A DNA stretch of 64,000 nt from Escherichia coli. GTDB taxonomy: Bacteria; Pseudomonadota; Gammaproteobacteria; Enterobacterales; Enterobacteriaceae. Location: NCBI RefSeq assembly GCF_011045215.1, contig NZ_CP049201.1; one strand, 5' to 3'. The notes below the pieces were generated by a model, which made no database searches, was not told the DNA's origin, and saw only the letters and a program-made list of their open reading frames with translations. Below, piece after piece: positions 1-64,000 of this stretch. Made by a program: the position numbers and the translations under genes. Within the stretch, counting starts at the first letter, position 1. Each line of letters begins with the position of its first letter.

Positions 1-254
1 CAACCGAAATTACCATCAGACCCACTGCATCTGCAAACTGAAGAATAACTTTTACATTCACGTTTTATTAAATAGGTCAGAAGGAAGATTTATATATCCC
101 TGTGTTTTTCATAGCAAGATGCATTATGTATTGCTCACCCCGAAGGAGATGAAGGTTTAATTACAGAAAGATTATTTTCACAGGAAGTAAACATGACTCA
201 TGTTTAATGCCTTTATATATAAAACTCATCCTCTCAATTGTCAGGAGAATTAGC

Positions 255-485
255 ATGAATACTATCTGTTCTTTAATTGTTGTGGTTACACTGTCTTTAT
301 TATCATTCAGTAGCGTCGCCAAAACGATTACTGCCGTCGGTTCAACCATTGACAGCACTGAAAAAGAAATTTCTTTACAGGCAGAAAAACAAGGGAAATC
401 ATATAAAATTCTGGGCGCGTTTTTTAAGAACAGAGTTTATATGATAGCAAAGTTAACACCAGTCAGTAAAAATGATGCTTCATAA
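255..485 (+). CDS. small secreted protein, candidate DUF1471 (YdgH/BhsA/McbA-like) family
   Basis: ORF with AGGAGA 8 nt upstream of the ATG at 255; N-terminal signal-peptide-like segment MNTICSLIVVVTLSLLSFSSVA followed by ITAVGSTIDS...EKQGKSYKIL, resembling YahO/RclB-type small periplasmic proteins. The ORF-track start at 207 looks too early. Confidence 0.4.
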   Translation: MNTICSLIVVVTLSLLSFSSVAKTITAVGSTIDSTEKEISLQAEKQGKSYKILGAFFKNRVYMIAKLTPVSKNDAS

Positions 486-789
486 GGCTCATGGTATAAT
501 TTTAAGACATGATCAAGAAGCACGTCTATTGATTCAAAATTATCATTATGATGGAAATGGAATGCCCGACAAATGACGCTACACCCACCTTCTGTACCAG
601 TCGTTCTGCTAATTCTACCGATGCTTCGGTCTGGAGTAGTAAAGTAATATTGGACACAGTTTTATTTTCTCTCTTTTTCGAGGGCTGTATATCAACAGGA
701 AGAATACATCCCTAAGCGGTTAATGCTGGCGTAATCAATAGACCAGCATTAATCACAGATGATTACCAATCAGACAGAAATGGTTAAAT

Positions 790-956
790 CGTCGAATTCA
801 TATTTAATACGTTTTCTTACGCCGCTGAACAGCTTGAAAAGGATGCATATTTTAAATATCAGTGAAATGAACAGTTTATTGCCGTTATTAATAGAAATGG
901 AGGGATAAATACGCGTATTCTACTGTTGCAACAAAAACAACGATATTGATCGGTTT
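790..956 (-). pseudogene. decayed relic: ykgO-like 3' end (790-840) fused to ykgR-like 3' fragment (840-956)
   Basis: 790-840 aligns with 19425-19477 (3' end of ykgO) at roughly 75-80% identity. 840-955 aligns with 20157-20272 at roughly 90%. Minus-strand codons 888-956 translate to KPINIVVFVATVEYAYLSLHFY*, matching the YkgR C-terminus, with no in-frame start (TGA at 957-959). Confidence 0.55.
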
Positions 957-1185
957 TCATAATGAAGTAACCTGACAGATATAAAAATGTTGATTGAGGC
1001 TAAATTCCCGGATGAAGGTTGTTGAGGGAGCCAGGTAGTTTTTTCTTTTGGGTGATCTCCATTGCTGGATAGTCCCCTTGTACAGATAAGTCCGCTCTTT
1101 CTCGCTCAAAGCGGCCCCTGGAATTGAACGCAGAGTGACTACCTGACACAATATTGCACAGTGAAGAGTCGGTCGTTGTTAACGT

Positions 1186-2070
1186 TCAGATTTTCAATGT
1201 ATCAATGACCATCCGCAGAGCGGGGGAGACGTTGCGATGAGGGTAATAGAGAAACAATCCCTCCAATCGCAGGCTGTAACGCTGCAACACTCTGATAAGC
1301 TTACCGTGTTCTAAATCATCCGCGACCAGTTCAACAGGAACATAGGCCAACCCGAGGCCCAGCCGGGCTGCTTCTGCTTCCATATAGCTGTCGGATAGGG
1401 CCCATTGCCCTTCAGGGCGATGAGTGATTTTTTTATCATCCTGATTGAGTTCCCACTGGTATACGCTGCCGTCGGCAAACTGATAGGCGATACAGGGATG
1501 CGCCTTTAAATCCGCCGGAGTTTGCGGAAAACCATAGCGACGAAAATGTTCCGGAGTCCCCACAATTGCCATCTCCATATCGGGCGTGATGCGTACCGCG
1601 ACCATACCCTGGCCGACTTCAGGCCCCAGGCGGACACCTGCATCGAATCTTTCCTCGATGATATCGACGAACCGGCTCTCATTTATCAGTTCAAGCCGGA
1701 TATCAGGATATCGCTGTTTAAATACCGCCAGCTTTGGCAGCAGGCATTTATCAATCGCATGCTGGCTGGCATTGATGCGCACCGTGCCGGAGGGCGTCTC
1801 TCGATAGTGCGCCAGCGTGGCAAGCCCAAGATCTAACATTTCAAATCCAGATGCCGTCTTCTGGTAGAGCTGCTCGCCTGCTTGCGTCAGAGACAGTTTA
1901 CGCGTGGTGCGCACCAGCAGCTGGACGCCCAGCCTTTCTTCAAGCTCGCGAACAGAACGGCTGACTCCTGACTGCGCAAGACCCAGCCGTTTAGCCGCTG
2001 CGGTAAAACTGCCTTCTTGCACCACCTGCATAAACAGGTACAGCTCGTTGTAGTTCTCCCTTTTCGCCAT
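1186..2070 (-). CDS. LysR-family transcriptional regulator
   Basis: 294 aa; N-terminal HTH (EGSFTAAAKRLGLAQSGVSRSVRELEERLGVQLLVRTTR) and LysR substrate-binding domain. Divergent from the hydrolase at 2236. Sits where K-12 has the yagP pseudogene (from memory). Confidence 0.85.
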   Translation of the reverse strand: MAKRENYNELYLFMQVVQEGSFTAAAKRLGLAQSGVSRSVRELEERLGVQLLVRTTRKLSLTQAGEQLYQKTASGFEMLDLGLATLAHYRETPSGTVRINASQHAIDKCLLPKLAVFKQRYPDIRLELINESRFVDIIEERFDAGVRLGPEVGQGMVAVRITPDMEMAIVGTPEHFRRYGFPQTPADLKAHPCIAYQFADGSVYQWELNQDDKKITHRPEGQWALSDSYMEAEAARLGLGLAYVPVELVADDLEHGKLIRVLQRYSLRLEGLFLYYPHRNVSPALRMVIDTLKI

Positions 2071-2235
2071 TGAAACATCCCCCCTTCATGCCGGCAATCT
2101 TCGCATTAATTTATAACAATATGGTATTAATCTTAGCATTAATCGCCCCCTAATCAGCACTAATTCTGCTCACTATAATGACCCCATCAAAGTAAAGCAC
2201 CGCAGCGTTGTCCGTCGGAAACCTGTATCTCTCTG

Positions 2236-3393
2236 TTGTTTTTTATGGGGATTTTTATGAAAGCCTTCACCCGAACGCTAAAAACCGCGATGCCGGCCAT
2301 GCTGCTTTTCGCATCATTAAGTGGAGTCACGACAATGAGTTATGCTGATTCAACCAATCCTAATGCCCCTGTGTCCATGACAGATAAATGGGATAAAACG
2401 TTCGCCGAGAGCCAGAAAGTCGATCATCGTAAAGTATCGTTCCCGAACCGATATGGCATCACCTTAGTGGGCGATCTTTACCTGCCTAAAGACCGTGGCG
2501 ATCGCAAGCTGGCGGCGATTGCGGTCAGTGGGCCATTTGGCGCGGTGAAAGAGCAATCCAGCGGCTTGTATGCGCAGACGCTGGCGGAACGAGGGTTTGT
2601 TACCCTGGCGTTCGATCCTTCTTACACCGGGGAAAGCGGCGGCTATCCGCGAAACGTCGCCTCACCGGATATCAACACTGAAGATTTCAGCGCGGCGGTG
2701 GATTTCTTAGGGCTGCAAAAAGAGGTAGATCGCAACCGTATCGGGCTGCTCGGTATTTGTGGCTGGGGTGGCATGGCGCTGAACGACGCGGCGATGGATA
2801 CCCGCGTTAAAGCGGTTGCTACCAGCGTGATGTATGACATGAGCCGGGCGATGGGCCATGGTGTGGGGGATGGCGAAGACCGTTATTCTACCGCCGACCG
2901 TCGTGCTGTTCTGCAATATCTGAATGAACAGCGCTGGAAGGATGCGCAGAGCGGAACGTTCGCTCACGGTGGTCATGATATTAATGTCGATAGCAACGGC
3001 AAGGTCAGTGCGGGCGAGCGCATTCTGCCAGAAACGCTGCCGGCAAATCCTCATCCGGTACTGAAAGAGTTCTTTGACTACTATCGCATGCCGCGCGGCT
3101 TCCACGAACGTTCCGTTAACTCTACCGGGGCGTGGACGGCAACGATGCCGCTGTCATTTATGAATATGCCGCTGTTGAGCTACGCCAGTGAAATAACCAT
3201 TCCGACGCTGATTGTGACCGGTGAGAAAGCACATTCACGCTATTTTGCTGAAGATGCTTACAAGGCGGTTGGCAGTAAAGACAAAGAGTTGGTGGTGGTA
3301 CCAGGAGCAAATCACGTGGACCTGTACGATAACGTGGCCGGAAAAATACCTTTCGCGAAGTTCGAACAATTTTTCCAGACCAAACTGAAATAA
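2236..3393 (+). CDS. secreted alpha/beta hydrolase, dienelactone-hydrolase-like with Cys at the nucleophile elbow
   Basis: 385 aa; signal-peptide-like N-terminus (…AMPAMLLFASLSGVTTMSYA|DS); motif LGICGWGG; paralogous to the 22157-23077 product. The true start may be the internal ATG at 2257. Confidence 0.75.
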   Translation: MFFMGIFMKAFTRTLKTAMPAMLLFASLSGVTTMSYADSTNPNAPVSMTDKWDKTFAESQKVDHRKVSFPNRYGITLVGDLYLPKDRGDRKLAAIAVSGPFGAVKEQSSGLYAQTLAERGFVTLAFDPSYTGESGGYPRNVASPDINTEDFSAAVDFLGLQKEVDRNRIGLLGICGWGGMALNDAAMDTRVKAVATSVMYDMSRAMGHGVGDGEDRYSTADRRAVLQYLNEQRWKDAQSGTFAHGGHDINVDSNGKVSAGERILPETLPANPHPVLKEFFDYYRMPRGFHERSVNSTGAWTATMPLSFMNMPLLSYASEITIPTLIVTGEKAHSRYFAEDAYKAVGSKDKELVVVPGANHVDLYDNVAGKIPFAKFEQFFQTKLK

Positions 3394-3468
3394 AACCTCT
3401 CCTGAATTGATGCAAAGCCACCGGTCTATGGCCGGTGGCTTTTATCCTGATCTTTGTGAAATTTCACT

Positions 3469-4662
3469 ATGTCGACACTAAGCCAAACACCATCACCTCA
3501 TCATCAGCACGCATACTGGGGCGGTATTTTTGCCATGACCCTGTGCGTGTTTGTGCTGATTGCTTCTGAATTTATGCCCGTCAGCCTGCTCACGCCGATT
3601 GCCCGTGACCTGGGCGTGACGGAGGGGCTGGCAGGGCGGGGGATTGCTATCTCCGGTGCGCTGGCGGTTCTGACCAGCCTGACGCTTTCAACGCTAGCTG
3701 GAAAGATGAATCGTAAGTTCCTGCTGCTGGGGATGACGGTTCTGATGGCCGTATCGGGGCTTATTATTGCGCTGGCTACCAGTTATCTGATGTATATGGT
3801 CGGTCGTGCGATGATTGGTGTGGCCATTGGCGGATTCTGGTCGATGTCAGCGGCAACGGCGATTCGTCTGGTGCCGCAGCATCAGGTCACGCGTGCGCTG
3901 GCGATTTTCAACGCCGGTAATGCGCTGGCGACGGTCGTGGCCGCGCCGCTGGGAAGCTATCTGGGGGCTACGGTCGGATGGCGAGGCGCTTTCTTGTGCC
4001 TTGTGCCCATGGCGGTTGTCGCCTTTATCTGGCAGTGCATTAGTCTGCCCAGCATGGATGCGAATAAAAGCCACACGTCATGTGGCGCGGTATTCCGCTT
4101 ATTTAGCCGCCGCATGGTTGTGCTCGGCATGATAGCTTGTGGCCTGTTTTTCATGGGGCAGTTTGCGCTATTCACCTATGTGCGCCCGTTTCTGGAGTCG
4201 GTGACACGGGTTAATTCCTTAGGCTTGTCGTTGATTTTGCTGATTATCGGCGTGGCCGGTTTTATTGGCACGCTGGTTGTTTCGACATTTCTCAACAGAA
4301 AATTCTACCCCACGCTGATGGCCATACCCGGACTGATGGCCGTCATTGCCATCGGTCTGATGCTTACCGGGCATCACGTCTGGACGGTCTCGCTGCTGTT
4401 AGGACTCTGGGGCATGCTGGCCACCGCCGCGCCAACCGGATGGTGGACATGGATTGCGCGTACGTTGCCTGACAACGCCGAAGCCGGAGGCGGGCTCATG
4501 GTCGCGGTGATTCAGCTCGCCATCGCCCTTGGATCAACGGCAGGAGGCATCGTGTTTGACCGCCTTGGCTGGCAGAGTACGTTTGCCATGAGTAGTGTGC
4601 TGCTCCTTTGCGCGGGCGTACTGACCTTTGTTACCGCACGCCAGAAGGCCGGTGCGCTTTAG
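3469..4662 (+). CDS. MFS-family transporter
   Basis: 397 aa, about 12 predicted hydrophobic spans, typical MFS length and glycine-rich helices. Confidence 0.8.
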   Translation: MSTLSQTPSPHHQHAYWGGIFAMTLCVFVLIASEFMPVSLLTPIARDLGVTEGLAGRGIAISGALAVLTSLTLSTLAGKMNRKFLLLGMTVLMAVSGLIIALATSYLMYMVGRAMIGVAIGGFWSMSAATAIRLVPQHQVTRALAIFNAGNALATVVAAPLGSYLGATVGWRGAFLCLVPMAVVAFIWQCISLPSMDANKSHTSCGAVFRLFSRRMVVLGMIACGLFFMGQFALFTYVRPFLESVTRVNSLGLSLILLIIGVAGFIGTLVVSTFLNRKFYPTLMAIPGLMAVIAIGLMLTGHHVWTVSLLLGLWGMLATAAPTGWWTWIARTLPDNAEAGGGLMVAVIQLAIALGSTAGGIVFDRLGWQSTFAMSSVLLLCAGVLTFVTARQKAGAL

Positions 4663-4840
4663 TCCGGCGAGGGCGCGCGTTGCTGAATAAGTTACACAAG
4701 GCGATGAGCACCCACTATGGGTAGGGCGCTCTTTTAAACGATTTAGGTGATTTTCTAAAACGGCTACTGCAGATTTTTCTCTTAATTTATGATATTTCCC
4801 CCGGAGGTGAGAAAGCGCTTCCCACGCCCGGCCGCAAGGA

Positions 4841-5797
4841 TCAGGACGACGGGGGCAGGTATGAATCCTCCTCCTGATGGAGACGTACAGAGGCGACTTC
4901 TGCCAGCACGGAGAGGGCCAGTGTATGCGCATCCCGGGCTTTGGGAAATATCCCGACGGGTGCCCGGATTTGCGCTGTCTCCTCCCTGGACCATCCCAGC
5001 TCGTGGAGCTTTTGCAGACGTAAAGTGTGGGTTCGATAGCTGCCCAATGCGCCGAGATAAAAGGGTTTTGCTTCTCGCGCGGCCTGCAACACTGGCAGCT
5101 CCCGGTTGAGATCATGGCACAGCAAAATGACCGCCGTATCGGTATCGATCTGAGCGCTGGCTGAGGCCGGAAAAAGATCGAAGATATGGCTGTCATAGCC
5201 TGTGGCTGCTGCAAGACTCGCGGCTGCCTGCGCCTCAAGAGAACGTCCGTAAATCATCAGCCTGACGCATGGCCTGAACCCCACCTCAAAGCCATTGAGA
5301 TTCCAGCCCGTTCGGGTTTGCGTGGGCAGGCACACCAACGATTGTGCTTGCGGATCGTAGCGCAGCCCCGCCGGTTTTCTCTGTTCCAGGCGGTTCAGCA
5401 CGGCGAGCAGAGGCTGTGCCGAGCGTAGTTTATGGAGCGTCAGCGTGATCCCACCGCCGCAGGGCAGAACGATGTCAAACCACGGCGAACCTTCGCCATA
5501 GCGAATTTCGCGATCGCAGCCTGAGCCCATCATCTCCAGCGCTTCAAAAGCGGCAGCGGCCTCCACGCAGCCGCCAGAGACAAAACCGCAGTAACGACCA
5601 TCTTCGCGCACCACCATCTGCGCCCCGAGCGGGCGCGCCGCGCCGCCGCGTATCTCCACCAGCGTCACCAGCACCGCTCCTTTACCGGACATTAGCGCCT
5701 CTACGGCGAAGCGCAGAATGGTCCGGTGGTCATCGGTGAGAAACGCCTGCTCTGGCTTATGCCAGTGTTCGTCTTTATCAAAAAGCGGGTATGACAT
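4841..5797 (-). CDS. paoD: molybdenum cofactor insertion chaperone (XdhC-like) for PaoABC
   Basis: 318 aa, XdhC/CoxI-family features, immediately downstream of paoC in the same orientation. Confidence 0.85.
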   Translation of the reverse strand: MSYPLFDKDEHWHKPEQAFLTDDHRTILRFAVEALMSGKGAVLVTLVEIRGGAARPLGAQMVVREDGRYCGFVSGGCVEAAAAFEALEMMGSGCDREIRYGEGSPWFDIVLPCGGGITLTLHKLRSAQPLLAVLNRLEQRKPAGLRYDPQAQSLVCLPTQTRTGWNLNGFEVGFRPCVRLMIYGRSLEAQAAASLAAATGYDSHIFDLFPASASAQIDTDTAVILLCHDLNRELPVLQAAREAKPFYLGALGSYRTHTLRLQKLHELGWSREETAQIRAPVGIFPKARDAHTLALSVLAEVASVRLHQEEDSYLPPSS

Positions 5798-5806
5798 TGT
5801 TCCTCC

Positions 5807-8005
5807 TTAAACCACATCCGGCAGCTTATCGAGCAGCTTATCCAGAGTGATGGGATAATCGCGTACCCGAATACCGGTGGCGTTATACACCGCGTTGGCG
5901 ATAGCCGCGCTCACGCCGCACAGGCCCAGCTCACCGACACCTTTGGCCTTCATCGGGGAGGATATGGGGTCGGTATCATCCAGGAAAATCACTTCCTGTT
6001 TTGGGATATCCGCATGGACCGGCACCTCATACCCCGCCATATCGTGATTAACGAAGTAACCCAAACGGTCATCCACCGCCAGCTCCTCCATCAGTGCCGC
6101 GCCCATGCCCATAGTCATTGCGCCAATGACCTGGCTGCGTGCAGTTTTCGGATTCAGGATGCGTCCTGCAGCACACACAGCGAGCATACGCCGGACCCGA
6201 ACTTCTCCCGTCGCTCTATGCACGCCGACCTCCACAAAATGCCCGGCAAAGGTCGACTGCTGGTACTCCTTGCTCAGTGTTCCGAATTCAATGCTCTCTT
6301 CCGCTGTCAGTCTGCCGCCTGCGGTGGCCTCATGTAGCATGGCGCTTCGGGTACCGTTGGTAATCTTGCCGTCGGCAAACTGCGACTGCTCAGGATCAAA
6401 CCCGACTGCCGAGGCAATCATTTCGCGAAGCTTCACACAGGCGGCGTAAACGCCGGAGGTGGAGGTATTCGCGCCCCATTGTCCACCAGAACCCGCAGAA
6501 ACCGGGAAACTGGAATCGCCGAGGTGAACCGCAACCTGCTCCAGCGGTACGCCAAGCATTTCCGCTGCCGTCTGGGCCAGAATGGTGTAGCTGCCGGTGC
6601 CAATGTCGGTCATGTCCGTTTCCACGGTAACGGTGCCGTTTGGTTCGAGGTGAACCCGAGCCCCCGATTTTTCCAGCAGATTATTGCGAAAGCCCGCCGC
6701 GACGCCGTGGCCGACTAGCCACTCTCCGTCGCGTACCTGTCCGGGTGTGGCGTTGCGCTGCTTCCAGCCAAATTTATCCGCTCCGGTGCGCAAGCACTCG
6801 ATAAGCTGACGGCGAGAGAAGCGGCGCGTCGGGTCGGCGGGGTCAACCTGAGTGTCATTCAGGATGCGAAACTCGACGGGATCGATGCCCGCTTTTTCCG
6901 CCAGTTCGTCGATCGCGATTTCGAGCGCCATCAGACCGGGGGCTTCGCCGGGCGCACGCATGGCGTTCCCTTCTGGCAAATCAAGCGTGGCGAGCCGCAG
7001 GCCGGTATGACGGTTTGCCCCGGCGTAGAGTAATTCGCTTTGCTGTACCGCCGTTTCCGGCGTGCCGCCGGGCAGGTTTCCGGACCAGCTTTCATGTGAG
7101 ATAGCGGTGATTTTCCCGCTCTGGTCGGCACCGATACGCAAGTGCTGAAGGGTGGCGGGGCGGTGCGTGGTGTTATTGGGAATAGAGGGGCGGGGGAGCA
7201 TCACTTTAACCGGACGTTTCACCGCTCGGGCGGCGAGGGCCGCCAGCAGCGCATCGCTTCTCAGGAACAGCTTGCCGCCAAACCCTCCGCCGATATACGG
7301 GGAGATAATACGCACATTCTCCACGGGCACTTTTAGCGTTTTTGCCAGATCGGTGCGGCACCAGTCAATCATCTGATTTGAGGTCCAGAGAGTAAGCTTA
7401 TTTCCATCCCAGACGGCCATCGAGGCATGCGGCTCCATCGCCATATGGCTCTGGTCCGGGGTCGTGTAGGTAGCATCAATCTTCACCGCAGCGGAGGTGA
7501 AAGCCCCGTCAAAGTCACCGACGTTTTTGTCGGGCGTGTCTTCCGGCGGCTGACTGACGGCCTGTTTTTCGTCCGCCAGGGAGTAAGCTCCTTTATTACG
7601 GCGATAGTGCGCCTGCACCAGCGAGGCCGCCGCTCGCGCCTGTTCGAAGGTCTCGGCCACTACCAGCGCAATGGCCTGATGATAGTGCTCAATAGTGGGA
7701 CCGCCTAACAGCCTGGCGGTGTTTTTGTCGCCTTTGCCGAGTGCCCCGGCGTTACTGGCGGTAATGACAGCCAGTACGCCCGGCGCTTTTTGCGCGGCGT
7801 CCGTATCAAGGGCGGTGAGGCGTCCTTTGGCAATGGCGGAACCGACGATATAGCCATAGGCGGCGTTGGGGGATTCTTCATGCCATTCGTAGGCGTAGCG
7901 TGCCGTGCCGGTAGTTTTCAGCGGTCCGTCGATGCGGTCATAGGGACGACCGACAACCTTCAGCTGATCGATCGGGTTTTCCCCTGCGGGTTTATCAAAT
8001 TTCAT
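5807..8005 (-). CDS. paoC: periplasmic aldehyde oxidoreductase, molybdopterin-binding large subunit
   Basis: 732 aa xanthine-dehydrogenase-family molybdopterin subunit; 4-nt overlap with paoB. Confidence 0.9.
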
Positions 8006-8958
8006 GCTTGTGCCCTCGCTTCAGCCAGTACGGAGGCAAGCGTTCGCTTCGCCAACAGGAGTTTAAAGGTGTTTTCAGCGGTGGGATGGGCGCTGGCGAA
8101 CAGCGCGTCATATACGGCCTGCGCCCCCTGGGATAGCTGAGCATCCGCAGCCTCAATGCGCCAGGGCTTATGTGCTACTCCGCCCAGCGCGACGCGCCCG
8201 CTGCCGTCAGGCTGAATAATCGCCGCGACCGATACCAGGGCAAAGGCGTAGGAGGCGCGATCGCGCACCTTACGGTAGATATGTTTTCCGCCGAGCGGCG
8301 GAGGTAACGTCACCGCAATGATAAGCTCACCGGGAAGCAGGGCGGTTTCAATGTGCGGCGTTTTCCCCGGTGGGTGATAAAAATCAGCCAGTGTGATACT
8401 GCGAGTCTTTCCCTCCGGCGTGATGGTTTCCACCACCGCATCCAGCAACCGCATTGCGACCGCCATATCGCTCGGATGGGTGGCAATGCAGGCTTCGCTT
8501 ACGCCTACCACCGCGTGCTGACGGCTAAAGCCTTCAAGCGCCGCGCAGCCGCTCCCGGGCAGGCGCTTATTGCAGGGCTGATTGGTGTCGTAAAAATAGG
8601 GGCAGCGCGTGCGCTGGAGCAGATTACCTGCGGTGGTTGCCTGATTGCGTAACTGACCAGACGCGCCAGCGAGCAGGGCGCGGGAGAGTACCGCGTAATC
8701 ACGACGCACGCGCTCGTGAGCCGCCAGGTCGGTGTTCCGTACCAGTGCGCCGATGCGCAGCCCACCCGCGTCGGTCACTTCGATCTTATCGAGCCCGAGG
8801 CCGTTCACATCGATAAGGTGGGTGGGCGTTTCAATTTCCAGCTTCATCAGGTCCAGCAGATTGGTCCCGCCCGCGATAAATTTTGCGCCGGGTACGCGCT
8901 GAGCGCTAAGTGCCGCCTCGGCTGGGGTGTTCACTCGTTCATAGGTAAACGCCTTCAT
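8002..8958 (-). CDS. paoB: periplasmic aldehyde oxidoreductase, FAD-binding subunit
   Basis: 318 aa CO-dehydrogenase flavoprotein-like; overlaps paoA stop and paoC start by 4 nt, suggesting translational coupling. Confidence 0.9.
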
Positions 8959-9644
8959 GATTTTATCTCCCCCGCAGCGTCTTCAATGGCGGCAAGGATG
9001 TTAGCGTATGCACCACAGCGACAGATGTTGCCGCTCATACGTTCACGGATCTCATCGGCAGTTGTTTCTGGAGGGGAAACCAAATCGACCGTGACGTGAC
9101 TGGGAATGCCGTCCTGAATCTCTTTTAGCACCGCTACTGATGAGCAAATTTGCCCGGAAGTGCAGTAGCCGCACTGGAAGCCATCATGCTTGATAAAGGC
9201 CGCCTGCATGGGGTGAAGATTATCTGGTGAACCCAGGCCTTCAATGGTGGTGATCTCGGCCCCCTGATGCATGACTGCCAGCGTCAGGCAGGCATTAAGC
9301 CTGCGACCATTGACCAGCACGGTACAGGCTCCGCACTGTCCGTGATCGCAACCTTTCTTGGTACCGATCAGATGCAGATTTTCACGCAAAGCGTCCAGTA
9401 GCGTGGTTCGGGTATCCACCTCAAGCTGCTCGGTTTTGCCGTTCACCTTAAGTGTCAGGGGCATTATCTCTGGCGCGGGTGTAGCTGCCGGAACGCTTGC
9501 CGCAAGCGTAGAATGAGGATAAACCACGGCGGTCGCCGCCGTTGCGGCGCTCACTTTAATCAGATCGCGACGGGTCAAACTAAAATCGTGCGGCTCGTGC
9601 TTCCCAACCCGATTATCTTCGGGGTATTCGCCTTGGTTGCTCAT
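8955..9644 (-). CDS. paoA: periplasmic aldehyde oxidoreductase, 2Fe-2S subunit with Tat signal
   Basis: 229 aa; twin-arginine motif [19 protein letters not shown]; two 2Fe-2S cysteine clusters (CDHGQCGAC and CGYCTSGQ...CRCG). Confidence 0.9.
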
Positions 9645-10060
9645 ACCAGGCCTCCGGTATTCTAAAGGGGAAAATAAGAGTGCGTTGTGAGAGTGCTGAT
9701 GCTTTTTTAAACGTTAAGCATAGTCGGCGACAGCAGGAGGATTATTCTTAAAACGCGAATGCAGCTATGAGCCCGGCTAATAAATTCATGTTCGCCGGGA
9801 TGTTGATGAGGATGGGAGCTGGTTTATTGCTTTAGTTGTACGATGCAAAACCGATAAGGAAACCTGTGATTGTCAGCTCTGCATCACCCTGCAAATCTTT
9901 GTCACTTCTAATATAAAAATATGGAGAAATGATGGTGCTTATATTCATTGGCGATTAGGCAACCATCATTTTATACAAAACAATACAGTTCTTTACATTT
10001 GCCTTGTTTTATGAATACTCCTAAAGAGGTGTATAACATAATGGTACAAGCAGGGTAGAT

Positions 10061-10675
10061 ATGAATATATTTGAACAAACTCCTCCGAACCGCAGACGTT
10101 ATGGTCTTGCTGCATTCATTGGGCTGATTGCTGGCGTTGTTTCCGCATTTGTGAAGTGGGGGGCTGAAGTTCCATTGCCGCCACGTAGCCCGGTGGATAT
10201 GTTTAATGCAGCGTGTGGCCCGGAATCATTAATCAGGGCTGCTGGGCAAATTGATTGCTCGCGTAATTTTCTCAATCCTCCGTATATTTTTCTTCGAGAC
10301 TGGCTGGGGCTGACAGATCCCAATGCGGCTGTTTATACCTTTGCCGGGCATGTCTTTAACTGGGTTGGTGTTACGCACATTATCTTTTCGATAGTGTTTG
10401 CTGTCGGTTATTGTGTGGTCGCTGAAGTATTTCCAAAAATTAAACTCTGGCAGGGCTTACTGGCAGGTGCTTTAGCCCAACTTTTTGTTCATATGATTTC
10501 ATTCCCTCTCATGGGACTGACACCACCTCTGTTTGATCTCCCGTGGTATGAGAATGTTTCTGAAATTTTTGGACATTTAGTCTGGTTCTGGTCCATTGAA
10601 ATTATTCGCAGAGATTTACGAAACAGAATTACTCATGAGCCAGACCCTGAGATCCCTTTAGGCTCAAACAGATAA
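10061..10675 (+). CDS. yagU: inner membrane protein YagU (DUF1440)
   Basis: 204 aa multi-pass membrane protein, matches YagU by position and sequence. Confidence 0.85.
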
Positions 10676-10689
10676 TGCATTGAATGATA

Positions 10690-10718
10690 AAAATGGCGCA
10701 AATACAGCGCCATTTTTA
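10690..10718 (+). terminator. intrinsic terminator after yagU
   Basis: Stem AAAATGGCGC / GCGCCATTTT with loop AAATACA, followed by a T-run, 15 nt after the yagU stop. Confidence 0.55.
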
Positions 10719-10865
10719 TAGGTTAAAAACATTGCTTTTTATATTCTGATGCAGATAGCCAGTGAGTATATCGTGCCACTTCAGGATGATGTAGATCCGA
10801 AGAACGCTACAGAAGAGAGGCATTGTTGCTGGCAAATACAAGAAGTATCGGGTTTTGTTGCCCCT

Positions 10866-10899
10866 AAAAACGAAGCCCCGCTATTACAGTAGGCGGGGC
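10866..10899 (-). terminator. intrinsic terminator after ykgJ
   Basis: Hairpin GCCCCGC(11-nt loop)GCGGGGC at 10875-10899, followed on the minus strand by UUCGUUUUU; about 19 nt downstream of the ykgJ stop. Confidence 0.5.
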
Positions 10900-10917
10900 A
10901 GTGCAATTAATTTATGT

Positions 10918-11247
10918 TTATAACGGTGTCAGCCCGTATTTAGCCCTTGCACGATTGCAAGCCTCATTGACGACTCCGTTCTCACCAGACATGGCGAATT
11001 CTCTGCATGTGGACGATCGATTTTTATATATCGTGCAGCAGGCATTTTTGCCCGGGGTTCCTGCAAGGGCAATACATCGGGGGTTTTTCTGATTGGTACC
11101 GCTCATGCATCGGTGAAAAGGGGATATTTGTTCAGTGAGCCTGGCGGGAATAGTGCCGCCAGCATCGTCGGCTTCGGCCCAGTAGAAAGAGACGCGGAAA
11201 AATGCACAACAGGCACCACACGTCATGCATGGATTCAGATTGCTCAT
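10918..11247 (-). CDS. ykgJ: cysteine-rich YkgJ-family (UPF0153) putative Fe-S/zinc protein
   Basis: 109 aa with CMTCGACC...C motifs. Confidence 0.8.
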
Positions 11248-11559
11248 AATTCACCAGTACAGCTATAAATCGTAAAGAGAACAGCGGTACATCGTATGTA
11301 AGAACGTACCGCGGTTGGCTGGTGTACTTTCGATAGTGTGAGTATTGAATGATTTCCAGCCGTTACCGATTTTACGTACTAATTCGTGAATAAACCACTC
11401 GTTAGCAGGCAGCCTGATACCTTTCCGTGTCTCCTGAACACTATGGTGTGCATATGGGAAAGCCCATCGTTACAGGTGATATTGACGATCGCTTCCACAT
11501 CATTTAAACGATTTTTGAGTCTCTGAGGTGGAATTCTTCCCTCGACCGATGGATAAGTA

Positions 11560-12270
11560 TCAGTCCGCCGAAGGGGGCTTAGCCGGACAGGAATCGCTAA
11601 TCTTAATGAATTTGTCGTTATAGACCAAATAATGATTCCCCGGCTGACGTAACTCAGGCTGATGAACCACGTCTCCCGGACGTAGATACCAGGCATCGCC
11701 TTCCTCTTCGGTCGAATCACATCCTGGTTTAATCAATAGCTTAAACCACGTGTTGCCGATGTTACTTACCGTTCCTGTCACCTGGTCGAAGGACCATTTA
11801 AACTGGACCTGACGTGGTCGTACTACCAGAATGGTATCCATCACCACCACCGGCTCCGTGCTGACCTCGCCGCCGGTTGGGCTGCGTCTTGTCTGGTTAC
11901 GAGTGGGGACCTCGCGAAATGAGACCCGGTAGTAGCGCTCGCGGTTATCCTGTGGACCATGATAGTAAAATTTAAAATACTCGCTCTCACCAGCCTGCAA
12001 CGCCAGCTGGCGGGGGGCGAAAAGCAGTTCACCATCCACCGGTCGGGTGCGCAATTCACTGCTGCCCGGGCTATCAATAGCACTGATGGCAATACGGTAT
12101 ATCCGTGCGCTTTTGTTGTTATTCACTACACGTTTGCTGACAAAGTCAGTCTCGGACGGCAGTGAAAAAGTCAGATTGCCGACCGAAATCGCCTGTGTCA
12201 AAGGTGCCGCCAGCATACAGACCGCTGTCAGCAGGGCCTTAGTTAATGTTACGCCACGTCGCCTGAACAT
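11560..12270 (-). CDS. ecpE: E. coli common pilus periplasmic chaperone EcpE
   Basis: Signal peptide plus chaperone-like body; start set at MFRRRGVTL (236 aa) rather than the longer ORF-track start; overlaps the ecpD 3' end. Confidence 0.8.
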
Positions 12271-13882
12271 GAATTTCTCCTGAAGCGCTGACTTCGCCAA
12301 ACCAGCCGTTATCATCTACCGTACGCAGCGAAATGGCGTTATCCATTGGAATCGAAAATTTGACTGTGGTCTTATCCATCTGCCCCACTTCGCCAGAGAT
12401 ATCAGTCCACGGTGTGGTCAGCCACAGCGCATCGGTCATATCCCGCCAGCTATCATCGCACCCGGCATCGTAGGTTTTTGTAGCTCCGTTGCGAGTAATA
12501 AAGGAAAGCGTCGCCGGGAACGGTACTTTCGCCTTACCGTCATCGGAGCTGAAGACACAATAGGAGCGCCCGCCAATCACCTGCGCGGGTCCGGTCACCT
12601 TGATCAGCACTTCGTCGGCAGCTGTTTTACCGCTGGTGGTTACGATATAGCCGAAATCGAGTGCCGACTCGCCGCTGCCGACATATCCCTCCCGCGACGG
12701 TGTCTGAGTATATTCATCGGAGATAATACTGATGCTGAAATCACGGGGTTTGATAAGCAGCGTGTTGGAGGTAGAAAATTCATACCAGCCAGACTCCGGT
12801 GATGTGGTGTTCTGAAAGCGAAAGTTGAATAGATCTTTGGTGTTGATATCGCTGATCCCGAGGTTCACCATCTGCTTAAAGAAGTTGCTCGAGAAGAAAA
12901 CATAGATCGAGTCTGCGCTCTTCATCTCGTTGAAGGTGTAGTAATAGGCAGTATTGCTCACCGGTTTCCATGAACTGCCATTCAGACTGAACTGCATATC
13001 GTACGCCCCGACGGCCGAGGCTAATGATGAGTTGGCGATCGCCGGGAATATATGGATTGAGATGTTGCTGAGTCCGTTTGTTTGCAGGGTGTAGTTGACC
13101 ATCTTACAACTTAATCCTGAAAGGCTGCCGATGGTTTGCGTCCGGCAGTCGGCGTTCCCTTCGCCCAGAGTCGGTACTCCGTCGCTGTTGATAAATACCT
13201 CCGCCAGCGAGTGGGTATTTATTAACCGCAGATTTGCTGCTTTCGTATGGGTGACATTGCGAACATACCAGTTTCCGGAGGCCTGATCCTTACAACGCGC
13301 GCCGCTGCTGGCGTCATAGTTCACAGAGGTCTGACAGGTATTGATGGTCATTGTAAAGCTGCTGCCGACGGGCATTTGTTGCATATACTGGTAAAACGCG
13401 TCTGACAACATGCCGTGCATCCATTTCGCGCCGCCGCTGGTCACCGTCGCGCCATAAAATCCACTGGCGTCGGTGGTTTGCGGCAGGATAAGACTGGTGG
13501 TCATATTACACCCTGCGTACCAGTTGATGCAGCGTAAGCCAGTTAAAGGAGATGAAACCGGCGAATTTTCCAGCCACATATCAAACTTCCAGTTGGTATA
13601 GAGGCCGGTGTTGTAACCGTTATCAATGTAGCCGAGGCTTTGTTGATAAATGGTTCCTGAGCCAGTGTATTTTAAACCGGTCCAGCGGTTGGCACCGGTC
13701 AGGCGCGGATCCAGCGCCCCGCCAGGCGTGACGAAAAAGTTGTCGTCTGAGTTGTTTTCGACAAACACAAACTCGCTTGCCGGTGCATCCGCCCAGGTTG
13801 TTTTGCTCACTGCCGCTCTGAGCGCAGTTACTGGCCAGATTAGCGCGAAAATTATCATCGTTATTAGTAGGTTAACTCTCAT
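12239..13882 (-). CDS. ecpD: E. coli common pilus tip adhesin / polymerised minor subunit EcpD
   Basis: 547 aa with signal peptide; position within the ecp operon. Confidence 0.85.
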
Positions 13883-16397
13883 TCTCTTCTCCTGTCTGCG
13901 TCACCGCCGCCCACGATGAGAGGCCGCTGCAGACCACATCACCGACCCAGACGGCACCGCGCGCCTGGTTGAGTTCCAGAGCCACTTCGCAGGTTTTATT
14001 GCCACTGTAGCGAAAATCGATAGTGGGGTATTTCTTATCCACGTCCATGACAAACTCGCCGTTTTCATCGGTTCGGGTTCGGCCGATATGGTTGTTAATC
14101 CGTGCGTTAGCCAGCAGTGTGCCGTCTTCCGCACGGATACGACCGGAGACGGTAACCATCTGCTTCACCTCTGGCTCAATGACAGCGACATTGCCTGGAT
14201 AGAGAGTCAGATGACTTTTGCGGCCGCTGACGATATCGTAACTGTCGAGTGAGTTTTTGCTGTTCTGTAACTCCACCTCATATCTTCCATAGGGAGAGAG
14301 CGGGAGATAGTTACGCTTGCCGTGAAGCGGGAAAATCCGCCCGTTGATTTTGGCGCTGATCTGACCGTCGTCCTCCAGCCCGGTGTTGAATATCACCCCA
14401 GCGTTGCCATCAGTCCGCCCGCTGGCAGCAATGTTTTTACCCTGCCAGCCGACGCTGCCATTGGCGGTTAAATTGGTATTGACGTAGCCGTCCGCCGCGC
14501 TATTGACGTTCAGCGTTCCGCTGGCGTAGCGAGCGTCGAACTGTGCATACGCCCCACCACTGAGAGTTTTGTCATCACCTGTATCGCCGGAGATGGCTCG
14601 TGACAGATTGGCACCAACAGTGCGAATGGTCCCTTCATCAAACTGCTTGCATGCTGACAGGTTTGCCATGGTGTAGCCGTTTTGATGAGTCATCCCTGCG
14701 CTAAACCAGTTGCCCAGTGGTAGCGAGAGATCGAGAGCGATATATTTCCCTGTATTGGCGTTGCTGTCGCCGTTGTTATAGCGCTGAATACCGGCCCGCA
14801 GGCCAAGCGAACCAAAGGGACCGCTGTAGACATTTTGATAGTAATCTGCCGTGTAATAATGGCTGTTGTAACGGCGGTCATCATTGTAGCTGATGCTGAA
14901 TGTGCCCAGCTTCGACCACAGTGAGTTCAGGTTGAGTGTGCCGCCGATTGCACGGTTGTCGGCATCGCTACGTCGCAATTGATTGCCAATGCGGGTTTTT
15001 TCCTGGTTAACCCACAGCGAACTAAAGCCTCCCGGTAGAGTGGCGCTGATGCTGGCGATGTTGCTCCATGAGCTGTCACTGGCCAGCATATTTTGCAGGT
15101 TAACGTTGATCGCTCCCCCAAGCGGCAGCGTCAGACGGGTTTCACCCACCGCCTGATTATCGTATCCATATCCCGTTGCCGCCCAGCTAAGCGTACTCAG
15201 TGAGCCGGAGGTCGAGGCACCTGCCAGCCAACTCTCTTTAGCTGGTCGCGTCTTTTTCCCGTTTTCCGACCAGCGATCCATATGAAAGCTACCGCCCCAT
15301 ATCTGCCACGCCAGTGGTGCACCGACGCCGCGCCCCCGGCTAAACAGCTTATTGACCCGCTGGGTGCGTTTGCTGATCACGCGACCGTTAACGATCACCT
15401 CAACTTCCACATCGTAAATACCGTACGGTAGACCCCGGGTATCCACTTCATGATTGCCCATAGTGAAGTTCTGAACGCTTAGTAGCCGCCCATCACGGGT
15501 GAGATGTACTTCACCCGCCGCCGGTAAAAAGGCGATCACTGGCGTGGCTGACTGGCTGCTGTCGAAGATGGTGGAGCTGGCCTGGTTTCCCCAGGAAAGG
15601 CCGTAAATCTTCCCTGCTGAAATGGCGGTCATCGGCCCTAAGGACTGCAAGTTCCAGGTGTCGAGCATTCCACCGGCAAATCGGTGACCGGCAAAATCGC
15701 GTTCATACATCGCTTTATATAATTCACTGTCCTGTTGACCGCTACCGATCCCGTACAGCGAGCCGTCGAGCACCACATGATGTTCGCGCAGTGCAGTAAC
15801 GTTATTCAGCGACAGATAGCTGGATGTGTTGCTCCCGCCGTTACGCAACTGGTTGTTATAGATGCCGAAGTTATAGCTCAGATTACTGCTGAGGGTGTTA
15901 ACACTGGACTGCCCGATGTCTTCGCTACGTGAGCGTAGTACAGTGCCCAGCGCTTCGCGCTTGACCACCAGCTGCAGCAGCAGTTGGCGCAAGCTGAGAT
16001 CCAGCTGCGCGTTGTCAGTCAGGGGGATGGTAAGGGCCTCATTGAACGGGGCGTTCGCCAGAGCCATCAGCTGCTGTCGAGTTTGTTCGCTGACACTGGC
16101 GTTATCTTCACTCTCTTCCAGCTGTATTTTCCGGATGCGTAGCTGTCCATCATCCAGCCAGATAAAAGCGCTGCCGATTCGCTGATCGTCCTGGCGACCC
16201 TGGCTACCGGCGAGATGAATATAAAGCGGGACGCTCATGCCGTCCTGGAGCGCCTGACTGAAGGCCTGCGGAATAATCACCCCACCTATTTGCTGCGCAC
16301 TTATGTCAGCAGCGCTGGCATCGGGCTGAACGAACAAAAAGACCATGCCGAAGGCAAACTGGGCTTTCAGTCCTGGGGAGAACAGTCGTAAAGGCAT
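13872..16397 (-). CDS. ecpC: E. coli common pilus outer membrane usher EcpC
   Basis: 841 aa, signal peptide, usher-sized beta-rich protein between ecpB and ecpD. Confidence 0.9.
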
Positions 16398-16422
16398 TGT
16401 CGTTATCCATCTGCACAGCTAT

Positions 16423-17091
16423 CTATTTCACGGGAATGAACTTATCACCCTGCCAAAGTGCAACCCGTCCTTTGTTATCCGCAGTGTCCACGCGGGTAAA
16501 ACGACGCGACTTGCCCGGCATCAGGTAGTAATTCTCTTTACACTCCTTACCGTTGGCGGCTTTCAGGCAAGGGCCGTAGGCGAGGATCCGCAGCGTCGCA
16601 TTTCCTGTATTTGTCAGGGAGCCGTTGGCGTACTGAAAGTGGTAGTTCGCCTGGCGAGGGGCGACGACCAGAATGGTGCCGATGCGGGCGGAAGCAGTGG
16701 CCACAGCGCTGCGGTTGGCATTATCGCGCTGCGCATCACTGAGGGCCTGATCAAACCAGACAATGCGGTAGTAGCGCTCTTTTTCATCTGCGGGTCCCTT
16801 ATAGAAGAAGCGGATCACTTCGCTGGCTTGGGCGGGTAGCAGCAAGCTGGCGGGAGTGAGTAGCAACTCATCCGGCTTGTCCATTGAGATAACCTGCCCG
16901 TCGTCAAGCGGTGAAGAGAGCCGTTCGAGACGGATATTGATAAGGCGACCACTGTCGGTACTGTTTTTGATCGTTTTGCTCAGCGTGCTGCTGTCACTGT
17001 TCATAAACGATGATATATCGCCGACATCCAGCGCCTGGGCCGGAGATATTCCGGAAAACAGCAGAGCGAGAGGCAGAAGGTGCTTTTTCAT
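16423..17091 (-). CDS. ecpB: E. coli common pilus periplasmic chaperone EcpB
   Basis: 222 aa with signal peptide ([20 protein letters not shown]); paralog of EcpE. Confidence 0.85.
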
Positions 17092-17112
17092 AACAATTCC
17101 GTCCAGGAATAA

Positions 17113-17133
17113 AGCAGGGGGGCTACCCCTGCT
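17113..17133 (-). terminator. stem-loop between ecpA and ecpB (possible partial terminator / attenuator)
   Basis: Inverted repeat AGCAGGGG / CCCCTGCT with loop GGCTA; on the minus strand it is followed by UUAUUCC. Lies in the 57-nt ecpA-ecpB gap. Confidence 0.4.
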
Positions 17134-17148
17134 GGTACATCAGAGAGA

Positions 17149-17736
17149 TTAACTGGTCCAGGTCGCGTCGAACTGTACGCTAACGTCGCCGCTCCAGATG
17201 CCTTCCGGTAGAGTGCTGTAGTCGGTTACTGCGGTGGTACCATTGGTGGTGCCGCTGATGATGGTGAAGGTGAAACCATCCTGTGCAGTGGTACGATTGC
17301 TGGCATTGTAACCGTTAGCCAGCGGGCTAAGGTTGCCGCCCAGTACGCCGTTGGCGGTATCGATCATCACGGTATCGCCAGTTTTTTCGACTGCCGCGCC
17401 GTTATAATCCACGCCCACATTCAGTGTGGAACCTGAGGTATCCAACTGGGTTAATGTGTTGGTGATAAGACGTGAGGTCAGTTTAAAGGCGGTAGCCGTT
17501 GAGTCACCTTCGATAGCCACGTCAAATAGACCTTTCTGTGAGTTAAAACCTTTAATGCCTTCGGCATACTGGAACGCCAGGCTACCGAGTGGCGTCACAA
17601 CCAGCTTACTGGTGGTGTCTTTTTTGGCTGTTGCCGACCAGGTCGCTACAGCCTGAGCTGTTACGTCAGCAGCCTGCGCCACACCCATGCCGGTAAACAC
17701 CGTTACCAGAGCTATTGCCAGAACCTTTTTTTTCAT
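17149..17736 (-). CDS. ecpA: E. coli common pilus major subunit EcpA
   Basis: 195 aa, signal peptide [22 protein letters not shown], Thr/Ser-rich pilin-like sequence. Confidence 0.9.
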
Positions 17737-17810
17737 TGCATTTCTTCCCGAGTTGAATTGAGGACGTGATGTCCCAGTGAGTCATTTTTTAAAACTAACT
17801 TGCCTGGAGT

Positions 17811-19170
<1,360 letters not shown>

Positions 19171-19404
19171 GTGAAAATGCAGGCTGCGCCGCAAAGGGAG
19201 GAGACTGAGTGGCGTGTTCAGTCTAAAAGAGAGTTGATGCCAGCATACAGGGGCGAAGCTGGTCAACAAGTCAACATTAAGATAATGGAATATTCGGAGA
19301 GAAACGTCAGGCAGTTGGCCTCAAATGAACAGGAAGAATATATCCGCAGGAAAATTAATGTTGGTGTTATAAACACACCAACATTAAACCGATCTGATTA
19401 TTAA
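19171..19404 (+). CDS. ykgL: small uncharacterised protein YkgL
   Basis: 77-codon ORF (possibly starting at the second Met) in the position expected for ykgL; no recognisable domain. Confidence 0.4.
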   Translation: MKMQAAPQREETEWRVQSKRELMPAYRGEAGQQVNIKIMEYSERNVRQLASNEQEEYIRRKINVGVINTPTLNRSDY

Positions 19405-19438
19405 TCAGACAAATATCGTTAATTCGTCGAATTTTAAA

Positions 19439-19579
19439 TCAACGTTTTTTCTTACGACCCTGAACGGCCTTAAAACGTGGATTAGATTTACAAATCACAT
19501 ATAGCCGTCCTTTTCGCTTCACAATCTGACAGTCTGGATGGCGTTCTTTTGCGGTACGAAGAGAGTTAAGAACTTTCAT
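19439..19579 (-). CDS. ykgO: ribosomal protein L36 paralog (non-zinc-ribbon type)
   Basis: Minus-strand translation [46 protein letters not shown] (46 aa); the start ATG overlaps the ykgM stop in a TGATG arrangement. Confidence 0.85.
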
Positions 19580-19842
19580 CACGCCCCCTTTTTCGTGCTA
19601 ACAAAACGACCAAAACGTTGGGTGAATCGTGCAACATTTCCTTCTGATGCCACTGTTCTCAGCTTCCCTGTATAGAACGGGTGCGATTTAGAAGAGACAT
19701 CAATTGTCACGTATGGATACGTTACGCCATCCAGCTCAATCTCACGGTCTGTTTTGATAGTCGAGCCGATTTTAAAGTACTCATCAACACTGGTGTCGTG
19801 GAACACCACAGTACGATACTCAGGATGGATATTGGGTTTCAT
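19579..19842 (-). CDS. ykgM: ribosomal protein L31 paralog (type B, no zinc ribbon)
   Basis: 87 aa from [23 protein letters not shown]…; AGGTGA Shine-Dalgarno upstream; the ORF-track GTG start three codons earlier was rejected. Confidence 0.9.
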
Positions 19843-19853
19843 CATTTTCACCT

Positions 19854-19871
19854 GTTATGTTATAACATAAC
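19854..19871. promoter_or_regulatory. Zur-box-like perfect palindrome upstream of ykgM
   Basis: GTTATGTTATAACATAAC is an 18-bp perfect palindrome 12-29 nt upstream of the ykgM ATG; ykgM-ykgO is a known Zur-repressed operon. Confidence 0.6.
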
Positions 19872-20204
19872 CGTAAAGATACATGCTCATCCGGATCATT
19901 TCAACACCCAATCCCTGTGACCCTTTGTGGATGTGGAATTTCCGCAACGGGGAACTCTGGCATTGTTAGCAGCCGTTGGCGACGCTCCCATAAACGCCTG
20001 GATGAGTGATTGATGATGGTTTTGCTGAGAGTATGGATTTTTCGAGAATGGAGGTTATCTCCACTTTACTGGCCGATGATTTATCGCAGTATGATTGATT
20101 ACCTGACAGCGTGTATTCCTCTCCCACGGATATAATAATTACTTACAAAAAGGGAGAGGATGCATATTTTAAATATCACTGAAGTGAACAGTTTATTGCC
20201 GTTA

Positions 20205-20306
20205 TTAATAGAAATGGAGAAATAAATAGGCGTATTCTACAATTGCGACAAAAACAACGATATTAATCAGTTTATGACTGATTTGTTGTACTTTATTCTC
20301 TTTCAT
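20205..20306 (-). CDS. ykgR: small hydrophobic protein YkgR
   Basis: Minus-strand ORF translates exactly to MKENKVQQISHKLINIVVFVAIVEYAYLFLHFY (33 aa), which I recognise as YkgR. Confidence 0.7.
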   Translation of the reverse strand: MKENKVQQISHKLINIVVFVAIVEYAYLFLHFY

Positions 20307-20779
20307 TGGTACTTCCTCGCTTTAAAAAAGAGCGCACTTCGTAAGTGCCCTTATATAAATAACGAGTTTGGTCAACCAATTTTTTGACATGTATCACAAA
20401 TTTGAATAGATGTATTACATCGGCTATCTTTTATTGCACCAACGTCATTGATATATGTCGCCTGAAGTCAGTTCCGGGAATGAGTCTGATCTCAAGACTG
20501 GCCCAGTCCTGGCGTTGATTGGCGCTGAGGAGCATATCGCATCTCATTATAATGTCGTATCTCCTGGGGTGTTATACAAGATATCGTTGTTGGTAACCTG
20601 GGCGAGGAATTGAGCTCTATTAAACCGTCAACTATGCCGGATACATACTGGATTACACTGAAGGCACGCCTTATGAGAGAACGTGCCGCAGTGACGGGTT
20701 AATTATCTGAAAGAATTTGTGAGGCTGTATCGGTTACTCATTGATTTGATAGTTTTACTCTCGGGAGAGTAATAGATAT

Positions 20780-21922
20780 TTAATCCATTAACGGAAACCA
20801 GCCAGTTCCTTTCGATGCCTGAATTTGATCCCATAGTTTATCCGGAATGGTTAATTCAGGAACAAGTTGTGGATTAAGGGTTGTTTGAATTTCATGGCCT
20901 CTACCTGATTCAGCTAAAGTCACCCATTCTGGATTTATCACCAGCCCTTTACCGATCGCAACAAGTGGCAGGCCAGTGGAAATTGCTTCTTGAGCCTGAG
21001 ACGGTGTGCGTATTTTACCTGCAGCGATTACCGGCACTCTGCCTGCAATATGATTTAAAATCAATTCAATAGTTCGGGGGCCATTTGGCGACTCAACAGG
21101 GTAGCTATCGTTAATACTGACCAGCGAGGTATGTATATACGAAATACCGGATGAAATGAGCCGATCAAGGAGTTTATAAGTATCCTCTATCCGCAGCCCC
21201 CCTGTTGCAGATTCTTCAGGAGATATTCTGTAACCGATGGCAAAGGGCTTTGTCGCATATTCATAGACTACATTTTTTACTTCCTGTAATACGGCCAGCG
21301 GGAAGCGCATACGTCCTTCGAGATCTCCTCCCCATCGGTCATTACGCTGGTTAAATAGAGGGGAGAAGAAATTCTGTAGAAGGAATCCGTGCGCACCATG
21401 AAGTTCAATGCCATCAAAACCTGCTTTAATCGCCCTTTTTGTGACATCTCCGAATGCTCTAATGGTTTCCTGAATTTCGTTTTCAGTCATTTCCCTGCTT
21501 TGTACCACTCTCTTCATAAAGTCACCAGATTTTACGCTTGATGCGCTGGCACTAATAACATCGTTATTTGGTACAAGCTCCGGGATGGCTTTATTACCGG
21601 CGTGGAAAATCTGCAAAATAGCCGGAGCACCCCCACTTTTGGCTGCCGCTGCTAACTTTTCAAGGCTGTTAATGAAACGGTCGTCATACGCGGCAAATTC
21701 ATGAGTAAACCCAATGCCGCTTGGCGTGACATAGGTACATCCTGTTATTACTAAACCAACATTTTGTGAGCGGCGTTTATAAAATTCGAGTTCTTGCTCA
21801 GAGATGGTTCCATCAGGATTCGCTGACCAGGTCGTCATAGGAGCCATAACGATACGATTACGTAGCTTTATTTTTTCTGTCAGCATAAAAGGAGAAAACA
21901 ATGATGGGTGTTTATTTGTCAT
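20780..21922 (-). CDS. Old Yellow Enzyme family NADH:flavin oxidoreductase
   Basis: 380 aa with OYE hallmarks (…MAPMTT…, GFDGIELHGAHGFLL, …HAGN…). Confidence 0.8.
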   Translation of the reverse strand: MTNKHPSLFSPFMLTEKIKLRNRIVMAPMTTWSANPDGTISEQELEFYKRRSQNVGLVITGCTYVTPSGIGFTHEFAAYDDRFINSLEKLAAAAKSGGAPAILQIFHAGNKAIPELVPNNDVISASASSVKSGDFMKRVVQSREMTENEIQETIRAFGDVTKRAIKAGFDGIELHGAHGFLLQNFFSPLFNQRNDRWGGDLEGRMRFPLAVLQEVKNVVYEYATKPFAIGYRISPEESATGGLRIEDTYKLLDRLISSGISYIHTSLVSINDSYPVESPNGPRTIELILNHIAGRVPVIAAGKIRTPSQAQEAISTGLPLVAIGKGLVINPEWVTLAESGRGHEIQTTLNPQLVPELTIPDKLWDQIQASKGTGWFPLMD

Positions 21923-22156
21923 AACAATACCTCAAATGTTTATCTGATTTTGATGCGTATGTTTTAACTGGTTAGTTGTTGCCAGCTTTGGAACCAAGAG
22001 TTCTGGCTTTATTTATAATCCCTTTAAAGGGTTTCTAATAATTGAGTTGCTGCTTTTTTGTTTTTTAATGAAATTTCTTTTTGAGTAATTTTATTATTGT
22101 TGTGTAGTCAATAAAGGATAAATGTCAGGGAGATAAGGAATCTCCCTGTAAAATTA

Positions 22157-23077
22157 TTACAAATGTGTTTTATAAAAAGGAATTAATTTATCGAGTGCCT
22201 GTTTTACAGGTTCTGGCTTATCATACAGGTCGTAATGTGAATAACCTTCAACCACGACCAGCTCTTTATGTTTTGAAGCAGCGCGGCCAATAATTTCGCA
22301 GCCGTCACGGTAGGCACCAAATGCGCCCACTCTATCGCCCACCACAACCATTATTGGTTGAGTTAACAGGACTTCTGCAAGATGAAATGCATCCCAACCC
22401 ACGGCAACAGTCTGATGTGAGAATAGCGAACGATTTACCCCATTAGGTGCATAGCCTCGTGGCGAACGATAATATTCTGTGGCTTCAAAAAGGTCTATTT
22501 CTGTTAATCCCGCTTCAAGAGCTGCATCCGGAGAAGAGGGGAGTAAATCATCTACGCGAAGTTTTGCGCCGTTAGCTTCGTCTGTTCTTTGTTGCGCCAT
22601 TGCTTCGAGTGCTCCGATAGGATTAAACGCTGTAAATCCCTCACGCATAAGACGCCCGTAGTTTGCACCCGTGACAGTACCAATAGCTTTAATTCGACGT
22701 TCTGTCATTGCGGCATTAATGGCATATCCACCTCCACCACAAATACCCAGTACACCAATACGCCCGGCATCAACGTAAGGTAAGCTGGTAAGGTAATCAA
22801 CGACAATGCTGAAGTCTTTTACTCGCATTGTTGGATCTTCCAGATAACGCGGTTCCCCACCGCTGCTTCCCTGAAAACTGGCATCAAAAGCAATGACGAT
22901 AAAGCCAGCTTTTGCCAGGGCGGCACCATACACACTACCCGATGTCTGTTCTTTGCAGCTTCCAATTGGATGGGCGCTGATAATGGCAGGATACTTTTTT
23001 TCACTATTAAAATCGTCAGGGAAATAGATATCAGCAGCTATATCCCAGTAAGTGTGTTTTATCGAAACAGTTTTCAT
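22157..23077 (-). CDS. alpha/beta hydrolase, dienelactone-hydrolase-like with Cys at the nucleophile elbow (cytoplasmic paralog)
   Basis: 306 aa; motifs FDASFQGSSGGEPR, GRIGVLGICGGGG and KELVVVEGYSHYDLYD are collinear with the 2236-3393 hydrolase; no signal peptide. Confidence 0.75.
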   Translation of the reverse strand: MKTVSIKHTYWDIAADIYFPDDFNSEKKYPAIISAHPIGSCKEQTSGSVYGAALAKAGFIVIAFDASFQGSSGGEPRYLEDPTMRVKDFSIVVDYLTSLPYVDAGRIGVLGICGGGGYAINAAMTERRIKAIGTVTGANYGRLMREGFTAFNPIGALEAMAQQRTDEANGAKLRVDDLLPSSPDAALEAGLTEIDLFEATEYYRSPRGYAPNGVNRSLFSHQTVAVGWDAFHLAEVLLTQPIMVVVGDRVGAFGAYRDGCEIIGRAASKHKELVVVEGYSHYDLYDKPEPVKQALDKLIPFYKTHL

Positions 23078-23233
23078 TTCAAGCTCCGGGGATTTGCCTA
23101 AACAGATTTAAATATCATTTCTATTATCCGCAACTGGCATTTGTGTTCATATCGAGAACGGCGTAATAGTATGACTTGTATTGGTTATCATCAATGGTCT
23201 AATATCTATCACAGTGTTAAGTTAAGGTTTACA

Positions 23234-24160
23234 ATGATGAAAATAGAGCCTTCAATTTTGCCTTCTCTTGCCTGGTTTGCGCTTATTGTTCGTGCCGGCA
23301 GTTTTTCCAGAGCCGCTTCTGAAATGGGTATTACGCGGGCCGCATTGTCCCAGAATTTAAAATCTCTTGAGGAACGTCTTAACACCAAGCTGATATACCG
23401 TACGACCCGCAATATGTCGCTTACTGAGGAAGGACAGCGTCTGTATGAAGTGCTGGTGTCGGCTTTGGGGCAAATTGATGATGCTTTGAAAGATGTTGGT
23501 GATACCCAACTTGAACCTACAGGCCTGTTGAGAATAAATTCCTCCCGTGTTGCAGCACGGATGCTTGTTGAGCCTCATATTGGCGAGTTTCTTACTCGTT
23601 ACCCCAAAACAAAGATAGAACTCATTATGGATGACGGTTTATCTAACATTATTGCGGACGGCTGTGATGTGGGCATACGTCTTGAGCAAGGACTGGATGA
23701 GCATATGACTGCCGTTCCTGTTGCTCCGCTTATTAAACTGGTTACTGTGGCATCGCCAGATTATTTAAAAGAACACGGTATTCCTGAAACGCCTCAGGAA
23801 CTGAGTAACCATAATTGCCTTCGGTTGCGGCATAAAAGTAGCGGTGCACTCTCTGCATGGGAGTTTTCTAATGTTGCGGGCGGGAATGAAGAGTTCGAAA
23901 TAGAGGTTTCAGGTAAGTATATTTCTAATGATGACGAAAGCATGATACGAATGGCGCTGAATGGAACGGGTATCATTCAACATCTGGATTTTGCAATCGC
24001 TGAACATATCAATGCGGGCAAGTTACAGCCGATTCTTGAGGATTGGGCTGTTTCATTTCCTGGATTTTATATTTATGTTTCATCACGGGTGAGAATGCCC
24101 TCTAAAGTTCGTGCTTTTATTGATTTTATGGTGGAGAAAAGAGTAAAACTCGAAAATTGA
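23234..24160 (+). CDS. LysR-family transcriptional regulator
   Basis: Start set at ATGATG (MMKIEPS…) with AAGG upstream; HTH …AGSFSRAASEMGITRAALSQNLKSLEERL…; divergent from the hydrolase at 22157-23077. Confidence 0.8.
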   Translation: MMKIEPSILPSLAWFALIVRAGSFSRAASEMGITRAALSQNLKSLEERLNTKLIYRTTRNMSLTEEGQRLYEVLVSALGQIDDALKDVGDTQLEPTGLLRINSSRVAARMLVEPHIGEFLTRYPKTKIELIMDDGLSNIIADGCDVGIRLEQGLDEHMTAVPVAPLIKLVTVASPDYLKEHGIPETPQELSNHNCLRLRHKSSGALSAWEFSNVAGGNEEFEIEVSGKYISNDDESMIRMALNGTGIIQHLDFAIAEHINAGKLQPILEDWAVSFPGFYIYVSSRVRMPSKVRAFIDFMVEKRVKLEN

Positions 24161-24300
24161 TGATATGTGTCAGAATATCGGTAAGAAGAATGGCGCAATC
24201 GTGAGGATACGTTTATTCATAATAAATCTCCTGAAAGTTTAGAATTATTTTCGATACAGCCAGATTATCATTGTTACTAATAATGTGGCTAAAATAATAG

Positions 24301-27167
<2,867 letters not shown>

Positions 27168-27605
27168 TTATCGTTCATGAGAAGCATAACGTAAAGAGAA
27201 GAGCTCGATTAGACGGCAGGATTTGTCAGGGGTTATGAACGAAATTCATAAATCTGTTTGAGTGTTGCGATGGGTAGTGCAAGTTCGATATCTCCGCAAT
27301 TTACAGTCCGATAAAGGAAAATTAATATCCATAAAAAATATATCGGTTTATCCTGGCGTATATACCTACTTCGACGTATTTCTAATAGTTGCTAATTAAA
27401 GGCAGGTCATTATTATTCACTCTGAATAATGAATTATTCACTGTCCGCAGAGTAAGAAATATAACTTAAGTATCTATTTAATGACTTGCACAAAAAGCTA
27501 AATTTTCACCCATAAATAAAAATATAATCCCGCGCCCAACCACCTGATGAGTGGCTACAGGCACTGGATATATTAGGTGGCGGTGTACTTTCTTACATAA
27601 AGGTA

Positions 27606-27650
27606 TTTCCTTTTCTGCGGAAAAGGAAACCGGGAAATCCCCGGTTTTTC
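27606..27650 (+). promoter_or_regulatory. leader stem-loops upstream of eaeH (terminator-like hairpin plus overlapping alternative hairpin)
   Basis: Hairpin TTTCCTTTT/AAAAGGAAA (27606-27629) overlaps by 3 nt with hairpin AAACCGGG/CCCGGTTT (27627-27647), which is followed by a T-run; 68 nt upstream of the eaeH ATG. Confidence 0.35.
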
Positions 27651-27717
27651 TGACAAGCAGACGCCATTATTTGTGTCTGCCTATGTTCGTTAATTCGTTC
27701 ATCAGGAAATTATCTCA

Positions 27718-30700
27718 ATGTCACGTTATAAAACAGGTCATAAACAACCACGATTTCGTTATTCAGTTCTGGCCCGCTGCGTGGCGTGGGCAAATATCTC
27801 TGTTCAGGTTCTTTTTCCACTCGCTGTCACCTTTACCCCAGTAATGGCGGCACGTGCGCAGCATGCGGTTCAGCCACGGTTGAGCATGGGAAATACTACG
27901 GTAACTGCTGATAATAATGTGGAGAAAAATGTCGCGTCGTTTGCCGCAAATGCCGGGACATTTTTAAGCAGTCAGCCAGATAGCGATGCGACACGTAACT
28001 TTATTACCGGAATGGCCACAGCTAAAGCTAACCAGGAAATACAGGAGTGGCTCGGGAAATACGGTACTGCGCGCGTCAAACTGAATGTCGATAAAGATTT
28101 CTCGCTGAAGGATTCTTCGCTGGAAATGCTTTATCCGATTTATGATACGCCGACAAATATGTTGTTCACTCAGGGGGCAATACATCGTACAGACGATCGT
28201 ACTCAGTCAAATATTGGTTTTGGCTGGCGTCATTTTTCAGGAAATGACTGGATGGCGGGGGTGAACACCTTTATCGACCATGATTTATCCCGTAGTCATA
28301 CCCGCATTGGTGTTGGTGCGGAATACTGGCGCGATTATCTGAAACTGAGCGCCAATGGTTATATTCGGGCTTCTGGCTGGAAAAAATCGCCGGATATTGA
28401 GGATTATCAGGAACGCCCGGCGAATGGTTGGGATATCCGCGCAGAGGGCTATTTACCTGCCTGGCCGCAGCTTGGCGCAAGCCTGATGTATGAACAGTAT
28501 TATGGCGATGAAGTCGGGCTGTTTGGTAAAGATAAGCGCCAGAAAGACCCGCATGCTATTTCTGCCGAGGTGACCTATACGCCAGTGCCTCTTCTGACAC
28601 TGAGCGCCGGGCATAAGCAGGGCAAGAGCGGTGAGAATGACACTCGCTTTGGCCTGGAAGTTAACTACCGAATTGGCGAACCTTTGGCGAAACAACTCGA
28701 TACGGATAGCATTCGCGAGCGTCGGGTACTGGCAGGCAGCCGCTATGACCTGGTTGAGCGTAATAACAACATCGTTCTTGAGTACCGCAAATCTGAAGTG
28801 ATCCGTATTGCTCTGCCTGAGCGTATTGAAGGTAAGGGCGGTCAGACACTTTCCCTGAGGCTTGTGGTCAGCAAAGCAACTCACGGACTGAAAAATGTGC
28901 AGTGGGAAGCGCCGTCATTACTGGCTGAAGGTGGCAAAATTACCGGTCAGGGTAGTCAGTGGCAAGTAACGCTCCCTGCTTATCGTCCAGGCAAAGACAA
29001 TTATTATGCGATTTCTGCGGTTGCCTACGATAACAAAGGCAATGCCTCAAAACGCGTGCAGACAGAGGTGGTCATTACCGGAGCAGGTATGAGCGCCGAT
29101 CGCACGGCGTTAACGCTTGACGGTCAGAGCCGTATTCAAATGCTTGCTAACGGTAATGAGCAAAAACCGCTGGTGCTGTCTCTGCGCGACGCCGAGGGCC
29201 AGCCAGTCACGGGCATGAAAGATCAGATCAAGACTGAACTAGCCTTCAAACCGGCTGGAAATATTGTGACTCGTTCCCTGAAGGCCGCTAAATCACAGGC
29301 AAAGCCAACACTGGGTGAGTTCACCGAAACTGAAGCAGGGGTGTATCAGTCTGTCTTTACTACCGGAACGCAGTCAGGTGAGGCAACGATTACTGTTAGC
29401 GTTGATGGCATGAGCAAAACCGTCACTGCAGAACTGCGGGCCACGATGATGGATGTGGCAAACTCCACCCTGAGCGCTAACGAGCCGTCAGGTGACGTGG
29501 TTGCTGATGGTCAGCAAGCCTATACGTTGACGTTGACTGCGGTGGACTCCGAGGGTAATCCGGTGACGGGAGAAGCCAGCCGCTTGCGATTTGTTCCGCA
29601 AGACACTAATGGTGTAACCGTTGGTGCCATTTCGGAAATAAAACCAGGCGTTTACAGCGCCACGGTTTCTTCGACCCGTGCCGGAAACGTTGTTGTGCGT
29701 GCTTTCAGCGAGCAGTATCAGCTGGGCACATTACAACAAACGCTGAAGTTTGTTGCCGGGCCGCTTGATGCAGCACATTCGTCCATCACCCTGAATCCTG
29801 ATAAACCGGTGGTTGGGGGGACAGTTACGGCAATCTGGACGGTAAAAGATGCCTATGACAACCCTGTGACCAGCCTCACGCCGGAAGCGCCGTCATTAGC
29901 GGGTGCCGCTGCTGTAGGTTCTACGGCATCGGGCTGGACAAATAATGGTGATGGGACGTGGACTGCGCAGATTACTCTCGGCTCTACGGCGGGTGAATTA
30001 GAAGTTATGCCGAAGCTAAATGGACAGGATGCGGCAGCAAATGCGGCAAAAGTAACCGTGGTGGCTGATGCGTTATCTTCAAACCAGTCGAAAGTCTCTG
30101 TCGCAGAAGATCACGTAAAAGCCGGCGAAAGCACAACCGTGACGCTTATTGCAAAAGATGCACATGGCAACGCTATCAGTGGTCTTTCGTTGTCGGCAAG
30201 TTTGACGGGGACCGCCTCTGAAGGGGCGACCGTTTCCAGTTGGACCGAAAAAGGTGACGGTTCCTATGTTGCTACGTTGACTACAGGCGGAAAGACGGGC
30301 GAGCTTCGTGTCATGCCGCTCTTCAACGGCCAGCCAGCCGCCACCGAAGCCGCGCAGTTGACGGTCATCGCCGGAGAGATGTCATCAGCGAACTCTACGC
30401 TTGTTGCGGACAATAAGGCTCCGACCGTCAAAACGACGACGGAACTCACCTTCACCGTGAAGGATGCGTACGGGAACCCGGTCACCGGGCTGAAGCCAGA
30501 TGCACCAGTGTTTAGCGGTGCCGCCAGCACGGGGAGTGAGCGTCCTTCAGCAGGAAACTGGACAGAGAAAGGTAATGGGGTCTACGTGGCGACCTTAACG
30601 CTGGGATCTGCCGCGGGTCAGTTGTCTGTGATGCCGCGAGTGAACGGCCAAAATGCCGTTGCTCAGCCACTGGTGCTGAACGTTGCAGGTGACGCATCTA

Positions 30701-31971
30701 AGGCTGAGATTCGTGATATGACAGTGAAGGTTAATAACCAACTGGCTAATGGACAGTCTGCTAACCAGATAACCCTGACCGTTGTGGACAGCTATGGTAA
30801 CCCGTTGCAGGGGCAAGAAGTTACGCTGACTTTACCGCAGGGTGTGACCAGCAAGACGGGGAATACAGTAACAACCAATGCGGCAGGGAAAGTGGACATT
30901 GAGCTTATGTCAACGGTTGCGGGAGAACACAATATTTCCGCTTCGGTGAATGGTGCTCAGAAGACGGTCACGGTGAAATTCAACGCGGATGCCAGCACCG
31001 GTCAGGCAAACCTGCAGGTAGACACCGCCGTTCAAAAAGTGGCAAACGGCAAAGATGCCTTTACGCTGACGGCGACCGTTGAGGATAAAAATGGTAACCC
31101 TGTTCCAGGGAGCCTGGTGACCTTTAATCTGCCCCGGGGTGTCAAGCCGCTTATAGGCGATAATGTCTGGGTGAAAGCCAACGATGAGGGGAAAGCCGAG
31201 TTGCAGGTGGTTTCAGTGACTGCCGGAACGTATGAGATCACGGCATCGGCAGGGAATAGCCAGCCTTCGGATACGCAGACTATAACGTTTGTAGCCGATA
31301 AGGCTACCGCAACCGTCTCCGGTATTGAGGTGATGGGCAACTATGCGCTGGCGGACGGCAAAGCCAAACAAACGTATAAAGTTACGGTGACTGATGCCAA
31401 TAACAATTTGGTGAAAGATAGCGACGTGACGCTAACTGCCAGCCCGGCTTCGTTAAACCTGGAACCGAATGGCACTGCGACAACGAATGAGCAAGGGCAG
31501 GCTATTTTCACCGCCACCACTACTGTTGCGGCGACATATAAACTCACGGCGCAAGTGAGTCAGACCAACGGTCAGGTATCAACGAAAACTGCCGAATCTA
31601 AATTCGTCGCGGATGATAAAAACGCGGTGCTCACCGCATCATCTGATATGCAATCTCTGGTGGCGGATGGGAAATCGACTGCGAAGCTGGAGGTGACCCT
31701 GATGTCGGCAAATAACCCCGTTGGCGGGAATATGTGGGTCGACATTCAGACGCCGGAAGGGGTGACGGAGGAGGATTATCAGTTCCTGCCGTCGAAAAAT
31801 GACCATTTCGTGAGCGGAAAAATCACGCGTACATTTAGTACCAGCAAGCCTGGTGTCTATACATTCACATTTAACGCCCTGACCTATGGCGGGTACGAAA
31901 TGAAGCCAGTGACGGTGACCATTACCGCGGTGGATGCCAATACGGCAACGGGCGAGGAGGCGATGAAATAA
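27718..31971 (+). CDS. eaeH: intimin/invasin-like inverse-autotransporter adhesin with tandem bacterial Ig-like domains (intact)
   Basis: 1417 aa; N-terminus MSRYKTGHKQPRFRYSVLARCVAW… and more than eight internal repeats of the pattern T[LV]T[AV].D..GNPV.G (Big-type domains). Also known as fdeC. Confidence 0.85.
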   Translation: MSRYKTGHKQPRFRYSVLARCVAWANISVQVLFPLAVTFTPVMAARAQHAVQPRLSMGNTTVTADNNVEKNVASFAANAGTFLSSQPDSDATRNFITGMATAKANQEIQEWLGKYGTARVKLNVDKDFSLKDSSLEMLYPIYDTPTNMLFTQGAIHRTDDRTQSNIGFGWRHFSGNDWMAGVNTFIDHDLSRSHTRIGVGAEYWRDYLKLSANGYIRASGWKKSPDIEDYQERPANGWDIRAEGYLPAWPQLGASLMYEQYYGDEVGLFGKDKRQKDPHAISAEVTYTPVPLLTLSAGHKQGKSGENDTRFGLEVNYRIGEPLAKQLDTDSIRERRVLAGSRYDLVERNNNIVLEYRKSEVIRIALPERIEGKGGQTLSLRLVVSKATHGLKNVQWEAPSLLAEGGKITGQGSQWQVTLPAYRPGKDNYYAISAVAYDNKGNASKRVQTEVVITGAGMSADRTALTLDGQSRIQMLANGNEQKPLVLSLRDAEGQPVTGMKDQIKTELAFKPAGNIVTRSLKAAKSQAKPTLGEFTETEAGVYQSVFTTGTQSGEATITVSVDGMSKTVTAELRATMMDVANSTLSANEPSGDVVADGQQAYTLTLTAVDSEGNPVTGEASRLRFVPQDTNGVTVGAISEIKPGVYSATVSSTRAGNVVVRAFSEQYQLGTLQQTLKFVAGPLDAAHSSITLNPDKPVVGGTVTAIWTVKDAYDNPVTSLTPEAPSLAGAAAVGSTASGWTNNGDGTWTAQITLGSTAGELEVMPKLNGQDAAANAAKVTVVADALSSNQSKVSVAEDHVKAGESTTVTLIAKDAHGNAISGLSLSASLTGTASEGATVSSWTEKGDGSYVATLTTGGKTGELRVMPLFNGQPAATEAAQLTVIAGEMSSANSTLVADNKAPTVKTTTELTFTVKDAYGNPVTGLKPDAPVFSGAASTGSERPSAGNWTEKGNGVYVATLTLGSAAGQLSVMPRVNGQNAVAQPLVLNVAGDASKAEIRDMTVKVNNQLANGQSANQITLTVVDSYGNPLQGQEVTLTLPQGVTSKTGNTVTTNAAGKVDIELMSTVAGEHNISASVNGAQKTVTVKFNADASTGQANLQVDTAVQKVANGKDAFTLTATVEDKNGNPVPGSLVTFNLPRGVKPLIGDNVWVKANDEGKAELQVVSVTAGTYEITASAGNSQPSDTQTITFVADKATATVSGIEVMGNYALADGKAKQTYKVTVTDANNNLVKDSDVTLTASPASLNLEPNGTATTNEQGQAIFTATTTVAATYKLTAQVSQTNGQVSTKTAESKFVADDKNAVLTASSDMQSLVADGKSTAKLEVTLMSANNPVGGNMWVDIQTPEGVTEEDYQFLPSKNDHFVSGKITRTFSTSKPGVYTFTFNALTYGGYEMKPVTVTITAVDANTATGEEAMK

Positions 31972-32091
31972 TATTAAGAGTATGAAAGTAACATTCTAAT
32001 AAACAATAATGGCGTTGACATCTTCAACGCCATTATTTATTGAATTTCCTGACAGTAGTCTCGTTATAAATTCATTTAGACATAGCGACAG

Positions 32092-32982
32092 CTAAACCGG
32101 ACGAACGGGGATAAAAATTTCGCAAACAATGTTATTGCTATCAATTTCGACGAAATTTTCATTGTAATAAAACCGCTCAATATCACTGCCGTTGACTCTG
32201 GCTAACCCCCTGGCGGGTAATTCCATCAGATAGAGGTTTCGCGCCCATTCAGGGTAGTGCTCCCACTCACCTTCATAGCGGAAAGAGGCATACAGTCCTC
32301 GGTTAATTGTCCACTCTTTCGGCATCTCTGAATCGGTTTGTTTGCATACCGTACCGGCAAAAGTTTCAACCGTGAGCAAATCGACCGATTTTGTTGACGG
32401 TTCAAACGTGGAGACGAAATAGATATCCGTCTTAAAATTATTCATACATCTGGCTAAATGATGACGTCGCAGTTTGACTTCTTCATCCGGTGATTTATTC
32501 GACACTTCAATATCATATTTAAATGAATTGCCAAAAATAGGTGTCTCAGGAAAGTTGACTAATCTACACTCCGTCTTTTGCTGTTGACGTATTAAAAAAG
32601 AAGGGAAGATATTTGCGAGATCCCAATAATCACGGTGGCGGTATACACGGGGAGAGCAGCCGAATAACTTTTTAAATTCGCGGCTGAATGACTGCTGTGA
32701 ATCAAAATGCAAAGAGAGTGCAATATCAAGCATAGATTTCGCGGTGAGCCGGACAAGAATGGCGGCACGACAAAGCCTTCGTTTGCGAATGTATTCTCCC
32801 AAAGGCACATGCATGAAATTTCGGAACAGAAGCTGGATGTTGCGTCTGCTGTAGCCAGATTTCTGTGCGATATCTTCGATTGAAATAGGGTGCTCAAGAT
32901 TGCACTCAATCCACTCCAGGAGCTGCTGTAGAATCTTCTGCCTGATCATCACATTCTCCATTAATTCTTCGTCATATCGCAC
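32092..32982 (-). CDS. ykgA: AraC-family regulator with C-terminal GyrI-like effector domain (ykgA-like)
   Basis: AraC HTH at the N-terminus (…IEDIAQKSGYSRRNIQLLFRNF…FGCSPRVYR) followed by about 150 aa of GyrI-like domain; start codon uncertain. Confidence 0.7.
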   Translation of the reverse strand: MRYDEELMENVMIRQKILQQLLEWIECNLEHPISIEDIAQKSGYSRRNIQLLFRNFMHVPLGEYIRKRRLCRAAILVRLTAKSMLDIALSLHFDSQQSFSREFKKLFGCSPRVYRHRDYWDLANIFPSFLIRQQQKTECRLVNFPETPIFGNSFKYDIEVSNKSPDEEVKLRRHHLARCMNNFKTDIYFVSTFEPSTKSVDLLTVETFAGTVCKQTDSEMPKEWTINRGLYASFRYEGEWEHYPEWARNLYLMELPARGLARVNGSDIERFYYNENFVEIDSNNIVCEIFIPVRPV

Positions 32983-33196
32983 ATTTTCGTTATGCCCTGG
33001 GCCCTAAGTGTATCAAAAACAGCAAGGCCCAAGGCAAAAGCACTGATAGCGTCTGCTTCATTGCCCCAAAAATAGAGAGGTTTCAGTCCTACATTATTAA
33101 TGAATTTTTTGCATAAGTGATATCAAAATCCACATACTAATTTGAGGTTACGTTTTAACGTAGACTCATTGTTCATGCTTAATGGAGGGACTGACA

Positions 33197-34066
33197 GTGG
33201 AATTTTCCGTATTAAGTAACAATCTGAAAATGCCGATGATGGGATTTGGTGTTTTTCAGGTTACCGATAAAAACGTGTGCAAACAGTCAGTGTTGAACGC
33301 TATCCGCACGGGTTATCGACTCATCGACACTGCAGCGGTATACGGTAATGAAGATGCTGTCGGTGAAGCCGTTCGTGAAGCCATATCCGAAGGTTTATGT
33401 ACCCGAGAAGAGTTATTTATAACGTCTAAATTGTGGGTGCAGGATATGTTGAATCAGGATACGGCAGCAGCAGGTATTGAAGCATCATTAAAAAAATCGG
33501 GACTAGAATACTTCGACCTCTATTTATTGCATCAGGCTATGCGCGATTATTTCAGTGCGTGGCGTGCACTCGAAGATGCCTATGAAGAGGGCAAATTAAA
33601 AGCGATTGGGGTTTCCAATTTCTATCCTCATGTTCTGGCGAACTTTTGTGAAACGGTAAGAGTTAAACCGATGGTCAACCAGGTCGAGTTGCATCCCTAT
33701 TTTGCCCAACCAGAGGCACTGGCAACCATGAAGTATTATAACGTGCAGCCTGAAGCATGGGCTCCGTTAGGTGGTGGACGACATAAACCCTTTGAAAATA
33801 ATCTGCTTCAGAGTATTGCAGATGCCCATCAAAAATCGATTTCTCAAGTCATTCTGCGTTGGAATATTCAACGGGGAGTGGTCGTTATTCCGAAATCGAC
33901 ACATCAACAGCGTATCGAAGAAAATTTTGCTATCTGGGATTTCTCACTGACAGAGAAAGAAATGGCACAAATTAGTTCGCTTGATTTGGGTTATGTTGGA
34001 GAGTCGGTAAAACATTTTAATCCTGAATTTGTTCGTGGTTGTCTTGCTGTAAAAATACATGATTGA
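33197..34066 (+). CDS. aldo-keto reductase (DkgA-like)
   Basis: AKR motifs (MPMMGFGVFQV…IDTAAVYGNE…); GGAGGGA lies 6 nt before the GTG at 33197, so that was preferred over the ORF-track ATG at 33182. Confidence 0.75.
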   Translation: MEFSVLSNNLKMPMMGFGVFQVTDKNVCKQSVLNAIRTGYRLIDTAAVYGNEDAVGEAVREAISEGLCTREELFITSKLWVQDMLNQDTAAAGIEASLKKSGLEYFDLYLLHQAMRDYFSAWRALEDAYEEGKLKAIGVSNFYPHVLANFCETVRVKPMVNQVELHPYFAQPEALATMKYYNVQPEAWAPLGGGRHKPFENNLLQSIADAHQKSISQVILRWNIQRGVVVIPKSTHQQRIEENFAIWDFSLTEKEMAQISSLDLGYVGESVKHFNPEFVRGCLAVKIHD

Positions 34067-34225
34067 TATTAATCATGTATTTTACCTGAGACGACAAGAA
34101 TCTTTTAACAGGGGAGTGATATTGATCTTCACTCTGTCATATCTCAGGTAATATGGCGTCAGGCTTCATCATCAGAAAGGGGGCCTGACGCCTGAAAAAG
34201 TGAACAACAGACAGTGTTCGGATTA

Positions 34226-34819
34226 TCAATATTCAGTTTTTAACGTTGAACTGGATTCATTACTGCGTTGTTTAAGAATTTCCCGCGCCGAATCTGCCAT
34301 TATCATGACAGCACCTGCCAGCATCAGAGTATCTTTCAATACCAGACGACCAGCACCGGATAAATAAGGGAAACCATGATGAGCGTCACCCAATGCGGGT
34401 ACCCATGCCTCCGGGGTGGTGATTAAAAATGAGAGTGTTACCAACGGTGTGGTAAATGCCATCAGCCCTCCCAATAAACCTAACCAGCGATTGACAGGAT
34501 TAGCCAAAACCAGCAGAGCAATAATCACCTCCACGACGCCAAGACCGTTGGAAAAACCATAGGTATTATTGGCCGATTGCCATGCCCTTGCTTCTGGTTT
34601 GTATTCGCCTTCGTGAGTCAGATACTGTTTATAGTCTTCCGGGTGTTCATAAAAGAACGACATTAGTGGACTGTTTGCGACGAATGGTGTAATGCTGTCT
34701 GCCTCGTAAGGGACAAACTTTAATAACCCAATCCACATAAAAACAATCGCAATACTCAGACGAATCAATGTCAGGCCAATTTTATCTCCCCGACTTAACA
34801 GGTGCAGGTATTTTTCCAT
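34226..34819 (-). CDS. rclC: reactive chlorine resistance inner membrane protein (DUF417)
   Basis: 197 aa from MEKYLHLLSRGDKIGLTLIRL…; multi-pass membrane protein downstream of rclB. Confidence 0.8.
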   Translation of the reverse strand: MEKYLHLLSRGDKIGLTLIRLSIAIVFMWIGLLKFVPYEADSITPFVANSPLMSFFYEHPEDYKQYLTHEGEYKPEARAWQSANNTYGFSNGLGVVEVIIALLVLANPVNRWLGLLGGLMAFTTPLVTLSFLITTPEAWVPALGDAHHGFPYLSGAGRLVLKDTLMLAGAVMIMADSAREILKQRSNESSSTLKTEY

Positions 34820-34830
34820 TGTGAACATCC

Positions 34831-35067
34831 TTATTTATACAATACTGCTGTTGCGGTTGAATTATTATCAATTCGCATCGATGTGACTTTCCAGGATGAA
34901 GCATTATATTTTCTGGCTATATCAGCAATGGCATCCTCCAGAACTGTCGGTGATGCTGATACTGACGAGACGCTGATATGTTTCAGAATTATTTTATCAT
35001 CTGCATTGGTGGAAAATGCCATAACGCCAGATAATAGTGTTGCAAATAAAACGGATTTTTTAAACAT
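34831..35067 (-). CDS. rclB: small periplasmic DUF1471 protein
   Basis: 78 aa from MFKKSVLFATLLSGVMAFSTNA…; signal peptide plus DUF1471-like C-terminus. Confidence 0.75.
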   Translation of the reverse strand: MFKKSVLFATLLSGVMAFSTNADDKIILKHISVSSVSASPTVLEDAIADIARKYNASSWKVTSMRIDNNSTATAVLYK

Positions 35068-35175
35068 ATAAAATACCATCAATGAAGTGATTAAGAAGTT
35101 ATAGAGTAACAGGGAATTAATAAGATTCTTTTCTCTGAGACGCCAGAATATTTGTTCTGGCGTCTGATTTTGAGT

Positions 35176-36501
35176 TTATTTGACTAATGAAAATAGATCA
35201 TTGAGTGATTCGCTCATCGACGGATGAGTAAATATCTGATCGCGTAATATGCTATAAGGCAGCCCGGCATCCATCACCATTTTCACTATATTAATCATCT
35301 CGTGGGAGTCAACACACAGCAGTGATGCCCCTAATATACGTTGGGTTTTATTATCAACAATCGCTTTTAATACCCCACGGGTATCGTTCATCACTCTGGC
35401 GCGCGGAATTGCAGCTACAGGCAATGTCACCACCTGAATATCAGCACCACTCTCTCTGGCTTGTTCTTCTGTCATACCAACCCTGGATAGGGGCGGTGTC
35501 ATAAATACGGAATAAGGCACATTTTTCCGATCATCAGTACTACGTTTGCCTTCACCCAGTAACTCATCACGTACAATGCGGTAATCATCCAGTGATATGT
35601 AAGTAAATTGCAGCCCGCCGGTAACATCTCCCATCGCCCAAATATTGTCTGCGGTGGTATGTAATCGCTTGTCAACGACAATTGCCCCGCGCTCGTTTAC
35701 TGCGATACCGGCATTTTCTGGATGTAACGAAGCGGTAGCCGGTTGACGACCGGAAGCTATTAACAGTGCATCCACCGCCAGTTGGGCGTGCTCGCTATGC
35801 ACTTGCACTTGATTTTCATGGTGACTGATTCGCTCCACATGGGCATTGAGGATAATATCGACGCCCTGATCGCGTAAAATCGTCGCGATATTATCAGCAA
35901 TATCCCGTTCTTCCCGAGGCAAAAACAGTGAAGCTGCTTCTAAAATGGTTACCTTGCTGCCAAAATTAGCGAACATAGAGGCGAACTCAACGCCAATATA
36001 TCCGCCGCCCAAAATACCTAAATGCCCAGGCAATTCTTTTAGATTAAGTAATCCGGTGCTGTCATATACTCCTGGCGTGGTGGTAATTCCAGTAATTGGC
36101 GGAACCACGGTTTGTGCACCGGTATTAATAAAAATTTTCTCGCCATGAATTTCCAGATTTCCCTCAGGCCGATGAACACGCAGGCTATGATTATTGATAA
36201 ACTCCGCCTGGCCGTCGATCACGTCGATATTGGGCATATCCGCAAGATTATGAAAATTCTTATTACGTAAAAAATTAACCACTTCATTTTTACGCTGTAT
36301 GGCACGGACAAAATCTGTGTGCTGCTGTGCGTCATGAACCAATGTTTTGGTTGGGATGCAGCCGATATTAATACAGGTCCCGCCATACATTGCATTTGAT
36401 TGTTCGATGAGAGCCACTCGCCAACCTGCTTTTGCCAGCGTGACGGCTAATGTTTTTCCAGCCTTGCCAAAACCAATAATCACTGCCTGATATTTATTCA
36501 T
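35176..36501 (-). CDS. rclA: pyridine nucleotide-disulfide flavin oxidoreductase (reactive chlorine resistance)
   Basis: Start at MNKYQAVIIGFGKAGK… (FAD-binding GxGxxG); CxxxxC redox motif (GGTCINIGCIPTK); divergent from rclR. Confidence 0.85.
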   Translation of the reverse strand: MNKYQAVIIGFGKAGKTLAVTLAKAGWRVALIEQSNAMYGGTCINIGCIPTKTLVHDAQQHTDFVRAIQRKNEVVNFLRNKNFHNLADMPNIDVIDGQAEFINNHSLRVHRPEGNLEIHGEKIFINTGAQTVVPPITGITTTPGVYDSTGLLNLKELPGHLGILGGGYIGVEFASMFANFGSKVTILEAASLFLPREERDIADNIATILRDQGVDIILNAHVERISHHENQVQVHSEHAQLAVDALLIASGRQPATASLHPENAGIAVNERGAIVVDKRLHTTADNIWAMGDVTGGLQFTYISLDDYRIVRDELLGEGKRSTDDRKNVPYSVFMTPPLSRVGMTEEQARESGADIQVVTLPVAAIPRARVMNDTRGVLKAIVDNKTQRILGASLLCVDSHEMINIVKMVMDAGLPYSILRDQIFTHPSMSESLNDLFSLVK

Positions 36502-36726
36502 GATGATTTCCTGTCGAAACGCGTTCATTTGACATCATGACTATAGACGCAAAAGAGCAAATAACATTTCTTCACAACGCTTGATATTTTGTCTTATCGT
36601 CTGGTATTTTCTTTTTCTTAATCAGAATCACAAAACAAAAATCATGATTAACTATTTGATGGTATTAGATTAGTTATTTACTAAGATTGTTGGTGTTTGT
36701 AATCAAAAACCACTCAGGAGTCTGAT

Positions 36727-37581
36727 ATGGATGCCCTTAGCCGTTTGTTGATGCTTAACGCTCCACAAGGAACGATCGATAAGAATTGCGTGTTAGGAAG
36801 TGACTGGCAGCTTCCACATGGTGCCGGGGAATTATCGGTTATTCGTTGGCATGCGTTAACGCAAGGAGCGGCGAAGCTGGAAATGCCGACGGGGGAGATT
36901 TTTACATTACGCCCGGGAAATGTGGTCCTGCTACCACAAAATTCAGCCCATCGCCTGAGTCATGTCGATAATGAATCAACCTGTATTGTCTGCGGCACTC
37001 TTCGGCTGCAACATTCGGCGCGTTATTTTTTAACGTCTTTGCCGGAAACGCTGTTTTTAGCACCGGTTAACCACAGCGTAGAATATAACTGGCTGAGGGA
37101 GGCGATCCCGTTTTTACAACAGGAATCCAGATTGGCAATGCCGGGAGTGGATGCACTGTGTAGCCAGATCTGCGCTACATTCTTTACCCTCGCGGTGCGT
37201 GAGTGGATTGCACAGGTTAATACTGAGAAAAACATTCTCAGTTTGCTTCTGCATCCACGTCTTGGTGCGGTAATACAGCAAATGTTGGAAATGCCAGGAC
37301 ACGCCTGGACCGTCGAATCGCTGGCCAGCATCGCCCACATGTCCCGGGCAAGTTTTGCCCAGCTTTTCCGTGATGTTTCCGGAACCACGCCGCTGGCTGT
37401 ATTAACAAAGTTGCGTCTACAAATAGCGGCCCAGATGTTTTCCCGGGAAACGCTCCCTGTTGTGGTGATCGCTGAGTCAGTAGGCTATGCCAGTGAATCA
37501 TCTTTTCACAAGGCGTTTGTCCGCGAGTTTGGTTGTACTCCGGGAGAATATCGGGAAAGGGTCAGACAGCTTGCACCCTGA
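36727..37581 (+). CDS. rclR: AraC-family reactive-chlorine-responsive activator
   Basis: 284 aa with C-terminal AraC HTH; divergent from rclABC. Confidence 0.85.
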   Translation: MDALSRLLMLNAPQGTIDKNCVLGSDWQLPHGAGELSVIRWHALTQGAAKLEMPTGEIFTLRPGNVVLLPQNSAHRLSHVDNESTCIVCGTLRLQHSARYFLTSLPETLFLAPVNHSVEYNWLREAIPFLQQESRLAMPGVDALCSQICATFFTLAVREWIAQVNTEKNILSLLLHPRLGAVIQQMLEMPGHAWTVESLASIAHMSRASFAQLFRDVSGTTPLAVLTKLRLQIAAQMFSRETLPVVVIAESVGYASESSFHKAFVREFGCTPGEYRERVRQLAP

Positions 37582-38107
37582 ATAAAACCGCCAGAAATCA
37601 GGGCAAAGATAATCCGCATTCCGGGAGTTGTGAGCCTTTCAACTATTTCTATTTCCAACGGTGGTTTGGGCTTTATATATTTTTTTCTGATGGACTCTAG
37701 CTCAGTTTTTAAATAAAAATGCAAACTAAATTGTTTCAATTAAATAAAATCCCGACTATTACTTGATACGTGATTATTGTCGGTGATTTTTTTGTACACC
37801 ATCAGTGTATATCTCAACAACCCCTGAATAAGTAGCTCTGAATAGGTATAAGGGATGTAGCCATTTTTAAATGGATTTCTTATGCCAAAAATGATCGTCG
37901 ATTTCCCCATAAAATGTGAGCGATGCCGAAAGAAATAAAATTAGTTATTGCATTTGACGTTTGGATGAAAGATTATCATTTGTCATACAAATGAGGGGTG
38001 GTATGTTGCTAGCCAATTAAAAAAGAACGCCATATTTATTGATGATTGATCCCCCGGTGGGGGGAAACATCGGGCATAAATGGGCATGAAGTAATGGAGT
38101 ATTAGTT

Positions 38108-38827
38108 GTGAATGTCAATTTCTTTGTCACCTGTATTGGTGACGCCCTGAAATCAAGAATGGCACGAGACTCCGTGCTGCTACTGGAAAAACTCGGCTGT
38201 CGCGTAAATTTCCCGGAGAAACAGGGATGCTGCGGTCAGCCTGCGATCAATAGTGGTTATATCAAAGAAGCGATTCCAGGGATGAAAAATCTGATCGCCG
38301 CACTGGAGGATAACGACGATCCCATTATTTCACCGGCTGGCTCTTGCACCTATGCCGTAAAAAGTTACCCGACGTATCTGGCGGATGAACCTGAATGGGC
38401 ATCACGAGCCGAAAAGGTTGCCGCGCGTATGCAGGATCTCACCTCTTTTATTGTTAATAAATTAGGGGTAGTCGATGTAGGTGCCAGTTTGCAAGGGAGA
38501 GCGGTGTATCACCCATCTTGTAGCCTGGCCCGTAAGCTGGGGGTGAAGGACGAACCACTTACGCTGCTGAAAAATGTGCGTGGACTGGAGCTGTTGACCT
38601 TTGCTGAACAGGATACCTGCTGCGGATTTGGCGGCACGTTCTCGGTCAAAATGGCCGAAATATCCGGCGAGATGGTGAAAGAAAAGGTTGCGCACCTGAT
38701 GGAAGTCCGCCCTGAGTATTTAATAGGTGCTGACGTGAGTTGCCTGCTGAACATCAGTGGGCGATTACAACGGGAAGGGCAGAAAGTCAAAGTGATGCAT
38801 ATTGCTGAAGTGTTGATGAGCCGCTGA
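38108..38827 (+). CDS. ykgE: LutA-like cysteine-rich (CCG domain) Fe-S oxidoreductase subunit
   Basis: 239 aa, GTG start, repeated CCG motifs (GCCGQP…, TCCGFGG). Confidence 0.85.
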   Translation: MNVNFFVTCIGDALKSRMARDSVLLLEKLGCRVNFPEKQGCCGQPAINSGYIKEAIPGMKNLIAALEDNDDPIISPAGSCTYAVKSYPTYLADEPEWASRAEKVAARMQDLTSFIVNKLGVVDVGASLQGRAVYHPSCSLARKLGVKDEPLTLLKNVRGLELLTFAEQDTCCGFGGTFSVKMAEISGEMVKEKVAHLMEVRPEYLIGADVSCLLNISGRLQREGQKVKVMHIAEVLMSR

Positions 38828-38837
38828 GGGTATAAAG

Positions 38838-40265
38838 ATGTCGATCAAAACCAGTAATACAGATTTTAAGACACGCATCCGTCAGCAAATTGAAGATCCG
38901 ATCATGCGCAAAGCGGTGGCAAACGCGCAGCAGCGTATTGGGGCAAATCGGCAAAAAATGGTCGATGAATTGGGGCACTGGGAGGAGTGGCGCGATCGGG
39001 CCGCCCAGATACGTGATCATGTTCTGAGTAATCTCGACGCTTATCTGTACCAGCTCTCAGAAAAAGTGACGCAAAACGGCGGTCACGTCTATTTTGCAAA
39101 AACCAAAGAAGACGCTACCCGCTACATTTTACAGGTTGCCCAACGCAAAAATGCCCGGAAGGTGGTGAAATCTAAATCGATGGTGACCGAAGAGATTGGT
39201 ATCAATCATGTGTTGCAGGATGCTGGCATTCAGGTGATTGAAACCGATCTGGGTGAATATATTCTCCAGCTGGATCAAGATCCGCCATCTCATGTTGTGG
39301 TCCCGGCAATTCATAAAGATCGCCATCAGATCCGTCGAGTGCTACACGAACGTCTGGGCTATGAGGGGCCGGAAACGCCTGAAGCGATGACCTTATTCAT
39401 CCGGCAAAAAATCCGCGAAGATTTCCTCAGTGCTGAAATAGGTATTACCGGCTGTAATTTCGCGGTGGCAGAGACAGGTTCGGTATGCCTGGTGACCAAT
39501 GAAGGTAATGCGCGAATGTGTACCACGCTGCCTAAAACGCATATTGCAGTGATGGGAATGGAGCGTATTGCCCCCACGTTTGCCGAGGTAGATGTATTGA
39601 TCACCATGCTGGCGCGCAGTGCCGTTGGTGCACGTTTGACGGGATACAACACCTGGCTGACAGGACCGCGCGAAGCGGGGCACGTTGATGGTCCTGAAGA
39701 GTTTCATCTGGTTATTGTCGATAACGGGCGTTCTGAGGTGCTGGCCTCTGAATTTCGGGATGTGCTGCGCTGTATTCGCTGCGGGGCTTGTATGAATACT
39801 TGTCCGGCATATCGCCATATTGGCGGTCATGGATATGGCTCTATTTATCCAGGGCCAATTGGTGCGGTGATTTCTCCGCTACTTGGCGGCTATAAAGATT
39901 TTAAAGATTTACCCTACGCCTGCTCTTTATGCACAGCTTGTGACAACGTGTGTCCAGTGCGTATTCCGCTGTCAAAACTGATTTTGCGTCATCGTCGGGT
40001 GATGGCTGAAAAAGGGATCACCGCAAAAGCAGAGCAACGGGCGATAAAAATGTTCGCTTATGCCAATAGTCATCCAGGATTGTGGAAAGTCGGGATGATG
40101 GCCGGCGCTCATGCGGCAAGCTGGTTTATCAATGGCGGCAAAACACCACTCAAATTTGGCGCGATTAGCGACTGGATGGAAGCACGCGATCTTCCTGAAG
40201 CTGACGGAGAGAGTTTCCGTAGTTGGTTTAAGAAACATCAGGCGCAGGAGAAAAAGAATGGATAA
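38838..40265 (+). CDS. ykgF: LutB-like 4Fe-4S ferredoxin-type oxidoreductase subunit
   Basis: 475 aa with two CxxCxxCxxxCP clusters (CIRCGACMNTCP, CSLCTACDNVCP). Confidence 0.85.
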   Translation: MSIKTSNTDFKTRIRQQIEDPIMRKAVANAQQRIGANRQKMVDELGHWEEWRDRAAQIRDHVLSNLDAYLYQLSEKVTQNGGHVYFAKTKEDATRYILQVAQRKNARKVVKSKSMVTEEIGINHVLQDAGIQVIETDLGEYILQLDQDPPSHVVVPAIHKDRHQIRRVLHERLGYEGPETPEAMTLFIRQKIREDFLSAEIGITGCNFAVAETGSVCLVTNEGNARMCTTLPKTHIAVMGMERIAPTFAEVDVLITMLARSAVGARLTGYNTWLTGPREAGHVDGPEEFHLVIVDNGRSEVLASEFRDVLRCIRCGACMNTCPAYRHIGGHGYGSIYPGPIGAVISPLLGGYKDFKDLPYACSLCTACDNVCPVRIPLSKLILRHRRVMAEKGITAKAEQRAIKMFAYANSHPGLWKVGMMAGAHAASWFINGGKTPLKFGAISDWMEARDLPEADGESFRSWFKKHQAQEKKNG

Positions 40266-40953
40266 TCGAGGCGAATTTTTGAATAACGTTGCTCAGGCAC
40301 TGGGTCGCCCGCTGCGACTTGAACCGCAAGCAGAAGATGCGCCGCTTAACAACTATGCTAACGAGCGGCTTACCGAACTTAACCAACAGCAGCGCTGTGA
40401 CGCGTTTATTCAGTTTGCCAGCGATGTTATGTTGACGCGCTGTGAACTGACCAGCGAGGCGAAGGCGGCAGAAGCTGCAATACGACTGTGTAAAGAGCTG
40501 GGAGATCAGTCGGTCGTGATTAGCGGTGACACGAGGCTGGAGGAATTAGGGATTAGCGAACGTTTGCAGCAGGAATGCAATGCCGTTGTTTGGGATCCGG
40601 CGAAAGGTGCCGAGAATATCTCGCAGGCAGAGCAGGCTAAAGTGGGTGTCGTGTATGCTGAATATGGTTTAACCGAATCGGGAGGCGTGGTTCTTTTTTC
40701 CGCCGCCGAGCGTGGGCGTTCATTGAGCCTGCTCCCGGAATCATCTCTTTTTATCCTGCGTAAAAGCACTATTCTGCCGCGTGTAGCGCAACTCGCAGAA
40801 AGATTGCATCAGAAAGCGCAGGCCGGTGAACGCATGCCGTCATGTATTAACATCATCAGTGGTCCCAGCTCAACGGCGGACATTGAGCTTATCAAAGTCG
40901 TCGGGGTTCATGGTCCGGTGAAAGCGGTGTATCTGATTATTGAGGATTGCTGA
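40258..40953 (+). CDS. ykgG: LutC-like subunit (DUF162)
   Basis: Start at ATG 40258 (MDNRGEFLNN…), overlapping the ykgF stop by 8 nt; the ORF-track start at 40111 lies inside ykgF. Confidence 0.8.
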   Translation: MDNRGEFLNNVAQALGRPLRLEPQAEDAPLNNYANERLTELNQQQRCDAFIQFASDVMLTRCELTSEAKAAEAAIRLCKELGDQSVVISGDTRLEELGISERLQQECNAVVWDPAKGAENISQAEQAKVGVVYAEYGLTESGGVVLFSAAERGRSLSLLPESSLFILRKSTILPRVAQLAERLHQKAQAGERMPSCINIISGPSSTADIELIKVVGVHGPVKAVYLIIEDC

Positions 40954-41059
40954 GAGAGGTATGAAGTCTGGACATAAACCTGAAGAAGGCATACGAGGTT
41001 GAAAATAGCGTTAAGGACAACCTGACTTAACCCCGTTCCGTCATGGTTATGCTCCTCTT

Positions 41060-41100
41060 CTGTAAATATCCTGGCATTAGTAATGCCAGGATATTTACAG
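41060..41100. other. 41-bp near-perfect palindrome between convergent ykgG and ykgH
   Basis: CTGTAAATATCCTGGCATTA-G-TAATGCCAGGATATTTACAG: 20-bp perfectly complementary arms around one central base; no canonical U-tract on either strand. Confidence 0.5.
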
Positions 41101-41195
41101 TGAAAAAGACAGGCATCCATTCCTGAAAACGGGTTCCCTTCCCGGTCATTGTCACTTCAGCTTTATACAGGCACTCTCTATCAGAATGCTGTTTA

Positions 41196-41864
41196 TTACT
41201 GCCCAGAGTTTTGTTGGTATTCATCTACCATTTTTTTGACAAGGCAAAACATTACAGAAATTACAATGCTTATAAAAAATCCCAGAGCTAGGTAAATGGC
41301 AGCAGGGTATTTATTTTTTATTTCTGGTGAGCTTATAGTTACACAGCCATCACCGTTTGGATACAATGACCAGTTCCTGGTCAGGTATATCATTTTTGTA
41401 TAAAGCTCACTGTTAATTGCTGAAGGCGTTTGTATCTCATCGAGAACTTGCCTGCCATTATGGTATTCTGACGCATACCATTTGATAATAGACGCCTGCA
41501 CGTGAGATATTTCCGCTTCAGCAGTTGGTAAATCTCTCTTATCTCCTGACCATTCCAGCTTTATTTCTCTGTTCTTGACATCTGGGCTGGTGTGAAAAAA
41601 TGTAGTAATTCGCTGAATAACATCTTCAGTCATTGTGGTCTGACAGGCAAAGTTATTATTGCTATCACAGTTAACAAGTATACCTGGCGTTGTCTGGTTT
41701 ATTTTTAGGCTGTAAATCACTTTTATATTGTCTTTATTGATATACAGAAACAACAGCACCATAGCCATACATATAGCCATAATAAAAAGGATAACACGAA
41801 TCTTTTTCTTCAGATAAAATAAAATCTCAATCAGATCGATATCCTGTTTGATTTGTTCACTCAT
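41196..41864 (-). CDS. ykgH: inner membrane protein YkgH
   Basis: 222 aa, one N-proximal transmembrane segment followed by a periplasmic domain; position between ykgG and betA. Confidence 0.75.
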   Translation of the reverse strand: MSEQIKQDIDLIEILFYLKKKIRVILFIMAICMAMVLLFLYINKDNIKVIYSLKINQTTPGILVNCDSNNNFACQTTMTEDVIQRITTFFHTSPDVKNREIKLEWSGDKRDLPTAEAEISHVQASIIKWYASEYHNGRQVLDEIQTPSAINSELYTKMIYLTRNWSLYPNGDGCVTISSPEIKNKYPAAIYLALGFFISIVISVMFCLVKKMVDEYQQNSGQ

Positions 41865-42057
41865 AATATATCCAGAAAATAAAATCTGCCGCAGATAAAT
41901 GAATTAATAGTCTGTATCAGGAATGTTCGGGTTAAATATCAGCAAAAAGCCAGCATCATGAATACTGGATATGAAGCATGAGAGTTACCTCAGTGTTTAT
42001 ATAAGGATTCGGCCCCCCTCTCTGGAACGGTAACTCTCAATCTGATCGGTTCCTGCG

Positions 42058-43746
42058 TTAGTTCACATCACGACTCATTTTTTTCGCTCTCACCGGCATC
42101 CCATTTGCCACAAAATATCCCGCCGTGCTCCTCGGCAACGCTTCCTGTCCACGAATCATGTCCGCTATTTTCTCGCCAATCATAATTGTCGTGGCGTTCA
42201 AATTCCCGGTGATAATCTGCGGCATAATTGACGCATCCACCACGCGCAGGCCTTCCAGCCCATGCACGCGGCCTTCGCCGTCAACCACGGACATCTCGTC
42301 GTAGCCCATTTTGCAGGTACCGCACGGATGGAAGGCGGTTTCGGCGTGATTACGCACGAACTCATCGAGCTGCTCATCCGTCTGACATTCCGTGCCGGGG
42401 CTGATTTCGCGGCCACGATACTGATCCAGCGCTGGTTGATGCATGATCTCGCGGGTGATGCGAATTGCGTCGCGGAACTCCTGCCAGTCCTGCTCGTGCG
42501 ACATGTAGTTAAACAGAATCGCCGGATGCTGGTGCGGGTCGCGGGATTTAATCCGCACATGCCCACGGCTTGGCGAGCGCATCGATCCGACGTGGCACTG
42601 GAAGCCGTGCTCTTTCACTGCATTCGAGCCGTTATAGTTAATCGCTACTGGCAGGAAATGGTACTGAATATTCGGCCACGCAAATTCCTCTCGGCTGCGA
42701 ATAAATCCGCCTGCTTCAAAGTGGTTGCTGGCACCAACGCCGGTGCCGCCAAACAGCCACTCCGCACCGATTTTCGGCTGATTCCACCACTGCAGGGCAG
42801 GGTAGAGGGAAACCGGTTCTTTGCACTCATATTGCAGATACATCTCCAGGTGATCCTGAAGATTTTCGCCGACGCCGGGTAAATCATGCACCAGCGGAAT
42901 ATCAAACTCCGCCAGCAGTTCAGCGCTACCCACGCCGGAACGTTGCAGGATCTGCGGAGAGGCGATCGCACCTGCACATAACAGCACCTCTTTATTCGCT
43001 GTCGCGCGGGTTGGAATGGTGCTGTCGCCTTCCTGCCACTCGACGCCCACCGCGCGTTTGCCGTCAAAAATGATGTGATCGGTCATAGCGTGAGTACGAA
43101 TGGTCAGGTTAGGGCGCGATTTGGCCTGATCGAGATAACCGCGCGCGGTACTGGCGCGACGGCCCTGCGGCGTGACGGTGCGATCCATCGGGCCAAAACC
43201 TTCCTGCTGATAGCCGTTGAGATCGTCCGTGCGCGGGTAGCCTGCCTGCACGCCCGCTTCAATCATCGCTTCAAACAGCGGATTGACGCCGGGTTTGGAG
43301 GTGGTGACGCTCACCGGGCCATCACCGCCGTGATAGTCGTTATCACCAATATCGCGCGTCTCGGCCTTGCGATAGTAGGGCAGGCAATCGAGATAGCTCC
43401 AGTTCTCCAGGCCGGGTTCTTTCGCCCAGTTGTCGAGATCCAGCGCGTTGCCACGGATGTAGCACATGCCGTTGATCAGCGACGATCCACCCAGGCCTTT
43501 ACCGCGTCCGCACTCCATGCGGCGGTTATTCATAAACGGTTCAGGTTCCGTTTCATAGGCCCAGTTGTAGCGTTTACCCTGTAGCGGGAATGCCAGGGCA
43601 GCGGGCATCTGGGTGCGGAAGTCAAAGCGATAGTCCGGGCCGCCCGCTTCAAGCAGCAGCACGGAGGTATTCGGATCTTCAGTCAGACGGGTAGCGAGAA
43701 CGTTGCCGGCTGAGCCGGCACCAATAATGATGTAGTCAAATTGCAA
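42058..43746 (-). CDS. betA: choline dehydrogenase (GMC oxidoreductase)
   Basis: GMC flavoprotein; start assigned to TTG at 43744-43746 ([15 protein letters not shown]…) with GGAGG 5 nt upstream, because the ORF-track ATG start lies inside betB. The C-terminus runs 6 codons (MSRDVN) past …VRAKK. Confidence 0.85.
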
Positions 43747-43759
43747 ATAAACCTCCTGG

Positions 43760-45232
43760 TTAGAATATGGACTGAAATTTAGCCATCTCAACCTGGATGG
43801 ACTTCACCTGGGTGTAACTCTGGAGCGTCATCACGCCGTTCTCGCGACCAATGCCGGAGTGTTTGTAGCCGCCAACGGGCATCTCTGCCGGGGATTCGCC
43901 CCAGGTGTTGATCCAGCAAATACCCGCTTCCAGCTGATGAATGACGCGATGCGCGCGGTTCAGGTCCGCCGTCACGATGCCCGCCGCCAGGCCGTAGTCG
44001 GTATCGTTAGCGCGGCGAATGACTTCGTCTTCCGACTCGTAGGTCAGAATGGACATCACTGGCCCGAAGATCTCTTCACGCACGATGGTCATATCGTCGC
44101 TGCAATCGGTGAACACTGTCGGTGCAACCCATGCGCCGTTATCGAAGCCATCGCCTTTCAGTACATCGCCGCCGCACAGTACGCGCGCGCCTTCCTCTTT
44201 GCCTTTGGCGATATAGCGCAGCACGTTATCGCGATGCGGGAAGCTGACCAGCGGGCCGAAGTTAGTTTGCGGATCGAAAACGTCGCCCGCGCGAATGCGC
44301 TCAACGCGCGCCAGAATTTTCTGCTCAAATGCGGCTTTGCATTTCGCCGGAACGAAGACGCGGGTGCCATTGGTACACACCTGACCGGAGCTGAAGAAGT
44401 TTGCCATCATGGCGATATCGGCGGCGAGATCGAGATCCGCATCATCGAAAACGATCAGCGGTGATTTACCGCCCAGTTCCATGGTCACTTCTTTCAGGGA
44501 AGAGGCCGCCGAGTTAGCCATCACTTTTTTGCCGCTGGCGACACCGCCGGTAAATGACACTTTGGCAATGCCCGGATGCTCGGTCAGATATTGCCCGGTC
44601 TCCGCGCCCACGCCCGGCAACACGTTAAATACGCCGTCCGGCAGGCCCGCTTCGCTGTAAATTTCAGCCAGCTTTAACGCGGTAAGCGGGGTGACTTCGC
44701 TCGGTTTGAAAATCATTGCGTTGCCTGCCGCCAGCGCCGGGGCGGATTTCCACAGGGCAATCTGGATCGGGTAGTTCCATGCGCCAATCCCCGCCACCAC
44801 GCCCAGCGGTTCGCGGCGGGTATAAACAAATGACGTCTCACGCAACGGGATCTGGCTGCCTTCCAGCGCCGGGATCAGCCCGGCGTAGTACTCCAGCACG
44901 TCCGCACCGGTAACGATATCGACGGTTGAGGTTTCCGAATATGCTTTTCCGGTATCGAGGGTTTCCAGTTTTGCGAGTTCGTCATTGCGTTCACGTAGAA
45001 TATCAACGGCCCGACGCAGAATACGCGAGCGTTCCATAGCGGTCATCGCCGCCCAGATTTTTTGCCCCTGTTGGGCACTCTTCACGGCGCGATCGACATC
45101 CTCGCGCCCGGCGGCCTGCACGGTCGCCAGCACGTTACCGTTGGCCGGGTTAATGGTCTCGAAGGTGCGACCGCTGGTGGCGGAGGTATAACCACCATGT
45201 ATATAAAGCTGCTGTTCTGCCATTCGGGACAT
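43760..45232 (-). CDS. betB: betaine aldehyde dehydrogenase
   Basis: 490 aa aldehyde dehydrogenase ([15 protein letters not shown]…), immediately upstream of betA. Confidence 0.9.
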
Positions 45233-45245
45233 CACGTCTCCTCGG

Positions 45246-45833
45246 TTAATCGGTGGGTAAATGCTGAGTAATAAAGTGACGGGTCAGCGAGTGTGCGAGA
45301 GGTTTATCCAGCGGTTTGCCGCTCAGTGCCGCGCGCAGCCATAATCCGTCAATCAGCGCGGCAAGGCCGTAGCCCGCTTCCTGTGCCTGGTGGCGCGGCA
45401 ATTCGCGGCGAAACTCGCTCACCAGATTCGACAATAAGCGGCGGCTACTGACCTGCTGCAAGCGATAGAGCATCGGCTGATGCATACTGCTGGCCCAGAA
45501 CGCCAGCCAGGCTTTCATCGCCGCACTGCTCACCTGCGTTTCATCGAAGTTTCCGCCAACAATCGCCTGTAATCGCTGCTCTGCACTGCCCTGCGGAAGT
45601 GCATGTAATCGATTCAAAACCGCGTCACGCAGCTGACTGGTGATATCGCGCATGGTTGCTTCCAGCAGACCATTTTTGTCCCTGAAATAGTGGCTGATGA
45701 TCCCCGTAGAAACGCCTGCACGGCGGGCGATCTGCGCGATCGTTGCATCGTGCATGCCCACTTCATTTATTGCTTCCAGTGTGGCGTCGATCAGTTGTCT
45801 GCGCCGGATCGACTGCATCCCCAATTTGGGCAT
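45246..45833 (-). CDS. betI: TetR-family choline-responsive repressor
   Basis: 195 aa from [24 protein letters not shown]… with TetR HTH. Confidence 0.85.
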
Positions 45834-45961
45834 TTTCGCCACTCCATTCATCAGCGTTGTTTATCTATTAAAGCGGTTATTGATTGGACGTTCAATATAA
45901 AATGTGTCTTAATTGTTACGAATTTGATTTTAAATGGTAACAATAACAGTGGGGATACTGG
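45834..45961. promoter_or_regulatory. divergent betT / betIBA promoter-operator region
   Basis: 128-bp AT-rich gap between divergent betI and betT; known site of BetI-controlled divergent promoters. Confidence 0.5.
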
Positions 45962-47995
45962 ATGACAGACCTTTCACACAGCAGGGAAAAGGACAAAATC
46001 AATCCGGTGGTGTTTTACACCTCCGCCGGACTGATTTTGTTGTTTTCCCTGACAACGATCCTGTTTCGCGACTTCTCGGCCCTGTGGATTGGCCGCACGC
46101 TGGACTGGGTTTCTAAAACCTTCGGTTGGTACTATCTGCTGGCGGCAACGCTCTATATTGTCTTTGTGGTCTGTATCGCTTGTTCGCGTTTTGGTTCGGT
46201 GAAGCTCGGGCCAGAACAATCCAAACCGGAATTCAGCCTGCTGAGTTGGGCGGCGATGCTGTTTGCTGCCGGGATCGGTATCGATCTGATGTTCTTTTCC
46301 GTAGCCGAACCGGTAACGCAGTATATGCAGCCGCCGGAAGGCGCGGGACAGACGATTGAGGCCGCGCGTCAGGCGATGGTCTGGACGCTGTTTCACTACG
46401 GCTTAACCGGCTGGTCGATGTATGCGCTGATGGGCATGGCGCTCGGATACTTTAGCTATCGTTATAATTTGCCGCTCACCATCCGCTCGGCGCTGTACCC
46501 GATCTTCGGTAAACGGATTAACGGGCCGATAGGTCACTCAGTGGATATTGCGGCGGTGATCGGCACTATCTTCGGTATTGCCACTACGCTCGGTATCGGT
46601 GTGGTGCAGCTTAACTATGGCTTGAGCGTACTGTTTGATATTCCCGATTCGATGGCGGCAAAAGCGGCACTGATCGCCTTGTCGGTGATAATCGCCACTA
46701 TCTCGGTGACATCCGGTGTCGATAAGGGCATTCGCGTGTTATCGGAACTTAACGTTGCGCTGGCGCTGGGGCTGATCCTGTTCGTGTTGTTTATGGGCGA
46801 CACTTCGTTCCTGCTTAATGCACTGGTGCTGAATGTTGGCGACTATGTGAATCGCTTTATGGGCATGACGCTCAACAGTTTTGCCTTCGACCGTCCAGTT
46901 GAGTGGATGAATAACTGGACGCTCTTCTTCTGGGCATGGTGGGTGGCATGGTCGCCGTTTGTCGGCTTGTTCCTGGCGCGTATCTCGCGTGGGCGTACCA
47001 TTCGCCAGTTCGTGCTGGGCACGTTGATTATTCCGTTTACCTTCACGCTGTTATGGCTCTCGGTGTTCGGCAATAGCGCGCTGTATGAAATCATCCACGG
47101 CGGCGCGGCATTTGCCGAGGAAGCGATGGTCCATCCGGAGCGCGGCTTCTACAGCCTGCTGGCGCAGTATCCGGCGTTTACCTTTAGCGCCTCTGTCGCC
47201 ACCATTACTGGCCTGCTGTTTTATGTGACCTCGGCGGACTCCGGGGCGCTGGTGCTGGGGAATTTCACCTCGCAGCTTAAAGATATCAACAGCGACGCCC
47301 CCGGCTGGCTGCGCGTCTTCTGGTCGGTGGCGATTGGCCTGCTGACGCTCGGCATGCTGATGACCAACGGGATATCCGCGCTGCAAAACACCACGGTGAT
47401 TATGGGGCTGCCGTTCAGCTTTGTGATCTTCTTCGTGATGGCGGGGTTGTATAAATCTCTGAAGGTAGAAGATTACCGCCGTGAAAGTGCCAACCGCGAT
47501 ACCGCACCGCGACCGCTGGGGCTTCAGGATCGCCTGAGCTGGAAAAAACGTCTCTCGCGCCTGATGAATTATCCGGGCACGCGTTACACTAAACAGATGA
47601 TGGAGACGGTCTGTTACCCGGCAATGGAAGAAGTGGCGCAGGAGTTGCGGTTGCGCGGCGCGTACGTGGAGCTAAAAAGCCTGCCACCGGAAGAGGGACA
47701 GCAGTTGGGTCATCTGGATTTGTTGGTGCATATGGGCGAAGAGCAAAACTTTGTCTATCAGATTTGGCCGCAGCAATATTCGGTGCCGGGCTTTACCTAC
47801 CGCGCACGAAGCGGTAAATCGACCTACTACCGGCTGGAAACCTTCCTGTTAGAAGGCAGCCAGGGCAACGACCTGATGGACTACAGCAAAGAGCAGGTGA
47901 TCACCGATATTCTTGACCAGTACGAGCGGCACCTTAACTTTATTCATCTCCATCGTGAAGCGCCGGGCCATAGCGTGATGTTCCCGGACGCGTGA
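45962..47995 (+). CDS. betT: BCCT-family choline transporter
   Basis: 677 aa, 12 transmembrane BCCT core plus a long hydrophilic C-terminal tail. Confidence 0.9.
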   Translation: MTDLSHSREKDKINPVVFYTSAGLILLFSLTTILFRDFSALWIGRTLDWVSKTFGWYYLLAATLYIVFVVCIACSRFGSVKLGPEQSKPEFSLLSWAAMLFAAGIGIDLMFFSVAEPVTQYMQPPEGAGQTIEAARQAMVWTLFHYGLTGWSMYALMGMALGYFSYRYNLPLTIRSALYPIFGKRINGPIGHSVDIAAVIGTIFGIATTLGIGVVQLNYGLSVLFDIPDSMAAKAALIALSVIIATISVTSGVDKGIRVLSELNVALALGLILFVLFMGDTSFLLNALVLNVGDYVNRFMGMTLNSFAFDRPVEWMNNWTLFFWAWWVAWSPFVGLFLARISRGRTIRQFVLGTLIIPFTFTLLWLSVFGNSALYEIIHGGAAFAEEAMVHPERGFYSLLAQYPAFTFSASVATITGLLFYVTSADSGALVLGNFTSQLKDINSDAPGWLRVFWSVAIGLLTLGMLMTNGISALQNTTVIMGLPFSFVIFFVMAGLYKSLKVEDYRRESANRDTAPRPLGLQDRLSWKKRLSRLMNYPGTRYTKQMMETVCYPAMEEVAQELRLRGAYVELKSLPPEEGQQLGHLDLLVHMGEEQNFVYQIWPQQYSVPGFTYRARSGKSTYYRLETFLLEGSQGNDLMDYSKEQVITDILDQYERHLNFIHLHREAPGHSVMFPDA

Positions 47996-48008
47996 TTGTT
48001 ATTGCATA

Positions 48009-48046
48009 AAACCGCGCCATGTTTGCATATGGCGCGGTTTCTCTTA
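48009..48046 (+). terminator. intrinsic terminator after betT
   Basis: Stem AAACCGCGCCAT / ATGGCGCGGTTT (12 bp) with an 8-nt loop, followed by TCTCTT; 14 nt after the betT stop. Confidence 0.55.
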
Positions 48047-48870
48047 CCTCTTGATACGTTATATCTGTACGGTTAAGCCCTTAGTATCGATTGATGATTG
48101 CCAGGCAACAGATAATAAAAAAGAAAAGAACTATTGAAGCCCAAAACCTACATTTGGACTGTTGTGAATGTTCAATAAGCTTAGTCTTATTTAATGTAAA
48201 TATTGGTGCTAATTTGAAATGACGCTTTATTCATGGGGAACGCGTAGCGCAAATCAACTAAAATCAATGTAACCGTTTGTTGTTTAAGGTTTAATTGTCT
48301 GTGTCTGATATTTTATTGATTGTTTTAAATATTGTTTTTATTGTCATTGTTATAATGTTGGCTATCTATTGCTGAATGGATTCAGTCTTAAAAGGCAGGT
48401 TGTTAAGGGATAGGCATAGAGTAATGACGTGTATGCATAACCAACATCTTTACTCATTATGTCATTGAATGTTGACGCTATGTGTTTATGAGGTTGAGGT
48501 ATTTTCAGTTGATCTGGATTGTTAAATTCATATAATGCGCCTTTACTCATGAGTGGGCATCAATACGTAGTGGGAAATTATAAATATCGAAATAGTCCAA
48601 CTACTTCTTCATTACCAAAAATGAGTATCTGAATTTTAATATTGCATTCTTGCGTGATTATCTCCTGAGTTTGACTTGTGATTACCTTTTTAAGGTATTT
48701 AGCGTAACTGTTTTTGAGCGAGCATCAGAGGTAAAGATAATCTTCTTGATAGTGATGTGGGATGTTATACGTATGGCATCGCTAATGTTTATGGTTACCC
48801 CTTATGTGTGCTCAGGAATCCACAGGTAATCACTCATACTGAACAGCGATAAAAGATAAAAGGTGTGTTC

Positions 48871-49959
48871 ATGAATTCATGTGATTTTCGTGTTTTTCTG
48901 CAAGAGTTCGGTACAACGGTTCATTTGTCATTGCCTGGTAGCGTATCCGAGAAAGAACGACTGCTACTCAAGCTGCTGATGCAGGGAATGTCTGTAACAG
49001 AAATATCACAGTACAGAAATCGCAGTGCAAAGACAATTTCACATCAAAAGAAACAGCTCTTTGAGAAACTGGGGATTCAGAGCGATATTACTTTCTGGCG
49101 CGATATTTTCTTTCAGTACAATCCGGAGATCATATCCGCCACGGGTAGTAATAGTCATAGATATATTAATGATAATCACTATCACCATATCGTCACGCCT
49201 GAAGCCATCAGTCTGGCGTTGGAAGACCACGAATTCAAACCGTGGATCCAACCGGTTTTCTGCGCGCAGACTGGGGTACTGACGGGCTGTGAGGTGCTTG
49301 TCCGCTGGGAACATCCACAAACGGGAATTATCCCACCGGATCAGTTTATTCCTCTGGCGGAGTCATCCGGTCTTATTGTCATAATGACCCGCCAACTGAT
49401 GAAACAGACTGCGGATATTCTGATGCCGGTAAAACATTTGCTGCCGGATAATTTCCATATTGGTATCAACGTCTCGGCGGGTTGTTTTTTGGCCGCGGGA
49501 TTTGAAAAAGAATGCCTGAATCTGGTCAAGAAATTAGGAAACGATAAAATCAAACTGGTTCTCGAGCTAACGGAACGTAACCCTATTCCGGTAACGCCAG
49601 AAGCCAGAGCGATATTTGACAGCCTTCATCAGCACAACATTACCTTTGCGCTGGATGACTTTGGTACGGGTTATGCGACCTATCGTTATCTGCAGGCGTT
49701 TCCGGTCGATTTTATTAAGATCGATAAGTCATTTGTGCAAATGGCGAGTGTCGACGAAATCTCCGGTCATATTGTGGACAATATTGTCGAACTGGCGCGT
49801 AAGCCTGGTCTGAGTATCGTAGCGGAAGGGGTAGAGACCCAGGAGCAGGCGGATTTAATGATCGGTAAAGGCGTTCACTTTTTGCAGGGCTATTTGTACT
49901 CCCCGCCAGTTCCGGGTAATAAATTTATCTCTGAATGGGTAATGAAAGCAGGTGGTTGA
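48871..49959 (+). CDS. pdeL: LuxR-HTH / EAL-domain c-di-GMP phosphodiesterase
   Basis: Start at MNSCDFRVFLQEF…; N-terminal LuxR-type HTH and C-terminal EAL domain (…ELTER…DDFGTGYA…). Formerly yahA. Confidence 0.8.
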   Translation: MNSCDFRVFLQEFGTTVHLSLPGSVSEKERLLLKLLMQGMSVTEISQYRNRSAKTISHQKKQLFEKLGIQSDITFWRDIFFQYNPEIISATGSNSHRYINDNHYHHIVTPEAISLALEDHEFKPWIQPVFCAQTGVLTGCEVLVRWEHPQTGIIPPDQFIPLAESSGLIVIMTRQLMKQTADILMPVKHLLPDNFHIGINVSAGCFLAAGFEKECLNLVKKLGNDKIKLVLELTERNPIPVTPEARAIFDSLHQHNITFALDDFGTGYATYRYLQAFPVDFIKIDKSFVQMASVDEISGHIVDNIVELARKPGLSIVAEGVETQEQADLMIGKGVHFLQGYLYSPPVPGNKFISEWVMKAGG

Positions 49960-50000
49960 TGTAAACCGCTATTCACAGCGCATCGGGAGGTTGGCAGCGA

Positions 50001-50933
50001 TTAATTCTCCCGATGCAGTAAATCCTGATAGATCCCCGTTAATATGCCATTTGGCGCAAATTGTTTTTTAATCCACTGCGTCACCTGACCCGTAGCAGAA
50101 TGCTGAGTCGCCAGCAACATGCGCGAATCCTGGCGCGGATTATGGATTTGTCGGGTAACCAGCAGGGATTGCGCCATCGCCTCACGGACCATGTAATCCG
50201 GCAAAAAACCAATTCCTTCACCTAAAATCTGGCACTGACATTTGGTGTTGAAATCTGGCACCAGAATCGACTCCTGCCCATGCAGCAACCAGCCCACTTT
50301 TTTATTAATCGTATGCGCGGTGTCCTCCACCATAATATTAGGGTAGAGACGCAGTTGGCTTTCGGCGATGGGTTCCGGCACAAAGGCTAACGGGTGATCC
50401 GGGGCGATAGCAAAAGCCCAGCGAATCGCGCCAATTTCAGTGTAATCAATACCGCCGCCGTCCAGTAGTGTATCGGGTGCGCCGATGGCGATATTGGCCT
50501 GATTATTAATAATCGCATCCCAGACGCCGTTATACACTTCGGTCGTCACGGTAATCTGGCAGGTAGGAAACTGCTTTTTCAGCACCTGTAATAAGCGCGC
50601 GGTGTGTTTGGGCGTATAAAGCAGCTGATTAATACAAATGCGCACACGCGCTTCTATGCCCTGCGAAATAGTATCTATGCTACGTTTGATGGCATAAAAA
50701 TCATTCAGCAGGTCGGTAGCTTTGCGGAAAAAATAACGCCCGGACTCGGTTAACTCAATGCTGCGGGTACTGCGAGTGAACAGCACCACATCCAGCCCCG
50801 TCTCCATACGCTTAATGGTGTAGCTAATGGCGGAAGTGGTTAAACCCAACTCTTCTGCGGCTTTACTGAAGCTGCCAAAACGCGCAGCGGTAGTAAATGC
50901 CAACAGATTCTCTTCGGTAAAAATTGAGTTCAT
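50001..50933 (-). CDS. yahB: LysR-family transcriptional regulator
   Basis: Start at MNSIFTEENLLAFTTAARFGSFSKAAEELGL… (310 aa); the ORF-track start 20 codons earlier was rejected. Confidence 0.8.
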   Translation of the reverse strand: MNSIFTEENLLAFTTAARFGSFSKAAEELGLTTSAISYTIKRMETGLDVVLFTRSTRSIELTESGRYFFRKATDLLNDFYAIKRSIDTISQGIEARVRICINQLLYTPKHTARLLQVLKKQFPTCQITVTTEVYNGVWDAIINNQANIAIGAPDTLLDGGGIDYTEIGAIRWAFAIAPDHPLAFVPEPIAESQLRLYPNIMVEDTAHTINKKVGWLLHGQESILVPDFNTKCQCQILGEGIGFLPDYMVREAMAQSLLVTRQIHNPRQDSRMLLATQHSATGQVTQWIKKQFAPNGILTGIYQDLLHREN

Positions 50934-51024
50934 TAAACCATTCCCGCCATTTTCTACTTTAATTTTCTCCAGGCATAACTGTAGAGGTATCAATTAAAGA
51001 TGGGTAATCATTTTTGAATAACTT

Positions 51025-51522
51025 TTAATACCCGTCGCGTTTAGTCGTCGCTTCGCTTAATTTTTGTCCACCATATTCTGAAATTATCCCCACGCAGTTA
51101 CCCGCCAGAAAACCCAGTAACGTCACCGTCCAGTTCATCCCGCTGGCAAAAAACAGCGTCATGCCGAGAAAGCCACCGGGAATAAATGACAGTAACCAGA
51201 AACGCCCTTGCCAGACCACCACCGCCGAGAAGGGGGCGGTAGTAATTACGCTCGCCCAGAACCCAGAAATCCCACTCACCGAGGCCAGCCAACCGGCAGC
51301 CAGCGCGGCGAAAAACGCCCACACCATCCCGGAATAATTAACCGCCAGACTTCTGATAAACCCCGATTTACCGCCGCCTGCGGCATAAAAACTGCAAAAG
51401 GCGACGAAGCCAATGGTTCCTAATAATTCCCATCCCTGAGAGAGCCCGACATGTGAAGACACTAACTGCCAAAGCCCTGCACAAATACCGACGGTGACAC
51501 CCGTTGCCGTGAGTCCGTTCAT
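51025..51522 (-). CDS. yahC: inner membrane protein YahC
   Basis: 165 aa, highly hydrophobic multi-pass protein. Confidence 0.7.
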   Translation of the reverse strand: MNGLTATGVTVGICAGLWQLVSSHVGLSQGWELLGTIGFVAFCSFYAAGGGKSGFIRSLAVNYSGMVWAFFAALAAGWLASVSGISGFWASVITTAPFSAVVVWQGRFWLLSFIPGGFLGMTLFFASGMNWTVTLLGFLAGNCVGIISEYGGQKLSEATTKRDGY

Positions 51523-51779
51523 CTTGTTCCCCTCTGGTTAGACATGGACGAAAGCTACTCTTACATGTGCAGACTATAGAGAAATAAAACCTGATTGAGT
51601 GAAAGGGTATCGGGTCAAAGAAACAAATATTGCACTACCGCACACTGCGAAAAGATTGTTGAACATCATTCAACAAAAAGGCGAAATACGGCGAATTAAA
51701 TTTAAGCGGGTTCTTTTATCAGATTATCGTTGCTATTCTCAATTCATCGAAAACAGCCACAAAAACCAGGGGAATGTGA

Positions 51780-52385
51780 ATGAGTATAAAAAATCTACCT
51801 GCCGACTATTTATTGGCTGCACAACAGGGTGATATCGATAAAGTAAAAACCTGCCTTGCGCTGGGTGTCGATATTAATACCTGCGATCGTCAGGGGAAAA
51901 CGGCAATTACGCTGGCAAGTTTATATCAGCAATATGCTTGCGTTCAGGCATTAATTGATGCCGGAGCGGATATTAATAAACAAGATCATACCTGTTTAAA
52001 TCCTTTTTTAATTAGCTGTCTGAACGATGATTTAACGCTACTACGAATTATTTTACCGGCTAAACCCGATCTTAATTGCGTAACCCGTTTTGGCGGTGTC
52101 GGCCTGACGCCTGCCTGTGAAAAAGGCCATTTAAGTATTGTAAAAGAGCTTTTGGCGCATACGGAAATTAACGTTAACCAGACCAACCATGTAGGCTGGA
52201 CGCCGCTACTGGAAGCGATTGTGCTTAATGATGGTGGTATTAAACAACAGGCGATTGTGCAGTTATTGCTGGAACACGGTGCCAGCCCGCATCTGACCGA
52301 TAAATATGGCAAAACGCCACTGGAACTGGCGCGGGAACGGGGCTTTGACGAGATTGCGCAGTTACTGATTGCCGCAGGCGCATAA
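51780..52385 (+). CDS. yahD: ankyrin-repeat protein
   Basis: 201 aa with several ankyrin repeats (…GKTAITLASLYQQYACVQALIDAGADIN…, …GWTPLLEAIVLN…, …GKTPLELARERG…). Confidence 0.8.
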   Translation: MSIKNLPADYLLAAQQGDIDKVKTCLALGVDINTCDRQGKTAITLASLYQQYACVQALIDAGADINKQDHTCLNPFLISCLNDDLTLLRIILPAKPDLNCVTRFGGVGLTPACEKGHLSIVKELLAHTEINVNQTNHVGWTPLLEAIVLNDGGIKQQAIVQLLLEHGASPHLTDKYGKTPLELARERGFDEIAQLLIAAGA

Positions 52386-52424
52386 ACCGGGAGGCTTGCA
52401 ATCAACACACCAGAAAAACGGTGT

Positions 52425-53288
52425 ATGTGGGCGCTAACTGCGGATGCGGATTTTCTGGCGCAGCGGGGGCAAGGACAGGTTGAACAGGTCTTTGCCAGAG
52501 CGGTAAATATCGCACTCCCGGCTCGCCAGCAGTTGCTGACGCTGCTTTGTGAAGAGTACGACAATGCGCCAAACAGTTGTCGGTTGGCACTCACTCACTT
52601 TGATGATCTGTTCCGGCATGGTGATAAGGTTCAGTTTGACGATCAAGGTATTACGGTTGGTCAACATCTTCATATAGAGATGAGTCGTTGTCGGCGTTGG
52701 CTGTCCCCAACCTTGCAAATGACCGCTGTGAATTTTCACCTTATCGCCTGGCAACAGTGGCACGACATTATTCATCAGCACCTGGGGGAAAATGAAACCC
52801 TGTTTAATTATCGCGGCGATAATCCGTTTTATCAGGCGTTAAATAAAGAATTACATATTAAACGACGGGCAGTTATTCAGACAGTAAACGATAAGCAAAA
52901 TATCGCCTCAGCGGTCGCCAGTATGATGGGGTTAGGGATTGGCCTTACGCCATCAGCCGACGATTATTTAACAGGTCTGGCGCTTATTTTATTTATTCCC
53001 GGGCATCCGGCGGAAAAATACAAAGAGGAATTTTATCTCGGTCTGCAACGCGGCAGAAATAATACCACATTATTAAGTGCTATAACGCTGGAAGCCGCAT
53101 TACAACAACGTTGCCGGGAAAATATTCATCGTTTTATTCACAACATTATTTATGACATCCCTGGGAACGCAACTCAGGCAATAGAAAAAATTAAACATAT
53201 TGGCTCCAGTTCCGGCTGCGACATGCTGTATGGCATGGCCGATGGTTGTGCGCTGAGCCAAACCTACGGAGGGAATTATGTCAGTTAA
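52425..53288 (+). CDS. yahE: DUF2877-family protein (YlbF/AllH-like)
   Basis: 287 aa; 11-nt overlap with yahF. Confidence 0.7.
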   Translation: MWALTADADFLAQRGQGQVEQVFARAVNIALPARQQLLTLLCEEYDNAPNSCRLALTHFDDLFRHGDKVQFDDQGITVGQHLHIEMSRCRRWLSPTLQMTAVNFHLIAWQQWHDIIHQHLGENETLFNYRGDNPFYQALNKELHIKRRAVIQTVNDKQNIASAVASMMGLGIGLTPSADDYLTGLALILFIPGHPAEKYKEEFYLGLQRGRNNTTLLSAITLEAALQQRCRENIHRFIHNIIYDIPGNATQAIEKIKHIGSSSGCDMLYGMADGCALSQTYGGNYVS

Positions 53289-54825
53289 AATAGTCATTAA
53301 ACCGAATACCTATTTTGATTCTGTCTCGCTGATGTCTATCTCCACGCGTGCAAATAAACTCGACGGCGTCGAGCAGGCATTTGTGGCGATGGCGACCGAA
53401 ATGAATAAAGGCGTGCTGAAGAATTTAGGACTGCTGACGCCGGAGCTGGAACAGGCGAAAAACGGCGACCTGATGATTGTCATCAATGGTAAATCGGGTG
53501 CGGACAACGAGCAGTTGCTGGTGGAGATTGAAGAACTGTTCAACACCAAAGCGCAAAGCGGCTCGCACGAGGCGCGTTACGCCACTATTGCCAGCGCCAA
53601 AAAGCATATCCCGGAAAGTAACCTGGCGGTGATTTCGGTCAACGGTCTGTTTGCCGCTCGCGAAGCGCGTCAGGCGCTGCAAAACGATCTCAACGTGATG
53701 CTGTTTTCCGATAACGTCTCGGTTGAAGATGAACTGGCGCTCAAACAGTTGGCCCATGAAAAAGGGCTGCTGATGATGGGGCCGGACTGCGGCACGGCGA
53801 TTATCAACGGCGCGGCGCTCTGCTTTGGTAACGCCGTGCGTCGCGGTAACATCGGTATTGTTGGCGCATCCGGCACCGGCAGCCAGGAGCTGAGCGTCCG
53901 CATTCATGAATTTGGCGGAGGCGTTTCGCAACTCATCGGCACCGGCGGGCGCGACCTGAGCGAGAAAATCGGCGGCCTGATGATGCTCGACGCCATCGGG
54001 ATGCTGGAAAACGATCCGCAAACTGAAATTATCGCGCTGATTTCAAAACCTCCCGCGCCTGCGGTGGCCCGTAAAGTGCTGGAACGCGCCCGCGCCTGCC
54101 GCAAGCCGGTGGTGGTCTGCTTCCTCGGTCGTGGCGAAACGCCAGTGGACGAGCAGGGGCTACAGTTTGCTCGCGGCAGCAAAGAAGCGGCGCTGAAAGC
54201 GGTGATGCTCTCCGGCGTGAAACAGGAACATCTCGATCTGCATACCCTGAACCAGCCGTTGATTGCGGATGTGCGTGCGCGTCTGCAACCCCAGCAGAAA
54301 TACATTCGTGGCCTGTTCTGCGGCGGTACGCTGTGTGACGAAACCATGTTCGCGGTGATGGAAAAACACGGCGATGTCTACAGCAACATCCAGCCCGATC
54401 CTGAATTCCGCCTGCAAGATATCAACCGCAGCATCAAACACACCTTCCTCGACTTTGGCGATGACGACTTCACCAACGGCAAGCCGCACCCGATGATTGA
54501 CCCCACCAACCGTATCAGCCGCTTGATCGAAGAAGCGCGCGATCCAGAAGTGGCGGTGATCGTGATGGATTTTGTGCTCGGATTTGGATCGCACGAAGAT
54601 CCGGTTGGTTCCACCATCGAGGCGATCAAAGAAGCGAAAGCGATCGCCGCTGCCGAAGGACGCGAGTTGATCATTCTCGCCTATGTGCTGGGTACCGATC
54701 TTGATACGCCATCGTTAGAACAACAAAGCCAGATGCTGCTTGATGCCGGAGTGATTCTGGCGAGCAGCAGCACCAATACCGGATTGCTGGCGCGTGAATT
54801 TATCTGCAAAGGGGAGGAAGCCTGA
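53278..54825 (+). CDS. yahF: FdrA-like CoA-ligase-fold protein (AllF paralog)
   Basis: 515 aa, succinyl-CoA-synthetase-alpha-like fold (…IGIVGASGTGSQEL…). Confidence 0.8.
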   Translation: MSVKIVIKPNTYFDSVSLMSISTRANKLDGVEQAFVAMATEMNKGVLKNLGLLTPELEQAKNGDLMIVINGKSGADNEQLLVEIEELFNTKAQSGSHEARYATIASAKKHIPESNLAVISVNGLFAAREARQALQNDLNVMLFSDNVSVEDELALKQLAHEKGLLMMGPDCGTAIINGAALCFGNAVRRGNIGIVGASGTGSQELSVRIHEFGGGVSQLIGTGGRDLSEKIGGLMMLDAIGMLENDPQTEIIALISKPPAPAVARKVLERARACRKPVVVCFLGRGETPVDEQGLQFARGSKEAALKAVMLSGVKQEHLDLHTLNQPLIADVRARLQPQQKYIRGLFCGGTLCDETMFAVMEKHGDVYSNIQPDPEFRLQDINRSIKHTFLDFGDDDFTNGKPHPMIDPTNRISRLIEEARDPEVAVIVMDFVLGFGSHEDPVGSTIEAIKEAKAIAAAEGRELIILAYVLGTDLDTPSLEQQSQMLLDAGVILASSSTNTGLLAREFICKGEEA

Positions 54826-56243
54826 TGAGCCAGTCACTGTTTAGCCAACCATTGAACGTTATTAACGTCGGCATCGCCATGTTTAGCGATGACCTGAAAA
54901 AGCAGCATGTAGAAGTGACTCAACTCGACTGGACGCCGCCGGGGCAGGGCAATATGCAGGTGGTGCAGGCGCTGGATAACATTGCCGATTCGCCGCTGGC
55001 AGACAAAATCGCCGCCGCTAACCAGCAGGCGCTGGAGCGCATTATCCAGTCGCATCCGGTGCTGATTGGTTTTGATCAGGCGATTAACGTGGTGCCGGGC
55101 ATGACGGCGAAAACCATTCTTCACGCCGGGCCGCCGATCACCTGGGAAAAAATGTGCGGCGCGATGAAAGGCGCGGTCACCGGAGCGCTGGTGTTCGAAG
55201 GGCTGGCGAAAGATCTCGATGAGGCGGCTGACCTGGCGGCTTCCGGGGAGATCACCTTCTCGCCGTGTCACGAGCACGACTGCGTGGGATCGATGGCGGG
55301 TGTGACCTCGGCCTCGATGTTTATGCACATCGTAAAAAACAAAACCTACGGCAACATCGCTTATACCAACATGAGCGAGCAGATGGCGAAGATTTTGCGT
55401 ATGGGCGCTAACGACCAGAGCGTGATTGACCGCCTGAACTGGATGCGTGATGTGCAGGGACCAATACTGCGCGACGCGATGAAAATTATCGGCGAAATCG
55501 ATCTGCGCTTAATGCTGGCGCAGGCGCTGCATATGGGCGATGAGTGCCATAACCGCAATAACGCCGGGACGACGCTGCTGATTCAGGCGCTGACGCCGGG
55601 GATTATCCAGGCGGGCTATTCCGTGGAGCAACAGCGCGAAGTGTTTGAGTTTGTCGCCAGCAGCGACTACTTCTCCGGCCCGACGTGGATGGCGATGTGT
55701 AAAGCGGCGATGGATGCGGCGCACGGCATCGAATACAGCACCGTCGTTACCACCATGGCGCGTAACGGCGTCGAATTCGGCCTGCGAGTCAGCGGATTAC
55801 CGGGGCAATGGTTTACCGGCCCGGCGCAGCAGGTTATTGGCCCGATGTTTGCCGGTTATAAGCCGGAAGATTCAGGGCTGGATATTGGCGACAGCGCCAT
55901 CACTGAAACCTACGGTATTGGCGGGTTTGCCATGGCGACCGCGCCTGCAATCGTCGCGCTGGTCGGCGGTACGGTGGAAGAGGCTATCGATTTCTCCCGT
56001 CAGATGCGCGAAATCACTCTCGGTGAAAACCCCAACGTCACCATTCCGCTGCTCGGTTTTATGGGCGTGCCGTCGGCAATCGACATCACCCGCGTGGGTA
56101 GCAGCGGCATTCTGCCGGTGATCAACACCGCCATCGCCCATAAAGATGCGGGCGTCGGCATGATTGGCGCGGGCATTGTGCATCCACCTTTTGCCTGCTT
56201 CGAGAAAGCCATTCTTGGCTGGTGCGAACGTTACGGCGTCTGA
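54825..56243 (+). CDS. yahG: DUF1116-family protein (YlbE/AllG-like)
   Basis: 472 aa; start overlaps the yahF stop (TGATG). Confidence 0.8.
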   Translation: MSQSLFSQPLNVINVGIAMFSDDLKKQHVEVTQLDWTPPGQGNMQVVQALDNIADSPLADKIAAANQQALERIIQSHPVLIGFDQAINVVPGMTAKTILHAGPPITWEKMCGAMKGAVTGALVFEGLAKDLDEAADLAASGEITFSPCHEHDCVGSMAGVTSASMFMHIVKNKTYGNIAYTNMSEQMAKILRMGANDQSVIDRLNWMRDVQGPILRDAMKIIGEIDLRLMLAQALHMGDECHNRNNAGTTLLIQALTPGIIQAGYSVEQQREVFEFVASSDYFSGPTWMAMCKAAMDAAHGIEYSTVVTTMARNGVEFGLRVSGLPGQWFTGPAQQVIGPMFAGYKPEDSGLDIGDSAITETYGIGGFAMATAPAIVALVGGTVEEAIDFSRQMREITLGENPNVTIPLLGFMGVPSAIDITRVGSSGILPVINTAIAHKDAGVGMIGAGIVHPPFACFEKAILGWCERYGV

Positions 56244-56255
56244 CCTACATGTTCA

Positions 56256-56709
56256 TGCCGGATGCGGCGTGAACGCCTTATCCGGCCTACAAGTGGCGCA
56301 AGAATTTGTAGGCCTGATAAGCGTAGCGCATCAGGCATTTGTCACCATTGCCTGATGCGGCGTGAACGCCTTATCCGGCCTACGAGTGGCGCGAGAATTT
56401 GTAGGCCTGATAAGCGTAGCGCATCAGGCATTTGTCACCATTGCCGGATGCGGCGTGAACGCCTTATCCGGCCTACGAGTGGCACGAGAATTTGTAGGCC
56501 TGATAAGCGTAGCGCATCAGGCATTTGTCACCATTGCCGGATGCGGCGTGAACGCCTTATCCGGCCTACGAGTGGCACGAGAATTTGTAGGCCTGATAAG
56601 CGTAGCGCATCAGGCATTTGTCACCATTGCCGGATGCGGCGTGAACGCCTTATCCGGCCTACGAGTGGCACGAGAATTTGTAGGCCTGATAAGCGTAGCG
56701 CATCAGGCA
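56256..56709. repeat. tandem REP (BIME-type) array, about 5 units of about 93 bp
   Basis: Repeating unit TGCCGGATGCGGCGTGAACGCCTTATCCGGCCTAC-spacer-TAGGCCTGATAAGCGTAGCGCATCAGGCA-TTTGTCACCAT, with unit starts at about 56256, 56349, 56442, 56536 and 56628; fills the yahG-yahI gap. Confidence 0.85.
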
Positions 56710-56758
56710 ATTTGGCGTTGGTCACAACCCCATCATCCTCTGTAGCGGACATAACAAA

Positions 56759-57709
56759 ATGAAAGAGCTTGTGGTCGTTGCCATTGGTGGCAACAGCATT
56801 ATCAAAGATAACGCCAGCCAGTCGATTGAGCATCAGGCGGAGGCGGTGAAAGCCGTCGCCGATACGGTGCTGGAAATGCTGGCTTCCGATTACGACATTG
56901 TGCTGACCCACGGTAACGGGCCGCAGGTCGGGCTGGATTTACGCCGTGCGGAGATTGCCCACGAGCGCGAAGGGCTGCCCTTAACGCCGCTGGCGAACTG
57001 TGTGGCAGATACGCAGGGCGGCATCGGCTATCTGATCCAACAGGCGCTGAATAACCGGCTGGCGCGTCACGGCGAGAAGAAAGCCGTCACCGTGGTGACT
57101 CAGGTGGAAGTGGATAAAAACGATCCAGGTTTTGCCCATCCCACCAAGCCCATTGGTGCATTCTTCAGTGAAAGCCAGCGTGACGAATTACAAAAGGCAA
57201 ACCCTGACTGGCGTTTTGTTGAAGATGCCGGACGGGGCTATCGCCGCGTGGTCGCCTCGCCGGAACCGAAACGTATTGTCGAAGCACCCGCCATTAAGGC
57301 GCTGATCCAACAAGGCTTTGTGGTGATTGGCGCGGGCGGCGGCGGAATTCCTGTGGTGCGTACTGACGCGGGAGATTACCAAAGCGTGGACGCGGTTATC
57401 GACAAAGATCTCTCTACCGCGCTACTGGCTCGCGAAATTCACGCCGACATTCTGGTGATCACCACTGGCGTGGAAAAAGTGTGTATTCATTTTGGTAAAC
57501 CGCAGCAACAGGCGCTCGATCGGGTGGATATTGCCACCATGACCCGCTATATGCAGGAAGGGCATTTCCCGCCCGGCAGCATGTTGCCAAAAATCATCGC
57601 CAGCCTGACGTTCCTGGAACAGGGCGGCAAAGAAGTGATTATCACCACGCCGGAATGCCTGCCTGCGGCGCTGCGCGGTGAAACGGGCACCCATATTATT
57701 AAAACGTAA
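56759..57709 (+). CDS. yahI: carbamate kinase-like protein
   Basis: 316 aa amino-acid-kinase fold (MKELVVVAIGGNSI…THGNGPQVG…). Confidence 0.85.
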   Translation: MKELVVVAIGGNSIIKDNASQSIEHQAEAVKAVADTVLEMLASDYDIVLTHGNGPQVGLDLRRAEIAHEREGLPLTPLANCVADTQGGIGYLIQQALNNRLARHGEKKAVTVVTQVEVDKNDPGFAHPTKPIGAFFSESQRDELQKANPDWRFVEDAGRGYRRVVASPEPKRIVEAPAIKALIQQGFVVIGAGGGGIPVVRTDAGDYQSVDAVIDKDLSTALLAREIHADILVITTGVEKVCIHFGKPQQQALDRVDIATMTRYMQEGHFPPGSMLPKIIASLTFLEQGGKEVIITTPECLPAALRGETGTHIIKT

Positions 57710-57718
57710 GGACGTAAG

Positions 57719-59101
57719 ATGAAAGAAAGCAATAGCCGCCGTGAATTTCTGAGCCAGAGCGGTAAGATGGTCACCGCCGCCGCGCTGTTTGGTACCTCTG
57801 TGCCGCTCGCCCATGCGGCGGTAGCTGGCACCCTAAACTGCGAAGCGAACAACACCATGAAAATCACTGACCCGCATTACTATCTCGACAACGTGCTGCT
57901 GGAAACTGGATTTGACTACGAAAATGGCGTGGCGGTGCAGACCCGCACGGCGCGCCAGACCGTGGAGATTCAGGACGGCAAAATTGTCGCGCTGCGCGAG
58001 AACAAGCAGCATCCGGACGCCACGCTGCCGCACTATGACGCTGGCGATAAGCTGATGCTGCCCACCACCCGCGACATGCATATTCATCTCGACAAAACCT
58101 TCTACGGCGGGCCGTGGCGCTCGCTCAATCGTCCGGCAGGCACCACTATCCAGGACATGATCAAACTCGAGCAGAAAATGCTGCCGGAGTTACAACCGTA
58201 TACGCAGGAGCGGGCGGAAAAACTGATCGATCTATTGCAGTCGAAAGGCACCACCATTGCCCGCAGCCACTGCAATATCGAACCGGTTTCCGGTCTGAAA
58301 AATCTGCAAAATTTGCAGGCGGTGCTGGCGCGACGTCAGGCGGGCTTCGAGTGTGAAATCGTCGCCTTCCCGCAGCACGGTTTGCTGCTGTCGAAATCGG
58401 AACCCTTAATGCGCGAAGCGATGCAGGCGGGTGCGCATTACGTCGGCGGGCTGGACCCGACCAGTGTCGATGGCGCGATGGAAAAATCCCTCGACACCAT
58501 GTTCCAGATTGCGCTGGACTACGACAAAGGCGTCGATATTCACCTGCACGAAACCACTCCGTCGGGCGTGGCAGCCATCAATTATATGGTTGAAACGGTA
58601 GAGAAAACGCCTCAACTGAAAGGTAAGCTGACCATCAGCCACGCCTTTGCGCTGGCTACGCTCAACGAGCAACAGGTAGATGAACTGGCGCATCGCATGG
58701 CGGCGCAGCAAATTTCTATCGCCTCGACGGTGCCGATTGGCACGCTGCATATGCCGCTCAAACAGTTGCACGACAAAGGCGTAAAAGTGATGACTGGCAC
58801 TGACAGCGTTATCGACCACTGGTCGCCTTATGGTCTGGGCGACATGCTGGAAAAAGCCAATCTCTACGCGCAGCTCTATATTCGTCCTAACGAACAGAAC
58901 CTCTCCCGTTCGCTGTTTTTAGCCACTGGCGATGTATTGCCGCTGAATGAAAAAGGCGAGCGTGTATGGCCAAAAGCGCAGGATGACGCCAGCTTTGTGC
59001 TGGTGGACGCCTCCTGTTCCGCCGAGGCGGTGGCGCGTATCTCGCCGAGAACCGCAACGTTCCATAAAGGGCAACTGGTGTGGGGGAGTGTGGCAGGTTG
59101 A
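57719..59101 (+). CDS. yahJ: Tat-exported amidohydrolase-superfamily deaminase-like protein
   Basis: 460 aa; twin-arginine motif SRREFLSQSGKMVTAAALFGTSVPLAHA; metal-dependent hydrolase motifs (HIHLDK…, HLHE…). Confidence 0.8.
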   Translation: MKESNSRREFLSQSGKMVTAAALFGTSVPLAHAAVAGTLNCEANNTMKITDPHYYLDNVLLETGFDYENGVAVQTRTARQTVEIQDGKIVALRENKQHPDATLPHYDAGDKLMLPTTRDMHIHLDKTFYGGPWRSLNRPAGTTIQDMIKLEQKMLPELQPYTQERAEKLIDLLQSKGTTIARSHCNIEPVSGLKNLQNLQAVLARRQAGFECEIVAFPQHGLLLSKSEPLMREAMQAGAHYVGGLDPTSVDGAMEKSLDTMFQIALDYDKGVDIHLHETTPSGVAAINYMVETVEKTPQLKGKLTISHAFALATLNEQQVDELAHRMAAQQISIASTVPIGTLHMPLKQLHDKGVKVMTGTDSVIDHWSPYGLGDMLEKANLYAQLYIRPNEQNLSRSLFLATGDVLPLNEKGERVWPKAQDDASFVLVDASCSAEAVARISPRTATFHKGQLVWGSVAG

Positions 59102-59477
59102 TGCGCATTTGAAACGCCTGCAACGGTGAATAGTAAGAGATTTAAGCCCCAGGGAGTGGGGCAATCTGAATATGAGTGTGTCGGCAGAAATGGACATTAT
59201 CTTTTAGGAATATGCCCTTATTGACGTTGTGTAGATAACTATTTGTCTACGTGAAAAGATCATCAGTTTTGCCGATTTTAGTCTTTTACGGATAGCAAAT
59301 ATCACACTTACAGGCGCTCGCCTTATGGGGAACGTTGCTGCTCTGTTTCATTCAGGCTCGCGGCATGTTGGGGCTGGATCGGGTGGTTTAAATATTGGCT
59401 ATATTCAATGGACGCGTTTTGCCGCGATGACATATCAGGCGTCGCCAAATACACATAGCTAATCAGGAGTAAACACA

Positions 59478-60527
59478 ATGAAGATCAAAGCTGTTGGTGC
59501 ATATTCCGCTAAACAACCACTTGAACCGATGGATATCACCCGGCGTGAACCGGGACCGAATGATGTCAAAATCGAAATCGCTTACTGTGGCGTCTGCCAT
59601 TCCGATCTCCACCAGGTCCGTTCCGAGTGGGCGGGGACGGTTTATCCCTGCGTGCCGGGTCATGAAATTGTGGGGCGTGTGGTAGCCGTTGGTGATCAGG
59701 TAAAAAAATATGCGCCGGGCGATCTGGTCGGTGTCGGCTGCATTGTCGACAGTTGTAAACATTGCGAAGAGTGTGAAGACGGGCTGGAAAACTACTGTGA
59801 TCACATGACCGGCACCTATAACTCGCCGACGCCGGACGAACCGGGCCATACTCTGGGCGGCTACTCACAACAGATCGTCGTTCATGAGCGATATGTTCTG
59901 CGTATTCGTCACCCGCAAGAGCAGCTGGCGGCGGTGGCTCCTTTGTTGTGTGCAGGGATCACCACGTATTCGCCGCTACGTCACTGGCAGGCCGGACCGG
60001 GTAAAAAAGTGGGCGTGGTCGGCATCGGCGGTCTGGGACATATGGGGATCAAGCTGGCCCACGCGATGGGGGCGCATGTGGTGGCATTTACCACTTCTGA
60101 GTCAAAACGCGAAGCGGCAAAAGCCCTGGGGGCCGATGAAGTTGTTAACTCACGCAATGCCGATGAGATGGCGGCTCATGTGAAGAGTTTCGATTTCATT
60201 TTGAATACAGTAGCTGCGCCACATAATCTCGACGATTTTACCACCTTGCTGAAGCGTGATGGCACCATGACGCTGGTTGGTGCGCCTGCGACACCGCATA
60301 AATCGCCGGAAGTTTTCAACCTGATCATGAAACGCCGTGCGATAGCCGGTTCTATGATTGGCGGCATTCCAGAAACTCAGGAGATGCTCGATTTTTGCGC
60401 CGAACATGGCATCGTGGCTGATATAGAGATGATTCGGGCCGATCAAATTAATGAAGCCTATGAGCGAATGCTGCGTGGTGATGTGAAATATCGTTTTGTT
60501 ATCGATAATCGCACACTAACAGACTGA
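59478..60527 (+). CDS. yahK: NADPH-dependent zinc alcohol dehydrogenase-type aldehyde reductase
   Basis: 349 aa; catalytic and structural zinc ligands (GVCHSDLH, CKHCEECEDGLENYC); nucleotide-binding motif GVVGIGGLGHMG. Confidence 0.85.
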   Translation: MKIKAVGAYSAKQPLEPMDITRREPGPNDVKIEIAYCGVCHSDLHQVRSEWAGTVYPCVPGHEIVGRVVAVGDQVKKYAPGDLVGVGCIVDSCKHCEECEDGLENYCDHMTGTYNSPTPDEPGHTLGGYSQQIVVHERYVLRIRHPQEQLAAVAPLLCAGITTYSPLRHWQAGPGKKVGVVGIGGLGHMGIKLAHAMGAHVVAFTTSESKREAAKALGADEVVNSRNADEMAAHVKSFDFILNTVAAPHNLDDFTTLLKRDGTMTLVGAPATPHKSPEVFNLIMKRRAIAGSMIGGIPETQEMLDFCAEHGIVADIEMIRADQINEAYERMLRGDVKYRFVIDNRTLTD

Positions 60528-60769
60528 AAAAATTAATAAATACGTTGTGGTTTAACATATTAACTTCGCTCTCCACTTAACTTTTTAGTTAAGGAGAGCG
60601 AAATAATATCAAAGTAGCAGTAAAACCTATAACGTAAATTCAAATTGTTAAATTAACTCCCTCCAGTACACAATACTTCACACGTTAGTTATGAGCGATT
60701 TCTGATAGTGCCTGGTTTAATCAGAGCTTTATTATCTGCGACGTTTATTTTTATTTAAGAGAGATCGCG

Positions 60770-61585
60770 ATGATATCATTAAAAGCTCCGCACAATAATT
60801 TGATGCCATATACGCAACAAAGCATACTTAATACGGTTAAAAACAATCAGTTACCAGAGGATATCAAAAGCTCCCTGGTTTCCTGTGTCGATATATTCAA
60901 GGTTTTGATTAAACAATATTATGATTATCCTTATGATTGTCGTGATGATTTAGTCGATGACGACAAACTCATTCATCTCATGGCTGCCGTACGAGACTGT
61001 GAGTGGTCAGACGATAACGCACTCACCATAAATGTGCAGTTTAATGATTTCCCTGGATTTTATGACTGGATGGATTACCCTGATCACCCGGTTAAGTTTG
61101 TTTTTCGCATACTTGAAAATCAAAAAGGGACAGTTTGGGTATATGACCAGGATGATGCGTTTCTTGATATTAAAGCAAATGTGCAGGCTGGACGCTTTAC
61201 CGGGCTTAAGAAATTAGTGCAGTTTATCGATTCAGTGCGAACAGATTGCAAATGTATTCTTCTTGAACACCATATGCCTTTGCTGAGAATTTTCCCTAAA
61301 GGGAAAGAGTGTATGCATGTGGAAAAATGGCTTCGCGAAATGTCGTCTATTCCGGAGACAGACGCGCCCATTAAGCAGGCGCTTGCGCATGGATTATTAT
61401 TACACTTAAAAAATATCTACCCTGTTTTTCCTGAATCACTGGTGATGTTATTGCTCTCTGTTCTGGACGTAAAAACATACAGAGATGATGCGCGATTAAA
61501 TCAATGGATATCTAATAGAGTCCAGGAATTAGGTGACAGATATTATCCTGTAAATAAGCACGTTAAAATCCGCTACACTCTTTAG
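60770..61585 (+). CDS. yahL: uncharacterised protein YahL
   Basis: 271 aa ORF with no recognisable domain; position between yahK and yahM. Confidence 0.6.
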   Translation: MISLKAPHNNLMPYTQQSILNTVKNNQLPEDIKSSLVSCVDIFKVLIKQYYDYPYDCRDDLVDDDKLIHLMAAVRDCEWSDDNALTINVQFNDFPGFYDWMDYPDHPVKFVFRILENQKGTVWVYDQDDAFLDIKANVQAGRFTGLKKLVQFIDSVRTDCKCILLEHHMPLLRIFPKGKECMHVEKWLREMSSIPETDAPIKQALAHGLLLHLKNIYPVFPESLVMLLLSVLDVKTYRDDARLNQWISNRVQELGDRYYPVNKHVKIRYTL

Positions 61586-61810
61586 GTCAGAAAGGGTTCC
61601 ACCTGCAAGTTGTTATTCCACCAGAGAGTGAATCGCAATGCAGGTAATCATTTCATCTGTATATCTGTATGCCACTGGCATTCCATCTCTTTTTTCGCCG
61701 ATATTTTGTTGTGATCGGCGACACTTCGCTTAAAAAAGCACCAGTAGTGGTTTCGCAGCCATGCGGTGTATAAAAAATGATCTCATGCAGATGTTTTGTG
61801 AATGTGTGGG

Positions 61811-61839
61811 TTGACATTCATATGAAAAAAATCATAATT
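61811..61839 (+). promoter_or_regulatory. sigma70-like promoter candidate upstream of yahM
   Basis: TTGACA, then a 16-17 nt spacer, then CATAAT/ATAATT; about 160 nt upstream of the yahM ATG. Confidence 0.35.
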
Positions 61840-61996
61840 CCATCATGTTTGTGTGGGGTCTTTTCTGTATCTTACGCATCGCACTCAAGCCTGACAGAAA
61901 ATATGCTGTAAGGCTCATATCAAAAACCGCCATTAGCTCATCAGGAAGAGCAGACGACAACCAGGATTGTTGTATGGTACGGGGTTCGAGGCCTCG

Positions 61997-62242
61997 ATGG
62001 CGGTCCAACTTTTCAAAACTCTTCTGAATCAGATCCCCTTATTATCATCCCTGCAAAGTGGAATATTGCCATTGTTTGGCTATTCAGGACGGGTCAGACC
62101 AATGAAAAAAGCCCACACAGGGGAGAGTGGGCTGAAATGGGAAGCTAAAGACTCAAGTAAACTTATCGGAAATAAGGACCACGCATTACGGGGGCTATCA
62201 TCGCCGATGGTCGGGATTCGGCAAATCAGGTTGATTACGTAG
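61997..62242 (+). CDS. yahM: small uncharacterised protein YahM
   Basis: 81 codons from the internal ATG of the 91-codon ORF (MAVQLFKTLLNQ…); the length matches my memory of yahM but the sequence match is not verified. Confidence 0.4.
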   Translation: MAVQLFKTLLNQIPLLSSLQSGILPLFGYSGRVRPMKKAHTGESGLKWEAKDSSKLIGNKDHALRGLSSPMVGIRQIRLIT

Positions 62243-62258
62243 AGAGTAAATTATCTGC

Positions 62259-62930
62259 TCACCGCTGCGTCACACCTTCGTAAATCAGGCGTAGCGCGAA
62301 TACACCAATAATTGCACCAATAACCCGACTGGCAACGCGTTGCATACGCCCATAAGCACGACGCACAGCGGGCAAAGAAAACGCCTGACTAAGAAAAACT
62401 CGCCAGATAATTGATGCGAGCACAATCCCCGCCCAGGCCATTAAACGTGCCCATGTTGGTGTTTCGGCATTTAATGTTACTGAGAAAATACTGATAAAAA
62501 ATAAAACGGTTTGCGGGTTAGAGAGATCGGTAATTAATCCACGGCGAAAAAAGACATACCAGGGGGCGCTAATCGGTTGTTGTAGTGTGCTCATTTGCGG
62601 TGTTGACTGGCGGCGCATGCTGCACCACGCAAACCATAAGAGATAAGCGCCGCCGACGATTCTGATAAGCGAAAAAATCTCCTCACACTGCGTAATTAGT
62701 GTTGCAAGACCAAACAAACCCAACCCGGAATAAAATGCATCGCCCAGCGCCACGCCCAGCCCGGTCAGCACCCCTGCGCGTCGACCGGAAGCCAGGCTGG
62801 TTTGTACTACCACAAAGAGATTGGCTCCCGGATTAAAAAAAGTAATCACGAACAGTCCTACGGTCAGGTAAACGGCGTGCAAAGGATCCATAGTGATTTC
62901 ATCCATAAATAAGTGAAGTAACTTCATCAT
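62259..62930 (-). CDS. yahN: LysE/RhtB-family amino-acid exporter
   Basis: 223 aa, six hydrophobic spans. Confidence 0.8.
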   Translation of the reverse strand: MMKLLHLFMDEITMDPLHAVYLTVGLFVITFFNPGANLFVVVQTSLASGRRAGVLTGLGVALGDAFYSGLGLFGLATLITQCEEIFSLIRIVGGAYLLWFAWCSMRRQSTPQMSTLQQPISAPWYVFFRRGLITDLSNPQTVLFFISIFSVTLNAETPTWARLMAWAGIVLASIIWRVFLSQAFSLPAVRRAYGRMQRVASRVIGAIIGVFALRLIYEGVTQR

Positions 62931-63076
62931 ATTTCTACCAAAAATAATGGGGTGCGAGAGAGATCACAAAGTGTCTTATTTCCGGTTACTGGCGTTTATG
63001 CCCTGACTGAACTAATTATTAATCAACCCAATAATGTCGGTGGGTGATAGTGTGATAACAACTCTGGAGCCGTAAT

Positions 63077-63352
63077 ATGAAAATAATCTCTAAAATGTTA
63101 GTCGGTGCGTTAGCGTTTGCCGTTACCAATGTCTATGCCGCTGAATTGATGACTAAAGCGGAATTTGAAAAAGTCGAATCGCAATATGAAAAAATAGGTG
63201 ATATTTCAACCAGCAATGAAATGTCGACCGCAGATGCGAAAGAGGATTTGATCAAAAAAGCGGATGAAAAAGGGGCTGATGTGTTGGTACTGACCTCCGG
63301 TCAAACTGACAATAAGATCCACGGCACGGCAAATATTTATAAGAAGAAGTAA
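63077..63352 (+). CDS. yahO: periplasmic DUF1471 protein
   Basis: 91 aa; signal peptide [21 protein letters not shown] and a DUF1471 C-terminus (…[32 protein letters not shown]). Confidence 0.8.
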
Positions 63353-63449
63353 TTCTGAACCCTATGTAAACATCCCCGATGCGTAAGTTTATCGGTGATC
63401 ATCTATTGAAATTTATGCCGGATAAAGCGTTCGCGCTGCATTCGGCAGT

Positions 63450-64000
63450 TCAGTTTTTCAGCCGCCGCCAGAACGTCGTCCGGCTTATGCCTAAATAATT
63501 CGCCGCTGCTGTTTTATCGCCTTTAAATTTCTCCAGTGCCTGTTGTGGTGTCAGTAAGCGTGGAGCGGGAATTTTCGCCGACTCGCGCGCCAGTTCCGGC
63601 AGTAGCAGCTGCAAAAACTGCGGCGTTAAATCCGGCGTCGGTTCCACACTTAAAAACAGCGCCAGTCGCTCCATCATATTGCGCAGTTCACGAATATTAC
63701 CTGGCCAGTCGTAGCGCAGCAGCACAGTTTCACTTGCCTGTAACCCCTGGCGTAATGCAGCAGAAAATGGGGCGGAGAGCGCCGCCAGAGACACTTTCAA
63801 AAAGCTTTCCGCCAGTGGCAGAATATCTGCCACCCGCTCGCGCAGTGGTGGCAATTGCAGACGCAAAATACTCAGCCGATAAAACAGATCACGGCGAAAC
63901 TGCCCTTGCCGCATATCTTCTTCCAGATTGCAGTGAGTGGCGCTAATGACCCGCACATCCACCGGAACAGGCTGATGCCCGCCGACGCGAGTAACCTCTT
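63450..64000 (-). CDS. prpR: sigma54-dependent propionate catabolism activator, C-terminal part (gene continues beyond the window)
   Basis: C-terminal Fis-type HTH (…AANYLGISRTTFWRRLK) and the end of an AAA+ domain (…GNIRELRN…); the reading frame is open to the window edge. Confidence 0.8.
   Translation of the reverse strand, partial: EVTRVGGHQPVPVDVRVISATHCNLEEDMRQGQFRRDLFYRLSILRLQLPPLRERVADILPLAESFLKVSLAALSAPFSAALRQGLQASETVLLRYDWPGNIRELRNMMERLALFLSVEPTPDLTPQFLQLLLPELARESAKIPAPRLLTPQQALEKFKGDKTAAANYLGISRTTFWRRLKN

Follow-up and report, generated by a model that had tools for sequence, protein, structure and literature searches.

Why should a single product of the yah operon of Escherichia coli carry an export signal, and does it place one step of a putative pathway in the periplasm? 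We approached this question in a 64,000-nucleotide stretch of an E. coli genome (contig NZ_CP049201.1), referred to below as the window. The E. coli y-ome contains several dense blocks made up of uncharacterised genes, and yahDEFGIJ is one of them (PMC11551758). In a mouse ExPEC model, a yahJ deletion has been reported to impair competition slightly but significantly (competitive index 0.70; PMC7549933). The genes upstream of yahJ, and the other Tat-signal protein of the window, are located as follows:

8955..9644, minus strand: paoA (yagT), the other Tat-signal protein in the window, with the motif TRRDLIK (open reading frame scan)
51780..52385, plus strand: yahD, ankyrin-repeat protein, first gene of the operon (Pfam Ank families); no signal peptide in Enterobacterales
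52425..56243, plus strand: yahE, yahF (fdrA) and yahG (Pfam AllH; CoA_binding and Ligase_CoA; AllG); no signal peptides
56256..56714, no strand assigned: REP array, formerly 'yahH', 4.9 copies of a 93-bp unit (Tandem Repeats Finder)
56759..57709, plus strand: yahI, carbamate kinase family, directly upstream of yahJ (Pfam AA_kinase; RefSeq); no signal peptide

The former yahH has been described as filled with REP23 sites (PMC11551758), and a promoter and terminator scan of positions 51400-59500 returned nothing above shuffle expectation and nothing on the plus strand. YahE, YahF and YahG are paralogous to AllH, AllF and AllG, the subunits of oxamate carbamoyltransferase, and by their Pfam assignments YahE, YahF, YahG and YahI reproduce the co-location of AllH, AllF (CoA-binding/ligase-like), AllG and carbamate kinase families, with the corresponding activity predicted. 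The function of AllFGH as an oxamate carbamoyltransferase is described in PMC11326118, where the yah paralogues are not mentioned, and a search of the literature on YahD and ankyrin found nothing on function. The original prediction held that YahJ alone among the yah products has a signal peptide, and this was borne out for YahD, E, F, G and I, whose N-termini showed no RR and no positive n-region followed by a hydrophobic core. Its statement that PaoA carries a Tat motif was equally correct: PaoA, which has a PaoA equivalog match, contains TRRDLIK and passed both Tat-signal profile cut-offs (Pfam TAT_signal, 22.9 against 22.7; TIGR01409, 20.1 against 16.7).

The yahJ gene occupies positions 57719-59101 of the window on the plus strand, and its translation is a 460-aa protein beginning MKESNSRREFLSQSGKMVTAAALFGTSVPLAHA. 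Its parts, all on the plus strand, are:

57708..57712, plus strand: Shine-Dalgarno sequence AAGGA, 6 nt before the ATG at 57719 (read from the sequence)
57719..57817, plus strand: signal peptide MKESNSRREFLSQSGKMVTAAALFGTSVPLAHA, 33 codons (translation; the same peptide is the TatP-predicted Tat signal in PMC7549933)
57734..57751, plus strand: twin-arginine motif S-R-R-E-F-L (S6-R7-R8-E9-F10-L11), with the RR codons CGC CGT at 57737-57742
57767..57808, plus strand: hydrophobic core of the signal peptide, M17-L30, uncharged and moderately hydrophobic
57809..57817, plus strand: A-H-A (residues 31-33), predicted signal peptidase I site, with cleavage predicted after residue 33
57818..57874, plus strand: linker of variable sequence, residues 34-52, joining the cleavage site to the folded domain; probably flexible
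57875..59101 including the stop codon, plus strand: catalytic amidohydrolase domain, CodA/AtzC-like (Pfam Amidohydro_3, Amidohydro_1)

Judged by its residues, the peptide is a twin-arginine-type signal. An S/T-R-R-x-F-L-K-type motif, with the K displaced to position 16, stands at the boundary of the n-region and h-region within about the first 35 residues, and is followed by an uncharged, moderately hydrophobic h-region and an A-x-A signal peptidase I site. Translation, the run of 25 uncharged residues after K16 (highest 10-residue Kyte-Doolittle mean 1.63) and the A-H-A site confirmed the three elements initially claimed, namely an S-R-R-x-F-L Tat motif, a hydrophobic core and an AxA-like site; the c-region has no basic 'Sec-avoidance' residue. 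The signal had been placed at 57719-57829, of which the start was right and the end lay four codons beyond A-H-A; the peptide listed in PMC7549933 stops at the same residue as the A-H-A site. Codons for SRREFL occurred once in the window and matched in 0 of 100 shuffles, which, together with the conservation of RR, ruled out a chance occurrence. Linker residues 34-52 were poorly conserved in an alignment of 16 sequences (A1), and in an AF2 model residues 1-46 are outside the fold, with pLDDT below 50 and the first strand beginning at about residue 53. Signal-less YahJ homologues start at the equivalent of residue ~55, which is the start of the folded domain.

The signal was conserved well beyond E. 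coli. All 77 proteobacterial genome loci kept RR, as did 117 of 120 close YahJ homologues, the exceptions being one RH variant and two truncated records. Orthologues also retained the A-x-A site (A-H-A, A-Y-A, A-W-A or A-L-A) while the residues between it and RR drifted. The FLSQSGK segment after RR was unusually well conserved. RR or RK signals were also present in homologues at greater distance (35-62% identity) that belong to other lineages. In Priestia (Bacillaceae), an RR-bearing homologue has a xanthine/uracil permease on one side and, on the other, its own tatA and tatC, which follow on the same strand with gaps of 30 and 67 nt. The Priestia homologue has no linkage to the yah module.

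YahJ is, on sequence comparison, most likely a mononuclear-metal aminohydrolase of the cytosine deaminase/AtzC branch. NCBIfam NF005312 (PRK06846) matched residues 49-459 of 460 with 717 bits against a cut-off of 447, Pfam Amidohydro_3 scored 64.1 against 29.7, and among PDB matches 6nbo was found at E 1.8e-43 and CodA at ~1e-17. Residues H121, H123, Q219, H275, H308 and D362 were invariant in alignment A1, one member (P0145) has T in place of E278, and each of the seven corresponds in alignment to a catalytic residue of CodA (HxH, Q, HxxE, H, D). It had been proposed that the substrate is either deaminated or ring-opened; because the catalytic residues match those of CodA, with AtzC and cytosine deaminase as the nearest structures, deamination is the more likely of the two.

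The gene order yahD-E-F-G-(permease)-I-J was conserved in about 30 loci, nearly all from Enterobacterales, and was also found in a distant contig (L089) whose YahJ, at an identity of only 35%, retains an RR signal. The AllHFG-like and carbamate kinase gene set and order occurred in the same contig and in two others (L092 and L093), and a YahD-like gene was present in 38 genome loci and in four distant ones (these three and L088). The permease slot corresponds to a 516-aa membrane protein gene located between yahG and yahI in 28 genome loci, nearly all Enterobacterales. Source annotations call this protein a xanthine/AzgA-like permease, an identity that rests on names only; searches of Pfam, NCBIfam and PDB gave no match for it, and BLASTP showed no significant similarity to the Xan_ur_permease of Priestia. 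The operon in the window has no permease, and the REP array fills the slot between yahG and yahI that a permease-like gene takes up in most Enterobacterales. Nucleobase-type transporters and PucR regulators were recurrent neighbours, and in Acinetobacter a Bmp/ABC nucleoside-type importer precedes a signal-less YahJ homologue. In Brevibacillus the same module contains a signal-less deaminase of a different (small CDA) fold beside the carbamate kinase gene, and in Bosea a signal-less YahJ paralogue lies directly beside it. These comparative data narrow the search for the YahJ substrate to amino-substituted nucleobase-like heterocycles.

We therefore propose, with moderate confidence in the model as a whole, that YahJ is a Tat-exported deaminase acting in the periplasm, the product of which is imported and used by YahEFG and YahI. 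The YahJ precursor, bearing a twin-arginine signal peptide of 33 residues that can be cleaved off, would fold in the cytoplasm, where it probably also acquires its metal. TatABC would then recognise S-R-R-E-F-L and export the folded protein, and signal peptidase I would cut after A-H-A; what remains would be a soluble enzyme in the periplasm with a flexible N-terminal linker of ~20 residues. There it may remove an amino group from a nucleobase-like N-heterocycle. The deamination product would be imported, and either it or a downstream ureido compound would be processed in the cytoplasm by YahEFG, an AllHFG-like carbamoyltransferase, and the carbamate kinase YahI, possibly generating carbamoyl phosphate and from it ATP, NH3 and CO2. 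That a periplasmic first step precedes import, as the original prediction had it, is plausible but supported in part only: the permease gene in 28 loci, the tatA-tatC pair of Priestia and the importer of Acinetobacter speak for it, whereas the missing permease in the window, the 24 YahJ-like loci with LysR described below, the sub-threshold Tat-profile scores and the recognition of the signal by Sec as well as Tat speak against it. So do the signal-less deaminases of Brevibacillus and Bosea, which indicate that an outside location is not intrinsic to the pathway.

Another possibility, which we consider unlikely, is that YahJ is a stand-alone periplasmic deaminase that scavenges nitrogen or detoxifies base analogues outside the cell, with no YahEFGI step and with adjacency reflecting operon packaging only. 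In 24 genome loci, including Serratia, Pantoea, Rahnella, Rhizobiales and Paracoccus, a YahJ-like gene was accompanied by an adjacent LysR gene with no other yah genes nearby, and four loci had only yahB-yahD-yahJ; the link of YahJ to YahEFGI is thus not obligatory. The importer is missing from the E. coli operon, and no ring-opening enzyme was visible that would connect a deaminated heterocycle with a ureido substrate for YahEFG, leaving two chemistries without a link. Against this stand the conserved D-E-F-G-(permease)-I-J order, which extends from Enterobacterales to the contig with a 35%-identical YahJ, and the Brevibacillus module, where the presence of another deaminase beside the carbamate kinase gene is a reason to count a deaminase among the steps of the pathway. 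The AAGGA of yahJ moreover overlaps the stop codon of yahI (57707-57709), which suggests that the two genes are translationally coupled.

Somewhat less likely still is that YahJ leaves the cytoplasm mainly or partly by Sec, with the RR motif tolerated or serving as a back-up route only. The c-region without a basic residue would suit Sec, and the Tat profiles gave no positive call: Pfam PF10518 (TAT_signal) did not match the peptide at E values up to 10, and TIGR01409 reached 14.6 bits, below its cut-off of 16.7 (E 0.033). Both are short models of limited sensitivity, and the sub-threshold scores are a real negative without being a disproof of a Tat signal. TatP, on the other hand, calls the 33-aa peptide of identical sequence a Tat signal (PMC7549933), so that the Tat prediction was upheld by TatP and by neither profile. 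YahJ also appears on lists of predicted Tat substrates from TatP and genome surveys (PMC7549933; PMC3027627). According to published work, the peptide drives export of reporter fusions: as the secretion tag ssYahJ it brings fused passengers into the periplasm of E. coli and Vibrio natriegens, and both Tat and Sec are said to recognise it (PMC6788121, citing Tullman-Ercek 2007 and Fisher 2008). A literature search, with Tullman-Ercek 2007 outside its reach, found no report of native YahJ localisation. Fusions with unfolded passengers, however, do not reveal the path of a folded metalloenzyme. RR is essentially invariant across orders and classes where neighbouring residues change, the core is only moderately hydrophobic, and in Priestia a dedicated tatA-tatC pair follows the homologue immediately, on the same strand. 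From this we infer Tat rather than Sec for native YahJ. The Tat signal is real and strongly conserved but was already known: lists of E. coli Tat substrates have included YahJ for some twenty years, and in biotechnology its signal peptide serves as a cloning part and secretion tag.

It is also conceivable, with a rather low probability, that Tat is used because YahJ exits with a partner, the signal-less YahD binding it in the cytoplasm as a signal-peptide chaperone or as a co-exported hitch-hiker. In Enterobacterales, YahD-like ankyrin genes are found together with YahJ-like ones, the four loci without yahEFGI included, and both also occur together in Microvirga, a Bacteroidota-like contig and L089. 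The ankyrin proteins of Microvirga and the Bacteroidota-like contig have their own signal or lipoprotein signal peptides, implying a function outside the cytoplasm, and the conserved FLSQSGK segment after RR would fit a bound partner. As a weak test, an AF2 model of a YahD-linker-YahJ fusion (24 rows, no PAE and no negative control) gave a pTM of 0.60 and no confident docking; both domains had pLDDT above 90 and the signal region below 50. The ankyrin gene of Brevibacillus sits with AllHFG-like genes and no YahJ, so the partner of the ankyrin protein may instead be the carbamoyltransferase.

A true start downstream of RR at M17 or M47, which would leave YahJ cytoplasmic and is hinted at by the in-frame ATGs at residues 17 and 47 and by an NCBIfam family model and signal-less homologues beginning near residues 49-55, was examined and rejected, since a start codon lay 4-8 codons upstream of RR in all 52 orthologous loci inspected (ATG in 49, GTG in 3), usually with a run of purines resembling a Shine-Dalgarno sequence in the same place, many orthologues have I, V or L at residue 17, which therefore cannot be a conserved start, the 5' region is conserved as protein (RR-x-F-L motif, hydrophobic core, A-x-A site) and RefSeq annotates the long form.

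Taking the Tat-exported deaminase together with the loci of other lineages, we tentatively suggest that the yah operon is what E. coli retains of a catabolic module, widespread and uncharacterised, for a nucleobase-like compound. LysR or PucR would control this module, which would unite three enzymes (an AllHFG-like carbamoyltransferase, a carbamate kinase and a deaminase) with an AzgA-like permease and an ankyrin protein. Its deaminase step would have been replaced and relocated several times, and may take the form of Tat-exported YahJ in Proteobacteria, a signal-less YahJ paralogue in Bosea or a small CDA-fold deaminase in Brevibacillus; the ankyrin protein could partner the exported enzyme, and the permease of E. 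coli would have been lost to the REP array. If so, E. coli exports a YahJ whose product may no longer enter via the yah operon. Because its operon lacks the permease, E. coli is a poor model for the pathway. Better starting points would be Citrobacter, Enterobacter or Providencia, or the IncF plasmid copies, which were found in about 140 E. coli genomes.

Known systems resemble the yah module in parts. The AllFGH carbamoyltransferase and the carbamate kinase AllK of anaerobic allantoin degradation (PMC11326118; PMC9843812) belong to the same families as YahE, YahF, YahG and YahI, whereas neither an exported deaminase nor an ankyrin protein is encoded in the all cluster. CodA, the cytosine/isoguanine deaminase of E. 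coli, belongs to the same amidohydrolase branch as YahJ (26% identity, E 2e-22), and the HxH, AFPQ(E/H)G, HxxE, SH and D-x-W-x-P-x-G residues correspond in the alignment; CodA, however, is a cytoplasmic enzyme without a signal peptide that has the importer CodB as its partner, whereas YahJ has a 33-residue signal and a linker. The best matches of solved structure, over the whole catalytic domain, were AtzC-type N-isopropylammelide isopropylaminohydrolases (PDB 6nbo, 2qt3 and 4cqb; E 1.8e-43 to 1e-27), with chains of ~400 residues that, unlike YahJ, have no N-terminal extension; no triazine-pathway genes were found near yahJ. In Bacillus subtilis, phoD-tatAd-tatCd encodes a Tat substrate beside its own translocase. 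The YahJ homologue of Priestia, followed by tatA and tatC, is arranged similarly, a likeness confined to Priestia; yahJ of E. coli is far from tatABC, and the general translocase must serve it. The closest parallels in E. coli are AmiA, AmiC, SufI and MdoD, Tat substrates without redox cofactors that are listed beside YahJ in PMC7549933. YahJ differs from them in having an S-Q-S-G-K spacer instead of a K directly after F-L, in falling below the Tat profile cut-offs and in being reported to work with Sec too (PMC6788121), and its native Tat export is predicted. It shares with them the S/T-R-R-x-F-L-type motif, the moderately hydrophobic core and the A-x-A site and, as a predicted soluble periplasmic protein, would like them need no complex redox cofactor.

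yahJ lies on the E. coli chromosome in a region (positions 57000-59300) that is 100% identical to strain GF3-3, at least 80% of which is present in 5035 of 5426 complete E. coli genomes. In RefSeq, it closes a same-strand run, yahD-yahE-fdrA (yahF)-yahG-hypothetical gene-yahI-yahJ; upstream of this run, yahB (a LysR gene) and yahC are divergently oriented. Translation reproduced exactly the N-terminus on which the original prediction of a twin-arginine export signal was based. The features concerned are:

57719-59101, plus strand: yahJ, annotated by RefSeq as an amidohydrolase family protein, 460 residues on translation
57719-57817, plus strand: 33-residue YahJ signal peptide, MKESNSRREFLSQSGKMVTAAALFGTSVPLAHA, followed by AVAG
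8955-9644, minus strand: paoA (YagT), with a long n-region of 22 residues followed by TRRDLIK

An AAGGA sequence sits 6 nt upstream of the yahJ ATG, sharing bases with the yahI stop codon. In all 52 orthologous loci inspected, a start codon (ATG in 49, GTG in three) lies 4-8 codons upstream of the arginine pair, in most cases with a Shine-Dalgarno-like stretch of purines before it. Because this upstream start is kept throughout, and many orthologues have I, V or L at residue 17, the sole nearby alternative Met in YahJ, a conserved start downstream of the motif was excluded. Several E. coli variant records (P0010-P0036) are 414-434 aa long, a loss of 26-46 residues that leaves the signal peptide intact and must therefore be internal or C-terminal.

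The window contains the SRREFL codons a single time, and none of 100 shuffles reproduced them. Conservation is the stronger argument against chance: the twin arginines were retained in 77/77 proteobacterial loci, comprising close homologues from Enterobacterales, Aeromonas and Shewanella and more distant ones from Rhizobiales, Paracoccus, Halomonas and Wohlfahrtiimonas, and in 117 of 120 close homologues; of the other three, one is an RH variant and two are truncated records. The A-x-A site is likewise kept among orthologues, while the hydrophobic core and post-cleavage linker drift; in YahJ, 25 uncharged, moderately hydrophobic residues in a row follow K16. Judged by sequence conservation, the Tat motif is thus confirmed as not a chance match, together with its core and AxA-like site. 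The accompanying claims also held: YahD, YahE, YahF, YahG and YahI carry neither twin arginines nor a signal-like N-terminus, and the PaoA motif was found. The Xenorhabdus szentirmaii orthologue (P0093) is the sole full-length close orthologue with an altered pair (NRHEFL), and may be either a natural test of twin-arginine dependence or a decaying gene.

Profile searches gave a more qualified picture. The YahJ peptide had no match to Pfam TAT_signal and scored 14.6 bits against TIGR01409, under the 16.7-bit cut-off, whereas PaoA exceeded the cut-off in both; the peptide therefore seems somewhat atypical by profile, although it satisfies the motif rules. An S-Q-S-G-K spacer replaces the K of the consensus S-R-R-x-F-L-K, and the c-region contains no basic residue. 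Export by Sec, or by a dual route, is a rival explanation to be set beside these scores and beside the near-invariant arginine pair; export of YahJ as such is very likely. The signal itself is already known, since YahJ appears in published lists of Tat substrates and its signal peptide (ssYahJ) is in use as a secretion tag, described as accepted by both Sec and Tat, with fusions exported in Vibrio natriegens (PMC6788121). In an ExPEC strain, YahJ was among 25 substrates predicted by TatP, with an identical 33-residue peptide, and its deletion gave a competitive index of 0.70 in mice (p = 0.022) (PMC7549933). A list of Tat substrates that E. coli has and Salmonella lacks also includes it, as b0324 yahJ, 'putative deaminase' (PMC3027627). 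In the literature covered, which did not include the primary 2007 study, we found no report of where native YahJ is located.

Across the wider family, the signal is a lineage-specific add-on. Among representatives at ≤50% identity, twin-arginine signals occurred in five homologues (P0122, P0123, P0126, P0134 and P0145), while P0125 has an RK variant. Most of the remaining full-length representatives begin right at the first beta-strand, equivalent to YahJ residue ~55. NCBIfam NF005312, which YahJ matches at 717 bits (cut-off 447), begins at residue 49, so the signal is not part of the family profile. In the AlphaFold2 model, the catalytic domain (pLDDT above 90) begins near residue 53, and residues 1-46 fall below 50. 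In Priestia (Bacillaceae), a twin-arginine homologue 51% identical to YahJ has its own translocase genes directly behind it on one strand, with gaps of 30 and 67 nt, and a divergent permease gene upstream:

7374-11438 of Priestia locus L002 (GCA_004348885.1), also in L003: xanthine/uracil permease, YahJ homologue, tatA, tatC

A Tat substrate is here encoded with its own translocase, and this order is independent support for twin-arginine family members as Tat cargo; no yahEFGI-like genes were found nearby in either locus. In Acinetobacter, a signal-less homologue is preceded by a Bmp/ABC nucleoside-type importer and a TetR gene, the order expected if the substrate were imported first.

The order yahB (divergent), yahD, yahE, yahF, yahG, X, yahI, yahJ was found in about 30 of 80 loci, nearly all Enterobacterales, X being a 516-residue polytopic membrane protein. 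Present in 28 loci (nearly all Enterobacterales), X had no match in Pfam, NCBIfam or PDB, and is named a xanthine permease or AzgA-like permease by sources. Its sequences from Enterobacterales, Bacillaceae, Brevibacillus and Bosea share 65-75% identity. Its gene regularly occurs with AllHFG-like and carbamate kinase genes, and is missing from the operon in E. coli, E. albertii, Pseudocitrobacter, Kluyvera and C. amalonaticus.

7461-9011 of L011 (Citrobacter werkmanii): X, 516-aa polytopic protein (homologues P0271-P0390)
56256-56714 of the window: REP array between yahG and yahI, a 93-bp unit in 4.9 tandem copies, exactly in the slot of X
3107-11540 of L086 (IncF plasmid of E. coli TUM1886): second yah-like cluster, IS-flanked

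The array corresponds to the former, withdrawn gene 'yahH' (PMC11551758, PMC4765031). GF3-3 in RefSeq still has a 119-aa hypothetical protein annotated over it, and, judged from coordinate offsets, the window is one 93-bp unit longer. The second, X-containing cluster (~86% DNA identity) occurs in 142/5426 E. coli genomes, with 106 of its 152 places being plasmids; in the one plasmid inspected, that of TUM1886, insertion sequences have cut off the side of the cluster where yahJ would lie, with transposase fragments in its place.

A rival explanation holds that YahJ is a stand-alone scavenging or detoxifying deaminase outside the YahEFGI pathway. A YahJ-like gene adjoins a LysR gene with other yah genes absent nearby in 24 loci (including Serratia, Pantoea, Rahnella, Rhizobiales and Paracoccus), and yahB-yahD-yahJ stand alone in four. 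The module is also found in very distant relatives. A metagenomic contig (L089) combines X-like, ankyrin-TPR, AllH, AllF, AllG, carbamate kinase and twin-arginine YahJ-like (35% identical) genes with an adjoining PucR regulator. The Brevibacillus module comprises PucR, ankyrin, AllH, AllF, AllG, a cytosine/purine permease, carbamate kinase, X and, in the place of YahJ, an apparently non-orthologous substitute for the deaminase step:

8506-8964 of L092 (Brevibacillus): signal-less CDA-fold zinc deaminase, 152 aa, HAE...PCxxC

In Bosea, the module (PucR, X, a 410-aa protein, AllH, AllF, AllG, carbamate kinase) adjoins a signal-less YahJ paralogue on the opposite strand; the 410-aa protein has no Pfam match and occupies the slot of the ankyrin-TPR gene in L089. 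Taken together, these gene orders show that a deaminase belongs with the module, but that its type and side of the membrane vary. This cross-phylum module around yahJ offers a reasonable starting point for work on the E. coli y-ome.

YahD belongs to an ankyrin subfamily (NRFGG...LGWT.LLEAI.LGDGG) found in five lineages alongside YahJ-like and/or AllHFG-like genes:

51780-52385 of the window: yahD
~11430-12110 of L055 and L056; 6135-6803 of L088, minus strand; 783-2039 of L089; 1403-2011 of L092: yahD-type ankyrin genes

These ankyrins are signal-less in Enterobacterales and Brevibacillus, have a signal peptide in Microvirga and a lipoprotein-type one in a contig that resembles Bacteroidota, and are fused to TPR in L089. 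A further rival, that YahD is a partner in YahJ export, is of low likelihood: four lineages have such an ankyrin together with YahJ-like genes, and the Microvirga and Bacteroidota-like ones carry the signals just named, but Brevibacillus retains the gene without YahJ, and an AlphaFold2 YahD-linker-YahJ fusion (pTM 0.60) gave no sign of docking.

The analysis shows the steps at sequence level; the native export route, substrate, import step and metabolic link are inferred. In the best-supported reading, pre-YahJ would fold in the cytoplasm, be exported by Tat and be cleaved after A-H-A; periplasmic YahJ would deaminate a nucleobase-like compound, whose product would be imported through X in most relatives and by another route in E. 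coli, and a cytoplasmic AllHFG-like complex with carbamate kinase would harvest a carbamoyl group. The proposal that the periplasmic step precedes import is plausible for the ancestral operon, but unsupported in this E. coli, whose operon has no permease.

The substrate had been proposed to be either deaminated or ring-opened. YahJ matches Pfam Amidohydro_3 and Amidohydro_1, and its nearest solved structures are AtzC-type aminohydrolases (6nbo, E 1.8e-43), then cytosine deaminases. In an alignment of 16 family sequences, H121, H123, Q219, H275, H308 and D362 do not vary, and one member has another residue in place of E278. Since its relatives are of AtzC and CodA type and CodA segments and residues are kept, YahJ is more likely to deaminate an amino-substituted heterocycle by hydrolysis than to open its ring. 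At 26% identity (E 2e-22), YahJ and E. coli cytosine deaminase CodA have in common aligned HxH, AFPQ(H/E)G, HxxE, SH and D-x-W-x-P-x-G segments.
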